Of a stretch of DNA of 64,000 bases, positions 1 through 64,000 are shown in pieces (within the stretch, counting starts at the first letter, position 1; every line of letters starts with the position of its first letter). Source of the DNA: Candidatus Aenigmatarchaeota archaeon (GTDB lineage: Archaea > Aenigmatarchaeota > Aenigmatarchaeia > CG10238-14 > SCSR01); the NCBI GenBank assembly GCA_038999725.1, contig JAWBWS010000003.1, positions 1-64,000 of the forward strand, in the 5' to 3' direction. The position numbers and the translations under genes were made by a program. Below the pieces are notes generated by a model. The model had not been told where the DNA came from, ran no database searches, and was given only the letters and a program-made list of their open reading frames with translations.

Positions 1-1
1 T

Positions 2-250
2 GAGAGCAAAAGACTCGATATCAAATCAAACGTTTTTGCCGCCATTTTATCTGACTTGAAAAAACAAAAATTAGTTGACAACAAGCCAGCGCATCGCAAA
101 ATTTGGTTCTTGAATGATTCTGATTATGCTAAGCAGTTGATTAAACCAATTGGCGAAGATGTAGCTGATGAATTAGCAGATTTCTTCGATTTAGAAAAAA
201 TTGATAAGAAATTTGCCAAACAGTTAGTAGAAAAGCCAAAAAGGTGTTAA
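2..250 (+). CDS. 5'-partial hypothetical protein, possible C-terminal winged-helix
   Basis: Frame is open from base 2 (ESKRLDIKSNVFAAILSDLKKQKLV...IWFLN); helix plus beta-hairpin pattern. Confidence 0.45.
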   Translation, partial: ESKRLDIKSNVFAAILSDLKKQKLVDNKPAHRKIWFLNDSDYAKQLIKPIGEDVADELADFFDLEKIDKKFAKQLVEKPKRC

Positions 251-251
251 A

Positions 252-410
252 ATGGAAAGAGAAACTTTATTTTTAGTCATCTTCGCCATAATGATACTTG
301 CTAGTGGCTTTATTGTGTTTTCTTACCCGAAGTTTGAATATGCAGTATATTCGCTAATTGCTTTGTTTGTTTTTCTGATAATTACAAAAATTTACGATAA
401 CTATGTCTAA
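252..410 (+). CDS. 52-aa two-helix membrane microprotein (not in ORF track)
   Basis: Hand translation MERETLFLVIFAIMILASGFIVFSYPKFEYAVYSLIALFVFLIITKIYDNYV; exactly fills the gap between neighbours. Confidence 0.65.
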   Translation: MERETLFLVIFAIMILASGFIVFSYPKFEYAVYSLIALFVFLIITKIYDNYV

Positions 411-783
411 AACGATAAGACATTTTAGGATAGAATTAGAAAAATGGGAGGAATTTAAAGAAAGGGCAAGTTGGAGTAAGCCAACCAAATTAGTTAGGGA
501 GTTTGTTGAATGGTATACAAAGTATCACGATTTGTGGGGTCATTTTCGCTATTTTCTTCATAACACCCCTTGTTGTTTTCTTTGCGATAAAGAATTTGAA
601 GGTAACTTGCAAGATAAAGAACAAAAAGGCTTATTTGCTTTAAGAAATGATTTCAAAGTTTGCTTGATAATTTCTAAATCAAGCTATTCTTATCGGGATT
701 TTGAAATTGAGACGAGATGGATTTGTAAAGATTGTTATCAAAGGATAAAAGATTTGAGAATTTTAAAAAATTCTATTCTATAA
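403..783 (+). CDS. Putative ribbon-helix-helix plus Zn-finger DNA-binding protein
   Basis: N-terminal TIRHFRIELEKWEEFK..PTKLVREFVE is RHH-like; CFLC and CKDC pairs. Confidence 0.5.
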   Translation: MSKTIRHFRIELEKWEEFKERASWSKPTKLVREFVEWYTKYHDLWGHFRYFLHNTPCCFLCDKEFEGNLQDKEQKGLFALRNDFKVCLIISKSSYSYRDFEIETRWICKDCYQRIKDLRILKNSIL

Positions 784-944
784 ATAATTATAACCTAATT
801 TGTGATTACTTCTCTCCATTCTCCATCCTAAAGCTTTATATAGCTTCAAAACAAACATATTTTTAGCTAATGGGAATTGAAGAAAAGCATGTTCTCAGGC
901 GGGGCATTGATACAAAGGTTCAAAATTTGTAAGAATGAAAACCC

Positions 945-1571
945 TTAAGATAAAATTTCAACTTTCACTTCTTTCACAAGCTGCTTAAACCTTTCAGCAT
1001 CTCTTTCACTCCCAACTATTTTTCCATAATGCATCGGCACAGCAACTTTTGGTTTAAAATAATTTACAGCTTTGGCTGCTTCTTCTGCATCCATAGTGTA
1101 AGTTCCACCAATAGGAACTAAAGCTATTTCTATTGCCTTAAGCTCCCTCATCTCCGGCACAAAATCAGTGTCGCCAGCATGGTAAATTTTTATTCCCTCA
1201 ATTTCAATCACATATCCAACCCAATTGCTTGCTCTTGTGTGGAAAGCTTTCCCAAGATTATAAGCTGGTATTGTGTAAAAATTGATTCCCTTAACTTCAT
1301 AGCTTTTTCCTGGCAAAACTGGAAAAACTTTAAAATCCCTAAGTTTTGCTATACAATCTTCTGTTGCAATCACTATAGTATCATCTTTAACAAGCTTCTT
1401 AATATCTTTAAGAGAGCAGTGGTCGTAATGCTCATGTGTGATAAAAATCAAATCAGCTTTTTCCTCTTCTGCTATCTCAAAAGGATCTATGTAGATTTTA
1501 AGTTTATCAGAAATTTTGAAAGAAGCATGGCCAAGCCACTCAATTTTTATGCTCTTGTATTCAAACACCAT
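945..1571 (-). CDS. MBL-fold metal-dependent hydrolase (UPF0173-like)
   Basis: WLGHAS, THEHYDH, YHAGDT, PMHY motifs. Confidence 0.9.
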   Translation of the reverse strand: MVFEYKSIKIEWLGHASFKISDKLKIYIDPFEIAEEEKADLIFITHEHYDHCSLKDIKKLVKDDTIVIATEDCIAKLRDFKVFPVLPGKSYEVKGINFYTIPAYNLGKAFHTRASNWVGYVIEIEGIKIYHAGDTDFVPEMRELKAIEIALVPIGGTYTMDAEEAAKAVNYFKPKVAVPMHYGKIVGSERDAERFKQLVKEVKVEILS

Positions 1572-1676
1572 GTAAAGAAATTAATTTTCACCCCAAATAA
1601 ATCTTTCAGTTTTCGCTCTTATCTTCTTAAAAAATGAAACAGAGAATTTAAGTATTTCCAACTAATTTAAATTAAT

Positions 1677-2540
1677 ATGCAAAACAAATTTTGCTTGAAT
1701 TTGGTTAGTGAAGAAGAAGCAGATATTGTGATTTTCGGAGCTTTACTTGGAAAAAATTCTAAAAAGGTGTTGAGCTCGCTAAGAAAAACAAGTTGGTTTT
1801 TGGAATGGTTTGATGTTGATAGGGAGAAAAATTTGATAGAAGAAGTGAAAGTTGTTGATATTGGTGATGTGAAAGTAGAAAGAGGAAATGAAATTGAAGA
1901 AGTGATTAAAAAAATTTTAAGTAAGAAAAAAATTCCTTTCATGCTTTCAGAATCGCATTTAGCAACATACTTTGCTTTAAAGGCTTTTGATGAAGTGAAG
2001 GTCGTGAGTTTTGACGCCCATTTTGATGTGAAAAACAGTTACATTGATGAAAAAATGGTTGACTCTATTTTTCCTCTTAACTTGAATGAAGAAGAAATAA
2101 AAAGGTTGAATAGAGCAACATGGGTTAGGAGAAGCTTTGAAGAGGGTAAGAGCGAATTTTGTTTTGTTGGTGTGAGATCTGGTGATGAGTTTGATTTGGA
2201 GTTTGTGAAAGAGAAAAAAATGTTATATTTTACATCAAAAATGATAAGGGAAAATTTCCAAGGAGTTAAGCAAAAGTTGAGAAAATTCTGTAAAAACAAC
2301 AAAATTTATTTAACTATAGACATAGACGCTTTTGACCCAAGTGTAGCTCCAGCTGTTGGTCATCCTGAACCAGATGGAATTTTTTGGTTTCAATTTCAAG
2401 AATTGCTAAAAGAAGTTTTTAAAGGCAAAGTTGTGGGTTTGGATTTGGTGGAAATTGAGCCAATGGGAAGCAAAGTAACAGAATTCTTGGCAACCAAGAT
2501 AATTTTTGAATCTCTATTTTTATTAAAATCTGTTAAGTAA
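1677..2540 (+). CDS. Ureohydrolase (agmatinase/arginase family)
   Basis: FDAHFD and DIDAFDP..AP..G..PEPDG metal-binding motifs. Confidence 0.85.
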   Translation: MQNKFCLNLVSEEEADIVIFGALLGKNSKKVLSSLRKTSWFLEWFDVDREKNLIEEVKVVDIGDVKVERGNEIEEVIKKILSKKKIPFMLSESHLATYFALKAFDEVKVVSFDAHFDVKNSYIDEKMVDSIFPLNLNEEEIKRLNRATWVRRSFEEGKSEFCFVGVRSGDEFDLEFVKEKKMLYFTSKMIRENFQGVKQKLRKFCKNNKIYLTIDIDAFDPSVAPAVGHPEPDGIFWFQFQELLKEVFKGKVVGLDLVEIEPMGSKVTEFLATKIIFESLFLLKSVK

Positions 2541-2676
2541 AATTATCTATACAGTACCTAAACATAAAGGAAGATTCTCTCCTTTTCCCACAATTTATTG
2601 CATACAACAATTTACACACTTACAAAAAATTATGACAACACAAAAAGATTTTACTTCATAACTCTCATTTTTTAAT

Positions 2677-2901
2677 ATGTATCTTTGGCAACATACAGCT
2701 GAAAGTTTAGCGATTTCTTACATAATAGTTGCTTATCTTGGTTTAGACATCCAAAGTGGTATATTTTGGATAGTTCTTGGTGTAACTTCTGGTACTCTAA
2801 TAGACTTGGATCATCTTTTATATTCTATTATGACAAGGGGCAAAAAGGCGGTAAAAATTATTTTAAGAGAAAAATACATGCCTGGTTTATTTGGATTGTA
2901 G
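2677..2901 (+). pseudogene. Truncated membrane-bound metal-dependent hydrolase (YdjM/DUF457-like N-terminus)
   Basis: N-terminal His, TM helices, LIDLDH motif; stops at 74 aa. Confidence 0.5.
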
Positions 2902-3023
2902 AACAACCCCCTATTGCAGGATATCAAGTAGCTGTTCCAGAATTTTCTGTTTTGGCGACATTATTTTCCTTTATTCTTATAATCTCTTTCTTCGTGATTA
3001 TGCGCTGGAAGCCTAGATGGTAA
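2874..3023 (+). pseudogene. Orphan PEF-CTERM sorting-signal fragment
   Basis: VPEF + hydrophobic helix + basic tail RWKPRW at the end of the 2766..3023 frame. Confidence 0.5.
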
Positions 3024-3715
3024 ATTTTAAATCTTTTGCGATTTTATATAACTCTATGAAAGTGGGCATAGTTCATGGAGCTGGTATCAATCCAGATGGA
3101 AGCTTACAGCTGCATACAAAAGCAAGGGCTGATAAAGCAATCGAAGCATATGACAATTCTATGGTAGACATGCTTATAGTTTGTGGAAGAGATGAGGGAT
3201 ATTCAATTGGTTCTTATTTAGTGAATAAAGGCGTTGATAGAGAAAAAATTATGGTGGAGCCATTCTCTTATAGTACACTATCTAACTTATATTTTTGCAA
3301 GATGTTGCTTTTTCTTCTCGCTCATATAGAAAGTGTAGATAAAGTATGTCCTATTTCAAACCATTGGCATATTCCAAGATTAAACTATGCTGCCGGAAAA
3401 ATTTTAGAAGAATATAAAATAGAATGCCTACCTGCAGACGATCCTAGAAATGGGAAAGAAATTAAAAGAGATAAAATATTGGAAGGGATAAAGTTAATCT
3501 CAGATGGAATATTGCTTAATTTAGGATATGGGAAAAAATTTAACAAGGAGCTTTTCTTTGCAAGTATCGCGCTAGGTGGAATTATGATTATTGATTCAAT
3601 TCCTATTACTTCAAGAGAAGTTCTAGAAAATAGCATAAAACTTGCTATTCCTTCATATCAAAGTAAATTAATGAAATTAGAAAGGATGTTATATAAAACG
3701 GTGAAAGTAATTTAA
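3017..3715 (+). CDS. YdcF/DUF218-family protein
   Basis: VHGAG, RADKA, EPFSYSTLSN, SNHWHIPR motifs. Confidence 0.75.
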   Translation: MVNFKSFAILYNSMKVGIVHGAGINPDGSLQLHTKARADKAIEAYDNSMVDMLIVCGRDEGYSIGSYLVNKGVDREKIMVEPFSYSTLSNLYFCKMLLFLLAHIESVDKVCPISNHWHIPRLNYAAGKILEEYKIECLPADDPRNGKEIKRDKILEGIKLISDGILLNLGYGKKFNKELFFASIALGGIMIIDSIPITSREVLENSIKLAIPSYQSKLMKLERMLYKTVKVI

Positions 3716-3817
3716 ATGAAATATAACCATATCTTTCTGTTTAGGTGCGAAGTACAAAAATTTTAACTAAAGCTGATAGATTAAAGTTATTCAGAGAATA
3801 AAAGATAAATAATTAGT

Positions 3818-3903
3818 GCGGGGGTCGCGTAGCCAGGTCAATCGCGCAGGCCTGAGGCGCCTGTGGCTTAGTGCCTTCGTGGGTTCAAATCCCACCTCCC
3901 GCA
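3818..3903 (+). tRNA. tRNA-Leu (GAG), no intron, CCA not encoded
   Basis: Acceptor GCGGGGG/CTCCCGC; anticodon arm CAGGC-CTGAGGC-GCCTG; long variable arm; T arm GTGGG-TTCAAAT-CCCAC. Confidence 0.95.
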
Positions 3904-4121
3904 TCAGTTCTCGCAACAGTTTAATTTCTAAGGTGATTAAATTCTTGGACTCACCCAAAATCTACTGAAATACACAATTATCTTGAGAAAGATAATTACA
4001 ACAGAGGAGATTAGAAGTGTTCTATATTCTATAATGTAGGAATTGGATTTTTAATGGGAAGTAAAGAGTTTATGTTTTTCATAATTTATGGATAACACAT
4101 TATTAAAAAATGGTTTAGGGT

Positions 4122-4484
4122 TTAAGGTTGGATAGCTGATGGTTTATAACCTTTGATAGCTTTTTCTTGAGATTGTTTTATTTCACTACCTATTTCCTCA
4201 AGAAGTTTATATATTACAATGCTTCTCAACTCAATTAATGTCCAGTAAACGCAGACAAGTAAAAGTACTATTATGGTAATTACCCAATATAATTTTTTAT
4301 TCATCTTAGTTGAACTTTCTAAAAATAATGCAACTGAAAAAAATATGAGAACTATTGAAGGTAGGGAGATAAATAGAATATATATACCGATTTTTACTCC
4401 GATAAAAATCCTTAAAATGAAACCAATTATACCAAGAAATAATAAGATTGAAGCTAAAACTTTTTTCATCTCCATAAAGGTCAC
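4122..4484 (-). CDS. Hypothetical membrane protein
   Basis: Three hydrophobic segments; overlaps the upstream gene's stop. Confidence 0.6.
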   Translation of the reverse strand: MTFMEMKKVLASILLFLGIIGFILRIFIGVKIGIYILFISLPSIVLIFFSVALFLESSTKMNKKLYWVITIIVLLLVCVYWTLIELRSIVIYKLLEEIGSEIKQSQEKAIKGYKPSAIQP

Positions 4485-4981
4485 ATAAGTATGCCGACTG
4501 TTTCTATGATAATTTTCATACCTATGAATAAATATAAAATAAGTAAAATAACTGAAATACCAATTAGAACAGCAGAAATCCCCATAAAAATTTTACCTTT
4601 CTTATCATTGGTTTTACGGATTTCTCTAGCAACATAAAAGGCACTTATTCCAAATGTCAAAGTAAAGAGTAGTCCCAAAAAGAAGAAACTTGCTATATAA
4701 AGTCCCACTAACAAATAGAAATGTAGATCTTTTCTTTCTGAAAAATAACCCATTGACCTTCTTCTCAAAGCTGGTACCCATTTAAATGACAAGATTCCAA
4801 GAACAATAAAGAAGAAAGCAATACCATATATCACATATACAAAAGTTGGAGTCTCGCCCAAAATAGAAGTTAAAATTTTTGTATATGAAATTAAACTTAG
4901 TCCTCCAACTATAAGCAAAATTGTCATGACAATTACAAATCCTCTGCTTGTCTGTTTTTCTTGATATAAACTATATTCCAT
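4481..4981 (-). CDS. Hypothetical membrane protein
   Basis: About four TM segments. Confidence 0.65.
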   Translation of the reverse strand: MEYSLYQEKQTSRGFVIVMTILLIVGGLSLISYTKILTSILGETPTFVYVIYGIAFFFIVLGILSFKWVPALRRRSMGYFSERKDLHFYLLVGLYIASFFFLGLLFTLTFGISAFYVAREIRKTNDKKGKIFMGISAVLIGISVILLILYLFIGMKIIIETVGILM

Positions 4982-5326
4982 TAATTTACTATTAAATTCA
5001 AAGATTAAAAATCTTATTTCTCACTAGTTAGATAATTTTAATCCATTTTCACACTACATAATCAACAAAAAATAAAATAAGGCTTTCTAATTCTTTTTTA
5101 CTATCCTCTAACAGTTTCAAAACTTCCTTATCATTTCATAACATAATTACTAAGAATTAAGGATCCACTTCTAGACAAATTTTAAAGATTTTAACCCATT
5201 ATCTTTAAAGTATGGCATCTATGACTTCTTACAAATGTCTAATTACTTGCTACATCATAAGTCTTTTTTTCCCTAAAATACATTAATCCAAAAAATCTTT
5301 TAATAACATTCCTACAGACAAGCAAT

Positions 5327-6430
5327 CTAACACAATAAATGTAAGTTACCAATTCTAACCCTTTCTAACCCAACTTCTTTAGCAATTTGATAGCATCTCT
5401 CACCAGTCTTATAGCTTGTGAAAGGTAAATCTGCCATCAAAAAAGTTGGGTAAAAAGCCAACAAGCTATAGGGTATTGTTGGGTCTAGTTTTGAGATGAA
5501 TTGGGCTATCTTTCTCACTTCCTCAACTTCAACATAGCCTGGAATTAATAAAGTACTTGCATGTAAAAATGGAACTTCTTTTCTTTTCTTATGAAATTTT
5601 GTTAACATTTTAAAATTCTTTAGTACAAGTTTGTTGCTAATGCCACTTAAAGCTACACTTAACCTTTCATCAAATGCCTTTAAATCAAATTTTATAGTTC
5701 CGCCCGATTCAAGAGCAAACTTTGCAAATTTCTTCAATAGTTTGGGGTTCTGGTTTCCATTGGTTTCTAAACAAACTCTCACTATTTTTTTCTTAGCTTT
5801 TTCCAAAACAAGCCTTGAAGTTTCTATCGCATGCAACAATTGAGGCCCTGGATCTCCACCAAAATAGCAAATGCAACTAACCTTTTCATCAACTTGAGAT
5901 GCTAGATTTTCTGCTGAAATTATTGGTGTCAAATGTTTGATGTTCTCCCTGAAATGCCAGTTTTGGCAAAAAAGACAGTTGAAATTACATGTACCGTAAA
6001 ATACAGCAAGATTATAATAACCATACTCAGGTCCATTTTTATAAGCAAACCTTGGGTATCCACAACCAGTTCCAGCAGGACAGCACCAAGAGGCTACACA
6101 ATTTGTGACATGTGGGTCTAAATACCACTCACAAAGACCTTTTTGAGGAGTTCCAGCATACCTTATCAATTTACCATTAATGTTTTTAACCAAACCACAA
6201 AAACCAGTTTCGCCTATACCAATTTTACAATTATTACCACACATACCACAAAACAACCCATTTTTAGTTTTTGGGATTTTTTCGGGCAAGCTGAACTCTA
6301 TTCTTGATTTAGCATGTACTTCTAGGGAAATTTTTTCAGCCTGTTTGGTGGTTAAAATACAATTTAGACAGAGGCTAAGATAAGAAGAAATGAGGTTTGA
6401 TTCTTTCCCACAAATTTTACAAGTTCCCAT
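5327..6430 (-). CDS. Radical SAM protein, PFL-activating-enzyme-like
   Basis: CNFNCLFCQN motif, GGDP, ETNG, extra N-terminal Cys clusters; start reassigned to MGTCKICG. Confidence 0.9.
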   Translation of the reverse strand: MGTCKICGKESNLISSYLSLCLNCILTTKQAEKISLEVHAKSRIEFSLPEKIPKTKNGLFCGMCGNNCKIGIGETGFCGLVKNINGKLIRYAGTPQKGLCEWYLDPHVTNCVASWCCPAGTGCGYPRFAYKNGPEYGYYNLAVFYGTCNFNCLFCQNWHFRENIKHLTPIISAENLASQVDEKVSCICYFGGDPGPQLLHAIETSRLVLEKAKKKIVRVCLETNGNQNPKLLKKFAKFALESGGTIKFDLKAFDERLSVALSGISNKLVLKNFKMLTKFHKKRKEVPFLHASTLLIPGYVEVEEVRKIAQFISKLDPTIPYSLLAFYPTFLMADLPFTSYKTGERCYQIAKEVGLERVRIGNLHLLC

Positions 6431-6550
6431 CAAAATAATAGTAAGTATTACATTCACTTACTTAAAAGATTTGTTATACAAAAAGTCACAGCTAATTGTA
6501 CTTGAATTTTTTCTCAGAAGAAGGTATGAGTATTTATTTCGAAAGTGGTT

Positions 6551-6862
6551 TTATTCAAATAACTCTTTAATAAACTTCAAACCAAGTTTTTTAACAGATT
6601 CAAACTCTTCATCATTCATAATGTTAAGAATTCCAATGGACACATCTCGAAGGAAACTTGGCCACCACTTAAATTCTTCATCTATTCTTTTCCTTTCTTC
6701 CAATACTTTGAGCAATTCTTCATAAGCTTCTAATAACTTATTCCTGTATTCTACGCAAGTTTGGGAAGGTTTAACTACCCTACTACAGTAATTGACAAAC
6801 TCAGTTGCAGGCTTCATTATGTTAAGAGTTGGTTTGTATGCAACATTTTTAATCTCTTGCAA
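6551..6862 (-). CDS. Hypothetical protein, possibly the 3' remnant of a decayed gene
   Basis: TTG start; upstream sequence looks coding but contains stops. Confidence 0.4.
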   Translation of the reverse strand: MQEIKNVAYKPTLNIMKPATEFVNYCSRVVKPSQTCVEYRNKLLEAYEELLKVLEERKRIDEEFKWWPSFLRDVSIGILNIMNDEEFESVKKLGLKFIKELFE

Positions 6863-7089
6863 ATTTAAATATCATCACTGTTTTTATCCAAATATTTAGA
6901 AATTGCTTCATCGATTGCAATTCAACTCTGTGTAGATTTTATCAATTCTTTTCTACCTTCCTTATAAGTATACATGAATATACAATATCCTTTTATCTTC
7001 CTTAACAACACAAAAAGTGGATATCTGGTGTTGGGAAAGACCATGTAGTTTTTTAAATCACAGGTAGTTCTCTTCTTGAGCCTAATGTT

Positions 7090-7908
7090 TCATATCAAGA
7101 GCACATTAATAATTCTATAAGGAAATGTACCAATGCTTACAGGCAACCCCAATCTTTTGGCTTTCACAAGGAGTTCGCTTCCTTTTGACTTGTTCTCACT
7201 TCTCACTATAGCTTCCTTAAGTTCGTCTGTGTTCAAACTTTCACCAATATACAAAACACTACCTGGTTTTATCTTCAAGAGAAATTCATTTAAAACCTTA
7301 TATATTAATTTCTCTTTTGTGTGAGATGGATGAAAGTTTGCCCTTTCTATACCGATTGCAATATTTTCAACCTTATTTTTTTCTCTTGCTTCCAAATACT
7401 CTCGAATATCTTTATATCCCAAAAACTTAACAATCCCCAAATTTCTTAACATGTCAATCTCAATTTCCAAATTCAATCTACGCCAAGCATTTGTTTTTAG
7501 TTTAAAAGGGGTGGTTGAGATGTAGCTTAAACCATAAGAATCTTCAAGCTGTGGCACTGCACCCCATATATAACGTGGGGTCCCTTCAATTATGATAAGA
7601 GATCTATTTCCGTACTTTTCAATATGAGCTTTAACATAAGAGGTGATTTCCTTCCAACATGAAATCTCTATTGGGCTCATCATGGGTTTTGCTTTTTTAA
7701 TACAATCTGAGTATAGTTTTTCTGTTTTTTCGTCACTTAAATCATACAAGGGATGAGGTAGGTTATAAACTCCAAAATTTTTAAATGATTCCCTTAAATA
7801 TCTTATATCCTCCCCTGAATAAGGGAGAACATCATACAACCGAGCACCTAAATGTAAAATTGGTGATGGTTTTTTAAATGATGCTTTCTCTTCTCTATTC
7901 CCCAACAT
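7090..7908 (-). CDS. Hypothetical protein
   Basis: 272-aa ORF with no recognised motif. Confidence 0.7.
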   Translation of the reverse strand: MLGNREEKASFKKPSPILHLGARLYDVLPYSGEDIRYLRESFKNFGVYNLPHPLYDLSDEKTEKLYSDCIKKAKPMMSPIEISCWKEITSYVKAHIEKYGNRSLIIIEGTPRYIWGAVPQLEDSYGLSYISTTPFKLKTNAWRRLNLEIEIDMLRNLGIVKFLGYKDIREYLEAREKNKVENIAIGIERANFHPSHTKEKLIYKVLNEFLLKIKPGSVLYIGESLNTDELKEAIVRSENKSKGSELLVKAKRLGLPVSIGTFPYRIINVLLI

Positions 7909-8059
7909 ACTATTTATTGCTGAATGATGAAGTATTTAAAACTTTTGATTATGTTTCCTTAATTCCTTGGCTTGACTAAAAAGTTTAAATGAAAAATTCA
8001 AAACCATAATAAAAATTGTTTAAGAAACCTTTTAATTCTTTATCCTCTATTATAAAATC

Positions 8060-8743
8060 ATGGAAAGCCTGGCTGAAGAGAATGATGATGGGATATCTTT
8101 TGAGCTCCTACACAAGATAGAAAATTATAACTCAAGTAAAATAGCCGAGAAATCGAGAAGAAAAAGCTATCCAAAAGAGAAATTGACAGCAAAATCTTAC
8201 TTAAAAGATGGTAAGAGTGAGTTCGACATTGAATCGTTAAATGAAAAAGTAAAACTCTCTTACCAAGATATCTTGAAAAAAATAGAAAAAACTCTTCGAG
8301 AGAGAATTCCTAAGGATTATAAAGACATTTTACTTATGCTTGAAGATAAACTCAAGAAAAATATCCCAAGAGAATTGTTCTATTCTTTCAAAGAGGTTCT
8401 ACTCAAAGGTTTATCCAAGGGATATTTAAAAAAAGAAGACATTTCAGGCTTGTCTGAATGGAAGATATTAGAATATGGGCCTTTTGTGGCATGGAATACT
8501 GTAGGCGCTAAAGATAAACTTTATCTTTTTGAGCCAGCCTACTTAGATAAACTTGGATTTGAGAATAAAGATATGTTTGAAAGAAAAAATTTTTATTTTA
8601 ACCTTTTGAGCTCCGGAAGCGTTATTTTATCAGGGTATATAAGAGATGGTAAAGAATATGTAAGAGAGGTTTATTTCTTCGATCCAAAAGAATATAAACA
8701 AAAGCTTGAAGAATATTTAAAAAATTTGAAAGATGATCCTTAG
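8060..8743 (+). CDS. Hypothetical protein
   Basis: 227-aa K/E-rich ORF with no recognised motif. Confidence 0.7.
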   Translation: MESLAEENDDGISFELLHKIENYNSSKIAEKSRRKSYPKEKLTAKSYLKDGKSEFDIESLNEKVKLSYQDILKKIEKTLRERIPKDYKDILLMLEDKLKKNIPRELFYSFKEVLLKGLSKGYLKKEDISGLSEWKILEYGPFVAWNTVGAKDKLYLFEPAYLDKLGFENKDMFERKNFYFNLLSSGSVILSGYIRDGKEYVREVYFFDPKEYKQKLEEYLKNLKDDP

Positions 8744-8842
8744 CTGAGGGTAAAAAATTGAAAATATGAGTAATTTATGGATTGATAGAATTTTCTTCTC
8801 TATAAAGAAAAGATAAATAATCAGTAAAAACAAATTCTAATC

Positions 8843-9019
8843 ATGGAAGTTAGTAAAAGTAAAAAGAAATGTGTTCTCCTTGGTTGTGACAACAACATGG
8901 TCGGTAATTGTAATAATTGCGGCATTCCAATTTGTGAAAAACATTCAAGGAAAATTGGTAAATTTTACATTTGCATAAACTGTTATGAATACTTGAACAA
9001 GAAGCTGAAGATGAGATGA
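8843..9019 (+). CDS. 58-aa Cys/His zinc-finger microprotein, B-box/AN1-like (not in ORF track)
   Basis: MEVSKSKKKCVLLGCDNNMVGNCNNCGIPICEKHSRKIGKFYICINCYEYLNKKLKMR; 8 candidate ligands. Confidence 0.75.
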   Translation: MEVSKSKKKCVLLGCDNNMVGNCNNCGIPICEKHSRKIGKFYICINCYEYLNKKLKMR

Positions 9020-9096
9020 TTTTAGGTTTAAAATCACTTGCTTAAATTCTCATCTTAATCCTGTTTTTATCACCCACAGCAAAAACTTTTATAAAC

Positions 9097-9612
9097 TCAA
9101 AGCCTTTTAACCAACTCTTCAAGTTTTCTCCTACTTGTTGGTTTTGGTTCTTCAGCAGGGTAGCCTATCGGAATTACAGCAACTGGAATCAAATCTGCAG
9201 GATTCCCCAAAATCCTTAAAATTTCCTTTTCATCGAAAGCACCAACCCAGCAAGAGGCTAATCCCAAATCAACGGCTGCAAGCTGAGCATAAGTTGCTGC
9301 AATAGTTGCATCTTGAATACAATAAAGATTTCTACCTCTCTTTCCATATCTTTTTTCAGCTCTTACAGGATTTGCGCAAAAGACCAAAACAAGAGGAGCT
9401 TCTGCCACAAAACTTTGGGCAAAAGAGGCTAGAGCGAGCTCTCTTTTCTTCTTCTCATCCACAACCAAGAATATCTCGTAAGATTGTAGGTTACCTGCTG
9501 AAGGTGCTGAATTAGACGCTTCCAAAATTTGTCTTATCTTGCTCTCTTCTATTGGTCTTGAAGTGAAAGCCCTAACAGAGCGCCTTTTCTTCAAAACATT
9601 AAAAAATTCCAT
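9097..9612 (-). CDS. Nitroreductase family protein
   Basis: RRSVRAF, APSAGNLQ, GLASCWVGAF, IPIGYP. Confidence 0.93.
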   Translation of the reverse strand: MEFFNVLKKRRSVRAFTSRPIEESKIRQILEASNSAPSAGNLQSYEIFLVVDEKKKRELALASFAQSFVAEAPLVLVFCANPVRAEKRYGKRGRNLYCIQDATIAATYAQLAAVDLGLASCWVGAFDEKEILRILGNPADLIPVAVIPIGYPAEEPKPTSRRKLEELVKRL

Positions 9613-9614
9613 CT

Positions 9615-10718
9615 TCACACCCTTTTCTTCAATATCCTTTCTTTCGCGATCATAAGAGCAGCATCCCTCGGCAAAATGTTTTCCTTCTTAGCTTTCCTCA
9701 AAACTTTCTTTGTGTTTTTCTTGATTTTCTTTTCAACTAGAGCAAACATTTTATTTTCATCATACCCTCTGTATTCACAGTAAGAAGAGATTAAGCCACC
9801 GGCGTTAGCAACAAAATCTGGTACAACCAAAATTCCTCTTTCATGCAAAACTCTTTCAATTTCAGGCCTGCATGGTATGTTTGCAGCTTCAACCAAAAGC
9901 TTTGCCTTGACTTCATTCACATTACTTTCATTTATAACATCTGGTAAAGCTGCTGGAATCAATATATCAACTTTCAGTTTGAAAATTTCTTCATTTGGCA
10001 AAACTTCACCAGGCTTGTAATTTATCACAGAGTTAGTTTGTTTCTTTGTTTCCGAAAGTTTTTCGAAATCTAAGCCTTCTGGGTTGTAAATAACGCCTTT
10101 GCTGTCTGAAACTGCAACAATTTTTGCTCCAACCTGAGATAAAAATTTTGCTGTGAAGGAGCCAACATTTCCAAATCCCTCTATTGCAACAGTAGCTTTG
10201 GTGATGTCAATTTTGACAAACTTAGCAGCAACTAAAGTTGAATGAAAGACTCCAAAACCAGTTGAACCCAACTCATGAGGCAGTCCACCCAAATCCTTTG
10301 GTTTTCCTGTGACAGATTTCAAAGAACCGTTGCCCTCAACAAACCATCTCATTTCTTGTTCTCCCGTGTTTACATCTGGTGCTCCTATGTAATATTTAGG
10401 CGCAATTCCCTTCAAAGCTTTACCAAAAGCTCTCATCAACTCAGCTTTTTGCTCTAAAGAAATTTTCTTCGGATCAGCAACTATTCCTGACTTGGCCCCA
10501 CCAAATGGTAAACCAGCTAAAGAGCATTTGAATGTCATAACTCTTGCTAGCCTGAAAACTTCTTCCACACTAACAGTAGGAGTCATCCTTATTCCACCTT
10601 TCCCAGGTCCTAATGTTGTGTTGTCTATGACCAAAACCCCTTTCAAGCCAACTTTTGAATTGTAAACTTCTATTATCTTTTCAGGTCCAAGATCATCCAC
10701 AAAATTTTCTATTTCCAT
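9615..10718 (-). CDS. gdhA: Glu/Leu/Phe/Val dehydrogenase (glutamate dehydrogenase-like)
   Basis: GPGKGGIR, GGAKSG, APDVNT, GFGNVG, EAAN, PDFVANAGG. Confidence 0.88.
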   Translation of the reverse strand: MEIENFVDDLGPEKIIEVYNSKVGLKGVLVIDNTTLGPGKGGIRMTPTVSVEEVFRLARVMTFKCSLAGLPFGGAKSGIVADPKKISLEQKAELMRAFGKALKGIAPKYYIGAPDVNTGEQEMRWFVEGNGSLKSVTGKPKDLGGLPHELGSTGFGVFHSTLVAAKFVKIDITKATVAIEGFGNVGSFTAKFLSQVGAKIVAVSDSKGVIYNPEGLDFEKLSETKKQTNSVINYKPGEVLPNEEIFKLKVDILIPAALPDVINESNVNEVKAKLLVEAANIPCRPEIERVLHERGILVVPDFVANAGGLISSYCEYRGYDENKMFALVEKKIKKNTKKVLRKAKKENILPRDAALMIAKERILKKRV

Positions 10719-10722
10719 ATCA

Positions 10723-11691
10723 TCACCTCTTCAACCAATCTCCAACAATTTGAAAATCTTCAACTCCATGTAAATAATTGTAAGCTGCTAAAGCGGCTTT
10801 TGCCCCTTCACCAGCTGCCACAACTATTTGTTTGAACACAACATTAGTAACATCACCGGCAGCAAAAACCCCAGGCCTTATCTTATCACTATCTGGATAA
10901 AAAGTTCTACATTTTGAATCAACAACAATTTGGTTGTACTCATCAAGCTTAACTAAACCTTTAACCAAAGAAGGGTCTACCTCATATCCAATTTCTACAA
11001 AAATTCCATCAACATTTACTTCTCTTGCTTGCTCAGTTTTCAAATCTTTGACGACAATTGAATTAACCTTTTCTTTACCTTTTATTTCAGTCACAATACA
11101 ACTCATCATGAGCTCGATGTTTTTCCTTTCTTTAACTTCTTCAACCAAAGCTTCAAACCCACGGAATTCGTCTCTTCTGTGGATTAAGTAAACTTTGCTT
11201 GCAAACTCGCTTAAGAGTAAAGCAGCATCTAAAGCCGAGTTGCCACCACCAATAACAGCAACAATCTTATTCTTGAAAAGAGGAGCGTCGCAAGTGGCAC
11301 AGTAAGATACACCTCTCCCGATAAACTCTCTCTCTCCAGGGACATTTAAAACTCTTGGTTTTTTCCCAAAGGCTAAGATTAAAGCTCTAGCTAAAAAATC
11401 TCTTGTTTCAGTTTTAACCAAAAACTCATTTTCTTTGGGTAAGATTTGTTTCACTTCATCTAATGTTATTTCAGCTCCAGCTTTCTCAACTTGCTTTTTC
11501 ATCCTATTCACTAAATTGATTCCACTAACATTCAAAAAGCCTGGATAATTACAAATATTTTGAGAGAGTAAAGCTTGTCCCCCAACATTCATGGTTATTA
11601 TTAAAGTCTTCAACTTCCTTCTAGCAGAATACATTCCTGCTGTCAAGCCTGCTGGCCCACCACCAACTATTATCAAGTCATACCTTTCCAT
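10723..11691 (-). CDS. trxB: Thioredoxin reductase
   Basis: GGGPAG, SYCATCD, GGGNSA, FAAGD. Confidence 0.95.
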   Translation of the reverse strand: MERYDLIIVGGGPAGLTAGMYSARRKLKTLIITMNVGGQALLSQNICNYPGFLNVSGINLVNRMKKQVEKAGAEITLDEVKQILPKENEFLVKTETRDFLARALILAFGKKPRVLNVPGEREFIGRGVSYCATCDAPLFKNKIVAVIGGGNSALDAALLLSEFASKVYLIHRRDEFRGFEALVEEVKERKNIELMMSCIVTEIKGKEKVNSIVVKDLKTEQAREVNVDGIFVEIGYEVDPSLVKGLVKLDEYNQIVVDSKCRTFYPDSDKIRPGVFAAGDVTNVVFKQIVVAAGEGAKAALAAYNYLHGVEDFQIVGDWLKR

Positions 11692-11693
11692 CT

Positions 11694-12026
11694 TCACACC
11701 ATGTTCTTCTCCAACCATTTTTTAACCAAAGGTTCAGGCATTGCTCCAACAAATTCATCAACAATTTTACCATTTTTAAATATTTTAACATTTGGAATTG
11801 ACATTATTTGATATTCTTCTGCAAGCCTAGGGTTTTCATCAATGTTAACTTTAGCTAACAAAAACTTTCCTTGGTATTCCTTAGCCAGCTTGGTCAAGAT
11901 TGGAGAAAGCATCCTACAAGGGCCACACCAACTTGCCCAAAAGTCAACAACTACAGGAATTTTTTCTGAATTTTTAATCACTTTTTCTTCAAAATCTTCT
12001 TCGCCCACTTCAATTTCAACTTCCAT
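11694..12026 (-). CDS. trxA: Thioredoxin
   Basis: WCGPC active site. Confidence 0.97.
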   Translation of the reverse strand: MEVEIEVGEEDFEEKVIKNSEKIPVVVDFWASWCGPCRMLSPILTKLAKEYQGKFLLAKVNIDENPRLAEEYQIMSIPNVKIFKNGKIVDEFVGAMPEPLVKKWLEKNMV

Positions 12027-12091
12027 GCTATCGCCAATTACTATAGTTGTTCTGCTTTATATATAAAATCTTTGATTGTTGAAAATAAATT

Positions 12092-12271
12092 ATGGGTGTA
12101 AGGGGATTTATTAGGGACATCGTAGGAATTTATCTTGGATTTGAAATTATAAGAGGAACTATAACAAAGCATTTTGAAATTACCACTCCCATAATTGCTT
12201 GTGGAGCAATCCTTTTGATTTTTGGTGTGTGGTTTATTCTCGAAAGAGTAGGAATACTTCCAAAATTATAA
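12092..12271 (+). CDS. 59-aa membrane microprotein (not in ORF track)
   Basis: MGVRGFIRDIVGIYLGFEIIRGTITKHFEITTPIIACGAILLIFGVWFILERVGILPKL; ends 24 nt before the next gene. Confidence 0.7.
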   Translation: MGVRGFIRDIVGIYLGFEIIRGTITKHFEITTPIIACGAILLIFGVWFILERVGILPKL

Positions 12272-12295
12272 AGCTAAAAAAACAAAATCTTTTTC

Positions 12296-14236
12296 ATGGG
12301 AATTGTGAAGAGTATTTGTATTTATTGCGGTTGCGGTTGTAGGTTAAAATTTCAGGTTGAGGGGAAGAAAATAAAGAAAGTCATGCCGGATGAAGAAGAC
12401 CCTGTGAGCAAAGGAAAGCCATGTATCAAGGGCTTAACAATTCATGAAGTTGTTGATAGGGGAAGAATCCTTCACCCAATGATAAGATATGGCAAAAAAT
12501 TGAAGAAAGTGAGTTGGGAAAAAGCTTATGAATACATCAAAAAGAATTTGGAAAATCTCTTGCCAGATGAGATTTTTTTCGTGCCCTCAGGAAAAACCAC
12601 AAATGAGGATAACTATGTTATGCAAAAATTTGCTAGACTGTTAGGAACTAACAATGTCGATGTTTGTTGCACAAGAGTTTGCCACAGGGCTACGGTTCAA
12701 GCTCTTGCCAATGTATTTGGAATAACTGCAAATCCCTGGGGGATGGAAGATATTTACGATAGAGATTGCATTTTGATAATCGGTTCAAACCCAGCATCAA
12801 ATTATCCTGTGCTTTTCAACAGGCTTTTGGAAGCAAAGAGAGGTGGTACAAAAATAATTTGTGTCCAGCCAATTAGAAACCAGACTTCAGAGCATGCTGA
12901 TGAATTACTTTTGATTGAATCTGGCTCAGAAACCGCCCTATTAAATGGAGTGATGAATTTTTTGATTGAAAAAAAGAGTTATGATGAAAGTGCTGAGAAA
13001 ATTGAAGGGTTTGGGAATCTTGCCCAGCTTGTGAAAGATTACACTCCTGATAAAGTTTGTGAGATTTGTAAAATTTCAAGGGAGAAATTTGAAAATTTTG
13101 CTAAGATGATAGCAGAATCAAAAAAATTTGGGGCTATGCATGGCATGGGTCTAACCCAACATGTGAACGCGATAGAAAATGTTCACTCTCTGCTTAATTT
13201 GATTTTGCTTAAAAATGGGAAGCTTTTGTCTTTCCGTGGCGAAGTCAATGTTCAAGGGGCGGGGGATATGGTTGGTTCTCCCGATCAATTACCAACAGAT
13301 CACATAATGGATTTTGATAAATTGGAAAAATTTTGGGGGAAGAAAATAGAAATTAAAAAAGGTAAGAATATTGTTGAAGCTTTTTTGATATCGCCTGTAA
13401 AAGCTTGTTTTATCTCTGGGTTTAATCCTGCTCAATCTATGCCTAACTTGAATCAAGTACACAAGAACTTGAAAAAGATGTTCTTAATTCAAATGGACAG
13501 TTATTTCAATTTAACATCAAAATTTGCAAAAGTGATTTTACCAGTTCCTTTGCTAATCGAAAAAAATGGAACTATAACAAACGGTGAAAGAAGAGTGAGG
13601 CTTGTGAAAAAAGTAAGAGAAACTGTAGGAGAGGCTAAGCCTGAATGGTTGATATTCAAGGAATTAAGCAAATATTTTGGTCTTGAAAAATTCTTCAAAT
13701 ACAAGAAGGAAAAGGAGATATTTAAAGAAATAGTTGAAATGATCCCATCTTATTCCAAAATAGACTACGACTTTCTTTATCTTGGAAATGACGCTTGGGT
13801 GGACAAAGAAATAAAATTCAAAAGATTTATGCCAGAAAAATTTGAAGGTTTGGGAGAAATTAGGAGTAAAAAGTATCCATTTATTTTAACAACTTTTCGC
13901 TCACCTTATCGCTTTTTAACTAATGAAGCTACTTCTAAATCTAAAACTCTCAAAAAATTTGATGTAGACTTTTGCTACATTAATGAAAAAGATGCAAAAA
14001 GGCTTAGGATAAAAGACGGTGATTGGATAGAAGTCTTTAACTCAAATGGCAAAGTTAAAGTTAGAGCAAAAATTGACAAGTTTCTGCCAGAAGGTTTAAT
14101 CGGTATGCACTTTCACTCAGAAAAAATCTTAGTTAACAAACTTTTCCCAACACAATTTGATGAAGAAAGCTTCCAACCCAATTTCAAAGCGGTGGCCGTG
14201 CAAATTAAGAAATTAACTCCTAGATGTGCTTGTTAA
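12296..14236 (+). CDS. Molybdopterin oxidoreductase, formate dehydrogenase alpha (FdhF)-like, Cys-ligated
   Basis: CIYCGCGC...C 4Fe-4S motif, CCTRVCH, RGEVNVQG, EKNGTITNGERR, C-terminal molybdopterin-dinucleotide domain. Confidence 0.88.
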   Translation: MGIVKSICIYCGCGCRLKFQVEGKKIKKVMPDEEDPVSKGKPCIKGLTIHEVVDRGRILHPMIRYGKKLKKVSWEKAYEYIKKNLENLLPDEIFFVPSGKTTNEDNYVMQKFARLLGTNNVDVCCTRVCHRATVQALANVFGITANPWGMEDIYDRDCILIIGSNPASNYPVLFNRLLEAKRGGTKIICVQPIRNQTSEHADELLLIESGSETALLNGVMNFLIEKKSYDESAEKIEGFGNLAQLVKDYTPDKVCEICKISREKFENFAKMIAESKKFGAMHGMGLTQHVNAIENVHSLLNLILLKNGKLLSFRGEVNVQGAGDMVGSPDQLPTDHIMDFDKLEKFWGKKIEIKKGKNIVEAFLISPVKACFISGFNPAQSMPNLNQVHKNLKKMFLIQMDSYFNLTSKFAKVILPVPLLIEKNGTITNGERRVRLVKKVRETVGEAKPEWLIFKELSKYFGLEKFFKYKKEKEIFKEIVEMIPSYSKIDYDFLYLGNDAWVDKEIKFKRFMPEKFEGLGEIRSKKYPFILTTFRSPYRFLTNEATSKSKTLKKFDVDFCYINEKDAKRLRIKDGDWIEVFNSNGKVKVRAKIDKFLPEGLIGMHFHSEKILVNKLFPTQFDEESFQPNFKAVAVQIKKLTPRCAC

Positions 14237-15079
14237 TTTAGCTTTTATCACATTAGGTATCTCTTCTATCAAATCGCTTGCCAATAAACTTTCTCCATAT
14301 TTTTTAGCTGCTAGCTCACCCGCTTTACCATTAACAAAAGCAGCAGCACAAGCTGAAGTAAAGGTATCAAGACCCCTTGCTAAATAAGCTCCACAAATTC
14401 CTGCTAGAGTGTCACCAAGACCACCTTTTGTCATATAGGGTGAGCCAGTCTTGTTTATAGCAGTTTTGATTCCATTTGAAATAACATCTATGTGCCCTTT
14501 TAACAAAACAGTTGCTTGAAGTTTATTTGCAATTTTGTTCACACTCTCGATCCTTTCTTCAACATTCTTGCTCACTTTTATCCCAGAGAGAATAAAGAAT
14601 TCGTAGGAGTGAGGCGTTATAACAACTTTTTTTCCTTTAATTGCTTTCTCATCCTTAGCTAAAGCATGAATGGCGTCTGCATCTATAACAACAGGTAGTT
14701 CAACTCTCCTTAAAAATTCAAGGATGAAATCTAAAACTTCTTCGCTTCTAGACATGCCACCCCCAATAACAACAGCAGTTTTATTTTTTGTTAACTCCAA
14801 AACTTCATCTAAATTCTTCTTCGTGAAAAAATCTCCTTCAATTGGAAAAGCTATCAAGTCTGGTTTAAAGCTTCTGATAACATAAGCCGTTTTTTCTGGT
14901 GCCACTATTGTGGCCAAATCAACACCTGCACGCAAAGCAGCTAAAGCATTGAAAGCTGGAGAGCCAGAGTAGAATTTGCTTCCGCCCACAACCAGTAAAT
15001 GGCCAAAATCATACTTTTTTGACCACTCTTGCCTCTTTTTGTAAACTTTCTTTAGGATGTTTTTGTCAACAACTTGCAT
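14213..15079 (-). CDS. nnrD: ADP-dependent NAD(P)H-hydrate dehydratase
   Basis: GGSKFYSGSP, VVIDADA, TPH..EF, KGGLGDTLAG. Confidence 0.92.
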   Translation of the reverse strand: MQVVDKNILKKVYKKRQEWSKKYDFGHLLVVGGSKFYSGSPAFNALAALRAGVDLATIVAPEKTAYVIRSFKPDLIAFPIEGDFFTKKNLDEVLELTKNKTAVVIGGGMSRSEEVLDFILEFLRRVELPVVIDADAIHALAKDEKAIKGKKVVITPHSYEFFILSGIKVSKNVEERIESVNKIANKLQATVLLKGHIDVISNGIKTAINKTGSPYMTKGGLGDTLAGICGAYLARGLDTFTSACAAAFVNGKAGELAAKKYGESLLASDLIEEIPNVIKAKLTSTSRS

Positions 15080-15159
15080 AATTGGTTTTTTCTTTTCCCA
15101 AGAAATAAAGTTTGTCCTTGGAGAAAAGATTAAAAAGGTTAATGTTGAGATAACTTATT

Positions 15160-15393
15160 ATGATGGGGGAAATAGAGAAGAAATTCAGAAATTATGTGCG
15201 GGAACTTTCTTCTATTAGTTTAGATGGTGCAATAATATATATACTGGGGCGCTATCCCATCTCACGAGAAGAAGCAGAAAGAATAGCAGAGTCTGTTTTT
15301 CGAGATTTTCATGAAAGAGGAGAAGGGATATATTACACCATCTTAGGAGGAGCGCCCGTTTTTGAATACAAGGGTGATGTGAAAGAAAAATAA
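15160..15393 (+). CDS. Hypothetical protein
   Basis: 77-aa ORF filling the intergenic gap. Confidence 0.6.
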   Translation: MMGEIEKKFRNYVRELSSISLDGAIIYILGRYPISREEAERIAESVFRDFHERGEGIYYTILGGAPVFEYKGDVKEK

Positions 15394-15411
15394 AGTAATT
15401 GAAAGGCTAAT

Positions 15412-17703
15412 TCATACATTTTTTCTAGTTTGCATAAATTCTAATATAAGCTCTCTTTCTGTCCTGATTACAGCCATCCTTACCTTCTCAATTGCATCAA
15501 TATTGCATGAGATGCTTTTGATTCCAAATTTTATCAACAATTTCACCATCTCCGGATCGCTCCCACTTTCTCCACAAATCGAGCTCTCTATCCCATATCG
15601 ATTGCAAACTTTTATAACATGTTTAATCAGTTTTAGAACACTTGGGTGGAATTCTGAGTAAAGATTTGAAATTTTGGCATTGTTTCTATCTACACCAAGA
15701 GTCAGCATGGTCAAATCATTTGAGCCAATTGACACAAAATCTACACCCTCCATACAAAAGTCCTCGATGTTTAAAGCACATGATGGAACTTCACACATTA
15801 TCCCGATTTTGCAACTTTCAGGTAAACCAATCTCTCTCGCTATTTCTTTTGCTTTCCTTAATTCTTCAACTGAAATCACAAAAGGAAGCATGACATGAAC
15901 ATTATTCAAACCTTCTTCATGCAACCTTTTTATGGCTTCAAATTCTGCTTTCAAGAGCTCAGGCTCATCCAAGCTTCTCCTTATCCCATGCCAACCAAGC
16001 ATGGGGTTATCCTCTTTCGGCTCTTCTTCCCCTCCTTCTAAATTTCTAAACTCATCACTCCTTGCATCTAAAGTTCGAACCCACACAGGCTTTGGGTAGA
16101 AGGCTTTTGCTATTGGTCTTATTCCATCAAGCAAAATCTTGATGTATTCCTCCTTTCTTCCCTCCCTAACAAGCTTTGCTGGATGCACTCCACCTCTTGT
16201 TATCATGTGTTCTATTCTGAGCAAGCCCACACCATCAACTTTCTCAGCCACTTGCTCAACATTTTCAGGAAAAGCCAAATTGACTTTTATTTGTGTGACA
16301 GTAAGCTTTTCTAGGGGAGGAAGCTCTTCTTCAACTTTAACTTCAGGTTTTTTGATCTCAATTCTACCAGCATAAATTACACCTTCATAAGCATCAACTG
16401 TAACTTCTTGACCATCTTTCAAAACTTTTGTTGCTGTTTGTGTGCCAACTACACAAGGAATTCCCATTTCCCTACTCACTATTGCTGCATGGCACACACG
16501 CCCTCCTGCGTCAGTTACTATAGCAGCACATTTGCTCATAGTTGGTACTAAATCCGGAGTTGTCATCTCAGTCACAAGTATATCGCCTTTTTCAACTTTT
16601 GTTATGTCTTGTAAACTGCGAACTATTTTCACTTTTCCAGAAGCAATTCCAGGAGAAACTGCTAAACCTTTAACCAAAACTTCCCCTTCAATTTTCACTT
16701 CTTCTTTCTTACCAACAGCTGTAACTGCTCTTGTTTGAAGTATGAAAATTCTTCCTCTTTCTATGGCAAACTCTATATCTTGCGCTTTGCCATAATGTTT
16801 CTCTATAGCTTTTCCATATTCAGCCAACTGTAAAATTTGCTCATCACTCATAACTTGAGCATTAACTTTCTTCTCAGCAACAGGCAAAACTACAGTCCTA
16901 TCTGTAGCCAGATCTCTTACCCTCATCTTCTCCTTCTTCCCAATTTTCTTCTCTAGAATTCTTCCATCTTTCGAGACTCTATAGAAATCAGGTTCAACTT
17001 CACCAGCAACCAAAGTTTCACCCAAACCCCAAGTAGCTTCTATTACAATCTCATCTTCACCTGTTACAGGGTTTACCGTGAACATAACACCAGAAACATC
17101 CGAGCTCACCATTTTCTGAACAACAACAGCAATGCTCGCATGCTTTATGTTGTGTTTAGCACGATAGAAAATTGCTCTTGGCTCGTATAAGCTTGCCCAG
17201 CACTTCTTCACAGATTCAAGGTAATCTTTTATCCCTTTGACATTCAAGAAAGTTGCCTGCTGCCCAGCAAAACTCGCTTGCGGCAAATCTTCAGCTGTGG
17301 CAGAGCTTCTTACAGCAACCAAAGCGTAATCTCTACCAGCAGCTATGAGCTCTAAAGCTTTTGGTGTGATTATTTCTTCAGCAAAAGAAAGTTCACGATA
17401 AGCCTCTATTAATTCAGTTCTCATCCCTACTGGAAAATCTTGAGAAATTATTAAATTTTTAATCTTCTTTGAAGTTTCCAACAATTGTTCTGTGTTATCA
17501 ACATCACAAGCTTCTATGAAGGCTTGAATTTGATTTTTTATTCCATTTAACTCTATAAATTTATCAAAAGCTTTTGTTGTTATCACAAAGCCAGGAGGCA
17601 CGGGCATTTTTATTTTTCTCAATTCACCCAGATTTGCGCCCTTACCACCGGCCAAATTTAAAGAGTCCTTATCTATTTGTTCAAACCAAGCAACAAATTC
17701 CAT
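15412..17703 (-). CDS. ppsA: Phosphoenolpyruvate synthase
   Basis: GGKGANL, RSSATAED..SFAGQ, GG..CHAAIVSRE, SIGSNDLT. Confidence 0.96.
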   Translation of the reverse strand: MEFVAWFEQIDKDSLNLAGGKGANLGELRKIKMPVPPGFVITTKAFDKFIELNGIKNQIQAFIEACDVDNTEQLLETSKKIKNLIISQDFPVGMRTELIEAYRELSFAEEIITPKALELIAAGRDYALVAVRSSATAEDLPQASFAGQQATFLNVKGIKDYLESVKKCWASLYEPRAIFYRAKHNIKHASIAVVVQKMVSSDVSGVMFTVNPVTGEDEIVIEATWGLGETLVAGEVEPDFYRVSKDGRILEKKIGKKEKMRVRDLATDRTVVLPVAEKKVNAQVMSDEQILQLAEYGKAIEKHYGKAQDIEFAIERGRIFILQTRAVTAVGKKEEVKIEGEVLVKGLAVSPGIASGKVKIVRSLQDITKVEKGDILVTEMTTPDLVPTMSKCAAIVTDAGGRVCHAAIVSREMGIPCVVGTQTATKVLKDGQEVTVDAYEGVIYAGRIEIKKPEVKVEEELPPLEKLTVTQIKVNLAFPENVEQVAEKVDGVGLLRIEHMITRGGVHPAKLVREGRKEEYIKILLDGIRPIAKAFYPKPVWVRTLDARSDEFRNLEGGEEEPKEDNPMLGWHGIRRSLDEPELLKAEFEAIKRLHEEGLNNVHVMLPFVISVEELRKAKEIAREIGLPESCKIGIMCEVPSCALNIEDFCMEGVDFVSIGSNDLTMLTLGVDRNNAKISNLYSEFHPSVLKLIKHVIKVCNRYGIESSICGESGSDPEMVKLLIKFGIKSISCNIDAIEKVRMAVIRTERELILEFMQTRKNV

Positions 17704-17777
17704 ACTATATAATTTTCTTTTTTCAAATAAATTTTAGGTCTCTTTAACTCAATGGAGGAGAAAATTAGTTTCTTCCA

Positions 17778-18296
17778 TCATTCTTCCATTTCAATCTTCA
17801 CAGGTGTTGGAAGCTTTAGCCCAGCTTTCTTCAAGGCTTTTTTCCCTATCTCCAAATTTTCCTTCCTTATTTTCAACATGAAAAGTCTTTGCCCTTCTTT
17901 TGTTTGGACTGCCCTATTGGAGGGTCTACCAAAAGCAAGTCTCATGCCCTGTGAGTACCTGTCTGCTCCAGCACCTTGAGCGATAGGTTTTTCCCTTATC
18001 ACATGATGAGGAAAAACCAAAACTTTCAAGAAGTAATTTGAAGTGCCGAGTTTTTTTTCCAAAAACTTGTGGGCAACCACTCGAGCAGCTTCTAAAGCAT
18101 TGTCTCTTATTTGAACTGCTCTTTCTGCAAGGAGGTAAAGTGTTAAATCAAACTCTCCAGCTTTATTTCCCATCTCAAATTGACGAGTTTTTGAGACCGG
18201 TGCTCCTGCCACATAGCTTTTCCTCGGAACCTTCATTGATACTCGAGTATAAGGCCTTTCTATTCTTCTAATAGTTCTTCCGGGTCTAAGCGGCAT
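17778..18296 (-). CDS. rpl10e: 50S ribosomal protein uL16 (L10e)
   Basis: QIRDNALEAAR, FPHHVIRE, GAGADR.SQGMR.AFG. Confidence 0.96.
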   Translation of the reverse strand: MPLRPGRTIRRIERPYTRVSMKVPRKSYVAGAPVSKTRQFEMGNKAGEFDLTLYLLAERAVQIRDNALEAARVVAHKFLEKKLGTSNYFLKVLVFPHHVIREKPIAQGAGADRYSQGMRLAFGRPSNRAVQTKEGQRLFMLKIRKENLEIGKKALKKAGLKLPTPVKIEMEE

Positions 18297-18385
18297 AAAA
18301 CCAACTATACACAATTTATTAAATAAAAAATAAATAAACTTTTTGGTGCAAAATCTTGTGTCAAGGAATACAAGTAAGAATGAAA

Positions 18386-18430
18386 TTTAAATACTCTTGA
18401 AACTCAATTTTTATTAGTATTTGGAGGTGA
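18386..18430 (+). promoter_or_regulatory. TATA box and strong Shine-Dalgarno of the histone gene
   Basis: TTTAAATA at 18386-18393; GGAGGTGA at 18423-18430. Confidence 0.6.
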
Positions 18431-18434
18431 ATGA

Positions 18435-18599
18435 ATGGCTTTAGTTGTTAAGTCTGCTGTCAGAGCTTTGTTAAAAGGAATGAGGGCTAGTGAAGATTTC
18501 TGGAAGGCAATAGATGCTGTAGTTACAGGTGAGGTTAAAAAAGCAATAGAAAGGGCAAAAGCAAACGGCAGAAAAACTGTAAGAGGATGTGACCTTTAA
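18435..18599 (+). CDS. Short archaeal histone-fold protein, truncated-alpha3 'face-to-face' type (not in ORF track)
   Basis: MALVVKSAVRALLKGMRASEDFWKAIDAVVTGEVKKAIERAKANGRKTVRGCDL; A..RA..NGRKTV...DL signature. Confidence 0.9.
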   Translation: MALVVKSAVRALLKGMRASEDFWKAIDAVVTGEVKKAIERAKANGRKTVRGCDL

Positions 18600-18603
18600 A
18601 ATT

Positions 18604-18635
18604 TTCCCTTCTTGAATAAGAAGGGAATTTTTTTT
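18604..18635 (+). terminator. Hairpin plus oligo-T terminator after the histone gene
   Basis: TTCCCTTCTT-GAAT-AAGAAGGGAA followed by T8. Confidence 0.75.
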
Positions 18636-18680
18636 ATTCTTTTTGTTAAAAATTTAAGTTTTCTTTGACAATTTAGTTTA

Positions 18681-19253
18681 ATGGTAAGTTTTGTTATTGG
18701 CATAACCGGAACTATAGGTTCGGGTAAAGAAGTGGTAAAGGAAGCTTTAACCAGAAATTTTGATTGTTATTCTGTCACCTTGTCTTCCGTGATTCAAGCT
18801 AAATTGAAGAAGGAAGTTGACAGGAAGACTTTGCAAGATATGGGAAATGAATTGAGAAAAAAATATGGAAACTTTATTCTAGCCAAACTTGCCACAGACT
18901 ACTTACAAAGGGATAAGGAGATGATTATAGTTGATGGAATAAGGAATCCTGGTGAAGTCAATTACCTAAGAGAAACATTTGGTGATAAGTTTTTCTTAAT
19001 CGCAGTCGATGCTCCTAGGGAGCTAAGATGGGAGAGGATAAAGAACAGGGGAAGGGAAGGTGACCCAAAAACTTGGGAAGAGTTTTTAGTTTTAGATGAG
19101 AGGGATCAGGGAGAGGGAGAACCTTTATATGGACAAAGGGTAAGAGAATGTCTACAAATGGCAGATTTTCTGATTATAAATGATTGTTCCTTGGAGAAAA
19201 TTAATGAAAAAGTTGCTAAAATTGTGGAAGAACTAAAGGTAAAAAAGGGATGA
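18681..19253 (+). CDS. P-loop kinase, dephospho-CoA-kinase-like/UPF0200
   Basis: GITGTIGSGK, VDGIR, ADFLIIND. Confidence 0.8.
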   Translation: MVSFVIGITGTIGSGKEVVKEALTRNFDCYSVTLSSVIQAKLKKEVDRKTLQDMGNELRKKYGNFILAKLATDYLQRDKEMIIVDGIRNPGEVNYLRETFGDKFFLIAVDAPRELRWERIKNRGREGDPKTWEEFLVLDERDQGEGEPLYGQRVRECLQMADFLIINDCSLEKINEKVAKIVEELKVKKG

Positions 19254-19254
19254 T

Positions 19255-20442
19255 TTAAAACCAATCCCAAAAACTTTTCTTCTTTTCTTCCCTTTTCTTA
19301 AGAATCTTCAAAACTCTTCTCACTTCAGCTTCAGCTTTTTCAGCAGATTTAGCGTCATTGCCGACTCCACAAGTATTCCCCACACCAACGACTAGAATGT
19401 TTCCTTTGGAATTTTTTATGCTTTTTTCTGTTTTTTCAACAGCTGTTGGAATTGCTTTCAAAACAGCCTCTGGCATTGGTTGAATTGCCTCTTCTTGAGA
19501 CATCTTTATCACTATTGAGTCGAGAGGAATTTTTTTCCTGGTGGCAAGTTCCTCTATATAAGCCCTATCAACACCTATACCACCTATGGCAACCCCAACA
19601 CCTTCAGCAACTTTTCCTGTTTTTTCGCCTTCAAGCTTTGCGGCAGCATCTATTGTGATTATCTTCTCTATCTTTTTTTTCTTCACAAGTTTTTCTGTAG
19701 CTCTTCCTAGTTTACCAAGTCTTCCGCCAGGCCCCTTGGCTTTCATTATTATCACTTTTTTACCATTGATTCTCTTTTCTGCAATCACTACATCTTCTTC
19801 CATTTCCACAGGTTTGCTATCCCCTATAAGCCTTGCAGCAACAAGACAGCCTGCTGCATCACCAATTGGCCAACCGTTTATCAAAGCCTCTGTTCCTTGT
19901 AATAAAGCTTTGGATATTCTCTCAATCAATGGTAACTGCATCTCTAAAACCATGCCAAGTTGTAAATTCTTTGTTTTTCTCACAGTCTCAACATAATGTC
20001 TTACCACTTTAACCAGTTGGTTCAAAGCTATGGCTCCACTCAATCCCATCATTAGGTTAGCTTGCTCTTCTTTGTCCAGATCTTTTGCTATATCTTTTAC
20101 AAAGGTTTTGAATTTATCTTCTGAAAGATTCGAGATGTGCTCGAGCTTTTTTATTATCCCAAAAGGATCGAGACTCACAGGCTCTATCATGAAGAATTCA
20201 AGGAAATTATCAATTTTTTCTTTTAAGCCTTTTCCTGCTTTTTTCTCTATTTTTTTCATCACTATTTTTTTTGCCTCTGCCATCAAACCCTCTAGCATGG
20301 TAGCAGATTTTTCAAGCTTCCATAAAAGTTGGGAGACCATTATCCTTGGGTAGAAATTGAAGAAAATTATCAAGATTAACAACCAAAGCAAGTTGGACCA
20401 AAAGTCGCCACCTAACTGAAATAGAAAGGTCATCGCAATCAC
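19255..20442 (-). CDS. DUF1512-family conserved archaeal protein
   Basis: N-terminal TM; PIGD, GPGG..G..G, ITIDAAAKLEGE, GVGNT.GVG. Confidence 0.8.
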   Translation of the reverse strand: MIAMTFLFQLGGDFWSNLLWLLILIIFFNFYPRIMVSQLLWKLEKSATMLEGLMAEAKKIVMKKIEKKAGKGLKEKIDNFLEFFMIEPVSLDPFGIIKKLEHISNLSEDKFKTFVKDIAKDLDKEEQANLMMGLSGAIALNQLVKVVRHYVETVRKTKNLQLGMVLEMQLPLIERISKALLQGTEALINGWPIGDAAGCLVAARLIGDSKPVEMEEDVVIAEKRINGKKVIIMKAKGPGGRLGKLGRATEKLVKKKKIEKIITIDAAAKLEGEKTGKVAEGVGVAIGGIGVDRAYIEELATRKKIPLDSIVIKMSQEEAIQPMPEAVLKAIPTAVEKTEKSIKNSKGNILVVGVGNTCGVGNDAKSAEKAEAEVRRVLKILKKREEKKKSFWDWF

Positions 20443-20499
20443 TATAAAATTGGTTTCAAGAATATTTATTTTTGTTTTGCTAAATAATTTTTAGAGAAG

Positions 20500-21162
20500 A
20501 TGAAGTTTAAACATTTGGTTGCAATCGCCGTCATCCTCACAGCCACAGGCTTCTTGTTGTTCACGGAGCAGGGTAAAAAGTATGCTATTTCTTTGGGCGG
20601 TATGACAAGAAATTTAACAAGTATGGTTGGGGGCTTCCTCGCTTCTTTTATCAAAATTCCCCCAAAGGGAGAATTTAATTTTGAATTAGAATTAAACAAG
20701 GAAGCTGCTTATAAACAAAGCTTTTCTTTTTCCAATGCTGGCTTCGAATGTTCGTGTCGAATCCTGAATTTAATTATCGATGGGAAAATATGGGAAGTTG
20801 GTGATAAGATTAGAATTGAAATGGTGGGGGATGGGGAAGTTTTGATTGGAAATGAAGGCAAGCTAATATTGAAAGCTGATGCAAGCTCGATAAAATTTGA
20901 CTCTTGGAAAACAAGTAAAGTAAAAGTGGAAATAGAAATGATTCCTGAAAACTTCTTTTTGAGCAATGCTAAAGCCAAATTGTTGAACATGACATCTGTC
21001 TCAGGGACGATGAGTAAAGAAATGGAAGATTTGAAGATAAAAGTTGATTTTGAGCAAGCCAACTTAAAGTTGGAAGGATTTAATGGAAGTGTGAAGTTTG
21101 AGGAAAAGCTAAGGCTTGAGGGAACTGCAACCGATATAGAAATCAACGGAAAGAGAGTTTAG
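20500..21162 (+). CDS. Hypothetical exported/membrane-anchored beta-rich protein
   Basis: N-terminal signal-like helix. Confidence 0.7.
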   Translation: MKFKHLVAIAVILTATGFLLFTEQGKKYAISLGGMTRNLTSMVGGFLASFIKIPPKGEFNFELELNKEAAYKQSFSFSNAGFECSCRILNLIIDGKIWEVGDKIRIEMVGDGEVLIGNEGKLILKADASSIKFDSWKTSKVKVEIEMIPENFFLSNAKAKLLNMTSVSGTMSKEMEDLKIKVDFEQANLKLEGFNGSVKFEEKLRLEGTATDIEINGKRV

Positions 21163-21171
21163 GGAAAAAAC

Positions 21172-21627
21172 ATGAAGATAAAAGAGGAAAGAAGGAGAGA
21201 AAGACCTGTGGTAGCCCTCTTTGTTGATGGGCCAAACATGCTAAGGAAAGAGTTCATGGTTGACTTGAGAGAACTAAGGAGGAGGGTTGAAAAATACGGG
21301 AGAATTGCCATAGCAAAGGTTTTCTTGAATCAATTTGCTCCGGAGAAATTAATAGAAGCTATAATAAATGAGGGATTTGAATGTACCATGGTTTTGGCGC
21401 AAAAAGAGGAAGAAGCGAGTGATGTTGATGTTGCTTTGGCTGTGTCAGCAATAGAAACTCTACTGACAAAAAATGTTGATGTAATTGCGATAGCAACTCG
21501 AGATGCAGATTTCTTACCAGTTGTGTTAAAAGCCAAGGAGTATGGGAAGAAAGTGGTTGTGTTGGGGGTCGAGCCAGGTTTTTCGATAAGTATAAGAAAT
21601 GCTGCCGACTTTGTTGAAAATTTGTGA
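21172..21627 (+). CDS. NYN (PIN-like) domain protein
   Basis: FVDGPN, DVDV, RDADF.P, G..PGFS. Confidence 0.9.
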   Translation: MKIKEERRRERPVVALFVDGPNMLRKEFMVDLRELRRRVEKYGRIAIAKVFLNQFAPEKLIEAIINEGFECTMVLAQKEEEASDVDVALAVSAIETLLTKNVDVIAIATRDADFLPVVLKAKEYGKKVVVLGVEPGFSISIRNAADFVENL

Positions 21628-21681
21628 TTTTGCAACAGATATAAATTTATCGAAGACAAAATAATATCAAGGTGTTGATTA

Positions 21682-21996
21682 ATGAATTTCATCAAAAAGC
21701 TTTTTAGGAAGGAAGAGCCTATTGAGCTGCCGACTGAGGAAGAACCTGTTCAACCAGTTTATGTGAGAATTGAAAATTTAAAAGATTTTGTTGATATAGA
21801 AAGAATAACAAAACTCTTGAGAGAAGGCAACATAGTCTTCTTGAAAACCAAAGAACTGCAGAAAACTGATTTGGGAGAATTCCAGAATTGTGTACAGAAG
21901 CTCAAAAGGGTTTCAAACCAGTATGGATTTGACATAGCCGGAACAGAAGAGGGCTATCTTGTGTTAACACCAAACTTTGCAAAAATAGTAAGGTAA
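21682..21996 (+). CDS. sepF: Cell division protein SepF
   Basis: LREGNIVFL, GFDIAG....LVLTP. Confidence 0.85.
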   Translation: MNFIKKLFRKEEPIELPTEEEPVQPVYVRIENLKDFVDIERITKLLREGNIVFLKTKELQKTDLGEFQNCVQKLKRVSNQYGFDIAGTEEGYLVLTPNFAKIVR

Positions 21997-21997
21997 A

Positions 21998-23353
21998 CTA
22001 TTTTGGCCAAAAAGGCTTTTCCTTGCTTAAGAAATCTAAAAGCTTTCTTTGGTAGAGCATACCCTTCAATAAATTGCTGTTGTTAATCCAATCACCAATT
22101 TTTATGTCCAATCTTGATGAAATGTATTTCAAAGCTTCTTCTAAGCTCTTGAACTTTAATGGCTTGTATTTCAAAGCTTCCCTCACATTTTCTCTTACAT
22201 TCCACACACCAACCGGTAAGATATAACCAGGGTGTGCTTCCCTAAAAATTATTACTCCTGCTTGCCTTTTCTCTCTTTCAAGATGCTCACTCACTGCAAG
22301 TCTTGCCGCGTAGTAACAACCACCTATTTCAGCGTAAGTGTTTCTTCCTTCAAATCCTTCAGAACTTGAGTAAATTGCAACTTCTTTCCCCTCAGGATTC
22401 CATGTTGTTTTTGGATACCAAGCTTCTATCAGTTCATATTGCCAAAAGGAAGGAACCATTAAGATTATCCATCTGTTGTCTAAAGCAAAATGTTCATAAA
22501 CTCTGAACTCGTTGATTAATGGAAACTCCTTCACTTTTTCCAAAAGATTTTGCGAGATTATAGTGTCTACTGCAGTTATGCTCATCTTGGTGGGAACAAA
22601 CCGTCGATTTTTTTCAATTCCAAACAATCCTGCTGAAAAAGCTGTTTGAATCTTTGAGATCAATACACCTTTGTTATAAAGCATTATTACAGCATCTTCT
22701 GCTTTCAAATCAGTATCACTAGAGGCTTTCTCGATTCTTTGATCTGGCTTAATATTTCCTATAGATAATTTCTTTAATGGAGCCGAAGGACCAAAGGGCT
22801 GAACTTCATCGTCTAATATCAACCTTCCTGAAGGTTTTTTTGTAAATTCTACTTCTGTGTCAGTAGGAAGTTTGGAAAGGGCCAATTCTCTTGTGAGCTC
22901 AACTATTCTTCCTCCTCTGACATTTTTTACATGAACTCTATATTTTCCCCTTACCAATTGAGAACGAAAACTAACAATCTCTTCTATGGACTTACCAGAC
23001 CATAATTCAGGTGTATCTAAAATTGTTGTATCACCATGAAAAGGTGGGACCAGAGGCCCTACAAAGCAATAGGGATAGCCAAACTTACCCACAAATATTC
23101 CACCTGGAGCAGAGCCTTCTACTCTGAAGCTATCTACAAAAGATATGGTTTTCATCTGGGCATAAAATCTGACTAAAATAGGACATCTTGTCTTCCCACA
23201 TAAAAGTTTTCCACCTCTACACAAAATACAACGAAAATTCCGAGTAACAGCTTTTATGCCACTACCGCTTAATTCTGAAAGAATGTTTGGATTATTAATA
23301 ACAGATGCGATCCAGGGATTTCTCATTTTTTGAAATCTCAATTTACTTTGCAT
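21998..23353 (-). CDS. nreA: Nre-family DNA repair protein (DUF650/651)
   Basis: C..C.G...LCG...CP Zn motif, GGCYYAARLAV, PVGVW.VRE, C-terminal PIP-like QRKLLDF. Confidence 0.9.
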   Translation of the reverse strand: MQSKLRFQKMRNPWIASVINNPNILSELSGSGIKAVTRNFRCILCRGGKLLCGKTRCPILVRFYAQMKTISFVDSFRVEGSAPGGIFVGKFGYPYCFVGPLVPPFHGDTTILDTPELWSGKSIEEIVSFRSQLVRGKYRVHVKNVRGGRIVELTRELALSKLPTDTEVEFTKKPSGRLILDDEVQPFGPSAPLKKLSIGNIKPDQRIEKASSDTDLKAEDAVIMLYNKGVLISKIQTAFSAGLFGIEKNRRFVPTKMSITAVDTIISQNLLEKVKEFPLINEFRVYEHFALDNRWIILMVPSFWQYELIEAWYPKTTWNPEGKEVAIYSSSEGFEGRNTYAEIGGCYYAARLAVSEHLEREKRQAGVIIFREAHPGYILPVGVWNVRENVREALKYKPLKFKSLEEALKYISSRLDIKIGDWINNSNLLKGMLYQRKLLDFLSKEKPFWPK

Positions 23354-23530
23354 AATTTACTTCACCTTGTCACCAAGGTATAAACAACACTCTCCACAAA
23401 CTTATGTCATATTCAACTTAATGGTTTTCTGTTTTTTTATATCATGCGATTTAAACAAATCTAATCTCATATAATAAGAATAAGGATACAATATATACTT
23501 AGGTTTTGGAAGTAGATTTCCAGTGTTTTC

Positions 23531-24334
23531 ATGATCGTCAAAGAAATTAAGTGCAAGTCTTTGCTGAACGAAAGCCAGCTTGCTGACTATTGCATTAATT
23601 GCTATGTTGGTTGCGAGCATGGGTGCAAATATTGTTACGCTTACAGTATAACAAAAAAGTTTGCTTTGCATGAAGAAGCTTGGGGGAAATTTGTTGATGT
23701 CAAAATTAACGCACCAGAAATTTTGAAAAAAGAAATTTTAAGGAAGAAAAAAGGCAAGGTTTTCTTAAGTAGCTTGACCGACCCTTACCAACCTTTGGAG
23801 AAAAAGTATCAGCTTACAAGAAAATGTTTGGAAATTTTGTTGAAACATCAATTTCCTATCATAATCCAAACAAAATCTGACTTGATTTTAAGAGATTTAG
23901 ATTTGTTAAAGAAATTCAAGAGCTGCGAAATTGGCTTCACCATAACAACTTTAGATGAAGAAATAAGAGAAAAATTTGAGCCAAACTCATCCCCTGTTAA
24001 AGAAAAACTTGAAGCAATCAAAGTTTTGAAAGAAAATGGAATTTTTGTTTATGTTTTTTTCGGACCAGTTCTTCCCTATCTCTCAGACAAAAACTTGGAT
24101 GGATATTTTGAGAAGATGGCTGAATTGAAAGTAGATGAAGTTTGGGTTGATAAGTTGAATTTAAAACCAGGAGTCTGGGAATCTGTTTCTAAAGTTTTGA
24201 AAGAAAATTATCCTGAGCTTTTGAAAAAATGGGAGGAAATTTTGTTTTTCAAGAACAACTATTGGGGAGAGTTAAAGGAAAAGGTAAGAAGAATTTGTGA
24301 AGAGAAGAAAGTTAGGTGTATTTTTTGCTATTGA
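23531..24334 (+). CDS. SplB-like radical SAM protein
   Basis: Y.GCEHGCKYCYA, SS.TDPYQP.E, TKS. Confidence 0.88.
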   Translation: MIVKEIKCKSLLNESQLADYCINCYVGCEHGCKYCYAYSITKKFALHEEAWGKFVDVKINAPEILKKEILRKKKGKVFLSSLTDPYQPLEKKYQLTRKCLEILLKHQFPIIIQTKSDLILRDLDLLKKFKSCEIGFTITTLDEEIREKFEPNSSPVKEKLEAIKVLKENGIFVYVFFGPVLPYLSDKNLDGYFEKMAELKVDEVWVDKLNLKPGVWESVSKVLKENYPELLKKWEEILFFKNNYWGELKEKVRRICEEKKVRCIFCY

Positions 24335-24349
24335 ATTTTTTAATTTAAA

Positions 24350-24634
24350 TCAACTTGAATTTTTTGAAAAGTAAATTTTCATTATTCTATCCTGCAACTC
24401 TGATTCCTTGGTATCTTTTTTCTTATATAACTCCAATAATAGTCGAAGTTCATCTTCATCCAAATTATTTATACTATCTCTCAATTTTTCTTTAATTTTG
24501 CAAGCAAGCGTAGGGAATACTACAAAAAGTAAAGATTCTGAAATAGTTGAGAGTATATACAATTTTGAATATTCAATTCCTATGAAATATTTGCTCGCCC
24601 ATTCAACAAGTTCCTCAATCTCTTCCACGCTCAT
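24350..24634 (-). CDS. Hypothetical protein
   Basis: 94-aa ORF co-oriented with nurA. Confidence 0.55.
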   Translation of the reverse strand: MSVEEIEELVEWASKYFIGIEYSKLYILSTISESLLFVVFPTLACKIKEKLRDSINNLDEDELRLLLELYKKKDTKESELQDRIMKIYFSKNSS

Positions 24635-24666
24635 GATTAATCTTTCTTACTTAATTAATTTAAATC

Positions 24667-25728
24667 TTAAAACGGTCTTTCCCTTCTCCTGAGCTCGAAC
24701 ATACTGGCTAAATTCCCCAGCCTGCTTTTCAAATCCAAACCAAATTCTTCTACTTCTTCTTCACTTAACCTTGCCCTCAAATCAGCTTCTATTAAGATAG
24801 AAGGAAAACCATAGGTTGAGGAGTTGCAAATTGCAAGTAAAATGGAAGAAATCTTGTCAGCAAGCTCACTTTCATTTGAGCCAGCCAAAAAATCAATTCT
24901 TATTGGCCTGTCAAATTCTGCTGTCTTCAAATAAAAACTGTATATCTTCTTGCCAATTTCATCAAACTCTTTTAAAATAGAATGCTTTTCCGGTTCAGAA
25001 GAATAAGCAAAAGCAAAGGTTCTCTCCCCATAATTTAAAGCGTAAGAAAGCAAGTTAGTGTCTTTAGTTTTCTCCAGCAAGACCTTAGCCTCTTTAACTT
25101 CCGGAAATAAAATAAGGCTTTTGGCCAATATTTCGCAAAATCTTGTACCTCTACTGTCTTTTATCACCCCTGCAAGAATTGTTCCATTTTCTTCAGCAAC
25201 TGAAAAAAGATTTTTGTAAGTTTCTATCATTTGCTGATAAATTTGAAATAATAGAGAGGAGGGTTCTGGCCTTTGAACATAATGTGGAACTATGGAACCG
25301 TCCAATAAAAGCAAGTTTGGCTTGAATTTTTCTATCACTTCTTTTGCAGTTTCCACTTCCACCATTTGTCTCTGCATGTTTGAATTAAATTCAAACTCAA
25401 GCTCAGAGAAAGGATCGAAAATAATACTTGGGATAGGTGTAGGTAAAGGTTCGGGGTAATAGTTTACTTCTTTCAGCTTCCCATCCTCAAAATCAAAAAT
25501 AACACCAACCGCTTTAAGCAAAATCAGATCAACACCATGGAAAGATTCTTTTACCATACCTCCATCTATTCCAGCAATCTTTATTTTTTTAAGATCATCT
25601 GCCTTAACTTCAACTATTATCCTTTCAGAACCAAGTTTTCTTAAAGCTTCAGCAAGCTCCATCCTCTGATTTTCCATTTCCCTTATCTGCTTGACAAAGC
25701 TTTCCATGAGTTGGAAAAATTTTTTCAT
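24667..25728 (-). CDS. nurA: NurA 5'-3' nuclease
   Basis: AGIDGG, LLLDGS, GVIKDS, YGFP..LIEAD..AR. Confidence 0.88.
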   Translation of the reverse strand: MKKFFQLMESFVKQIREMENQRMELAEALRKLGSERIIVEVKADDLKKIKIAGIDGGMVKESFHGVDLILLKAVGVIFDFEDGKLKEVNYYPEPLPTPIPSIIFDPFSELEFEFNSNMQRQMVEVETAKEVIEKFKPNLLLLDGSIVPHYVQRPEPSSLLFQIYQQMIETYKNLFSVAEENGTILAGVIKDSRGTRFCEILAKSLILFPEVKEAKVLLEKTKDTNLLSYALNYGERTFAFAYSSEPEKHSILKEFDEIGKKIYSFYLKTAEFDRPIRIDFLAGSNESELADKISSILLAICNSSTYGFPSILIEADLRARLSEEEVEEFGLDLKSRLGNLASMFELRRRERPF

Positions 25729-25786
25729 AAAATTTATATTTGAGACAAAGCTCTTATTCTTATAGAACTTTAAGGAAGAAGTGAAA

Positions 25787-26572
25787 TTAAGTTTTTTCCT
25801 TCAGGAGAGAATAGAGCCTTGCTTCCATCCCAATTTTCATCACTTGACAAAAAGCTAGTGCGAGGGAGGGAATTAACAAGAAAGGAATTATTGTTGGGGA
25901 CACCAAAAGTCTTGCTAAATATTCTGCAAGAATTGTGACATCTTGGGTTTGCATGGAGAGAGCATAAATATTGCCACTAAGCCAAAATATGAGGGGGAAA
26001 AAGGAGATTGTGACTAAAACAAGGGAAATTAAAGTTATAAGCAAAGCAATTATGAAAGTTTTGAAAGGAGCTGCCTTGAAAAGAGAGAAACTTTTCTTAA
26101 AGGATTCTACTATATCTTTCCCATCCATTATCGCTGCTGGATAAACATAAAAAGAAGCTAGACTAAAAAACAAAATCAAAACTAAACCTAACAAAAAGAA
26201 AGGAATGAGACCAATCAAGATGTAAATTCCAGCCAAGGTCATCAAGATGAGGAAAGATTTTAGGAAAATAGAAAAAGCAAACCTAAAGCTTTTTTTCATC
26301 GGGATTTTTTTACCGAAGTTTTTGGCTTGATGAAACATGACAGCAATTAGTAAGGGTTGAGAAAAACCAAAGAAAATAAAAACGAAAAGATATAAACCGT
26401 AAAGTGAGGTTATTGAAGCCAAGGTTTCGGGAGTTAGTTCTTTCAATGATCCAAACCTCCCAAGCATATCACAGATGGTATACAAAAGCAAAAGGTTCAG
26501 GAAAATATAGGGAAGCATTCTTTTCAAGGAGAAGGCAAACTTGAAACCTTCTACCACAACTTTACCAATCAT
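25787..26572 (-). CDS. Multi-pass membrane protein
   Basis: About six TM segments. Confidence 0.75.
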   Translation of the reverse strand: MIGKVVVEGFKFAFSLKRMLPYIFLNLLLLYTICDMLGRFGSLKELTPETLASITSLYGLYLFVFIFFGFSQPLLIAVMFHQAKNFGKKIPMKKSFRFAFSIFLKSFLILMTLAGIYILIGLIPFFLLGLVLILFFSLASFYVYPAAIMDGKDIVESFKKSFSLFKAAPFKTFIIALLITLISLVLVTISFFPLIFWLSGNIYALSMQTQDVTILAEYLARLLVSPTIIPFLLIPSLALAFCQVMKIGMEARLYSLLKEKT

Positions 26573-26611
26573 AATTTTATTTTAATTTCTGAAATATAAA
26601 AAACATATAGT

Positions 26612-27367
26612 ATGAAGTTTTCCAAGTTCAAAACTTTCATTTTTGATTTGGATGGAACTGTATGGAATTGGAAAGAGCTTATGCCCGGAGCAAGGGAAAT
26701 CACAACCTTGTTAAGAAGGAAAGGAAAGCAAGTTTTGTTCATAACAAACAATACCATGGTTAAGAGAAAACAATTGATTGAAAAATTGAATGGATTTGGC
26801 ATTGAGTGCAAAGAAGATGAGCTTGTAAGCTCCAGCATGGCTATTGCTGAATTCTTGAAATACAAGGAAAGCAAGGCTTTTGTTATTTGTGATGCTTTGA
26901 AAGAAGATTTGAGAGAATGGGGAGTAGAAGTTCGGGAAGATGAAAATGTTGATTATGTTGTTATTGGTCATGATGTCAATTTTAACTATCAAAAAATTTT
27001 AACTGCCATCAAAGCAAGCCGAAAGGGGGCTAAGCTTATAGCTGCAGCCACTGGCAGAGTTTTTATTCATAGCAATGAAGTGTGGCCCGGCACTGGTTGC
27101 ATAGTTAAATCCATAGAACATGCCTGCAACAAAAAAGCTTTGCTTTTGGGTAAGCCTTCCAATATCATGTGCCAGCTTGTTCAGCTTTTTGTTCAATCGT
27201 CAAGAAAAGAAACTGTTGTGTTTGGGGATGAACTAAAGGCTGATATCGGTCTTGCAAAAAAATGTGGGTATTTCGGTGTTTTAGTGAGAACGGGGGTTGA
27301 TAGGGAGATGGATGGAAAAATAGAACCGGATATGGTGGTGGATTCCTTGAAAGATGTGAAAATTTAG
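26612..27367 (+). CDS. HAD-superfamily IIA (NagD-like) phosphatase
   Basis: FDLDGT, ITNN, GKPS, GD....DI. Confidence 0.92.
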   Translation: MKFSKFKTFIFDLDGTVWNWKELMPGAREITTLLRRKGKQVLFITNNTMVKRKQLIEKLNGFGIECKEDELVSSSMAIAEFLKYKESKAFVICDALKEDLREWGVEVREDENVDYVVIGHDVNFNYQKILTAIKASRKGAKLIAAATGRVFIHSNEVWPGTGCIVKSIEHACNKKALLLGKPSNIMCQLVQLFVQSSRKETVVFGDELKADIGLAKKCGYFGVLVRTGVDREMDGKIEPDMVVDSLKDVKI

Positions 27368-27432
27368 AATTTTTCATTTTCTATTCCAGAGGGTAAAGAA
27401 TATTATTCTCAACTTCAATTTTATTTTAAGAG

Positions 27433-29094
27433 GTGGTTGAATTAGCGAGGATATTAATAACTAGTGCACTACCTTATGCAAATGGTGAAATTCATCTTGG
27501 TCATATAGCTTCCACTTACTTACCCGCAGATATCTTCGCGAGATTTTGTAAACTGTGTAAGTATGAGACAATTCATGTTTGTGGGACAGATGACTTTGGT
27601 GTTCCAATTTTGATAAAGGCAGAGCAAGAGAGAAAAAAACCGGAAGATTTTGTGAATTTTTGGCATACCGAACAACTAAAAGATTTAAAGGCTGCGGGTA
27701 TAAATTTTGAGATTTTCTACCAAACACACTCAAAAGAGAATGTAGAACTTGTACAACATTTCTTTAAAGTTTTGAATGCAAAGGGCTTCATCTACACAAA
27801 AGAAATAGAGCAAGCTTATTGTGAGAATTGTAAGAGGTTTTTACCGGATAGATATATAAAAGGAATATGTCCTTACTGTGGGGCAAAAGATCAATATTCA
27901 GATTCTTGTGAAGTTTGTGGAAGAGCTTTACAACCGGGTGAAATTAAAGAGCCTCATTGTGCAATTTGTGGCTCAACACCAACCACCAAGATAACAACAC
28001 ATTATTTTTTTGATTTGCCACGTCTTTCAGAAGATTTGAAAAAATGGTTAGAAGAAAACCAAAACCTACAACCGGAAGTTAAGAATTATGTTTTAGAATG
28101 GATAAAAGAAGGTTTGAGGGAGTGGGACATAACAAGGGAAATACCCTGGGGTGTACCAATACCTTTGAAAGAGGCCAAGGGAAAGGTTTTGTACAACTGG
28201 TTTGATAATCACATAGGCTACATTTCTTTCACCTTAAAATACTTTGCTGATAAAGGCTTGGATGGAAAAGAATTTTGGAATTCTGCAAAAATTTACCATT
28301 TTATAGGCAAAGATATAGTTTATCACCACTACCTCTTTTTACCAGCCATGAGGATGGCTGAAGGAAGTTACAAGCTTCCCGATTTTATTCCAACCAGAGG
28401 TCATATAATGCTTCAAGGTCAAAAATTCTCTAAGAGCAGGGGATGGTATATAAGCTTGAGAGAGTTCTTGGAAACTTTCCCCCCTGATTATTTAAGATTT
28501 TACTTAACAAGAATTACACCTTACTCTCAAGCCGACATAAACTTTGATTGGGATGAATTTCAAGCTAAGATAAACAATGAGCTTGTTGCAAACATAGGCA
28601 ATTTCGTTCATCGTACTTTAACCTTTATTTGGTCCAATTTTGGTGGAAAGATTCCAAAGCCAACAGAATATAGAGAAGAAGATGAAGAATTTAAAAAAGA
28701 GATAGAGAGAATTGCAGTTTTTGTTGGAAACTTTATAGAAAGAATTGAACTTGACAAAGCCTTGAAATATATTCTTGATTTTTCCACAACTTGCAACAAA
28801 TATTTCCAGAAGAAAGAGCCTTGGAGCAAGAAGAGTGAAGCTCCAACCACACTTTACCTTTGTGCAAATGCTGTTCGCTGCTTAGCAATTTTGCTTGCAC
28901 CTTTCTTACCATTTTCTGCCGAGAAGCTTTGGAAGATGTTGGGATATGAAGATTCTGTTCATGAAGAAGAATGGTTTTCAGCTTCTTTGCTAAAACTTGA
29001 GCCGGGTTGGAAGATAAGGAAGCCTGAAATTCTTTTCAAAATTATTGAAGATGAAAAAATAAAAGCTCAAAAAGATAAATTACCAAAAGGTTAA
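27433..29094 (+). CDS. metG: Methionine--tRNA ligase (catalytic chain)
   Basis: PYANG.IHLGH, two Zn knuckles, KFSKS. Confidence 0.96.
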   Translation: MVELARILITSALPYANGEIHLGHIASTYLPADIFARFCKLCKYETIHVCGTDDFGVPILIKAEQERKKPEDFVNFWHTEQLKDLKAAGINFEIFYQTHSKENVELVQHFFKVLNAKGFIYTKEIEQAYCENCKRFLPDRYIKGICPYCGAKDQYSDSCEVCGRALQPGEIKEPHCAICGSTPTTKITTHYFFDLPRLSEDLKKWLEENQNLQPEVKNYVLEWIKEGLREWDITREIPWGVPIPLKEAKGKVLYNWFDNHIGYISFTLKYFADKGLDGKEFWNSAKIYHFIGKDIVYHHYLFLPAMRMAEGSYKLPDFIPTRGHIMLQGQKFSKSRGWYISLREFLETFPPDYLRFYLTRITPYSQADINFDWDEFQAKINNELVANIGNFVHRTLTFIWSNFGGKIPKPTEYREEDEEFKKEIERIAVFVGNFIERIELDKALKYILDFSTTCNKYFQKKEPWSKKSEAPTTLYLCANAVRCLAILLAPFLPFSAEKLWKMLGYEDSVHEEEWFSASLLKLEPGWKIRKPEILFKIIEDEKIKAQKDKLPKG

Positions 29095-29113
29095 AGTTAA
29101 GGGGGGATGAAAA

Positions 29114-29443
29114 ATGGCAGAAATTTCATTTGCCGACTTTCAAAAAGTTGAGATGAAGATTGGTAAAGTGTTGGAAGCTGAAGTTGTACCAAACTCAAAG
29201 AGATTGATAAAGCTTCAAGTTGATTTTGGAAATGAGAGAAGACAAGCCGTCACTAGTCTTTTGGAATATTACAAGCCTGAGGAGCTTGTTGGAAAAAGCT
29301 TTGTCTTTGTGACAAACTTGAAGCCTGCAAAGTTCATGGGTGTGGAAAGCAATTGCATGATTCTTGCTGCAGAAGATGGCAAGGGAAACATAGCTTTAAT
29401 TCAACCAGAAAAGGAGATTGAACCTGGCACTAGAGTAAGATGA
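29114..29443 (+). CDS. tRNA-binding OB-fold protein (MetRS C-terminal/Trbp111/CsaA-like)
   Basis: NLKPAKFMGVESNCMILAA; has its own SD. Confidence 0.9.
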   Translation: MAEISFADFQKVEMKIGKVLEAEVVPNSKRLIKLQVDFGNERRQAVTSLLEYYKPEELVGKSFVFVTNLKPAKFMGVESNCMILAAEDGKGNIALIQPEKEIEPGTRVR

Positions 29444-29491
29444 TGGTTTAAAGAATCTTTAATCTTGAAAGAAAAAAATATATTAGGGAAG

Positions 29492-29962
29492 ATGAAAAAA
29501 GTAAGAGAAATTATGAACACAAAGGTAATTTGCTTTGATTCTGAGCAAACTATATTTGAAGTTGCTAAAGTACTTTCCGAGAAAAATATTTCTGGCGCCC
29601 CTGTGCTTGAAAATGATAAAATTGTGGGAATAGTAAGCACTTCAGATATAGTAAAATTCTTGAAAACAGAATTGAAAATAGGGCCTGCATACGAGTTGCC
29701 GTTTCTGGGTTTGCTCTTTCTAGATTTGGTGAAAACTGGCAAGGATTACATCAAGCTGAAGAAAGAAATAAAGAAAATCTCTAATATAAAAGTGAAAAAT
29801 ATCATGTCCAAAAAAGTTATTTCTATAGACCCTGAAGCAAGTGTTTTTGACGCAGCTAACTTGATGGAAAAGCATGATGTGAATAGATTACCAGTAGTGG
29901 AAAATGGAAAGTTGGTAGGAATTGTTGCAAGAGCTGATGTCATAAAAGCTATAATTGGTTAA
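29492..29962 (+). CDS. CBS-domain pair protein
   Basis: ISGAPV..VGIV and VNRLPVV..LVGIV. Confidence 0.9.
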   Translation: MKKVREIMNTKVICFDSEQTIFEVAKVLSEKNISGAPVLENDKIVGIVSTSDIVKFLKTELKIGPAYELPFLGLLFLDLVKTGKDYIKLKKEIKKISNIKVKNIMSKKVISIDPEASVFDAANLMEKHDVNRLPVVENGKLVGIVARADVIKAIIG

Positions 29963-30471
29963 ATTACACCCCAATACCGGTGTATATCTCTCGTAATTTC
30001 TACAAATTTTTCTGTTGGAACAATATACAATCCCACTTTTAAATAGAATTTTCCACCAGTTTGTATGGCAGTTGCAATTTTTCTGCAATCCACTAATTTA
30101 TAATTATACAGCTTCTCAACCTCTTCTATAAGGTCGGATTCTTCATAAACTTTTAATAGAGACTTTGACAATGTTTCTTCGTCTTTTGTAACTTTTTTCA
30201 TAAAAGAGTTGGTTTTAAAATCTGGTGAGGAGAAAAGACAAGCAACCCATTCACTATTTTTGGCTGCTCCATGTAGAAGTGTTGCCAAAACAATTTCTGA
30301 CTCGATACTAAGTTTTTCATCAAAGATCTCAAGGTTGGTGTATAAACCCACAACATCGTTTAGAGAAAGATTTTCATCCGCCCAAAACTCTTGGGAAAAA
30401 CCTAAAATTTCTTCAATTGGATATTTTTTACTAAGTTGTTTTGTGTCTTGGGTAGCAAAATATTCTACCAT
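29959..30471 (-). CDS. Hypothetical protein
   Basis: 170-aa ORF. Confidence 0.65.
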   Translation of the reverse strand: MVEYFATQDTKQLSKKYPIEEILGFSQEFWADENLSLNDVVGLYTNLEIFDEKLSIESEIVLATLLHGAAKNSEWVACLFSSPDFKTNSFMKKVTKDEETLSKSLLKVYEESDLIEEVEKLYNYKLVDCRKIATAIQTGGKFYLKVGLYIVPTEKFVEITRDIHRYWGVI

Positions 30472-30584
30472 TTAATTTGATATTTCTTCTTTAAACATTA
30501 AATGTTTTTTCCAGATAGATTCTTCAAAATATTTAGAGTTTTCTATGAGTATAGAAGAGAAAAAGATTTATAAAGATTTGATTG

Positions 30585-30668
30585 CGCCCAGGGTGGGATT
30601 TGAACCCACACGGTCTTTCGACCACCAGCTCTCCAGGCTGGCGCCATACCAGATTAGGCGACCTGGGC
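30585..30668 (-). tRNA. tRNA-Ser (GGA), no intron, CCA not encoded
   Basis: GCCCAGG/CCTGGGC acceptor, CCAGC-CTGGAGA-GCTGG anticodon arm, variable arm GGTC-GAAA-GACC, G discriminator. Confidence 0.95.
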
Positions 30669-30728
30669 AAATACATGAACCTTAAATAAATTTATTTAGA
30701 CAGATGATTTAAAATTACCAAGCTTCTC

Positions 30729-30869
30729 TCATTCATCAACCAAAGCTTTAGGAGATTTTACAAAAATATGTTTACAATCTTTACATTCATAAGCTTGTGG
30801 ATAACTAGCTTCAATCACCTCTACTCTGTTAGAGCCACACTTAGGGCATTTTTCAAGGCTAATCTTCAT
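30729..30869 (-). CDS. 46-aa CPxCG zinc-ribbon microprotein (not in ORF track)
   Basis: MKISLEKCPKCGSNRVEVIEASYPQAYECKDCKHIFVKSPKALVDE; start overlaps the upstream gene end. Confidence 0.75.
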   Translation of the reverse strand: MKISLEKCPKCGSNRVEVIEASYPQAYECKDCKHIFVKSPKALVDE

Positions 30870-31353
30870 CTCTACACACCTCACAGAGATAGCTTCCATT
30901 AACCTTTTTCAAATAGTCAGACTGATTTTCACAATTTTCGCAAATATTCATGTCGAAATCTTCTTTTTCTTCAGAAATTATGGTTGGATTAAAATTTTTT
31001 GTAATTGTTATTTCAGAATTATGACCAACTTTAAGGAAATCGAAATTGAAGAGTTTGATGAAATTTTCTGCCAATTTTTCATCTTTCGAGTACAAGAAAT
31101 TAAAAACTTCTTTAATGTAGCAGTAAGGACAAATTGGTACTTCAACCATCATCCCACACCTCATACATTTTTCTTTTTCGAAAGAAGATTCAAACAAATT
31201 TTTCAAATTTTCTGAAAATTTCTTGAAGTCGTCTGAAATTTCAAGACAAGAAAGCCATTTTTCAACAGAAGCTTCTAAGCAATTCACACAAATGAAATTG
31301 AAAATTGGTTCCAGACAAAATTTACATACTACTGTTTCTCTCACTTTGAACAC
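30859..31353 (-). CDS. Multi-CxxC zinc-binding protein
   Basis: Six CxxC pairs. Confidence 0.75.
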   Translation of the reverse strand: MFKVRETVVCKFCLEPIFNFICVNCLEASVEKWLSCLEISDDFKKFSENLKNLFESSFEKEKCMRCGMMVEVPICPYCYIKEVFNFLYSKDEKLAENFIKLFNFDFLKVGHNSEITITKNFNPTIISEEKEDFDMNICENCENQSDYLKKVNGSYLCEVCRDED

Positions 31354-31485
31354 CTTTTTATTGAAAAAGATAATTTGGATGATTATAAAAATCTTATGTA
31401 AATTTATTCGAGTCGAATTGTATTGTTTTTAAAAATTTTCCTAGAAAAGAAAAATTTAAATACAGGCAAATCGATTTATTTATCA

Positions 31486-31992
31486 GTGCTGAAGAAGAGA
31501 GAAAGAGAAGTTTTCATTCAACTTCTGGAAAACGCGAGGGTACCAGACAAACATATAGCCAAGCTACTTAACATAACCCAACCAACCGTCACAAGAATAA
31601 GACAAAGATTGGAGAAAATGGGATACATCAAGAAATACAAGCCCGTGGTTGATTTTCAGAAGTTGGGTATGAGTCTTGTAGCATTAACACTTTTCAGGAT
31701 AGCCGATTTTTCAAAGATAGATGTAAAGGGCAAGATGCTTCCAGATTTAAGTAAAATGCCGCAAGTTTTTTTACTTGCCCAAGGTGAGGGCATGGGTAAA
31801 ACTTCTGTGGTAGGCACAATCCACAAAAGTTTTTCTGATTTTGAGGAATGGATGGCAAGCTTGAGAAAAAAACATGGAAAATATATGGAAGATGTTGAAC
31901 ACTTCATTTTTTCAATCAACAAAATCCAGAAAGAATTTTCCTTGGAAGACGCTGTGATAGATATTCTAAGGAGGGGTCAACTTGGAAAGTAG
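31486..31992 (+). CDS. Lrp/AsnC-family transcriptional regulator
   Basis: LENAR.PD..IAK.L.ITQPTV.RIRQRLE..G.IK.Y; GTG start chosen ~24 nt after TTTAAATA. Confidence 0.85.
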   Translation: MLKKREREVFIQLLENARVPDKHIAKLLNITQPTVTRIRQRLEKMGYIKKYKPVVDFQKLGMSLVALTLFRIADFSKIDVKGKMLPDLSKMPQVFLLAQGEGMGKTSVVGTIHKSFSDFEEWMASLRKKHGKYMEDVEHFIFSINKIQKEFSLEDAVIDILRRGQLGK

Positions 31993-32392
31993 AAAAATTG
32001 CCGAAGAAAGCAAGGTGATGGAAGCAATAAAGGAGATACTGAGGAGGAGGCTTAAAGTCGAGTCACAAGAAGAGCTTGCCACTCTTGTTTTGAGAAAGTT
32101 GAAAAAAGAAGATAAGAGCTACACCTTGTCACCAATAAGGGTGAAGAGAATTGCTTTAAAAATTCCAGAAATTGAAGTTAAGGCTAAGACGAAGAAAACT
32201 TTGAAATTGCCAAAAATAGAAAAATGCCCAATTTGTGAGAGTAAAATAAAGCCTATCAAGATAAAAAATTTAGCCAATCAAGAAATCACAATCGGCTACA
32301 AATGTAGTAGCTGTGGCTATCAGAGCGACTTAGAAGCTTTCATGCCAATGAAGTATGCCTTCCTTCTTAAATCAGCTAAACTAAAAGCTTAA
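31982..32392 (+). CDS. Hypothetical protein with C-terminal Zn ribbon
   Basis: CPIC...CSSCGY. Confidence 0.7.
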   Translation: MESRKIAEESKVMEAIKEILRRRLKVESQEELATLVLRKLKKEDKSYTLSPIRVKRIALKIPEIEVKAKTKKTLKLPKIEKCPICESKIKPIKIKNLANQEITIGYKCSSCGYQSDLEAFMPMKYAFLLKSAKLKA

Positions 32393-32397
32393 ATATA

Positions 32398-32414
32398 AGT
32401 AAGAATATCTTACT
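32398..32414 (+). promoter_or_regulatory. Putative antitoxin operator (perfect inverted repeat)
   Basis: AGTAAGA-ATA-TCTTACT between TTAAATATA and the ATG. Confidence 0.6.
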
Positions 32415-32417
32415 AAT

Positions 32418-32696
32418 ATGAAAAGAGAAGAAATATTAGAAATAACAAAAATAAGTTCAAAAGGTCAAATTGTTTTACCTAAGAATATAAGAAAAGAATT
32501 AAATATCAAAAAAGGTAGTTTGTTTGCCCTTACAAAAAAAGGTAAATTAATAATATTAAAGAAAATCGAAAAACCAATTTTGAAAGAAGACCTGATTGCT
32601 CTTAAGAATGTAGAAAAAGCTTGGAGAGAAATAGAAAGTGGAAAATTTAGAAAAGCTAGTAGAGAAGATTTCTTGAAAGAGTTGACCAAATGGTAA
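32418..32696 (+). CDS. AbrB/MazE-type antitoxin
   Basis: TKISSKGQIVLPKNIRKEL. Confidence 0.9.
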   Translation: MKREEILEITKISSKGQIVLPKNIRKELNIKKGSLFALTKKGKLIILKKIEKPILKEDLIALKNVEKAWREIESGKFRKASREDFLKELTKW

Positions 32697-32947
32697 TAAA
32701 AGAGGTAATTTGGACTCAAAAATTTGAGGATGAGTTCAAGAAAGTTAAAGATACTGCTATTAAAGAAAGGATTAAAAAACAAATTGAAAAAATTATTAAA
32801 AATCCTGATGTTGGCAAACCTTTGAGGTTCGAGTTAAAGGGGGAGAGAGCAGTTTACATTAAGTCCTACAGACTTATTTATTCTGCCATCGGAGATAAGT
32901 TATACCTTCTAAGATTTGAGCATAGAAAAAAAGTCTATAGAATTTGA
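32690..32947 (+). CDS. RelE/ParE-family toxin
   Basis: GKPLR..L.G, YRLIY, HRKKVY; overlaps the antitoxin. Confidence 0.9.
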   Translation: MVIKEVIWTQKFEDEFKKVKDTAIKERIKKQIEKIIKNPDVGKPLRFELKGERAVYIKSYRLIYSAIGDKLYLLRFEHRKKVYRI

Positions 32948-33035
32948 ATAGGTTTGTCTATCGCTTATGTCGATGAAGTATATTTTCATTTTAAAGCAAA
33001 GATATAAATAGTTCGCGGAAACATAGTAGTAGCTG

Positions 33036-33660
33036 ATGAGTTACACTTTAGAGATAATTCATGACCAAATAGAAAAGATATTATATCCAGAAAAATTTAC
33101 GCACCACAAAAATCCTCCTCCTAAATTGATGCCCTCTCAGTTGAAAGTTTTGAGAGAATTTTATAATCAGTGTAATGCTGATGGTCTTAGCCCAAAAACT
33201 ACTTTGAATTATTTGAGACATCTTAGAACATTAGGTTTATGTGTAAAAAAGCCTTTTGAGAAGATGACAAAAGATAATTTGGTTTATTTTCTGAATGAAA
33301 GACAGAGACCAGATTTTCTAAGGAAGTTGGGAGTAAGATTTCCTTTACTAAAAGAAAAGCAAGTTTCAGCTAGAACTATGAATGAAATTAAAGTTGTGTT
33401 GAAAAAGTTTTACAAGTGGTACTACAAGACAGATGGTTGGGGAGTTTATCCTGAAGTAGTTAGTTGGATTAAAACCCCTAGAAAATTGAATATTAGTCGA
33501 AAATTACCAGAAGAGTTGCTAACAAAAGAGGATATCAAAGCAATGGCTGATAAAGCTAGCAATCCAAGAGATAGAGCATTAATAATGGTTTTGTATGAGT
33601 CAGATGTAGAGTTGGAGAGGTTGTTTCTCTTAAAATGAAACATGAAATTTATTATGAAAT
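33036..33660 (+). pseudogene. Frameshifted, truncated tyrosine recombinase (XerA/integrase-like)
   Basis: SAM-like N-domain, then RDRALIMVLYES; the expected CRVGEVVSL continues in another frame; catalytic C-terminal part absent. Confidence 0.85.
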
Positions 33661-33662
33661 TT

Positions 33663-36600
33663 TTACTTGGTCCATAACTTCTTATACCAAAGAATAAACA
33701 TTATAACCCCTACAACTGAAACAAATATCACAGCAACTCCTGTTGGTGAAACTATAAATGTAACAAGTCCTCTTAATATCCTCGTGCCAGTTGGTATCCA
33801 TGGTGTTGGTGTTGTGGCAGGTGCTGGACAATCTGCTGGGCAGTTGATGTAATCTTCTCCAGATTCACATACACCATTACCGCAAACTACTTTCTTTTCT
33901 GGTGGTTTAACTTCACAAGTTTGTTTTTCTATTGGTTTGTTTTTTGTTGTTCCACATTTGTTTAAATCAGTACAAATTCTTATTTGCGTTCCATTAACAC
34001 ATTCAGACCATTCAGTACAACTCCAATTTTCCTTACATTCTTCTAGCACTATAGGCGGCGCTCTCCCTCTACCTCCATATTGTAGCGTTGGAGTTGGTAC
34101 CGGTGCTCCAAACAAACCAAAAATACTAAAGTGAGAAGTGTTAGCCCAGACATAATTATTTGTCGTGTCCACACCCCCATATGGTGGGTTGTAGGGAATC
34201 CAAGTTTTGGCTGTGTTATTATAGTAGTAAATTCTTAACGATTCTTCTATAATTCCTGCTGCTGTAACTTCAGCATCTGTGTAATAAATTTTAATTAGTG
34301 CCCATGATAAACTGCTAGTGAGATTGGGATCTACCTTAATTTCTATGTACTTGTTCAAAGCAGTCACACCAATATTAGCAGTTCCAGGGTTCTGAGTATA
34401 TGAGACAATATTTACAGAGGCATTCGATATATTTTGGTTTGTCATTATTTCTAAACTTGTATTGGTAGTTTGAATTGCATTTATGATAGTTGTAACATTT
34501 GCAATTGCTGAAACTGAATTATTTGTATAGTTTCCAGTTGCTCCAACAATCAATGAAAGAGGTAAGCTATAGTTTCCAGCATTTGAAACTATATCCAAAT
34601 TGCCATCAAAACTACCTGGGGTTGTACCAGAGAATGTAATTGTTATATTCGTTGAAAATCTTGGTGGTACATTAAAGCTATTTGGTAAAATAGAGATGTA
34701 GGGTGCGATTGATCCTAAAACAGTTATCGTTCCTCTCGCATTTGTATTTCCATAACTTTTAATTGAAAGAGTTTGATTTGAGAAGCTACCCACATTTAAA
34801 GATACAAGATAAGATGTAGTAGACAAATTAATTAGTGGTGTTGAAAATACTGAAAAGTTTGTGAGACTTGAAGTAGAGTATTGTTTGGTATCGGTCTCCA
34901 CATAATCAAATGTCACATTAACTGTATAATTCCCAGGCGGATTTATACCTGTGTTCCATTTGACTTGGAAGGGAAGAACAGATACCTCGTTTATTTGCAA
35001 ATCGTTCAAAACGATAATTGGGCTATCTGAAATAAATAAAGTTAAATTACCCATTACTAGTCTGTCTTCGGTGTTGTTAATAACTCCGGTGATTATAACA
35101 TCTTCGTAGGCAGAGTAATTGGCTTTGTTGGTGGAGAGTGAAATAGTTATGGGCGCTTTTACAACCTCAACAGTCACCCAGTAAAATCTAGGTTCTTCTA
35201 TTAAAAGTTGGTGTGGAGGTTCACCTATCCACCATTTGAATGATGTGTAGACATCTCCATAATACAAATTGGGGATTGTGTTTTGTGGTACAGAAATTGT
35301 TAAATTAATTAGTTGTTTGTCACTTATATTTGAGAAAGCAGTAGCTGGAGTTATTGTAAGCCAATTCCACACAGTATACCTCCGTTGAGAGATTATTAAA
35401 TTTATCTGATCTTCACCAGCAGGTATATCATAACCTAAGACAACTACTGTCCAATTACCTGTTTTACCTCTAACCCCTGTCTGTAACCAAACCTCTTTAC
35501 CATAAATTGGGTAACCTAAATAGAAACAACTATCCTCATAAGAGCAATAGGCCGATCCGGTAGATGCAGCCAATTTGTTTTCTGGATCGAATAAATAAAG
35601 TCCTAATCCAGTAGTTATATTTTTCCAGCTAAGTTTTAATATAAGGTAATCCGAAATAGAGCCATTAACGAAAAATGTGTAATAATTGTACTTTTTATCT
35701 TTGATTTCATCAGTTATCAATTGACTATGTTGCTCGACTAGTCCATAAGGTGTTAAATCGACATCCATACTGGTATTAGGAAGTAAGTTCCAAAGTGTTA
35801 ATTGAATAGTTTTTACTTCTCCTGGTTGAAGTATATGATACTCAGAACGTGGTAAAATAGATGCTTTTGGAAGTACTACATTTAGTGTAAAAGAAGCATT
35901 TTCTTCTGTCAGAGATGGAGCGTAAATTCCTGCAGTCCACGTACCATTAATTGGGTTGAAGACATAGATGCTTGACCATAACCAATCGTACATAGGAGAA
36001 GACTTTAATATCTTACCATCTGGACTAAAAAGGTATAATTCTAAAATAGGAATTTCCCCACCTCTAGGAGGATTTAAATCAACCTCAAGATAGTCAGCAC
36101 CTTCAGGAACATTAAAGGAATAGAATTTCATTTCATGAGAAGTGATATTATCAGAAATATTAGCTTTATTAAGGTATAAACTCAGTCTTTGACTAACTCC
36201 AACTAAAACGGGAATAATTATATCGTCATTTACAATAATTCTTCCCTGATATTCGCCTTTACTATCATTCGGTATATCTATTCCCATTGTTGGCCAATTA
36301 TTTTCACTAAACCAAGGCCAATCTACAAACCCACTTTTCTCTAATCTTCCGAAAAATTCTTGAGTACCATTTACATACCAACCATATACTTCTCCTCTCC
36401 ATTCTCCTACTACCGGACTTCGAATTGTTATTTCTTCATGAGTAACACCAAGACCCCATGAAGAGCATGTAACCAACTTTCCATCGGGATCATATAAACA
36501 CAAATCCAAATCATTACTTGGATCATCCCAATCGATACTGATAGTAAACCCAATAATAGAAGAGTCTACATCAAAGGTATAATTATAATATTCATGATTT

Positions 36601-38441
36601 CCAATCTCCCCATTGAACAAACTAATATCAATAACTGATGAAAATGTTTCCTCAACTAAGCTCGTAACTTCGATGTTTGATACGTTAAATGTTTGTGTTT
36701 TACTACTTCCTGCTTCTACTATACCTATATTCCATGCTGAGGGCATAATCCATTTATTGTTCTTAGCAGCTTGGTAAGCCTTGTAAGCATCTATTCTACC
36801 ACCACCTTGAACTGTTGGTTTTTGTTTAAGATCTTTGGCGGTATTCATTAATATGGCTTTAACTTGTTCTGGTGTCAAATTGGGGTATGATTGTAGAATT
36901 AGTGCAACTACACCAGCTACATGTGGAGTCGCCATACTAGTTCCACTTGCCGAAGTATAATACTCGCTTATAGGCCAACCCATGTCAGTATTATTTGCTC
37001 TTGCAGAAATTATCCATACACCTGGTGCAACAATGTCTGGCTTAATTCTTTCATCTGTAGTTGGACCTTCACTGCTAAACCATGCTATGTTATCAAAATT
37101 ATCAGTAGCACCAACTGTTATGGCTTTCTTGGCACAACCAGGAGCTAAAATTGCTCTAACATCATAAGAATTGCCAGCTGCAACAATTACATTAACACCT
37201 CTATCTACAGCAGAATCAACAGCTAAAGACATAGGATCTGAGCCATCACAGATAGGAACCCTCCCACCTAAACTCATACTTATTATTTTAGCTCCAGAAT
37301 CAACAGCCCATTCTATACCTGCTATTATATCAGACTCAAAGCCATGTCCATAATCATCAAGAACTTTTCCGTTTAATAATTGAACCCCTTCAGGGGCAAC
37401 TCCTTTAAAAATATCTGCTTGATTATCCCAATCAACATCTAAAGCAATTGTAATGTTATTTTCATTTTCCTCAATATCTTCTAACATTTGGTATGCTTCA
37501 CTATAATAATAATTAGATATGAAATGCTCTCCAACAGAGGCGACGGCCTGGTCATAAATTGTGTTGAAATCACCGTCCTCATCTAAGTAAACAAGATAAT
37601 TTGTTTCGCTATTAGTCACAAGAACATAATAATTCTTTACTTCTAGCCAATCAACCCACCAACCAAAATTTAAAAGTAAGTCGATTCTACCTACATGATA
37701 AATACCATCGTTATCACTAGGTAGATTAGCTAAATTTAAAGATGAACAATTTTCAACTGTGCAAATAGTTGATGTGTCAACAACTCTCTTGGATCCATTG
37801 CCACTACCTGCTATTATAGCAGCAACATGTGTACCATGACCAAAATAGTCATTAGGATCTAATTTACCATCAAATAATGTAAAATCTTTTTCAGCTACAA
37901 TTTTTCCTTCTAATCCAGGATGATTTTTATCAATTCCTGTATCTAGTACAGCTACTTTAACTTCAGTTACAGATCTAGTTTCATTCCAAACTAATGGTGC
38001 GTTAATTAGTGGTGCACTCTTGAAAAGTTGAGGTGTTATATTAAATGCCTGATATTTTTTCAGAAGTAGTTCGTTCAAATCAAAATTTTCTTCAGAAAGT
38101 GCATATACTTTTTTATCAAGATAAACCTTTTTTACATTAGTAGAGTTTGATAAATTTAAAAGTATTTCAAGAGAAACATTAGCTGCAAATGCGTTAATTA
38201 AATGATATTTATACTTTGGTTGAACACCTACCATATCTACTTTAGCAGATGGTTGCAAAATAACAATGACCGGAACCTTCGATGGAATTTCATTTTGAAT
38301 AAAATCAATAATGGAAGGGTCTACTCTCTTTGATGAAACTAACTCTTGTATCAGATGTTGGGAAGATATAGCAAAAACATTGTCGATAAAAAATAGAAAA
38401 CAGAAAAATACTATCACACTTAATAACAACCCATTCTTCAT
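33663..38441 (-). CDS. Membrane-anchored multidomain S8 (subtilisin-like) serine protease
   Basis: Signal peptide, prodomain, LDTG/HGTHVA/SGTSMATP triad, PPC-like and Ig-like repeats, Cys-rich motifs, C-terminal TM. Confidence 0.93.
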   Translation of the reverse strand: MKNGLLLSVIVFFCFLFFIDNVFAISSQHLIQELVSSKRVDPSIIDFIQNEIPSKVPVIVILQPSAKVDMVGVQPKYKYHLINAFAANVSLEILLNLSNSTNVKKVYLDKKVYALSEENFDLNELLLKKYQAFNITPQLFKSAPLINAPLVWNETRSVTEVKVAVLDTGIDKNHPGLEGKIVAEKDFTLFDGKLDPNDYFGHGTHVAAIIAGSGNGSKRVVDTSTICTVENCSSLNLANLPSDNDGIYHVGRIDLLLNFGWWVDWLEVKNYYVLVTNSETNYLVYLDEDGDFNTIYDQAVASVGEHFISNYYYSEAYQMLEDIEENENNITIALDVDWDNQADIFKGVAPEGVQLLNGKVLDDYGHGFESDIIAGIEWAVDSGAKIISMSLGGRVPICDGSDPMSLAVDSAVDRGVNVIVAAGNSYDVRAILAPGCAKKAITVGATDNFDNIAWFSSEGPTTDERIKPDIVAPGVWIISARANNTDMGWPISEYYTSASGTSMATPHVAGVVALILQSYPNLTPEQVKAILMNTAKDLKQKPTVQGGGRIDAYKAYQAAKNNKWIMPSAWNIGIVEAGSSKTQTFNVSNIEVTSLVEETFSSVIDISLFNGEIGNHEYYNYTFDVDSSIIGFTISIDWDDPSNDLDLCLYDPDGKLVTCSSWGLGVTHEEITIRSPVVGEWRGEVYGWYVNGTQEFFGRLEKSGFVDWPWFSENNWPTMGIDIPNDSKGEYQGRIIVNDDIIIPVLVGVSQRLSLYLNKANISDNITSHEMKFYSFNVPEGADYLEVDLNPPRGGEIPILELYLFSPDGKILKSSPMYDWLWSSIYVFNPINGTWTAGIYAPSLTEENASFTLNVVLPKASILPRSEYHILQPGEVKTIQLTLWNLLPNTSMDVDLTPYGLVEQHSQLITDEIKDKKYNYYTFFVNGSISDYLILKLSWKNITTGLGLYLFDPENKLAASTGSAYCSYEDSCFYLGYPIYGKEVWLQTGVRGKTGNWTVVVLGYDIPAGEDQINLIISQRRYTVWNWLTITPATAFSNISDKQLINLTISVPQNTIPNLYYGDVYTSFKWWIGEPPHQLLIEEPRFYWVTVEVVKAPITISLSTNKANYSAYEDVIITGVINNTEDRLVMGNLTLFISDSPIIVLNDLQINEVSVLPFQVKWNTGINPPGNYTVNVTFDYVETDTKQYSTSSLTNFSVFSTPLINLSTTSYLVSLNVGSFSNQTLSIKSYGNTNARGTITVLGSIAPYISILPNSFNVPPRFSTNITITFSGTTPGSFDGNLDIVSNAGNYSLPLSLIVGATGNYTNNSVSAIANVTTIINAIQTTNTSLEIMTNQNISNASVNIVSYTQNPGTANIGVTALNKYIEIKVDPNLTSSLSWALIKIYYTDAEVTAAGIIEESLRIYYYNNTAKTWIPYNPPYGGVDTTNNYVWANTSHFSIFGLFGAPVPTPTLQYGGRGRAPPIVLEECKENWSCTEWSECVNGTQIRICTDLNKCGTTKNKPIEKQTCEVKPPEKKVVCGNGVCESGEDYINCPADCPAPATTPTPWIPTGTRILRGLVTFIVSPTGVAVIFVSVVGVIMFILWYKKLWTK

Positions 38442-38588
38442 TTCACCACTTGAACTACTTAATTTTTATTTAAGAGATTTAGAGATTTAAATTTTACCAA
38501 TTTAATACTGCTGACGGCTTCGCCTAGTGATGCTTTGGGATTAATAAGTGTAATTGATAAAGTATTTCCGAAAGCTGGGATTTGTAGC

Positions 38589-39860
38589 TCAAAACAGCAT
38601 GAATTTCCTCTTAATTAAAATTAGGGCTAAAATTATTGCTAACAAGATTAAACCCACCACTACTACTGGGTTTGATAAAGTATCGAGTATGATTTCTCTT
38701 GTGGACTTAATGGGAATTGTGGTTGTTGTGGTTGGGAGCGTGGTTGTTGTGGTTGGGAGCGTGGTTGTTGTGGTTGGGAGCGTGGTTGTTGTGGTTGGGA
38801 GCGTGGTTGTTGTTGGTATGTAGGGTGGTATGGTGGTTGTGGTAGTAGTTGGGGCAGGTGAACTTCCAAACATGCCAAACAAGCTGAAGCTTGTCACATT
38901 AGCATATACAAAATTGTTGACTGTATCCACACATCCAAAAGTTGGGCATGGTAAAGCATTCCAACTTGTTCCATTCCACTTGTACAATCTTAAAGTGCTT
39001 TCATCCAGTCCCGCAACTTCATCATGGGTATAGCTGACATTAATGATAACATAAGCCAAGTTATTTCCCAGCTCGGGACTCACCCTTATGTCCAAGAATT
39101 TAACTGGATGTAGACCCGGAATTCCAGGTGTTATGTTGCCTGTGAATGTTGTCACATTCACATTTACATCTGATACAGTAGCATTTGTAACTATTCCCAA
39201 ACTTGTGTCAGTCTCAGCAGCTAGAAGGATAAGTGTGAATATATTTTCAAGTATTTCTTGAATTGTTTTTGAATCCTTTCCTTTAAGTCCTTCTGGCTCT
39301 TCTGGAGGCAGGATTTCAATTGTTTTATTTTTGCTGAATTTGTCCCCATTGGCATAAACTGTTAAACTAATCTTATAGGTGGTTGGTGTTATTGGGACTT
39401 TCCACCTCACATTAAATCTTAAAGTGGCAGAAGCACTCCCATACCCGTAACCATAGCCATAGCCCCAATAGTATGGTGTGCCTTCCCAATACCCATACCC
39501 GTAACCATAGCCATAGCCCATTGGTGGAACAAATTCTGTTGTAACATTAATTCCTTGACAGTGAGTTGTTTCTCCATCACTTAACTCTATATTACAACTA
39601 ATTCCTGTGCCAGCAATTGGCTCAATTTTTAGTGTAACATTAGCTATAGGAATTAACTCTCCCGCATTTGTGTTTATTTCTATTGGGAAGCTTATGGTTT
39701 CCCCTCCTCTTGCTTCTGAGGGGGATTTTATATCAATCACAAAAGCTGCAAGCGGTTTTGAAGAAAGAATCAGGAAAATAAGAATAGAAGAGATGAGGAT
39801 AGAAAATATTCTCTTCTTAAAAAAATTCTTGTCAAGCTCGTAAGATTTTATAAACTTCAC
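38589..39860 (-). CDS. Cell-surface glycoprotein (S-layer-like) with Gly-Tyr repeats, Pro/Thr linker and C-terminal TM
   Basis: Signal helix, many NxS/T sequons, GYGYGYG twice, PTTTTTL repeats, TM plus basic tail. Confidence 0.8.
   Translation of the reverse strand: MKFIKSYELDKNFFKKRIFSILISSILIFLILSSKPLAAFVIDIKSPSEARGGETISFPIEINTNAGELIPIANVTLKIEPIAGTGISCNIELSDGETTHCQGINVTTEFVPPMGYGYGYGYGYWEGTPYYWGYGYGYGYGSASATLRFNVRWKVPITPTTYKISLTVYANGDKFSKNKTIEILPPEEPEGLKGKDSKTIQEILENIFTLILLAAETDTSLGIVTNATVSDVNVNVTTFTGNITPGIPGLHPVKFLDIRVSPELGNNLAYVIINVSYTHDEVAGLDESTLRLYKWNGTSWNALPCPTFGCVDTVNNFVYANVTSFSLFGMFGSSPAPTTTTTTIPPYIPTTTTLPTTTTTLPTTTTTLPTTTTTLPTTTTTIPIKSTREIILDTLSNPVVVVGLILLAIILALILIKRKFMLF
38719..38813. 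repeat. 21-bp coding tandem repeat, about 4.5 copies
   Basis: GTGGTTGTTGTGGTTGGGAGC x4 plus a partial copy; encodes LPTTTTT on the minus strand. Confidence 0.95.
39438..39519. repeat. 28-bp exact direct repeat pair encoding GYGYGYGYG
   Basis: CCCATACCCGTAACCATAGCCATAGCCC at 39438-39465 and 39492-39519. Confidence 0.9.
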
Positions 39861-39913
39861 CTCTTCTACTTAATATTTTTTTGAAGAACTACCTTAAATA
39901 CTTTATTGGAAGA

Positions 39914-41119
39914 ATGATAGCCCAAGCCTTTATTACAACCTCAGCCGTTTTTCTTGGAATGGGTCTAAACTATTTGTTCCATTTCTTCATGACAAGGCTT
40001 TTGAGTCCAAGCTTATATGGAGAGATTTCAATTTTAATCGGGTTTTTAACCATCATATTAGTACCCACAGGTAGTATACAAACTGTTTTAACAAGAGAAA
40101 TTGCAAAGTTAGAGAAAAGGGGGAATGAAAGAGTTATAGTCGGTTTGATAAGGAGATATTTGAGAAGCGCTTTTCTTGTAGGTTTAACTATTGCTTTGGT
40201 TTTATTCTCTTCTTCCTATATGATTGCCAAGATTTTCAAGGACGACCAACTCATTTCATCTATTCAGTTACTGTCTCTTGGCATTCCATTCCTGTTTTTA
40301 CTTCCTATATTCAAGGCATATTACCAAGGAAGGGAGAAGGTTTTTACTCTCTCAGGAATTTTGGCTGTTGAACCTTTGATAAAATTGGTCTTTGGTGTAG
40401 GCCTGGTTTTGATTGGTTTTGGATTATCTGGAGCAACACTTTCCCTAATCGCTGGTCCCATCATTTTGGTTTTCCTTCTTCTTCCAAGAACAATTAAAAT
40501 GACAAGTTTCCCCAACTATTCCATCAAATTGAAAAAATCCTTTTTCCTCATTCTTCTCACTTCAATTTCCTTAATGATTTTCTTTTATCTTGATTTGTTC
40601 TTTGTGAGATATTATCTTGGTTCAGAGCAAGCAGGCTATTACAATGTGGCTTCAATAACTTCTAAAGTTTTGTCTTACGCAACTGGTGGAGTTGTTTTGG
40701 TTTTTCTTCCAAAATCTTCCAAGCTATCCATTAAAAAGGAGAGGGGAAAAATTAAAACTTTGTTGCTTAAGTCAATCGCATTTATTACCCCAATCTTCAT
40801 AGTTTTTGTGCTCTTCCCAAAGGAAATCATCTCAATTTTCTACACAGAAAAATATCTTTTTGCCTTAGGTTCCTTTACAATCCTAACCTTTGGGATGTTC
40901 ATCTTTTCAATTTTCCAAATCCTTCTCTCCTTCTTTTGGTCTCAAAATTCCGAAAGGTTTCCATTGGTTCTTTCCATTACAGCAACCTTAATTGATTTCC
41001 TACTTTTGAATTATTTCATTCCAATTAAAGGAATTGAAGGAGCAGCCATTGCAACCACACTCTCTTCCCTGGTTTTTCTCCTTCCCTCAATCTTTGTTGT
41101 TAGGGGTATGCTGATTTAA
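39914..41119 (+). CDS. Wzx/MOP-family oligosaccharide flippase
   Basis: About 12 TM segments; TRLL...YG, AGYYNVA, GIEGAAIAT. Confidence 0.88.
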   Translation: MIAQAFITTSAVFLGMGLNYLFHFFMTRLLSPSLYGEISILIGFLTIILVPTGSIQTVLTREIAKLEKRGNERVIVGLIRRYLRSAFLVGLTIALVLFSSSYMIAKIFKDDQLISSIQLLSLGIPFLFLLPIFKAYYQGREKVFTLSGILAVEPLIKLVFGVGLVLIGFGLSGATLSLIAGPIILVFLLLPRTIKMTSFPNYSIKLKKSFFLILLTSISLMIFFYLDLFFVRYYLGSEQAGYYNVASITSKVLSYATGGVVLVFLPKSSKLSIKKERGKIKTLLLKSIAFITPIFIVFVLFPKEIISIFYTEKYLFALGSFTILTFGMFIFSIFQILLSFFWSQNSERFPLVLSITATLIDFLLLNYFIPIKGIEGAAIATTLSSLVFLLPSIFVVRGMLI

Positions 41120-42536
41120 AGAAGTAGATGTTGCCTTTCAAATTTACCAAATTTTCATTTTGGCATTTTACTGGGGAATAAACCAAAGAAATGTTGTTTT
41201 CCACCAAAAAGCTTGTGTTGGTGCAGTTCTGCTTAAAAAATTTGTAGGCATTATCCACAAGCTCAAGATATTTTTCATCTGGACCAAAAGGCATCACAGA
41301 GTAAACTCTTCTTTCAGCTATTGTTGCAAAAGCTCTTGCTTTCCATGGATCTAGCAGAACTATCGTATCTTCTCTCGTATTTTCCTTAATCCATAGAAAG
41401 TTTTCATAATCTTCATCGTCAATCAAATAATAGTAAGGAGTTTTCAAGTTTCTTTCAATTGCAAGGAAAGAGGTTGCAACCAGGGAAATTAAAAGCAAAG
41501 CTGAACCGAAATTCTTGAACGGTTTTTCCATTTTTAGGAGTTTGGTGTAGCCAAAGCTTGCTATTATTGACATGAGCAAGAACAAGGGAATGTAAGTCCT
41601 TTGGTAAGGGATCAACCAGTTCAAGTTTAGCCTGACGAAAAGGAAGATGTTGAGGGTTAAAGTTAAAGAAGTGAGAAGCAAGGCCCAAATCTCTTTGCTT
41701 TTTGTTTTTGCTAGAAAATAAAATCCTAAAATGAAAGATCCTGTCGGCAAGAAGCCATAAAGAGATGGGATTTCCCTCAGGTAGAACCAAAAGTTGAACT
41801 GAACCGCTTTTATTCCTTTTGTTTGAATCTCTGGGATGTAGTTTGGCAAGGAGAACAAAATCGAAGCTATTAAAACGGATAAAATTTCTTTTGCTTTTTG
41901 CTTGTTTTTTAAATTGAGCAAGAGGTAAAATCCAAGGATTGTTAATAAAACCATTGCTGTCGGTGGATGTGTATAAAGGATGAAGGTTGTTATGGCGAAT
42001 AAAGCTAAATGGTTGTAGATGGGTTTGAGGTTTGTGAGTTCAAAAGCAAAGAGAAGAGCCAGGGGGATGAAGATCAAACTTAAATTTATTGGAACCAAAA
42101 ACACAGGCCCACCTATTGTTACATTACTTGGAACCAAAGCTATCAATAAAGCTGAAATCAAAGCCTCCTTTTTGCCAAAAATTTTTGAAGTGAAATAAAA
42201 AACCGAAAGAATTGATAGAAAGTGGAAAAGAATTGGGAGGAAAACCCATTGTTTTACACTTAGGTTAAAAAATTTTTGGATGAAAGCTAAAGTTAAGTGC
42301 CAACCTCTTTCCAAACCTAATTCAAATGGCTTGCCAGAATACCAATCTATTTTTTGGTTTGAGGCTATCATTTTTGCCACAGAAATGTGAAACCATTCGT
42401 CTACATGCAAAGGGTAAGGGTAGTTCAAGTGGGGGTAAAAGGTTAGGAAAGAGGCTAAGAAAAGGATGAAAATCAAGCAAGCTATTTCCTTATTTTCAAT
42501 TTTCTCTCTTCTCTTAGATATTCTATTATTAGGCAT
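41100..42536 (-). CDS. Multi-TM GT-C-like membrane protein
   Basis: PLHVDEWFH after TM1, THP, many TMs, soluble C-terminal domain; start uncertain. Confidence 0.7.
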   Translation of the reverse strand: MPNNRISKRREKIENKEIACLIFILFLASFLTFYPHLNYPYPLHVDEWFHISVAKMIASNQKIDWYSGKPFELGLERGWHLTLAFIQKFFNLSVKQWVFLPILFHFLSILSVFYFTSKIFGKKEALISALLIALVPSNVTIGGPVFLVPINLSLIFIPLALLFAFELTNLKPIYNHLALFAITTFILYTHPPTAMVLLTILGFYLLLNLKNKQKAKEILSVLIASILFSLPNYIPEIQTKGIKAVQFNFWFYLREIPSLYGFLPTGSFILGFYFLAKTKSKEIWALLLTSLTLTLNIFLFVRLNLNWLIPYQRTYIPLFLLMSIIASFGYTKLLKMEKPFKNFGSALLLISLVATSFLAIERNLKTPYYYLIDDEDYENFLWIKENTREDTIVLLDPWKARAFATIAERRVYSVMPFGPDEKYLELVDNAYKFFKQNCTNTSFLVENNISLVYSPVKCQNENLVNLKGNIYFFKSAYP

Positions 42537-42844
42537 GCTACACCAACAACCAATAGCCAATAGGTATAAATTGCTAATTGGTTTGCTAAAACTTCATTTT
42601 TGTAAAATGCCAAAACAATTGCTGCTAAAAAAAGTATCAGCAAAGCATAGGCTACAGGAATTCTTCCATCAAATTTGAAGAAGGTAAAAATTGGAATTAA
42701 GGCAATGAAAGACAAGAAAGTTGGCATGTCTTGAGATTTGAAAATGAAGTGGGATAAAAAAATGGAAAAAACCACTAAAATGTAAGGAAGTTGTAATTTG
42801 GGGTCAGCCATTTTCTTTTTGATTTTTTTGGTCAAAGTGCCCAT
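42482..42844 (-). CDS. Small membrane protein
   Basis: Four TM segments within the operon. Confidence 0.7.
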   Translation of the reverse strand: MGTLTKKIKKKMADPKLQLPYILVVFSIFLSHFIFKSQDMPTFLSFIALIPIFTFFKFDGRIPVAYALLILFLAAIVLAFYKNEVLANQLAIYTYWLLVVGVACLIIEYLREERKLKIRK

Positions 42845-45800
42845 TTTTTAGACCTTTTCTTTAAAATTTTTGGTAGAAACAATTTTTTAAAACTGATGTT
42901 TTTGCCTTTTTTCCAATCATAGATTAAGTAACCAATGCAAGCTATGAATGTTATACCGGAAATCACTAAACCAATCTCAAACCACTCTTGAGGTTTATAT
43001 CTTATTTCTATTTCATATTCTCCAGTCTTATTTATCCAGAAGCCGTTTATAACTCCATACAAAGGTATGGAGTGGTATTCTACCGTTTTTCCATTCTCCT
43101 TTATTCTTGCAACCCACAAAGGATCATAACTTTCAGCAAAGCTCAGCATGAATGGCTTAGAAGCATTCACTTGGACTTTCCAGAGGGTTGGGTCGATTTT
43201 TTGATAGCTGAGGACTTGAGCTGGAGTTTCGTTCACTTTAAATAAATCTTCTATTTTTTCATCTGAAGTGTTGGATTCTACCGAATATATCCAAGCTACA
43301 TCAAGATAAGTTAACGGATATCCGTAAATTGTAACATTTTTTACCCAAACTATATTTGGAATGGGTTGCTTAGTTTCATGGCCGTGCCATATTTGTAACT
43401 GAATATACGCAACGGAAGTGTTTTTAGGCTTATACTCGTAGTTTATTTCCTTCCAGTCAAATGTTCCTTCTCCTATTCCTCCAGCATAAACACCACCAAT
43501 ATACTGCTTCGAAGAGTTGTATTCAAATATTTTGAAATGGACGCTTTGCCCATTCACTGCTTTGACAAAAAAGTCAAATTTATATTTCACCCCATATTTT
43601 GCTGGAATTAAAGGCGAGTTAATTGTTTTCCACCCCCAAGTTGAATTATAAAGTTCTGTTCTGAGAGCTTTTTCTTTTTCATCCCAGAAAACTTTGTATA
43701 TTTGGCTTTCTTTGGTGTATTGTTTCCATTCTTCCACTTCTTCTTCATAAAAGTTCCAAGTAAATGGTTGTAGAGTTGTGTCTGGCTCTATTTGAATTTT
43801 GTGTGGCCCTTTTTCTAAATAAATTGGCCCAAAATAGGTAAAGTTGTTGGAAGTAATTGAAAAGCTTTGATTATCAATTCTTATTTTTAAAGCTCCATAC
43901 AAGTTTATGGCAAATCTGTAGAAGCCATTCTTAACAAATTCAAATTCTCGCCAGGCTTTTCCACTTGGCGTTATGACCAAAAATTCTCCATTACTTGCTT
44001 TACCGTACTTTTCTTTCTCAGCATTTTCCCTGTAAAAATCACTCTCGCCTTCAAAGAGGTAAATTATAGTTTTATTCCTCAACATCTCTTCAACTTCTTT
44101 TTCTTTTCTAGCTAGTTCATCACTTGTAACCAGAGCAAACAAATTGATAGCATTGAAACCTTTAATGTTCCTCAAGATGAGTTTGTGCTTACCTTTCTCC
44201 AAATAAAATTCTCCCAAATCTCCCCAAACAAATTTGTTTAATTGTTCTAAAGTGTTGAGTGAAATCTCTTTGTTGTCTAAGAAAATTTTTATTGATCCTC
44301 CTTTTTGATTTTTAAAGTATCTTATGAGTAAATGATAATTTTCAGTCTTTTCTAGCTTAAAATTTATTTCTAGGTCATTTGACTCTGTAAATTTAGATAG
44401 ATCGTAGAGTTTAACATAATCTAGCCAATAATATGAGTTGGTTTGATTGTTTTGCCAAACCCAAAACTGTATCTTTATATATTTAGAGTCAGAAGGTATT
44501 AAAATTGTAGAGGAGAATTCCTTCCAATCAAATGTTTCATCTTGAGTAATAAAAACAAAATCAACTTTTATTTCTTCTTTCTTCTCGTTAAAGTAAATTA
44601 TCTTTGAATGAACTCCTTTAGAATCTTTACCGGATATTAAAACTTTACACTGATACCAATTGTCCGGTTTTATTGGCAAATAGTCAGTAGAAATAACTTT
44701 CCATCCCCATTCATCACCTTTTTTAATTTCAACTTGTAGGCTATAATTATCATCCTTTGATTTGGTTGAACTTGTAATATTCAGCACAAGAGGGCTCAAA
44801 TTTGTAAAGTTTTGTAGAAATTTAGAATCGAAATTATAAATTAGATCATCATCTGTAGGTACTATCTTCTCTTTTAACTTAGAAGGTGCCCATGTGAAAA
44901 CCAATCCTTCACCATAATCTGATTGCCAGTTTTCTATTCCAAATTGTTCTAGGTAAGGATGCCAGCCCCCATGAAGAGGGTCAGAAGTTGATGCTCTTGA
45001 CCATAGCTTTGACGGGTTGTGGCGATATGTAGAGTCGAATGTTTTTATCAAGAAAGAATTTTTGGAAAAGATATTAGAATAAAAATCTGGATTAATTTCT
45101 AATTCTGTGGCCTCATTCTCATTCATTCCTGTTAAAACTGACAAAGAATTATTAAGCAAAGATAACGAGCCCAATAATTTATAATCAAAATCTTTTGATG
45201 ATGCTATTTTATTTTTAATGTAGATATTCTTTATTTCGTCTCTTTCTGGCAAATATATGTTAATCCCTTCTTTCGATTCTGGATAAATATAATAAATTTT
45301 TGGGTTTTCGATTTCTAGATTTGTGATTAAAGCATCTGCTCCAGTCAAATAAGAAATATAATAAATTGTTTTTTCATCACCTTTTTTGAAAGAATGTTTT
45401 AGATATCTACTCAAATCATTTGGAAGATTTATGTAAGGTTTTCCAGTATGATGCGCTTTGAAATTTCCTTGATAATTAGAAAGTAAAACTATGGATTTGT
45501 TATAGGGTGCTCTATCATAATGTTCTCTATCTTCGAAATAATAACCTTTTCTAAGAATCCCGTCCAAATCACCTGTAAATCTCTGCCATCCGATAATTAA
45601 AGATGATAAAATTATAATAATGCATAAAATTATTCCAATTTTTTTAAATTTCCTCATTCTAAAAATCCAAGAAAGCAAAGAAAAAATGCAAAGTGAATAA
45701 CCTAAAACTACTAACGATCCAAAATAGCCAGGAACTCTAAACATCCAACCAATAGAGGGGTGGGTTGAAAATAATAGAAACTCATAAAATCTAGAAAAAA

Positions 45801-46842
45801 TAGGATTAAAGTTGGTAATTCCTCTCCATAGAAAAATTCCCAATAATAAATTTGAGCTACCAACCACCACCAAGAATTTTTCTTCTCTACTATATCTATT
45901 GAATAAAAGTATAGAAACCATCGCTAAAATAGGAATCAAGAAAAGTATAATATTAAAAATGCTTTCTGGAATAAATGGAAATGGCTTTAATTGTAGATAT
46001 GGCCACCATGATGCCTTTAAAGTTAAAATGTCAGCAGGTTTATAAGCAGATGAAAACATATACGTTGCTTCATAAGATAGCATATAGGAGGGACTAATTT
46101 TAGAGATGGGACCAATTGCTGGCAAAAACCAATAAAAATTAAAGAGTAGTAAAAAAATAGAAATAAAAATATATTTTTTAATAATTTCTTTCAAAAAAGA
46201 AATAGTCCCTCCATAGAATATTATATACAAACTTGTAGTGATAGATAACAAAATAAAGATAAATATAATATATCTGAAAATTGGAGTAATTGATAACGTA
46301 ATTAACAAACACAAAAATAATTTTGATTTTAAATTTTTACTTCTTAAAAAATAAAGTGTAGCTACAATTATTGTTGGGAGAAGCGAGTAAGATATTACAT
46401 AGGTGTTAGGAGGTGAAAATGCTTGTATGGTATATGGATTAATAGAAAATAAAAAAGCAAAAACAATAGATAATAAAAAAATGTTTTTATTATCGAATCC
46501 AAACAGATTTTCAATTAAATAAAAAAGAGACAGATATGGTATTAAAAATATACATATAAAATAAAAGATACAATATAATCTTGAAGATATTTCTATTTTA
46601 GAGGATAGTGAAGGAATGGTTGCTAACCACAATCTTGCTATTCCTTCATAAAATTGATATGAGCCATAGTTTGACCAAGTAAAAAAATATTGTAAAATCA
46701 ATTGTGGAAAGGGTGGAATTATTACATCTCTATGTTCTACAATAATGGAAGTATTTTCGAAAAGTAAGTAACTTATACTCAAAATTCCAGTAAGCAGACT
46801 GAGCAATAAAGCAATAAAATGATATTTGTATGTTTTTGACAT
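42832..46842 (-). CDS. Large GT-C-like (AftD/YfhO-like) membrane protein with carbohydrate-binding-like modules
   Basis: About 11 N-terminal TMs with FRVP, duplicated beta-sandwich modules, FAESYDPLW..YGVINGFWI, C-terminal TM. Confidence 0.7.
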   Translation of the reverse strand: MSKTYKYHFIALLLSLLTGILSISYLLFENTSIIVEHRDVIIPPFPQLILQYFFTWSNYGSYQFYEGIARLWLATIPSLSSKIEISSRLYCIFYFICIFLIPYLSLFYLIENLFGFDNKNIFLLSIVFAFLFSINPYTIQAFSPPNTYVISYSLLPTIIVATLYFLRSKNLKSKLFLCLLITLSITPIFRYIIFIFILLSITTSLYIIFYGGTISFLKEIIKKYIFISIFLLLFNFYWFLPAIGPISKISPSYMLSYEATYMFSSAYKPADILTLKASWWPYLQLKPFPFIPESIFNIILFLIPILAMVSILLFNRYSREEKFLVVVGSSNLLLGIFLWRGITNFNPIFSRFYEFLLFSTHPSIGWMFRVPGYFGSLVVLGYSLCIFSLLSWIFRMRKFKKIGIILCIIIILSSLIIGWQRFTGDLDGILRKGYYFEDREHYDRAPYNKSIVLLSNYQGNFKAHHTGKPYINLPNDLSRYLKHSFKKGDEKTIYYISYLTGADALITNLEIENPKIYYIYPESKEGINIYLPERDEIKNIYIKNKIASSKDFDYKLLGSLSLLNNSLSVLTGMNENEATELEINPDFYSNIFSKNSFLIKTFDSTYRHNPSKLWSRASTSDPLHGGWHPYLEQFGIENWQSDYGEGLVFTWAPSKLKEKIVPTDDDLIYNFDSKFLQNFTNLSPLVLNITSSTKSKDDNYSLQVEIKKGDEWGWKVISTDYLPIKPDNWYQCKVLISGKDSKGVHSKIIYFNEKKEEIKVDFVFITQDETFDWKEFSSTILIPSDSKYIKIQFWVWQNNQTNSYYWLDYVKLYDLSKFTESNDLEINFKLEKTENYHLLIRYFKNQKGGSIKIFLDNKEISLNTLEQLNKFVWGDLGEFYLEKGKHKLILRNIKGFNAINLFALVTSDELARKEKEVEEMLRNKTIIYLFEGESDFYRENAEKEKYGKASNGEFLVITPSGKAWREFEFVKNGFYRFAINLYGALKIRIDNQSFSITSNNFTYFGPIYLEKGPHKIQIEPDTTLQPFTWNFYEEEVEEWKQYTKESQIYKVFWDEKEKALRTELYNSTWGWKTINSPLIPAKYGVKYKFDFFVKAVNGQSVHFKIFEYNSSKQYIGGVYAGGIGEGTFDWKEINYEYKPKNTSVAYIQLQIWHGHETKQPIPNIVWVKNVTIYGYPLTYLDVAWIYSVESNTSDEKIEDLFKVNETPAQVLSYQKIDPTLWKVQVNASKPFMLSFAESYDPLWVARIKENGKTVEYHSIPLYGVINGFWINKTGEYEIEIRYKPQEWFEIGLVISGITFIACIGYLIYDWKKGKNISFKKLFLPKILKKRSKKWAL

Positions 46843-46844
46843 AA

Positions 46845-47867
46845 CTACACTTTTATTTTTGATTTAAACTTTTTTTTCATTAGACGAAAAGATTTGCTAA
46901 GAGGTATAATTAAATTTTTCTCTCTCGGTTCTTGTAATCTTTTTTTTCTTATCTCTTTTGGAATTTGACGGAAAAAGGCCAAAATACCATTGATTATATT
47001 TAAGCAATTTCGTGGATTCTTATATAATACTATATTTATCATAGCCTCGAAAAGAGTAAAAATCAAAGAAATAGGAATATATTTAATTGATTCTACTGGT
47101 GTATAATTTCTAAATAATGTAATTAATTTGTTTCTGATAAACAACGATTGATAAAAGTTTACATCTATTTTTTTCTTGTTTATAGTCCCTGATCTTATAT
47201 GATATATAACCGATGTCGGTACAACGTAGCTTTTATATCCAATTTTGCGGGCCCTCCAACAAAAATCAACATCCTCATAGTACATAAAATAATCTTCATC
47301 AAAAAGGTATCCAACCTTTTGGATAACCTCTCTCTTTATGAACATTGATGCCCCCTCACAAAAGAAAACTTCAAAAGGATTCTTCAATAAGTGTTCAGGT
47401 ATTACATCTATTGAGCTGAAAATGTTTCCAATAACATTCATAAAGCCAAATGTAATATCATATTTATCTCTTTCAAAATAATTAAACATTATTGGTTGCG
47501 CAATACCTACATCCTTGTTTTTTTCTAAAAAATTAATCATATTCTTGAGCCAGTATCTATCCACTTCTATATCATTACTTAGCAAAACTATATACTCACC
47601 CTTTGCTTTCTTTATACCTATATTGTTTGCTTTCGAGTATCCAACATTCTTCTCTAATTTAATTATTTCAATTTTTATACGTTTTTTGTCAGAATGTTTA
47701 TACACCATTTTTTTAAATAATTCATCGCTGTTATCTGAAGAGCCGTTATCAACAAAAATTATCTCATAATTTGGATAATCTAAATAAAAAAGCGACTTCC
47801 AAAGATTAGAATATTTTGCTCCATTAAAATTTAATAAAATTATACTTACTAGGGGCATTTTGTTCAT
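46845..47867 (-). CDS. GT2 glycosyltransferase
   Basis: VDNGSSD, LSND, FMYYEDVDFCWR. Confidence 0.92.
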   Translation of the reverse strand: MNKMPLVSIILLNFNGAKYSNLWKSLFYLDYPNYEIIFVDNGSSDNSDELFKKMVYKHSDKKRIKIEIIKLEKNVGYSKANNIGIKKAKGEYIVLLSNDIEVDRYWLKNMINFLEKNKDVGIAQPIMFNYFERDKYDITFGFMNVIGNIFSSIDVIPEHLLKNPFEVFFCEGASMFIKREVIQKVGYLFDEDYFMYYEDVDFCWRARKIGYKSYVVPTSVIYHIRSGTINKKKIDVNFYQSLFIRNKLITLFRNYTPVESIKYIPISLIFTLFEAMINIVLYKNPRNCLNIINGILAFFRQIPKEIRKKRLQEPREKNLIIPLSKSFRLMKKKFKSKIKV

Positions 47868-47870
47868 TTT

Positions 47871-48308
47871 CTACCACAACAAATTATTTTTATCTAAAAG
47901 TAACCAAGTTTTGGGTAGATCTTCTGATTTATTTATGTTGATATTTATACCATTAATAAATTCACCATAAGCCATCCCATCTCCAGCAACTAATCCAATA
48001 GTAGTGTTAATTTCTTTTTCGTTACATGGTAATGTAATAGATGTCTTTTTAATATAATTAAATATTTTCTCAGTGAAAATATTTAAATAATTCTCTTTAG
48101 CTAACTCCTCTACTACTATAGTTTTTTCGAAAGACAATTTTATTAAATTTTGTAAATAATATATGAATTTTTCTATTATGTAATGAATTGTAGGTTTGTC
48201 ATAAAGTGGTAATAATGGTTTTGGTAAAATATAACCCGAGAATCCAATTCTACTTCCCATTCCAGTAGTAGGGATAACACCTTCTTTAATTTTACTTATC
48301 TTGGCCAT
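47871..48308 (-). pseudogene. Internally deleted paralogue of the sugar-phosphate nucleotidyltransferase
   Basis: Three blocks match 50467..51255, with two in-frame gaps. Confidence 0.65.
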
Positions 48309-49324
48309 ACTTTTTCTCCCCTCAAAATTTCAGACCATCCAAAAGGTTTCATCAATTTTATAATTATATCATCAGAAACTTTTCTGATATTTTTTTGAAC
48401 ATAATTTCTTTTCCTTATCAAAATTTTAAGATTAAAGAAGTTCCACAAAATTGCTTTCATTGTTGCTTTAGCTTGGTCAAAGCGACGAATCATAAGATAA
48501 TAAAATACCGAGGCAAAATATACTACCAAAGTTATAGGCAACCACCTAATTAAATTTTTCATTTCATAACATTTTATTATAGTTTGTATAATATTTTTTC
48601 TTCCATGAAAAGCGACAAACTCAACTGGAAGCTTTTTCATCGTAGCCGATCTCTTATGTAAAACAACAGATTTAGGAACATAAACAATTTTATATCCTGC
48701 CAACCAAATTCTAAGAGACGAGTCAGTATCATCATGGAGAATTACATAATCGTCGTCAAAAAATTTACCTCCAATTTCGTTTATCAAATTTTTTCTAAAC
48801 AATACTGGAGTTTGCCATATTAGACATATATCTGGTTTATCATCATTTAAATCGGTAGCTCCTACCACAATTCCTGCTGGATTTATCGTTATTCCTCTTG
48901 CATCTATTTCATTTAGATTATTCCATTTAAGCTTCTTACCAAAGACTGCTCCGATTGTTTTATCTTTTTCTATTATTTCTACTAGCTTCGTTAACCAATC
49001 TGAGCGTAAAGCTTTATCATCGTTATTTACTAGACATATGTATTCTCCAGTAGCATAAGTTATTCCGGCATTACATCCGCCGGCAAATCCTAAGTTCTCT
49101 TTATTCCTTACTATTTTTGTTTTTATATTCGGATATTTTCTAAAAAGTTTTTCCACAAATTCAACACTTTTATCATAAGAAGCATTATCAACAAAAATGA
49201 ACTCTAATTCTGGATAATCTGTTTTCAAAAAGGATTCTACTGCTTCTAAAAGTTCTTTCTTTCCTGAATACATTTCTCCATTATAATTTACCATAATAAT
49301 TGATACTTTTTTCATTTTATCCAT
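48296..49324 (-). CDS. GT2 glycosyltransferase
   Basis: VDNASYD, NLGFAGG.N, VNND, DDTD. Confidence 0.9.
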   Translation of the reverse strand: MDKMKKVSIIMVNYNGEMYSGKKELLEAVESFLKTDYPELEFIFVDNASYDKSVEFVEKLFRKYPNIKTKIVRNKENLGFAGGCNAGITYATGEYICLVNNDDKALRSDWLTKLVEIIEKDKTIGAVFGKKLKWNNLNEIDARGITINPAGIVVGATDLNDDKPDICLIWQTPVLFRKNLINEIGGKFFDDDYVILHDDTDSSLRIWLAGYKIVYVPKSVVLHKRSATMKKLPVEFVAFHGRKNIIQTIIKCYEMKNLIRWLPITLVVYFASVFYYLMIRRFDQAKATMKAILWNFFNLKILIRKRNYVQKNIRKVSDDIIIKLMKPFGWSEILRGEKVWPR

Positions 49325-50402
49325 TAGTTAATTCTAGAATTTTTTTATTTAATTCATCGAAGTTGTCAGTAATTATAATATTTTTAAATTTTTCAAATCC
49401 TCTCGCACCCATTTCTGTTGAAATAATTGGTTTATTAAATTTTAAATAATCGAAAATTTTTATTTCAACACCAGTATCACAGATGGTTTTTGGATTTATA
49501 AAAGCGTCGCAAAGGCTTAGATACGAATCTAGATCTTTCACAAAGCCTTTAAGAATAACATTACTAGGTATATTCTCTCTTTTTTTGAACACATCACAAA
49601 CTTTTCCCAATATTAAAAAGACAATGTTTTTATCCTCCAGTTTCTTTGCAATCTTAATTATGTTTCTTACACTAATTATGTTAGGCTCAAATTTTGCTCC
49701 TACAAATCCAATTACAAACTTATCCTTCAAAATTTGTTTTAGTTTTTTTGGTGGTTTTAATTTCCTTTTTTTACGAGTGATATAAAATGGTAACAATACA
49801 GATATCTTTTTAGGTGAAACTTTATGATGGATTAGGATTTTTTTATCATTATCTGACAAACAAATGACCAAATTCGATTTTTTAATTGCATCTAATTCTA
49901 TATATCGGATTAACCAAATTAATGGTTTGTATATTTCTTTTCTACCTGTTAATTCGTAAAATAATTTCCACTCAACATTATGTTCATAGAGAGCGCAAGG
50001 AATACCCAAGTTATTAGAAATTTGGGAGATAATTCCTGTAAATGTTGGATAATTAGAAATAATTAGATCTGGTGTCTCTCTTTTTATTAATTCTCTTATT
50101 CTTCTTTTCCATATAAAATCCACTTTAGATATATAGTGAATGAAAATAAAGAAAATCAAATTCAATAACCATCTTTTTTCCGAACTTTGATAGTTCTCAG
50201 ATAAGCCCCTCTTTTTTAAAGAAAAATATTTCATTATTTTGGAGGTAATGGATCCGACATTTGGAAGTGAAAGACATTTTACTTTATAGCCAAGTTTTTC
50301 TTCAAAGAACTTTTTTTGCCTCCAAATAAGAGAGGCTCCGCCGAAAGAATGTTTACTCACTTCTCTATTGCTGTTGGGATGAATTATTAAAATATTTTTC
50401 AT
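49317..50402 (-). CDS. GT4 (GT-B) glycosyltransferase
   Basis: EHNVE, G...KIFDYL...KPIIST..GARG. Confidence 0.85.
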   Translation of the reverse strand: MKNILIIHPNSNREVSKHSFGGASLIWRQKKFFEEKLGYKVKCLSLPNVGSITSKIMKYFSLKKRGLSENYQSSEKRWLLNLIFFIFIHYISKVDFIWKRRIRELIKRETPDLIISNYPTFTGIISQISNNLGIPCALYEHNVEWKLFYELTGRKEIYKPLIWLIRYIELDAIKKSNLVICLSDNDKKILIHHKVSPKKISVLLPFYITRKKRKLKPPKKLKQILKDKFVIGFVGAKFEPNIISVRNIIKIAKKLEDKNIVFLILGKVCDVFKKRENIPSNVILKGFVKDLDSYLSLCDAFINPKTICDTGVEIKIFDYLKFNKPIISTEMGARGFEKFKNIIITDNFDELNKKILELTNG

Positions 50403-50426
50403 CCCCTCACCTTACTCACCAAATAT
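50398..50426. repeat. 29-bp direct repeat, copy 1
   Basis: TTCATCCCCTCACCTTACTCACCAAATAT. Confidence 0.92.
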
Positions 50427-50466
50427 AGAAAAGAGAGATTTCCATAGAGAAGAGAATCTACCTCCA

Positions 50467-51255
50467 TTATAGTTTAGTAAAATAATACTCACTAAGGGCA
50501 TTTTTTTCACGCTTCACCCCATCCCTAATGATAAGCCAGGCCTTTAGTAAATTTTCTGGGTCATTAATATTTATGTTTATTCCATCTATAAATTCGCCAT
50601 AAGCTTTTCCATCTTTGGCAATTAATTTAATAGTGTTAGTAATTTCTCTTTCATTTCTCGGTGGGGCTATTGGGGTTTTCTCTATATAATCAAATATTTT
50701 TGTGTTAAAGACATATATTCCAGTGCCTCTAATTTTTGAGATAATTTTCTGTGGCTTTTCTACTATTTCAATAATTTGATTATCTTTATTGAGTTTAACA
50801 CAACAAGTAGATCTAAGGGTGTTTTCATCATTTTCACTTACTAAACCTTCAACTACTATCGCCTTTTTTTGAAAAAATGTTTCTATCAAATTTTGGAGGG
50901 AAGCTGTTATTGTGCAGTCGTCTCCAAGAATAGTAATAAATGGTTCATTAATGAAATCCTTCACAGAATAGATGGTTGAAGCTATACCGCGTGTTGGCCT
51001 TTTTAATTCTATCAAATGAATTTTGGCATTTATAAATTCTTTTGTCTTTTTAAAATACTCTCTAAATTTTTCTTTGTGATAAAAAATAGGTATATATATT
51101 TCTTTAACCCCAACTTTTAACATATTTTCTATTATGTAATGAATTATTGGCTTGTCGTAAAGCGGGAATAGCGGTTTTGGTAAAATATGACTTAAATATC
51201 CCATCCTTTTTCCTTTTCCAGCAGAAGGTATTACGCCAATTTTTATTTTATTCAT
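50467..51255 (-). CDS. Sugar-1-phosphate nucleotidyltransferase (RmlA/GalU-like)
   Basis: AGKGKR....LPKP, LGDD, VEKP, EREIT. Confidence 0.9.
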   Translation of the reverse strand: MNKIKIGVIPSAGKGKRMGYLSHILPKPLFPLYDKPIIHYIIENMLKVGVKEIYIPIFYHKEKFREYFKKTKEFINAKIHLIELKRPTRGIASTIYSVKDFINEPFITILGDDCTITASLQNLIETFFQKKAIVVEGLVSENDENTLRSTCCVKLNKDNQIIEIVEKPQKIISKIRGTGIYVFNTKIFDYIEKTPIAPPRNEREITNTIKLIAKDGKAYGEFIDGINININDPENLLKAWLIIRDGVKREKNALSEYYFTKL

Positions 51256-51277
51256 CTTTCCCCGCCTTTCTTAAATC

Positions 51278-51982
51278 TTACTTTTTTGCTGAAACATATA
51301 AAAATCTTGAAAATGCAGATCCAAATAATATCTTTAAAAGTTGTTCTGTCCATAAAATAATTTTTAGAAGAAATTTATTTGAAGTTTTATATAAAATGTC
51401 AGGTAATTTTGGACCATATTCTATTCGATTTATAGAAAAATTGTTTTTCCTAAGAATTTTTAATAACTCGCTTTTAGATACTCGATTATAAGGAAGTTTG
51501 TGAAAAACATTCGCTCTATTTATTGAATATTTATTTGGCATTGAAAATACAAATATACCATCTCTTTTAAGAACTCTGTTAATTTCATTTAGAACATATC
51601 CTAAATTATTAACATATTTTAATACCCTAATTGCGTAAATGAAGTCAAAGGCTTCATCCCTAAAAGACAATCCTTTAGAAATATCGCATTTTAATATATT
51701 AACAAATCTAAATCTTTTTAGTTTTTCTTTGCATCTATTAACCATTTCTTCGGATATATCTACCCCCGTAAATCTCACATTTTTTTTCACAACTTCTTTA
51801 GAAATTCTGCCAGGTCCAGTACCAATTTCTAAAACATTAATTTTATTTTTTCTGCTTGGAAGATTTGATAAAACAAAATTTATTTCATTTTTGCTTATAA
51901 TCTCCATTCCTTGCGCTCTATATGAATCCAGATACTTTTCACCTAAATAATTATAATATTTTTTGACATCCACTTTAATCAC
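51278..51982 (-). CDS. Class I SAM-dependent methyltransferase
   Basis: VLEIGTGPG, VDIS, FDFI, RVLK.DG. Confidence 0.92.
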   Translation of the reverse strand: MIKVDVKKYYNYLGEKYLDSYRAQGMEIISKNEINFVLSNLPSRKNKINVLEIGTGPGRISKEVVKKNVRFTGVDISEEMVNRCKEKLKRFRFVNILKCDISKGLSFRDEAFDFIYAIRVLKYVNNLGYVLNEINRVLKRDGIFVFSMPNKYSINRANVFHKLPYNRVSKSELLKILRKNNFSINRIEYGPKLPDILYKTSNKFLLKIILWTEQLLKILFGSAFSRFLYVSAKK

Positions 51983-52878
51983 TCAAAATATTTTTCTGGG
52001 TTTGAAGTTATAATAATTTCATTATTTCTTATCATTCTACAAATAATATCATAGCATTTTTTTTCTAGATTTACATAATTCAAATTTTGAAAATAAAGAA
52101 TTGCATGAATGAATTTGTCATTATCATATGGGATTCTTTTTGAATATATCTTTAATAAATTAATTAATGTATTTTCATTTTTTACATTAAATTGATTTTT
52201 TATCTTTTCAGGTATAATGAAAAGGAGTTTATTTATTTTAGCCTCTTTTTTGGAGTTATTAACCAATTTCTTGATATTGACATTAAAAAATTTGTGATCA
52301 TTCGGAGGAAGTAGATAAACTTTTTCTCCATCCGTCAATATAATATCCTCAGAGATATATTTAGCACCTTTCTTAAGTAAATTTTCAACGAGTAGCGTCT
52401 TACCTGTTCTCGAAGGAGAAAAAATTAATATCGTTTTTTGATCGTACTCTAAACTTGCACCATGAATAAACAAAAGATTTTTCTCTAAAAGTAAATCAAG
52501 CGCTATAATATTGGAAAGATGTAAGCCTATTGGCCAAATTTGTCCTAATTCGAAAGGTATAGATAGACTTAAACGATTAGCTATAATAGTTTTTTTCTTT
52601 AAATTATAAGAAAATCTGAATGATACAGGACCAATTTTTCGTATATAATATATTGTACTGTTTTTTAGAACATAATATTGATACTTAGCATTTGGTTCTT
52701 TTGGAATCTTCACCTCTCCTATTTTAAAATAATATTTATAATTTGCATAAAAATTGAAAAAATTAAGTAAAAAGTTATTATATTCCTCGTTATATTTACA
52801 GATTGCAAAACCTTTGAGAGGTAGAATTTCTGTTTGAATTTCTACTATATCCGGAGAAATAACCCATCTATAGTTCAT
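51979..52878 (-). CDS. HPr-kinase-like P-loop kinase
   Basis: IHGAS, SPSRTGKT, GAKYISED. Confidence 0.7.
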   Translation of the reverse strand: MNYRWVISPDIVEIQTEILPLKGFAICKYNEEYNNFLLNFFNFYANYKYYFKIGEVKIPKEPNAKYQYYVLKNSTIYYIRKIGPVSFRFSYNLKKKTIIANRLSLSIPFELGQIWPIGLHLSNIIALDLLLEKNLLFIHGASLEYDQKTILIFSPSRTGKTLLVENLLKKGAKYISEDIILTDGEKVYLLPPNDHKFFNVNIKKLVNNSKKEAKINKLLFIIPEKIKNQFNVKNENTLINLLKIYSKRIPYDNDKFIHAILYFQNLNYVNLEKKCYDIICRMIRNNEIIITSNPEKYFE

Positions 52879-52902
52879 CCCCTCACCTTACTCACCAAAT
52901 AT
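52874..52902. repeat. 29-bp direct repeat, copy 2
   Basis: Identical to 50398-50426; here it encodes the GT2 C-terminus and the ATGA overlap. Confidence 0.92.
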
Positions 52903-53735
52903 CCCAATCCTGCTGAAAAATATCCTGTATAGTAACCAATTGCTTTTATTAGTAGTAAAAGGTGAGATTGTAAACCTAATTTCCAATCCTTTAAAGCTCC
53001 CTTCCTTAGTCTGACCTTTTTCTTTAATAAGTCTTTATAGTACCCACTTTTAATAAGATCATAAGTTGATCTTCCATATCTATAATTCTTTTTAACTAAA
53101 CTCCATAAACTGTTTGGCTCAATATGCCAACAAGCATCTGGAAGGATGCCAACCTTTTGAGAAATCTTATACGCTTCATAATATATTATCGCATGATCAT
53201 GAGCAATTACACTAGGAAATAACTTTCTTGGGATTTTTTTAAATGCATTTTCTAAAATTTCTCTTTTGTAAAATCTAGCTAGTAGAACACCTTCTAATGG
53301 GTCTATATGAATTTTTGAAAGTTTATGAGTAAGTCGTCTATCAGCATCAAAAAGCTTTTGAATCAATGAATTAGGTTCGTAAGTAAATTCCTCAAGAACA
53401 AGCATATCATAGTTTTTCATTAATTCCAAAGCTCTTTTAATTACACTTTCATTTTTTAGAATCTGATCAGAATCCATCATTAGGATAAAACTTCCTTTAG
53501 ATTTTTCAAAGCCTAAATATCTTGCTCCAAGAAGTTTCCAATTGGTCTGAATAATATCTACTCCAAATTCTTTAGAAATTTTAACTGTTCTATCAGAACT
53601 AGAAGAGTCGACAACAATAACCTCAATATTATTATAACTCTGATTTTTAATGCTCTCTAAGCACTTAGCCAAGGTTTTTTCTGAATTGTAAGTTGGAATT
53701 ACAATTGAAACTAATGGCTTGGAAGCATTTTTCAT
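52875..53735 (-). CDS. GT2 glycosyltransferase
   Basis: SIVIPTYN, VDSSSSD, DSD. Confidence 0.92.
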   Translation of the reverse strand: MKNASKPLVSIVIPTYNSEKTLAKCLESIKNQSYNNIEVIVVDSSSSDRTVKISKEFGVDIIQTNWKLLGARYLGFEKSKGSFILMMDSDQILKNESVIKRALELMKNYDMLVLEEFTYEPNSLIQKLFDADRRLTHKLSKIHIDPLEGVLLARFYKREILENAFKKIPRKLFPSVIAHDHAIIYYEAYKISQKVGILPDACWHIEPNSLWSLVKKNYRYGRSTYDLIKSGYYKDLLKKKVRLRKGALKDWKLGLQSHLLLLIKAIGYYTGYFSAGLGYLVSKVRG

Positions 53736-53760
53736 ATTATAAAATAGTTAAGCAAATTAA

Positions 53761-53874
53761 TATAAAAGGTGTGGAAGTCTTGTGATAATTACATGGGGTT
53801 ATGAAGACGAGATTAAAATTGGGAACAAGAAAATTGTTTTCAAGCCATTATGGAAATGGTTTTTGAATATTTAG
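53761..53874 (+). pseudogene. C-terminal remnant of an AAA+/DUF4143-type archaeal ATPase
   Basis: LVIITWGYEDEIKIGNKKIVFKPLWKWFLNI*, with no plausible gene body upstream. Confidence 0.55.
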
Positions 53875-53898
53875 ATAATTTAAGATTGTTGTTATTTT

Positions 53899-54984
53899 TC
53901 ACTTCTTTTTTATAACCATTTTTATAATCTTCTCGAACTCTTTAGCACTTCTATCCCAATCAAACTTCCTAGCCCATTCCAAAGCATTCTTACTCAATTT
54001 ACTCCTTAGCTTCTCATCCTCTAAAACTTTTATTATGGTTTGAGCCAAAGCCTTGGGATTGTTTTCAACCAACATTCCATTGTAATTATCTTTCAAAGAG
54101 TCCCTTAACCCCGGAACATCGTAAGCTATGGCTGGTGTCGCTAATGCATTAGCATCTGTAACAACTTGCCCCCAACCTTCCCTTACTCCAGGCACGACAA
54201 TAACCCAAGCCTTTTTCATCAACTCAATTTTCTTTTTTTCATCTAAATATCCAAAAAACCTAACTTCCCCCGTTGATATTTTTTCCAATTTTCTTCTCAA
54301 ATAGCCATCGCCGACCATCCATAATCTAACATCGCTCATCCTTCTCCTCACAATCTTAAAAGCTTCCAAGACATCTTGAGGCTTTTTTGCCCTTTTCATC
54401 CTCCCAACAAAAATTATTGTTGGTTTCTCGGCTTTTTTTGGAGGTTTTTTAAGAGGCTTAACATTTGCCCCATTGTGAACAATAAAGACTTTTTTAAACC
54501 CTAAGCTCAGCAAATCCATTTTTGTGCTTTCTGAAACGGTGATTGTTGGGATATCAATGTAATTCTTTAACCACTTGTTCTCGAGCCAGTAATAGCCAAT
54601 CCAACTTATTGGAAAAGATGTCTCATAAAACCAAAATTCCCTTGCTAGCTGATGAATTAGACAAATTACTTTCTCCCCCCTGACAAACTTTGGGGCAAAA
54701 AATGGTATTGTGTTGATTTCATCTATTACTACATCAAACCCCTCTTTAGAGAAATACTTTTTGTAATATTCTTTCGCCTTTAAGTAGAGGGAATACTTTC
54801 CACCCTTTCTAACAATTCTTATCCCCTCTAGGGACTCCTCTTTCTTACAGCCTGGAAATTCTGAGGTAAAGAGTGTGACTTCATTCCCTTTTGCTATCCT
54901 CTTGAAAATTTCATGTGTGTATCTCTCTGCTCCCCCAGCCTCAGGATTTTTTATGTCTCTCCAATTGAACACCAATATCTTCAT
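53899..54984 (-). CDS. GT4 glycosyltransferase
   Basis: NWRD...P.AGGAE, REGWG, YDVPGLRDS. Confidence 0.93.
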   Translation of the reverse strand: MKILVFNWRDIKNPEAGGAERYTHEIFKRIAKGNEVTLFTSEFPGCKKEESLEGIRIVRKGGKYSLYLKAKEYYKKYFSKEGFDVVIDEINTIPFFAPKFVRGEKVICLIHQLAREFWFYETSFPISWIGYYWLENKWLKNYIDIPTITVSESTKMDLLSLGFKKVFIVHNGANVKPLKKPPKKAEKPTIIFVGRMKRAKKPQDVLEAFKIVRRRMSDVRLWMVGDGYLRRKLEKISTGEVRFFGYLDEKKKIELMKKAWVIVVPGVREGWGQVVTDANALATPAIAYDVPGLRDSLKDNYNGMLVENNPKALAQTIIKVLEDEKLRSKLSKNALEWARKFDWDRSAKEFEKIIKMVIKKK

Positions 54985-55712
54985 TTCCTCAACCCATCAT
55001 AATATCTTAAAATCTTCAAACGATAGAAGATTGCAGCAGTATCCAAAACAATCCTCATCACATCCCTTACCTTAACTCTACTACCAATCCTTTGAAAGTG
55101 TAATTCAACAGGAGCTTCAACAATTCTGAATCCTCTGTGGTTAGCGTTGACGAGCAACTCCAAGTCAAAAGCATATTTCTTGCACAAAACTCTTGGGAAA
55201 ACTTCTTTCAAGACCTTATATTTAAAGAGTTTTAAGCCAGCTTGTGTATCTCTTACACTCAAATTAAACAAAAATTTTGTTATTAATTGATAACCGTAGC
55301 TTAAAATCCTTCTATGTAAAGGATAATCAATTTTTGACAAAGGATGTCTTTTCGAGCCGACAACAACATCTGCACCATACTTCTTCATGAAATCAATAAA
55401 TAAAGGGATTTGTTTAGGATGCAAATCTAAATCAGCATCAATAAAAGTAATGAGTTTTCCGGAACAAAAATTGAACCCATATTTTAAGGCAGACCCCTTG
55501 CCTCCATTTTCTTTCCTAATAACTCTTACCCTTCTATCTCCTCTAGCAGCTTTTATTGCTTCATCGTAAGTGTTATCAGAAGAGCCATCATCAATCACAA
55601 TTATTTCATAGTCCAATCCAGAAGCATCAAGCACTTTCTCTATTTCTCTTATACTCTTGAATATAATCCTACCTTCATTCCAAGCTGGAACTATTACAGA
55701 TAGTTCTTTCAT
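54981..55712 (-). CDS. GT2 polyprenol-phosphate glycosyltransferase (DPM1-like)
   Basis: PAWNE, DDGSSD, NGGKG, DADLD, DTQAGLK; start reassigned. Confidence 0.9.
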   Translation of the reverse strand: MKELSVIVPAWNEGRIIFKSIREIEKVLDASGLDYEIIVIDDGSSDNTYDEAIKAARGDRRVRVIRKENGGKGSALKYGFNFCSGKLITFIDADLDLHPKQIPLFIDFMKKYGADVVVGSKRHPLSKIDYPLHRRILSYGYQLITKFLFNLSVRDTQAGLKLFKYKVLKEVFPRVLCKKYAFDLELLVNANHRGFRIVEAPVELHFQRIGSRVKVRDVMRIVLDTAAIFYRLKILRYYDGLRK

Positions 55713-55843
55713 TTTCACTCTCTCCTTAAATTTAAGTAAGAAAAACAATAAAAAATAATTTCCATCCTTGCTACTCTTGCAGCAAGACAAGCGACTTTTG
55801 TATTGAAAGAAAATAAAGCTTTTGTCAAGAGGCTTCAAACAAG

Positions 55844-57208
55844 TTATGCCAGAAACTGCTCCTCATATTTCTTCAAATACTCCACACTTTTCTTCACATC
55901 AACAAAAAGCTTCTCCACATAAACAACATGCTCTTTCTCTATTCTTTCAGCTTTTTTCTCTTTCGCAACTTCAAAGGCAGGAGCCAACAATTGAATTGCA
56001 TACCTCAAGCTAGTTTTACTACCAATTTCAGTTAGATAATCCAAAGCTTCCTCACTAATCTTAATCTTCTCAGATTTTGCTCTTATCTCCAGAATCTTCC
56101 TAATTTCCTCTTTCTCGTAGGGCTTTGTGTTTATTATCAGCAACCTGTCAAGCAAATCCAAAGGCATGCCATGAGCAGCTTTAATGTCAGTTCCCCTTAT
56201 TGTTGCAAACCCCCTGTTTGTTGCAAAAATTATTATCGGAGCCAATTCCTGCTCCAAAGCCCTATTCAAGAAAGCAAAAGTTTCTATGTCGAGCATGCTA
56301 CATTCGTCAATGAAAACAACCCCTGGTATAAGCTCACATTTACCTTCCTGGACCAAAGTTTTTATGTATTCATCAACCTCCTTCCTAACTTCAGGCTCAA
56401 TTTCTTTTGACTCCTTTCCCCCAAAGAACAAGCTGAAGATATCGCTTCCAGCTCGTGAGCTGGCCACATCCAAAGCATGCAGAGTCACAGGATAAACAAA
56501 CTCTTTCTCTTTCAACACTTTCCCCTTTGGCACAGGCACGGGCTTAACTGTTGTTAGATCAACTTTCTTCTCCTTAGCAGCTTCTTCACTTATACCAACC
56601 TTAACTATTCTGCCACCATCCACATCTATGTTCACAACATCCCCTGTTTCTACACCTTGTTGAATCAATTGAATTGCAAAATTTTGGTCCATGGTTAATT
56701 TCTTGCTTTCATCTTTGGTTGCAATTTTTATTGTTGCCCCAACTGGGATTTGCTGATAAGGATTGTAGGGATGTTGAGCTTTTTCTATCGAAATTTCTTT
56801 AACTTCGCCCTCATATATCTTCCTCATCTCATGAATTCTTGCAGCTATGGCCTTTCTCAATGTTTGTGTGAGAAATTCGGTTTTCTTGATATCTGTGGAA
56901 AAAATTTCACTTGCCGCCAAGTGAACAAATGGAACATCTCTCCCCAATTCCCTTGCTATACCGCTTCCAAGAGCAGTCTTTCCTGTTCCAGGTGGTCCGG
57001 CCAACAAAATTGCTCTTCCAGCAAACTTACCTTCTTTTATCAGCCTAACAATCAAGCCAGCAGCCTCTCTTGCTTCTATTTGGCCAACCATTCCATCTGC
57101 TACTGGCTTTGCCTTCAAACCATCAAGACCCAAGCCTTGGATATGTGAATGAGCAGCAACCCTTTCCCACTCGCGCAGAGATTCGGGGATTTCCCTAATC
57201 TCTGCCAT
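55844..57208 (-). CDS. TIP49/RuvBL AAA+ ATPase
   Basis: AAHSHI.GLGL, GPPGTGKT, SEIFS...KKTE, PGVVFIDE, ATNRG, HGMPLDLLDRL, TSLRYA. Confidence 0.95.
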   Translation of the reverse strand: MAEIREIPESLREWERVAAHSHIQGLGLDGLKAKPVADGMVGQIEAREAAGLIVRLIKEGKFAGRAILLAGPPGTGKTALGSGIARELGRDVPFVHLAASEIFSTDIKKTEFLTQTLRKAIAARIHEMRKIYEGEVKEISIEKAQHPYNPYQQIPVGATIKIATKDESKKLTMDQNFAIQLIQQGVETGDVVNIDVDGGRIVKVGISEEAAKEKKVDLTTVKPVPVPKGKVLKEKEFVYPVTLHALDVASSRAGSDIFSLFFGGKESKEIEPEVRKEVDEYIKTLVQEGKCELIPGVVFIDECSMLDIETFAFLNRALEQELAPIIIFATNRGFATIRGTDIKAAHGMPLDLLDRLLIINTKPYEKEEIRKILEIRAKSEKIKISEEALDYLTEIGSKTSLRYAIQLLAPAFEVAKEKKAERIEKEHVVYVEKLFVDVKKSVEYLKKYEEQFLA

Positions 57209-57212
57209 AACC

Positions 57213-57833
57213 TCACCTTTCAATCTCTATTTTTAGCACACCATCTTTAAATTTTTTACTTATGCTTACATTCTTTGGAATCGGAATCAGTTTGAAATAA
57301 GCCTTATCGCCAGCAAAAGCCTTCACTTCTATACTCTGCTCCAATCTCTTAACCTCTATATCTTCCTCACTTTTAACATCAGGCAGTTTTATAAGTATTA
57401 TCTGTTTGTTTCCTATGGTTTGAACTTCTGACTCAGGCTCTTCTGTAACTTTTGGCACTTTAACTTCCTTCTCCTCTTCTTCAACCTCTTCTACAGCAGG
57501 CCTAACGCCAAGCCTTCTTTTTAGTTCTGGTTCAAGTTTTTTGTATTCACCAGAAGTCTTTATTTCAATTTTTGGTTTCATTCCTCTACCACTGTGAACG
57601 GTTATGCTAATGCCCCCGCCCCTAATCCCAGGCTTTATCTTGAAGCTTGGTATCTTGAAAAAATCAAACCCGAACATCTTGTCTATCTCTTTAAGCTCTT
57701 TATCTATATCATCAAAAATGCTCTCAAAAGGAGCCTCTTCTTCAATCTCCCACCCACAATAAGGGCAAAAATTCCAATCTTCTTTTATTTTTTTACCACA
57801 CTTGGGACAAACCTTTTTTTCAAACATAGACAA
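57213..57833 (-). CDS. Zn-ribbon plus Hsp20/CS-like domain protein
   Basis: CPKCG..WNFCPYCG; C-terminal EPES..IKLPDV..DIEV..F.DGVL.I. Confidence 0.8.
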   Translation of the reverse strand: MSMFEKKVCPKCGKKIKEDWNFCPYCGWEIEEEAPFESIFDDIDKELKEIDKMFGFDFFKIPSFKIKPGIRGGGISITVHSGRGMKPKIEIKTSGEYKKLEPELKRRLGVRPAVEEVEEEEKEVKVPKVTEEPESEVQTIGNKQIILIKLPDVKSEEDIEVKRLEQSIEVKAFAGDKAYFKLIPIPKNVSISKKFKDGVLKIEIER

Positions 57834-57947
57834 CCATCCAATTGTGTTTAAACTTGAAATATTTTTGTTTACAAGATATAAATTTCTTTTACATTCAAAA
57901 CAATTTTCATTTAAATACTTGAAAATAAAAATTTAATTGTGGAAAAA

Positions 57948-58103
57948 ATGGGTAAGAAACCTTTTGGTGGATATTCGATTTGCTTTAAAGGAAGGAAGGA
58001 AACCCTTGAACAAGTATTTGGTACAGCTCCTCTGACCCCAAGTGCGATGACGAAAAAGCTTTGGGCTTTTGTGAAAGCTAAAAAACTGGCAAAGAAAGAA
58101 TAG
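57948..58103 (+). CDS. 51-aa basic SWIB/MDM2-like half-domain protein (not in ORF track)
   Basis: MGKKPFGGYSICFKGRKETLEQVFGTAPLTPSAMTKKLWAFVKAKKLAKKE; TTTAAATA at 57910-57917. Confidence 0.7.
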   Translation: MGKKPFGGYSICFKGRKETLEQVFGTAPLTPSAMTKKLWAFVKAKKLAKKE

Positions 58104-58151
58104 AGTCGAAGAGAAGTTAAAAATTCTTTTGTTTGTGCTTAGCCAAAATTA

Positions 58152-58484
58152 TCAAAACCTCTTCATCTTTCTTGAAATTTCAATTCCTTTCTTCTTCTCT
58201 TTCTTCAAGCTTTTCCCAATTTTTTTACCAAGCCTCTCAAACAAAAGCTTGAGAGCAGAAGGAATGTCCCAACCATAAGCTTTGGCCACAAAAATTTTGT
58301 CGGAAGCTTTAACCTTAGCGTGAAAGGAATACTTCTTCCTTCCAGCAGGGCTATGTACATCAACATCAAGCTTTAAGCTTGTTATCTTCCAAATTTTTTC
58401 AAATTTTTTCAAGAATTTGCTAACTTCTTCTTCTATTTCAAATTTCTCTGGAATTGGTGCATGAGAAATCTCAACTTGAACCAT
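58152..58484 (-). CDS. Stand-alone HPF/RaiA-like domain protein
   Basis: G.KKYS.HAKV....FVAKA.GWD...AL..L..RL.K.I pattern. Confidence 0.6.
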   Translation of the reverse strand: MVQVEISHAPIPEKFEIEEEVSKFLKKFEKIWKITSLKLDVDVHSPAGRKKYSFHAKVKASDKIFVAKAYGWDIPSALKLLFERLGKKIGKSLKKEKKKGIEISRKMKRF

Positions 58485-58514
58485 AATTTTATTTTTTGTT
58501 TTTATTCTAAAAAA

Positions 58515-59264
58515 TCACTCTTCCTCAACTCTTGGTGCAAGCACAAAATTCAAGGTGAGCTTATCCTTAACTTCAAAACTCATTTTAAGAGGATAGTCTT
58601 GAGACCATTCCAACACGACAAAATCGCTAAGCTTTGTGGCTTTCACCATTTTCTTCAAGTACTCTAAAGGATACCTTGCCTTCACGCTTCCTGTAGCTTT
58701 TAGTTCCACCAAAGCTTTGTTTCCTTTTTCAAGCTCAAGCTGGTTGGAACTTATATCACCCTCAGCCCTCATCAAAAACTTGGAGGAAGAGGCTTCAAAA
58801 ACTATGGTGTCTGCAGTAACTTCGGCATCAGCAATTCCAGTTTCAAGAACGTCTGAACTTAGTTGTGCTTTTGTCGTGAATTCAAGCTGATCTATTCTTG
58901 GGATTTCCTCTTGGCTTAGCTCCAGCAAGGGCAACACAAACCTCCTCTTGCTAGAATTCTCGAAAATGATTTCGAGTTTTGAATCTTGTAAGTTAAAGAT
59001 TACCTTATCGTCTCCTCTTGCCCTCTTCAAGACTGAAAGGAAATTTGAAATATCCAAACCAATTGACTGCTCTTTATCAATCTCATATTCCTCAAAAGCA
59101 AGGGAAGAAATTTTGAAATCAACAGCGGCAACCATTGCTCTATCAGAAGCTATCAAACTTATACCATCTTTCGCTAGCTTGAAGACACCCTCATCTATAA
59201 GTTCAGCTATTGTAGAAATGGAGTTCACAAGCAAGCCCACATCTTTAAGAGTTGCTTTAAACAT
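58515..59264 (-). CDS. pcn: PCNA sliding clamp
   Basis: MFKATL, LIDEG.F, DR.MV, DYPL, LAPRVE. Confidence 0.97.
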   Translation of the reverse strand: MFKATLKDVGLLVNSISTIAELIDEGVFKLAKDGISLIASDRAMVAAVDFKISSLAFEEYEIDKEQSIGLDISNFLSVLKRARGDDKVIFNLQDSKLEIIFENSSKRRFVLPLLELSQEEIPRIDQLEFTTKAQLSSDVLETGIADAEVTADTIVFEASSSKFLMRAEGDISSNQLELEKGNKALVELKATGSVKARYPLEYLKKMVKATKLSDFVVLEWSQDYPLKMSFEVKDKLTLNFVLAPRVEEE

Positions 59265-59553
59265 ACAATCCCTCTTTCTTATATAATTCTTCTGCTTTCT
59301 TAAATAAATTTAAATCAAATCCTTTTAAATCTTGTACCACATCAGCCTTAAGCTTACCGTCAACCAAAGAACAAAAAACTCTCACCAACTCACCTTCTTT
59401 AACCTCTTCTTCAGAAAAAATTTCTATCTTCCCGGTCTCGTCTTCAAGAATAAAAGAATTCTCCGAAACTTTTGCTATTTTGCCAATTAAAGCAACCTTT
59501 GAATCGATTCTTGAAATTGATGAGATTTTTCTCGGCAAATAATGTTCTACCAC
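59257..59553 (-). CDS. RPA3 (RPA14)-like OB-fold subunit
   Basis: RKIS.I...DSKVALIGK, LEDETG, VRV, ADVVQD. Confidence 0.75.
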   Translation of the reverse strand: MVEHYLPRKISSISRIDSKVALIGKIAKVSENSFILEDETGKIEIFSEEEVKEGELVRVFCSLVDGKLKADVVQDLKGFDLNLFKKAEELYKKEGLYV

Positions 59554-59607
59554 AAAGTTAAATTTAAGAGTTGGAAAATAAAAGCATTTTCTCTTTATTC
59601 AAAAATT

Positions 59608-59928
59608 TTAGCCATAAGAACGCCAACTGTATCCACACTTCTTACATTTATAGAATATTGTGGGAGGTTCATCTGCTGCCCTTGTTTGTTGCATCCACCA
59701 ATAAGCTTCCATATTCTCACACTTAGGGCACATTATTCTTGTTGTTGGAAACTCGGCAATGCCTTCATCTTTTCCCATCACTATCACTTCCTTCTTCCTC
59801 CCCTCCACCTTCCCTCCAATTTCAATCTTTTCCCTGGACTTGACAGTAAACCCGCACTTCCTGCAAACCAAGTAACCTTTTCTCTTTTTATCAGCAATCA
59901 TCAAATTTCCACATTTTGGACAAAACAC
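59608..59928 (-). CDS. tfs: Transcription factor S
   Basis: FCPKCG; QTRAADEP.T.FY.C.KC. Confidence 0.95.
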   Translation of the reverse strand: MFCPKCGNLMIADKKRKGYLVCRKCGFTVKSREKIEIGGKVEGRKKEVIVMGKDEGIAEFPTTRIMCPKCENMEAYWWMQQTRAADEPPTIFYKCKKCGYSWRSYG

Positions 59929-60585
59929 TCAAATTCCTCCAAAGATCCAATGAAATATAACTTTAAAATATCCTAATTTTGGTATAATAAATATTACCCT
60001 TCCTTTTATTTGTTCCCTTTTCACAGAATATTCAAATGGAAGCAAACCAGAATTGTGATCTCCTTTTGTCATGTAGCTTCCATCAGGATTAACTTTAATT
60101 ATTCTGTGGATCACCGGAATTTTTTGACCAGGGACTTCATAAACTATCACATCCCCCACTTTATACTCATCACTTCCTTGAACTATAGGCAGATCACCTA
60201 CCTCAAACCCATTTTTTATAGGCCAAGAATCTATATAGCTTCTGTTATAGCCCAAATTTTCTTCCAACCATCTGTAATGAGTTATTTCTATGGTTTCATC
60301 ATGAAGCATGGAAGATGTTAAAACAGAAACTGCTGGATAGTCTGTAGCAAGAACCAAACCAAGAAAGCCTTTAAAAATTAAAGCTGCAATGGCTCCACCT
60401 AAAATGTAAGGTAAGTAAGATTCTTGCTTGAAATAATACAGAAGAAGCACGCCAAAAATCACTAGCAGATAGGTTGTTATGTTTGTGATTGAAAATAGGT
60501 AAAGCAAAACAACTGATAAAAAAATGTAAAGGAAGATTCCATACTTCTTTTCAATTTTTTTCCACTTTCTCTTAAGCTCTTCCAT
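59929..60585 (-). CDS. Signal peptidase I (Sec11-type)
   Basis: V..SSM, GDVIVY, PVIHR, TKGD.N. Confidence 0.92.
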   Translation of the reverse strand: MEELKRKWKKIEKKYGIFLYIFLSVVLLYLFSITNITTYLLVIFGVLLLYYFKQESYLPYILGGAIAALIFKGFLGLVLATDYPAVSVLTSSMLHDETIEITHYRWLEENLGYNRSYIDSWPIKNGFEVGDLPIVQGSDEYKVGDVIVYEVPGQKIPVIHRIIKVNPDGSYMTKGDHNSGLLPFEYSVKREQIKGRVIFIIPKLGYFKVIFHWIFGGI

Positions 60586-61153
60586 AACTTTCCCCTCTTG
60601 CAATTCCAGTGGCTATTATATGGGCTATCCTCAGAGGCTCTGGTATGTAACTTCTCGTGCAGCTCAACTTTATCACTTCTCTAGCTGTTGAATCATCAAT
60701 CCCTATATTTTGGTAATAAACCTTTTTAAAGTCTTTGATGCAGCATTCTTTTATTTTGCCAGCATTTTCCACAGCCTTCCACCTTTCTTCAAAATCTTCA
60801 AACTTCTTCAAGGCTCTCTTCACTCTTACCAAATCTGGCATCTTTCTGTTTATCACTATTACTGGGATCTTCGTCTCTTCAAAAATTCTCTTGATGTCAA
60901 CCATGTTGAAACCTGCCAAAGTAATTCCATCGAACATCATAACTTTAAGTTGCTGTTTGTGCCTGCTAGAATTCACAAGCTTTATTATTTTTTCGGTTGC
61001 ATCATTACCATCGACCAAAACTTCAATTTTGAGCACACCATCTAAAAATTTACCACCCCTGAAAACCACCCCTACAACAGGAACCAACTCTCTGCTTCTT
61101 GGTGTGAAGGCGCTATCATCAAAACCAAGAATTCTTATCTCAGGTTTTAGCAT
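60572..61153 (-). CDS. DUF99 endonuclease-V-like protein
   Basis: RILGFDD, DG.DAT, GIT.AGFN, PEPLR.AH.IA. Confidence 0.88.
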   Translation of the reverse strand: MLKPEIRILGFDDSAFTPRSRELVPVVGVVFRGGKFLDGVLKIEVLVDGNDATEKIIKLVNSSRHKQQLKVMMFDGITLAGFNMVDIKRIFEETKIPVIVINRKMPDLVRVKRALKKFEDFEERWKAVENAGKIKECCIKDFKKVYYQNIGIDDSTAREVIKLSCTRSYIPEPLRIAHIIATGIARGESYGRA

Positions 61154-61315
61154 GTTTTCTAAGTAAGAGAATAGGATTTTGTAGATATTAAAGTTTTTTA
61201 CAAAAGATTTCTTTGTAAGTTTATTTAATCTCACATAAGCTTTAAGATTTCAAGAAGCCCCTTCCATTAATTCAAAATTTATTAAATTTAAAAACAAAAT
61301 TATGAAGTGATTTGA

Positions 61316-61486
61316 ATGGTGAAAAAAATTTTCCCAGAAGCAATGGCAAGGCTTTATTCTAGAGTTTTTGTTTGCAGGGTTTGCAAGAGCAAGATGAGGG
61401 CAGACCCTGCCAAGGTGAGAGCCGGAAAAATTAAATGTAGGAAATGTGGTTCTAAATCTCTCAGGCCAAAGAAAAGACCCATGTGA
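61316..61486 (+). CDS. rpl40e: 50S ribosomal protein eL40 (not in ORF track)
   Basis: MVKKIFPEAMARLYSRVFVCRVCKSKMRA...KCRKCGSKSLRPKK. Confidence 0.9.
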   Translation: MVKKIFPEAMARLYSRVFVCRVCKSKMRADPAKVRAGKIKCRKCGSKSLRPKKRPM

Positions 61487-61490
61487 TGAT

Positions 61491-61730
61491 ATGGAGATAA
61501 GTTACATAACAACTCGGGATTTGCAAAATTCTGCAGGCCAAACAAAGGGTAAAGTGAGGGTAATTGTTTTGAAAGGTGAAAGCATTGCCAACATAGAGTT
61601 AATTTGCCCGGAATGTGGTCAAGCCCAAAAGAAAAAACAAGAATTCAAAATACCTTTGGATTTGAGATGTGAAAAATGCGGCTTCAGGGTGAAGCTTCAA
61701 AGACTGAGGAAAGAAATCAAGAAGAAATAA
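61491..61730 (+). CDS. Small Zn-ribbon protein
   Basis: CPECG...CEKCG; start reassigned to MEISY. Confidence 0.75.
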   Translation: MEISYITTRDLQNSAGQTKGKVRVIVLKGESIANIELICPECGQAQKKKQEFKIPLDLRCEKCGFRVKLQRLRKEIKKK

Positions 61731-61779
61731 AAACTTATTTTTATATCCCAAATTATCAATTGAAGAGCATTAGCTCTTC

Positions 61780-63090
61780 ATGATTTCCATGATAGAATTC
61801 CAAAGAGTTTGGAACTGGTATTCTCGCGAATCTGTGCTCAAGGCTATTGTTGAGGCTGCAAAAAACAGGGAAGTTGTTGCAGTCTATCGTGATGGTATTT
61901 TCGGTAAAAGGCCTGACATGCTTCAATACATTCAAGATGTTCTTCAATCGGTGGCCAAAGGTGCCATATCTTTTCATGGCTCTGTCGAAAGATGGCAACA
62001 ACCCATGAAACTTGATGTGGGGTTAAGCAAAGCTCAGCTTGATGCCATGAGGATTGGGTGGGATGTTTTATTTGATGTTGATGTTGATGTTTTTGAAATT
62101 GCCAAAATTACCGTTAAACAACTGATAGAAGCTTTCAAAGACCATGGTGTTTCTAGCTATAGTGTTAAATTCACGGGGGGCTCTTCTTTCCATGTTGGAA
62201 TACCTTTTGAAGCCTTACCTGAAAAGATCAATGCTCAACCAACTGCTGCTCAATACCCGGAAATCTTGCAGAAAATAATAGAATATGTGAAATGGTACAT
62301 CAAGGATCAAGTGAAGGAAGAAATCATGGCTTTAGCAAGGCCTGAAGAAATTGCCAGCAGGATAGGAAAGCCTTTGAAAGAGATAACAGAAAATGGTGAA
62401 ATTTCTCCATTCAAGATAGTTTCCATGGACGTCTTTGGCTCAAGGCATTTGTTCAGGCTTCCCTACAGTTTACATGAAAAAACCCTTAACGTGAGTTTGC
62501 CGATAAAACCAGAGCATATAGATAAATTTGAAGTTCATCAAGCTTTGCCAGAAAAAGCCAAAGTTGAAGAAAAATTTCTTGTGCCAAAATCGAGCTTAAA
62601 TGATGCAGAAGCTTTGGTTATAGAAGCTTTGGACTGGAGCGCTAAACACTTGCGTGAAATCAAGGAGGAAATACCAAAAGTGATTACCACCAAAAAGAAA
62701 ATTAAAACAGTGCCAGAAAATTTCTTCCCCCCTTGCATTAAAAACATCTTACAAGGCTTGAGCGATGGAAGAAAAAGAAGCCTTTTCATTCTAACAAATT
62801 TCTTGAGAAACATGGGTTGGAGTTTAGAAAAGATAGAAAGCAAGATAACTGAATGGAACTCCAAAAACATACCCCCTCTAAGGAATAGCTATTTGAGAAC
62901 TCAGTTGAGGTGGCACTTCAGGCAAGAGAGAAATCTACTGCCACCAAATTGCGATAATGAGAATTTTTACAAGGCTATTGGGGTGTGCAAGCCAGATGAA
63001 GTGTGCGCAAGCGATGGTGAGATTGTGTTAAAGAATCCTGTCAACTATCCTTTCAAGAAGCTCAAGACCAAGAAAAAGAAAAGGGTTTAA
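61780..63090 (+). CDS. Fused DNA primase PriS-PriL
   Basis: WDVLFDVD, KFTG.S.FH, RLPYSLH (AEP domain) plus FPPCI...PPNC....C....C..NP (PriL Fe-S domain). Confidence 0.92.
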   Translation: MISMIEFQRVWNWYSRESVLKAIVEAAKNREVVAVYRDGIFGKRPDMLQYIQDVLQSVAKGAISFHGSVERWQQPMKLDVGLSKAQLDAMRIGWDVLFDVDVDVFEIAKITVKQLIEAFKDHGVSSYSVKFTGGSSFHVGIPFEALPEKINAQPTAAQYPEILQKIIEYVKWYIKDQVKEEIMALARPEEIASRIGKPLKEITENGEISPFKIVSMDVFGSRHLFRLPYSLHEKTLNVSLPIKPEHIDKFEVHQALPEKAKVEEKFLVPKSSLNDAEALVIEALDWSAKHLREIKEEIPKVITTKKKIKTVPENFFPPCIKNILQGLSDGRKRSLFILTNFLRNMGWSLEKIESKITEWNSKNIPPLRNSYLRTQLRWHFRQERNLLPPNCDNENFYKAIGVCKPDEVCASDGEIVLKNPVNYPFKKLKTKKKKRV

Positions 63091-63132
63091 ATAATCACTT
63101 TTAAGGTTTTATATAAGATTGGTTATAAGCGA

Positions 63133-63690
63133 ATGGGAAAGAAAATGGAAGAAGCAATAACTTTTGAACTGATAAGGAAGATCCAAAGAGAGGAAGAGAG
63201 ATCACCAAAACTCTCCAAGCTACCCGAGAATTTTTATCAGAATGTTAAGAATTACCTTCAGCAAAAAAAGAAGATTCTGGAGAAAATGGAAGATAGGAAA
63301 GCTTCAATTGAAATAAAAAATATAGAGAGGTTAGTCGAGGATATCTTCAACAGAAGGGAGAGGAAGATAGTGACACAAGCTATTAATTCAGCAAGAGTTG
63401 GTTTGGTTGTAGAGAATTTAACAGATGAGGAGAAAGAGTTTTTTGAAAAAGTTAGAGATTTGGTTAAAAATAGGAGGGAAAAAATTTTGAAAGAATTGTT
63501 GGAGAAGGAGGAAGAAGAAAAAGAAAGTGTGAGCATGGTTGTTTTCAGGCAAGCTGTTCCTGAATTCATTGGCACAGACATGAAGACTTACGGTCCATTT
63601 GAGAAAGGTGATATGGCTAAGCTTCCGGAAGAAAATGCTAGGGTTTTGATCGAAAAGGGTTTGGCAGAAGAGCTCAAAGTTAGCAAATAG
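63133..63690 (+). CDS. GINS subunit (Gins51-type)
   Basis: LSKLP.NFY, R.RKI, C-terminal P.F.G.D...YGPF..GD B-domain. Confidence 0.9.
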   Translation: MGKKMEEAITFELIRKIQREEERSPKLSKLPENFYQNVKNYLQQKKKILEKMEDRKASIEIKNIERLVEDIFNRRERKIVTQAINSARVGLVVENLTDEEKEFFEKVRDLVKNRREKILKELLEKEEEEKESVSMVVFRQAVPEFIGTDMKTYGPFEKGDMAKLPEENARVLIEKGLAEELKVSK

Positions 63691-63742
63691 ATTGAAGAAT
63701 GTAAAGAAAAATTTAAATAGTTTTTTTCTTTACTTAATTGTG

Positions 63743-63973
63743 ATGAGCTTGTCTTCGATTTTGAACAAACTGAAAAAAATGGTTGGAAACTCTTTAATTG
63801 GGGAAATATCTCTATATTGTGAAATATGTAACAGAGTTGTGATTATTAGTGAGGAAGAAAGAAAGAAGTTGGGAATATACAATCCTGAAAAAGATCTTAA
63901 AATTTTGAGTTGCCCCATCTGCAATGTACCCTATGGTAAAAAGTTTTACCTATACGATTATTCTAAGGAGTAG
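63743..63973 (+). CDS. Small hypothetical Zn-binding protein
   Basis: CEIC...CPIC. Confidence 0.55.
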   Translation: MSLSSILNKLKKMVGNSLIGEISLYCEICNRVVIISEEERKKLGIYNPEKDLKILSCPICNVPYGKKFYLYDYSKE

Positions 63974-64000
63974 TTTAAAAATTTAAATTAATGGGAAAAG

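What the first reader, a model, noticed from the sequence alone, without database searches (positions are those of the whole stretch)
57948..58103. Unannotated 51-aa 'half-SWIB' protein beside TIP49 and PCNA
Seen: a clean basic ORF with its own TATA box, missed by the ORF track, with core LEQVFGTAPLTPSAMTKKLWAFVKAKKL. Knowledge: SWIB/MDM2 domains (BAF60, stand-alone bacterial/chlamydial SWIB) are ~80-aa folds built from two pseudo-symmetric halves. As I recall the consensus, these are L..iiG..p..R.e..KklW.YIK...L and L..vFG......f.mtk. Inference: this ORF has features of both halves but is only one half long, so it could homodimerise into a symmetric SWIB fold. It would then be an archaeal chromatin or nucleoid protein, or a minimal ancestor-like SWIB. 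It is divergent from the Zn/CS-TIP49 pair, and both families are chromatin-remodeller components in eukaryotes.
Basis: partly seen in the sequence, partly recalled or inferred. Interest (0 to 1): 0.8.

Follow-up and report, generated by a model that had tools for sequence, protein, structure and literature searches.

The report
Conserved 51-residue half-SWIB protein
This small basic archaeal gene encodes only the first half of a SWIB/MDM2 domain and probably pairs with itself to rebuild the whole fold, which makes it a natural test case for how symmetric protein folds arise.

Summary
The ORF is real: 57948..58103 (+), 51 aa, pI 10.15. It is conserved, with 235 homologues found, 73 of 201 genomes of its phylum holding it, and dN/dS of 0.04-0.13. 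It is homologous to the N-terminal half of SWIB/MDM2. Pfam SWIB gives E 1.9e-4 over profile positions 7-39 of 74, below the gathering score. A profile-profile comparison against 90-aa bacterial SWIB proteins gives 97.7% probability, E 1.5e-12. The genome holds one copy and no full-length SWIB.

A two-copy model passes the tool's mark (ipSAE 0.54, best control 0.00). Natural 96-aa proteins made of two such units are predicted to fold as a complete SWIB/MDM2 domain (Z up to 9.6). The top 11 hits of an unbiased PDB search are all SWIB-fold chains.

Not supported:
- A functional link to TIP49 or PCNA. Their adjacency is not conserved.
- An equal likeness to both halves. It is overwhelmingly N-half-like.

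Whether it is ancestral or a secondary truncation is unresolved. A nucleoid or DNA-binding role is inferred only by analogy. Two same-genus genomes carry a 5'-truncated remnant, so the gene is dispensable.

The parts
57948..58103 (+). CDS of the 51-aa half-SWIB protein (stop TAG 58101-58103). Predicted elements: short helix 5-8, strand 9-11, helix 20-24, helix 31-44, strand 48-50.
   Evidence: ORF; conservation; purifying selection; SWIB N-half homology; AF2 model, pLDDT 93.1.
57910..57917 (+). TATA-like box TTTAAATA, 31-38 nt upstream of the ATG. It implies a very short 5' leader (inferred).
   Evidence: Read directly. TTTAAA-type boxes lie upstream of the orthologues in L057, L087, L003, L088, L093 and L089. 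Many relatives also carry a GGAGG Shine-Dalgarno motif 6-8 nt before the ATG, which the window has only in part. Promoter function was not tested.
57939..57947 (+). Alternative in-frame GTG start, adding 3 codons. Probably not used.
   Evidence: One search lists the 54-aa GTG form. Homologues begin at the ATG-equivalent position.
58124..58135 (+). T-rich tract (TTCTTTTGTTTG) 21 nt after the stop. Possible archaeal oligo-T terminator (inferred from sequence only).
   Evidence: Read directly. Not tested.

Best explanation
The ORF is a genuine, selectively maintained gene for a 5.7-kDa basic protein. The protein is homologous to the N-terminal half (strand, short helix, loop, long TKKLW-type helix) of the SWIB/MDM2 domain and ends where the second half would begin.

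One half cannot bury the hydrophobic core of the fold. The most likely working form is therefore a two-fold symmetric homodimer that rebuilds a SWIB-like domain from two identical chains. This is inferred from a passing two-copy model and from natural two-unit fusions that are predicted to fold as SWIB.

The function is inferred by analogy only. I commit to a small nucleoid-associated protein. Its invariant lysines on the long helix, and the K/R-rich N-terminal tails found in many family members, would contact nucleic acid. The symmetric cleft may in addition hold a helix of a partner protein.

The gene is accessory, not essential.
For: Real gene:
- 235 homologues at E<=0.01, with 67-94% identity among the 120 listed.
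- 156 clusters at 50% identity with E<=1e-3 among 1.84 billion representatives.
- 73 of 201 genomes of the phylum hold it, in lineage-coherent blocks: f15 15/16, f17 12/12, f22 6/6, f1 25/41, f2 0/12, f19 0/23.
- dN 0.04-0.24 with dS saturated or 1.0-2.5. dN/dS is 0.04-0.13 in the 10 of 21 pairs where it could be computed.

SWIB N-half homology:
- PF02201 E 1.9e-4, residues 18-50 on profile positions 7-39 of 74.
- 96 of 126 members hit SWIB at E<=0.01.
- hhalign against 18 canonical bacterial SWIB proteins gives 97.7%, E 1.5e-12, aligned to residues 22-58 of 91.
- Against the N-half alone the result is P 4.8e-18.

No partner half in the genome: one copy and no full-length SWIB in the 93%-complete genome.

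Dimer:
- Two copies score ipSAE 0.54 against a best control of 0.00. The mark was reached by 20 of 30 proteins solved as pairs of one chain and by 1 of 23 solved as single chains.
- The three runs agree in at least 98% of contacts, and partner pLDDT is at least 79.
- The interface (8-21, 23-31, 34-35, 38, 41-42, 48-49) holds most of the conserved hydrophobic positions: Y9, I11, F13, L20, V23, F24, M34, L38, F41, V42.

Two units make a SWIB fold:
- The natural 96-aa tandem P0189 has both repeats N-type, each starting with the family's FGG motif.
- Its AF2 model has pLDDT 81.3.
- Foldseek's top hits are all SWIB/MDM2, led by 1v31 with TM 0.63 over 77 columns.
- VIA gives Z 9.6 with rmsd 2.9 over 86 residues to BAF60.
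- In the unbiased search of 48,161 chains the top 11 are all SWIB-fold, Z 9.4 to 4.0, and the next hit is at 3.2.

Function by analogy:
- The stand-alone bacterial SWIB protein Wcw_0377 binds heparin and gives genome-wide ChIP-seq signal (PMC6426960, passages read).
- Plastid SWIB-4 binds and compacts DNA and complements an E. coli hns mutant (review PMC4154389, passages read).
- Net charge is +9.
- 45 of 126 members carry N-terminal extensions of 15 aa or more. Their median K+R content is 23% and their median D+E content 5%.
Against: - No experiment and no dimer coordinates are available. The dimer was not superposed on SWIB, and the pass may reflect the model's memory of the SWIB fold (caveat stated).
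- The AF2 monomer is itself confident (pLDDT 93.1), so a monomer is not excluded.
- Monomer fold searches gave nothing significant. The best SWIB-type row was MDM2 3iux at rank 5 with E 6.9, and no SWIB chain was among the 15 rows at Z>=2.
- P0001 scores below Pfam's gathering cut-off (21.6 against 25 bits).
- Gene neighbourhood gives no functional signal. It differs between lineages: amidohydrolase-RibD_C-gene-hemerythrin in Nitrosopumilaceae, and luciferase-like, HAD or peptidase S11 genes in Methylomirabilota.
- Two same-genus genomes hold only a 5'-truncated remnant with an in-frame stop, and a third has none. Any role is therefore dispensable.
- DNA binding is an analogy drawn from full-length SWIB proteins.
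Confidence: 0.6

Rival explanations
1. The homodimer is mainly a peptide-binding adaptor rather than a DNA binder. Its symmetric hydrophobic cleft would clamp an amphipathic helix of one or more partner proteins, as MDM2 clamps p53. The basic surface would be secondary.
For: The two-unit relative superposes on MDM2/MDMX peptide complexes at Z 8.0-8.9 over 75-83 residues. The conserved hydrophobic residues of the long helix (M34, L38, F41, V42) lie in the predicted interface or cleft region. SWIB domains in BAF60 and RSC6 are protein-protein modules within larger complexes (titles of the hits).
Against: No conserved neighbouring gene suggests a partner. The strongly basic composition and the K/R-rich tails fit nucleic-acid binding better. 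No partner was tested.
Confidence: 0.22
2. It acts on the translation apparatus or on RNA, like the SWIB-type domain of eIF2D on the 40S subunit. On this reading its position next to an S30AE/HPF-like gene would be meaningful.
For: The eIF2D C-terminal region is among the best structural matches of the two-unit form: 5w2f at Z 8.9, rmsd 1.9, 80 residues. A 110-aa S30AE/HPF-like ORF (E 1.3e-4, below the cut-off) lies convergent at 58152..58484. The protein is small and very basic.
Against: The HPF-like neighbour was found next to the gene in 0 of 80 loci and 0 of 11 in-phylum loci. In L043 the gene abuts PCNA directly. Sequence identity to eIF2D is only 11%. The gene's patchy distribution (73 of 201 genomes) does not fit a core translation factor.
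Confidence: 0.07
3. It functions as a monomer or in a hetero-oligomer with an unrelated protein. The predicted homodimer would then be an artefact of the model recognising SWIB-like halves.
For: The AF2 monomer model is confident on its own: pLDDT 93.1, with an intrachain pairing of strands 9-11 and 48-50. The complex tool warns that passes can come from likeness to solved folds, and that up to 19 in 100 single chains may reach the mark.
Against: Controls scored 0.00 against 0.54. A 45-residue unit with this many conserved hydrophobic residues is unlikely to be stable alone. Independent natural fusions of two units exist. There is no second half-like gene in the genome.
Confidence: 0.1
4. It is a decaying fragment of a once full-length SWIB gene and has no function of its own.
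For: It ends exactly where the second half of canonical SWIB begins. Two same-genus genomes carry a further truncated remnant.
Against: The same 48-52-aa length is kept across 32 archaeal and 26 bacterial loci among the best 58, and in 73 genomes of the phylum. dN/dS is 0.04-0.13. There are 18 invariant positions in the 24-sequence alignment. No room or remnant of a second half exists downstream: 48 nt separate it from the next gene.
Confidence: 0.01

Closest known systems
Stand-alone bacterial SWIB/MDM2 proteins of about 90 aa (for example Waddlia Wcw_0377 and Chlamydia CT460; here 18 examples from Gemmatimonadota, Acidobacteriota, Verrucomicrobiota and others, alignment A4)
   Same: The N-terminal strand, helix 1, loop and long helix are clearly homologous (hhalign 97.7%, E 1.5e-12, 38% identity over 37 columns, shared TKKLW-x-[YF]-[IV]-K motif). 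Both are small and basic and often carry K/A/R-rich N-terminal tails. Wcw_0377 is DNA-associated genome-wide (PMC6426960, passages read).
   Different: The window's protein stops after the long helix. It lacks the whole second half, about 37 residues. It carries a family-specific FGG[YM] motif and a 3-residue insertion before helix 1. To make the fold it must use two chains.
Natural two-unit proteins of 89-100 aa (P0189, P0272-P0281, P0226, P0194, P0239)
   Same: Each repeat is an N-type unit with the FGG motif. hhalign of the half-SWIB family against them gives 98.6%, E 1.1e-15. They are predicted to fold as a complete SWIB domain.
   Different: They are one chain with two units rather than two chains. 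They lack the 3-residue insertion. Their organisms are unknown, as no names are on record. No fused two-unit form was seen in the 201 genomes of the window's phylum; G126 carries two separate copies about 320 nt apart.
Eukaryotic SWIB/MDM2 domains (BAF60/SMARCD, RSC6/Snf12, MDM2/MDMX, eIF2D, plant At5g14170, plastid SWIB-4)
   Same: The fold is the same for the two-unit form: Z 8-9.6 over 77-87 residues. There is weak direct sequence likeness to 1v31 and UAF30 (E 0.044 and 0.22). Plastid SWIB-4 is a 12-kDa basic DNA-compacting protein (review PMC4154389, passages read).
   Different: Those are single-chain, pseudo-symmetric domains, usually embedded in larger proteins or complexes. Sequence identity is only 11-23%. 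No remodeller ATPase partner is implied here.

Membership tests
SWIB/MDM2 domain (Pfam PF02201) | Whole-protein score at or above Pfam's gathering cut-off (25 bits) | tested here: not met
   P0001 scores 21.6 bits, E 1.9e-4. 96 of 126 family members match at E<=0.01, best 3.9e-8. Some homologues carry a precomputed PF02201 hit.
SWIB/MDM2 domain (Pfam PF02201) | Homology to SWIB shown by profile-profile comparison | tested here: met
   hhalign of A2 against canonical bacterial SWIB (A4) gives 97.7%, E 1.5e-12 over 37 columns, N-half only. Against the N-half alone P is 4.8e-18, and against the C-half alone P is 2.1e-5.
SWIB/MDM2 domain (Pfam PF02201) | A complete domain of about 74-80 residues with both pseudo-symmetric halves in one chain | tested here: not met
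   The protein has 51 aa and covers profile positions 7-39 of 74. It aligns to residues 22-58 of a 91-aa SWIB protein. Only 48 nt follow before the next gene.
SWIB/MDM2 domain (Pfam PF02201) | SWIB/MDM2 three-dimensional fold | tested here: inconclusive
   The monomer model is too small for a significant match. The natural two-unit relative matches SWIB/MDM2 at Z up to 9.6, and the top 11 of 48,161 chains are SWIB-fold. The homodimer passes the binding mark, but no coordinates were available to superpose.
SWIB/MDM2 domain (Pfam PF02201) | Conserved Trp-centred helix motif (KKLW-x-[YF]-[IV]-K) | tested here: met
   W39 is present in 99% and K36 in 90% of 126 members. The same motif is invariant in canonical bacterial SWIB and is aligned to it.
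Nucleoid-associated proteins (functional class, not a sequence family) | Binds DNA with low sequence specificity and is abundant on the nucleoid | not testable with these tools
   Only analogy supports this: Wcw_0377 (PMC6426960) and SWIB-4 (PMC4154389), together with pI 10.15 and the K/R-rich tails in relatives.

The most novel reading that the evidence does not exclude
The half-SWIB family is a living representative of the pre-duplication stage of the SWIB/MDM2 fold. On this reading a homodimeric 45-residue unit gave rise to the single-chain, pseudo-symmetric domain of bacteria and eukaryotes by duplication and fusion. The natural two-unit (N-type plus N-type) proteins would be independent re-runs of that step. 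The family could then also be a previously unrecognised small chromatin protein of DPANN and ammonia-oxidising archaea.
Probability: 0.2. Interest if true: 0.8.

Novelty: new variant of a known kind. Interest (0 to 1): 0.6.

Why it matters
Many symmetric folds are thought to have arisen from homo-oligomeric half-units by duplication and fusion, but extant half-units are rarely found. Here three forms of one fold co-exist in nature: a conserved single half, re-fused double halves, and the classical asymmetric domain. That makes the pathway directly testable by structure determination and domain-swap experiments.

The family is also widespread in ecologically important uncultured or slow-growing groups: Nitrosopumilales, DPANN archaea and Methylomirabilota. 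In these groups nucleoid proteins are poorly known. If it binds DNA it would add a new type of small archaeal chromatin protein.

The 51-aa size also shows how short genes escape ORF tracks.

Tried and rejected
- Monomer fold searches were uninformative. Foldseek against PDB gave no match at E<=0.001, with MDM2 3iux only at rank 5 (E 6.9). VIA-align over 48,161 chains gave a best Z of 2.5, and no SWIB chain was among the 15 rows listed. A 51-residue half-domain is too small for these methods.
- NCBIfam gave only weak hits to the SWIB tails of topoisomerase fusion proteins, E 0.023 to 3.4e-4, far below the cut-offs.
- A PDB sequence-profile search gave only marginal SWIB hits: 1v31 at E 0.044 and UAF30 at E 0.22.
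- Conserved synteny with TIP49/Zn-CS was rejected. It was found in 0 of 80 loci and 0 of 11 in-phylum loci. PCNA adjacency was seen only in L043 and L057.
- A Pfam scan of 126 neighbouring ORFs from 47 family loci found no neighbour shared across lineages.
- A mainly viral or mobile gene was rejected. Only 2 close and 4 distant matches were found in 2.9 million viral contigs, and 1 distant match for the two-unit form.
- Expression: no RNA holder was listed for the stretch.
- The earlier-findings look-up returned nothing.
- The unit tree has 106 rows and 43 columns. Every third row of A2 was used, giving 42 of 126. The C-half clade (SH-aLRT 95) separates from all N-type units. The order among the half-SWIB, canonical N-half and tandem repeats is an unresolved polytomy, so 'ancestral' against 'truncated' could not be decided.
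- Names or organisms for the two-unit proteins: none are on record.
- Literature: SWIB+archaea gave 34 papers, and none of the 20 listed is about an archaeal SWIB protein, judged by title and start of abstract. SWIB+Thaumarchaeota gave 1 paper, a soil survey. A search combining 'SWIB domain' with homodimer, pseudo-symmetry and duplication listed 15 of 8,158 papers, none on a half-SWIB. For SWIB combined with Nitrosopumilus, DPANN, Aenigmarchaeota, Nitrososphaera or Methylomirabilis, none of the 40 listed papers contains 'SWIB'. I found no description of a half-length SWIB family in these searches. Subscription journals are not covered.
- A non-coding RNA under the ORF was rejected: no Rfam match overlaps it at E<=1.

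Full report
OBSERVATION. A GTG three codons upstream is also in frame. Homologues begin at the position of the ATG with MGKK/MAKK. The product is 5.7 kDa with 12 K+R against 3 D+E and pI 10.15.

A TTTAAATA box lies at 57910-57917, and a T-rich tract follows the stop at 58124-58135. Similar TTTAAA boxes precede the orthologues in relatives. Many of those also have a GGAGG ribosome-binding site.

The neighbours are as stated:
- TIP49 at 55844..57223 (-), E 8.6e-135.
- A zinc-ribbon protein with a weak PIH1-CS-like hit at 57213..57833 (-).
- An S30AE/HPF-like ORF at 58152..58484 (-), E 1.3e-4, below the cut-off.
- PCNA at 58515..59264 (-).

No ORF of 30 aa or more lies on the opposite strand under the gene, and no Rfam family matches it.

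IT IS A REAL, CONSTRAINED GENE. A word-indexed search found 235 proteins at E<=0.01. The 120 listed share 67-94% identity with the query. Most are 49-55 aa, or 60-85 aa with an added basic N-terminal tail. An exhaustive HMMER search of 1.84 billion cluster representatives found 156 clusters at E<=1e-3 and 30 at E<=1e-10. A 24-sequence alignment has 18 invariant positions.

Among species-representative genomes, the best 58 loci are 32 archaeal and 26 bacterial, counted from the record titles:
- Archaeal: Aenigmatarchaeota 6, Nitrosopumilaceae and other ammonia oxidisers 13, Micrarchaeota 3, Nanoarchaeota 1, Iainarchaeum 1, unnamed archaea 8.
- Bacterial: Methylomirabilota/Rokubacteria/NC10 16, and single or double cases in Acidobacteria, Nitrospira, Deltaproteobacteria, Myxococcales, Planctomycetales, Pseudomonadota, Falkowbacteria and an unnamed bacterium.

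In the window's own phylum, 73 of 201 sampled genomes have it, and 37 of the 92 high-quality ones. Presence follows lineage: f15 15/16, f17 12/12, f22 6/6, f1 25/41, f13 5/17, f2 0/12, f19 0/23. It is nearly always a single copy.

Codon comparison of seven gap-free orthologues gives dN 0.04-0.24. dS is saturated in 11 of 21 pairs and 1.0-2.5 in the other 10, where dN/dS is 0.04-0.13.

The window's genome is 730 kb, 93% complete and comes from hot-spring metagenomes. It has one copy and no full-length SWIB gene.

RELATION TO SWIB. Pfam SWIB (PF02201) is the only family with a meaningful hit. It gives E 1.9e-4 and 21.6 bits against a gathering score of 25, with residues 18-50 on profile positions 7-39 of 74. 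Of 126 family members, 96 hit SWIB at E<=0.01.

I extracted 18 canonical bacterial SWIB proteins, mostly 86-138 aa, from loci that the DNA scan had also picked up. The family profile aligns to them at 97.7% probability, E 1.5e-12, over 37 columns. These correspond to residues 22-58 of a 91-aa protein, that is helix 1, the loop and the long Trp-containing helix of the first half.

I then cut the canonical alignment into halves:
- Family profile against the N-half: score 74.2, P 4.8e-18.
- Family profile against the C-half: score 23.9, P 2.1e-5.
- Canonical N-half against C-half: score 20.2, P 2.6e-4.

So the protein is an N-half homologue. It is about what the ancient internal repeat of SWIB itself shows. 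That SWIB/MDM2 is built of two pseudo-symmetric halves is recalled from the MDM2 structure literature. It is consistent and with the repeated secondary-structure pattern.

STRUCTURE. With a 126-sequence alignment, AlphaFold2 gives a confident monomer: pLDDT 93.1, with helix 5-8, strand 9-11, helix 20-24, helix 31-44 and strand 48-50. The model is too small for fold searches to say anything.

Two copies were folded with controls. The score was 0.54 (runs 0.55, 0.53, 0.54) against a best control of 0.00. The tool's mark was reached by 20 of 30 proteins solved as pairs of one chain and by 1 of 23 solved as single chains. The runs share at least 98% of contacts, and partner pLDDT is at least 79. 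The interface is symmetric: residues 19 and 20 of one chain touch the same residues of the other. It contains most of the conserved hydrophobic positions. This is what is expected if the hydrophobic core of the fold is formed between chains. The tool warns that such a pass may reflect likeness to solved folds. It supports binding but does not show it.

An independent line of evidence is natural. The exhaustive search found 89-100-aa proteins with two matches to the query, and a further search found ten more. In the main group of 12 (P0189 and its ten relatives, plus P0226), both repeats are N-type units beginning with the family's FGG motif. P0194 and P0239 are more divergent. The half-SWIB profile matches this set at 98.6%, E 1.1e-15.

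The AF2 model of one of them, P0189, has pLDDT 81.3 and is a complete SWIB/MDM2 domain:
- Foldseek's top rows are SWIB/MDM2-fold chains: 1v31 with TM 0.63, then RSC6, BAF60a, MDM2 and eIF2D.
- VIA-align gives Z 9.6, rmsd 2.9, 86 residues for BAF60.
- In a search of 48,161 representative chains that does not depend on Foldseek, the first 11 rows are all SWIB-fold proteins (Z 9.4 to 4.0), and the next row is at 3.2.

Two N-type units can therefore build the fold. That the window's protein does so as a homodimer is an inference from this result.

CONTEXT AND FUNCTION. The TIP49/Zn-CS pair and the HPF-like gene were found beside the gene in none of 80 related loci and none of 11 in-phylum loci. 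PCNA, with the OB-fold, TFS and signal-peptidase genes behind it, recurs in two Aenigmatarchaeota loci, L043 and L057.

Elsewhere the neighbourhood changes with lineage:
- Nitrosopumilaceae: amidohydrolase, RibD_C, the gene, hemerythrin.
- Methylomirabilota: luciferase-like monooxygenase, HAD hydrolase and peptidase S11.
- Other DPANN: TFIIB, Cdc6, Nre, PIN or DNA-methylase genes.

The functional proposal rests on analogy and composition. Stand-alone SWIB proteins that have been studied are DNA-associated. Waddlia Wcw_0377 binds heparin and gives ChIP-seq signal along the whole genome (PMC6426960, passages). Plastid SWIB-4 binds and compacts DNA and complements an E. coli hns mutant (review PMC4154389, passages). 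The window's protein has net charge +9 and near-invariant lysines on the long helix: K36 in 90% and K43 in 88% of members. Of 126 relatives, 45 add N-terminal tails of 15 aa or more that are K/R-rich and nearly free of acidic residues.

I therefore favour a small nucleoid-associated homodimer. A peptide-clamping adaptor in the MDM2 manner is the main rival, and a translation-related role in the eIF2D manner is a minor one.

EVOLUTION. A tree of 106 units was built on 43 columns: 42 of the 126 half-SWIB rows (every third), 14+14 tandem repeats, and 18+18 canonical halves. It separates the canonical C-half (SH-aLRT 95) from all N-type units. It recovers the half-SWIB group (86), the canonical N-half (96) and the two tandem repeats (90, 98) as separate groups in an unresolved polytomy. 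One tandem protein's first repeat (P0194) falls inside the half-SWIB group, and another's second repeat (P0239) falls with the canonical N-half, which hints at more than one fusion event.

The data do not tell whether the half-SWIB is a survivor of the pre-duplication stage or a secondary truncation of a full-length bacterial-type SWIB. Its much greater likeness to the N-half than to the C-half fits truncation somewhat better. It is also expected if the C-half simply diverged faster.

EVIDENCE AGAINST, AND LIMITS. P0001 is below Pfam's cut-off. There are no dimer coordinates, no expression data (no RNA run listed) and no experiment.

The gene is dispensable. It is missing from 128 of 201 genomes of the phylum. 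In two genomes of the window's own genus the first 15 codons are replaced by the 3' end of a 133-aa zinc-ribbon gene. The orthologue of that gene lies far away in this genome, at 31982..32392. What remains is an in-frame stop and no start before the sole remaining ATG, the Met34 codon. A third genome of the genus has no match.

COMPARISON AND NOVELTY. The protein works like, and is homologous to, half of a SWIB domain. It fails two membership features of PF02201: the gathering score, and a complete two-half domain in one chain. I file it as a new variant of a known kind.

Some database entries already carry automatic SWIB labels. In five literature searches I found no description of a half-length, presumably homodimeric SWIB family, nor of SWIB-type proteins in DPANN or ammonia-oxidising archaea. 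Only open-access papers and preprints were covered, and no supplements were consulted.

Noticed in passing
window 55844..57833 (-): A full-length TIP49/RuvBL-type ATPase (E 8.6e-135) overlaps by 11 nt a 206-aa protein with an N-terminal zinc ribbon and a weak PIH1-CS-like hit (E 0.023, residues 120-186). This may be a minimal R2TP-like pair in a 730-kb DPANN genome.
   Followed up: no
window 58152..58484 (-): A 110-aa ORF has a sub-threshold Ribosomal_S30AE/HPF hit (E 1.3e-4, 23.1 against 23.7 bits), which is unusual for an archaeon. It is 83-86% conserved in two same-genus genomes, where it lies directly next to TIP49.
   Followed up: partly
L105 2141..2255 and L104 (same-genus genomes G055, G162); window 31982..32392: In two same-genus genomes the half-SWIB gene has lost its first 15 codons to the 3' end of a 133-aa zinc-ribbon gene. 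An in-frame stop precedes residue 16. The zinc-ribbon gene's orthologue lies 26 kb away in the window, so a rearrangement truncated the gene.
   Followed up: yes
G126:C2:5649-5813 and 6133-6294: One genome of the phylum carries two separate copies of the half-SWIB gene about 320 nt apart on the same strand. This is a possible intermediate between the single gene and the fused two-unit forms.
   Followed up: no
L019 2814-3911 and L026 2831-3943: An Iainarchaeum locus and a Falkowbacteria (CPR bacterium) locus both have a 366-371-aa N6/N4 DNA methylase directly upstream of the half-SWIB gene. This may be a shared two-gene cassette moved between domains, or a binning error.
   Followed up: no
L011, L022, L050, L053; L009, L017, L022, L024, L036, L042, L050: In Methylomirabilota/Rokubacteria-type loci the gene is repeatedly flanked by a luciferase-like monooxygenase upstream and by a HAD hydrolase and/or a D-Ala-D-Ala carboxypeptidase (S11) downstream. 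L009 also has an HU-domain protein.
   Followed up: no
proteins P0160, P0137, P0244, P0257, P0256, P0248: Rare longer architectures carry one or two half-SWIB units. They include a 224-aa protein with two units, and 182-261-aa proteins with a unit at the N- or C-terminus next to lysine-rich or unrelated regions. Some may be ORF over-extensions in high-GC contigs.
   Followed up: no
window 32418..32947 (+): Two small overlapping ORFs (92 and 85 aa) look by eye like an antitoxin-toxin pair of the AbrB/RelE type. That label is recalled and was not tested with any tool.
   Followed up: no
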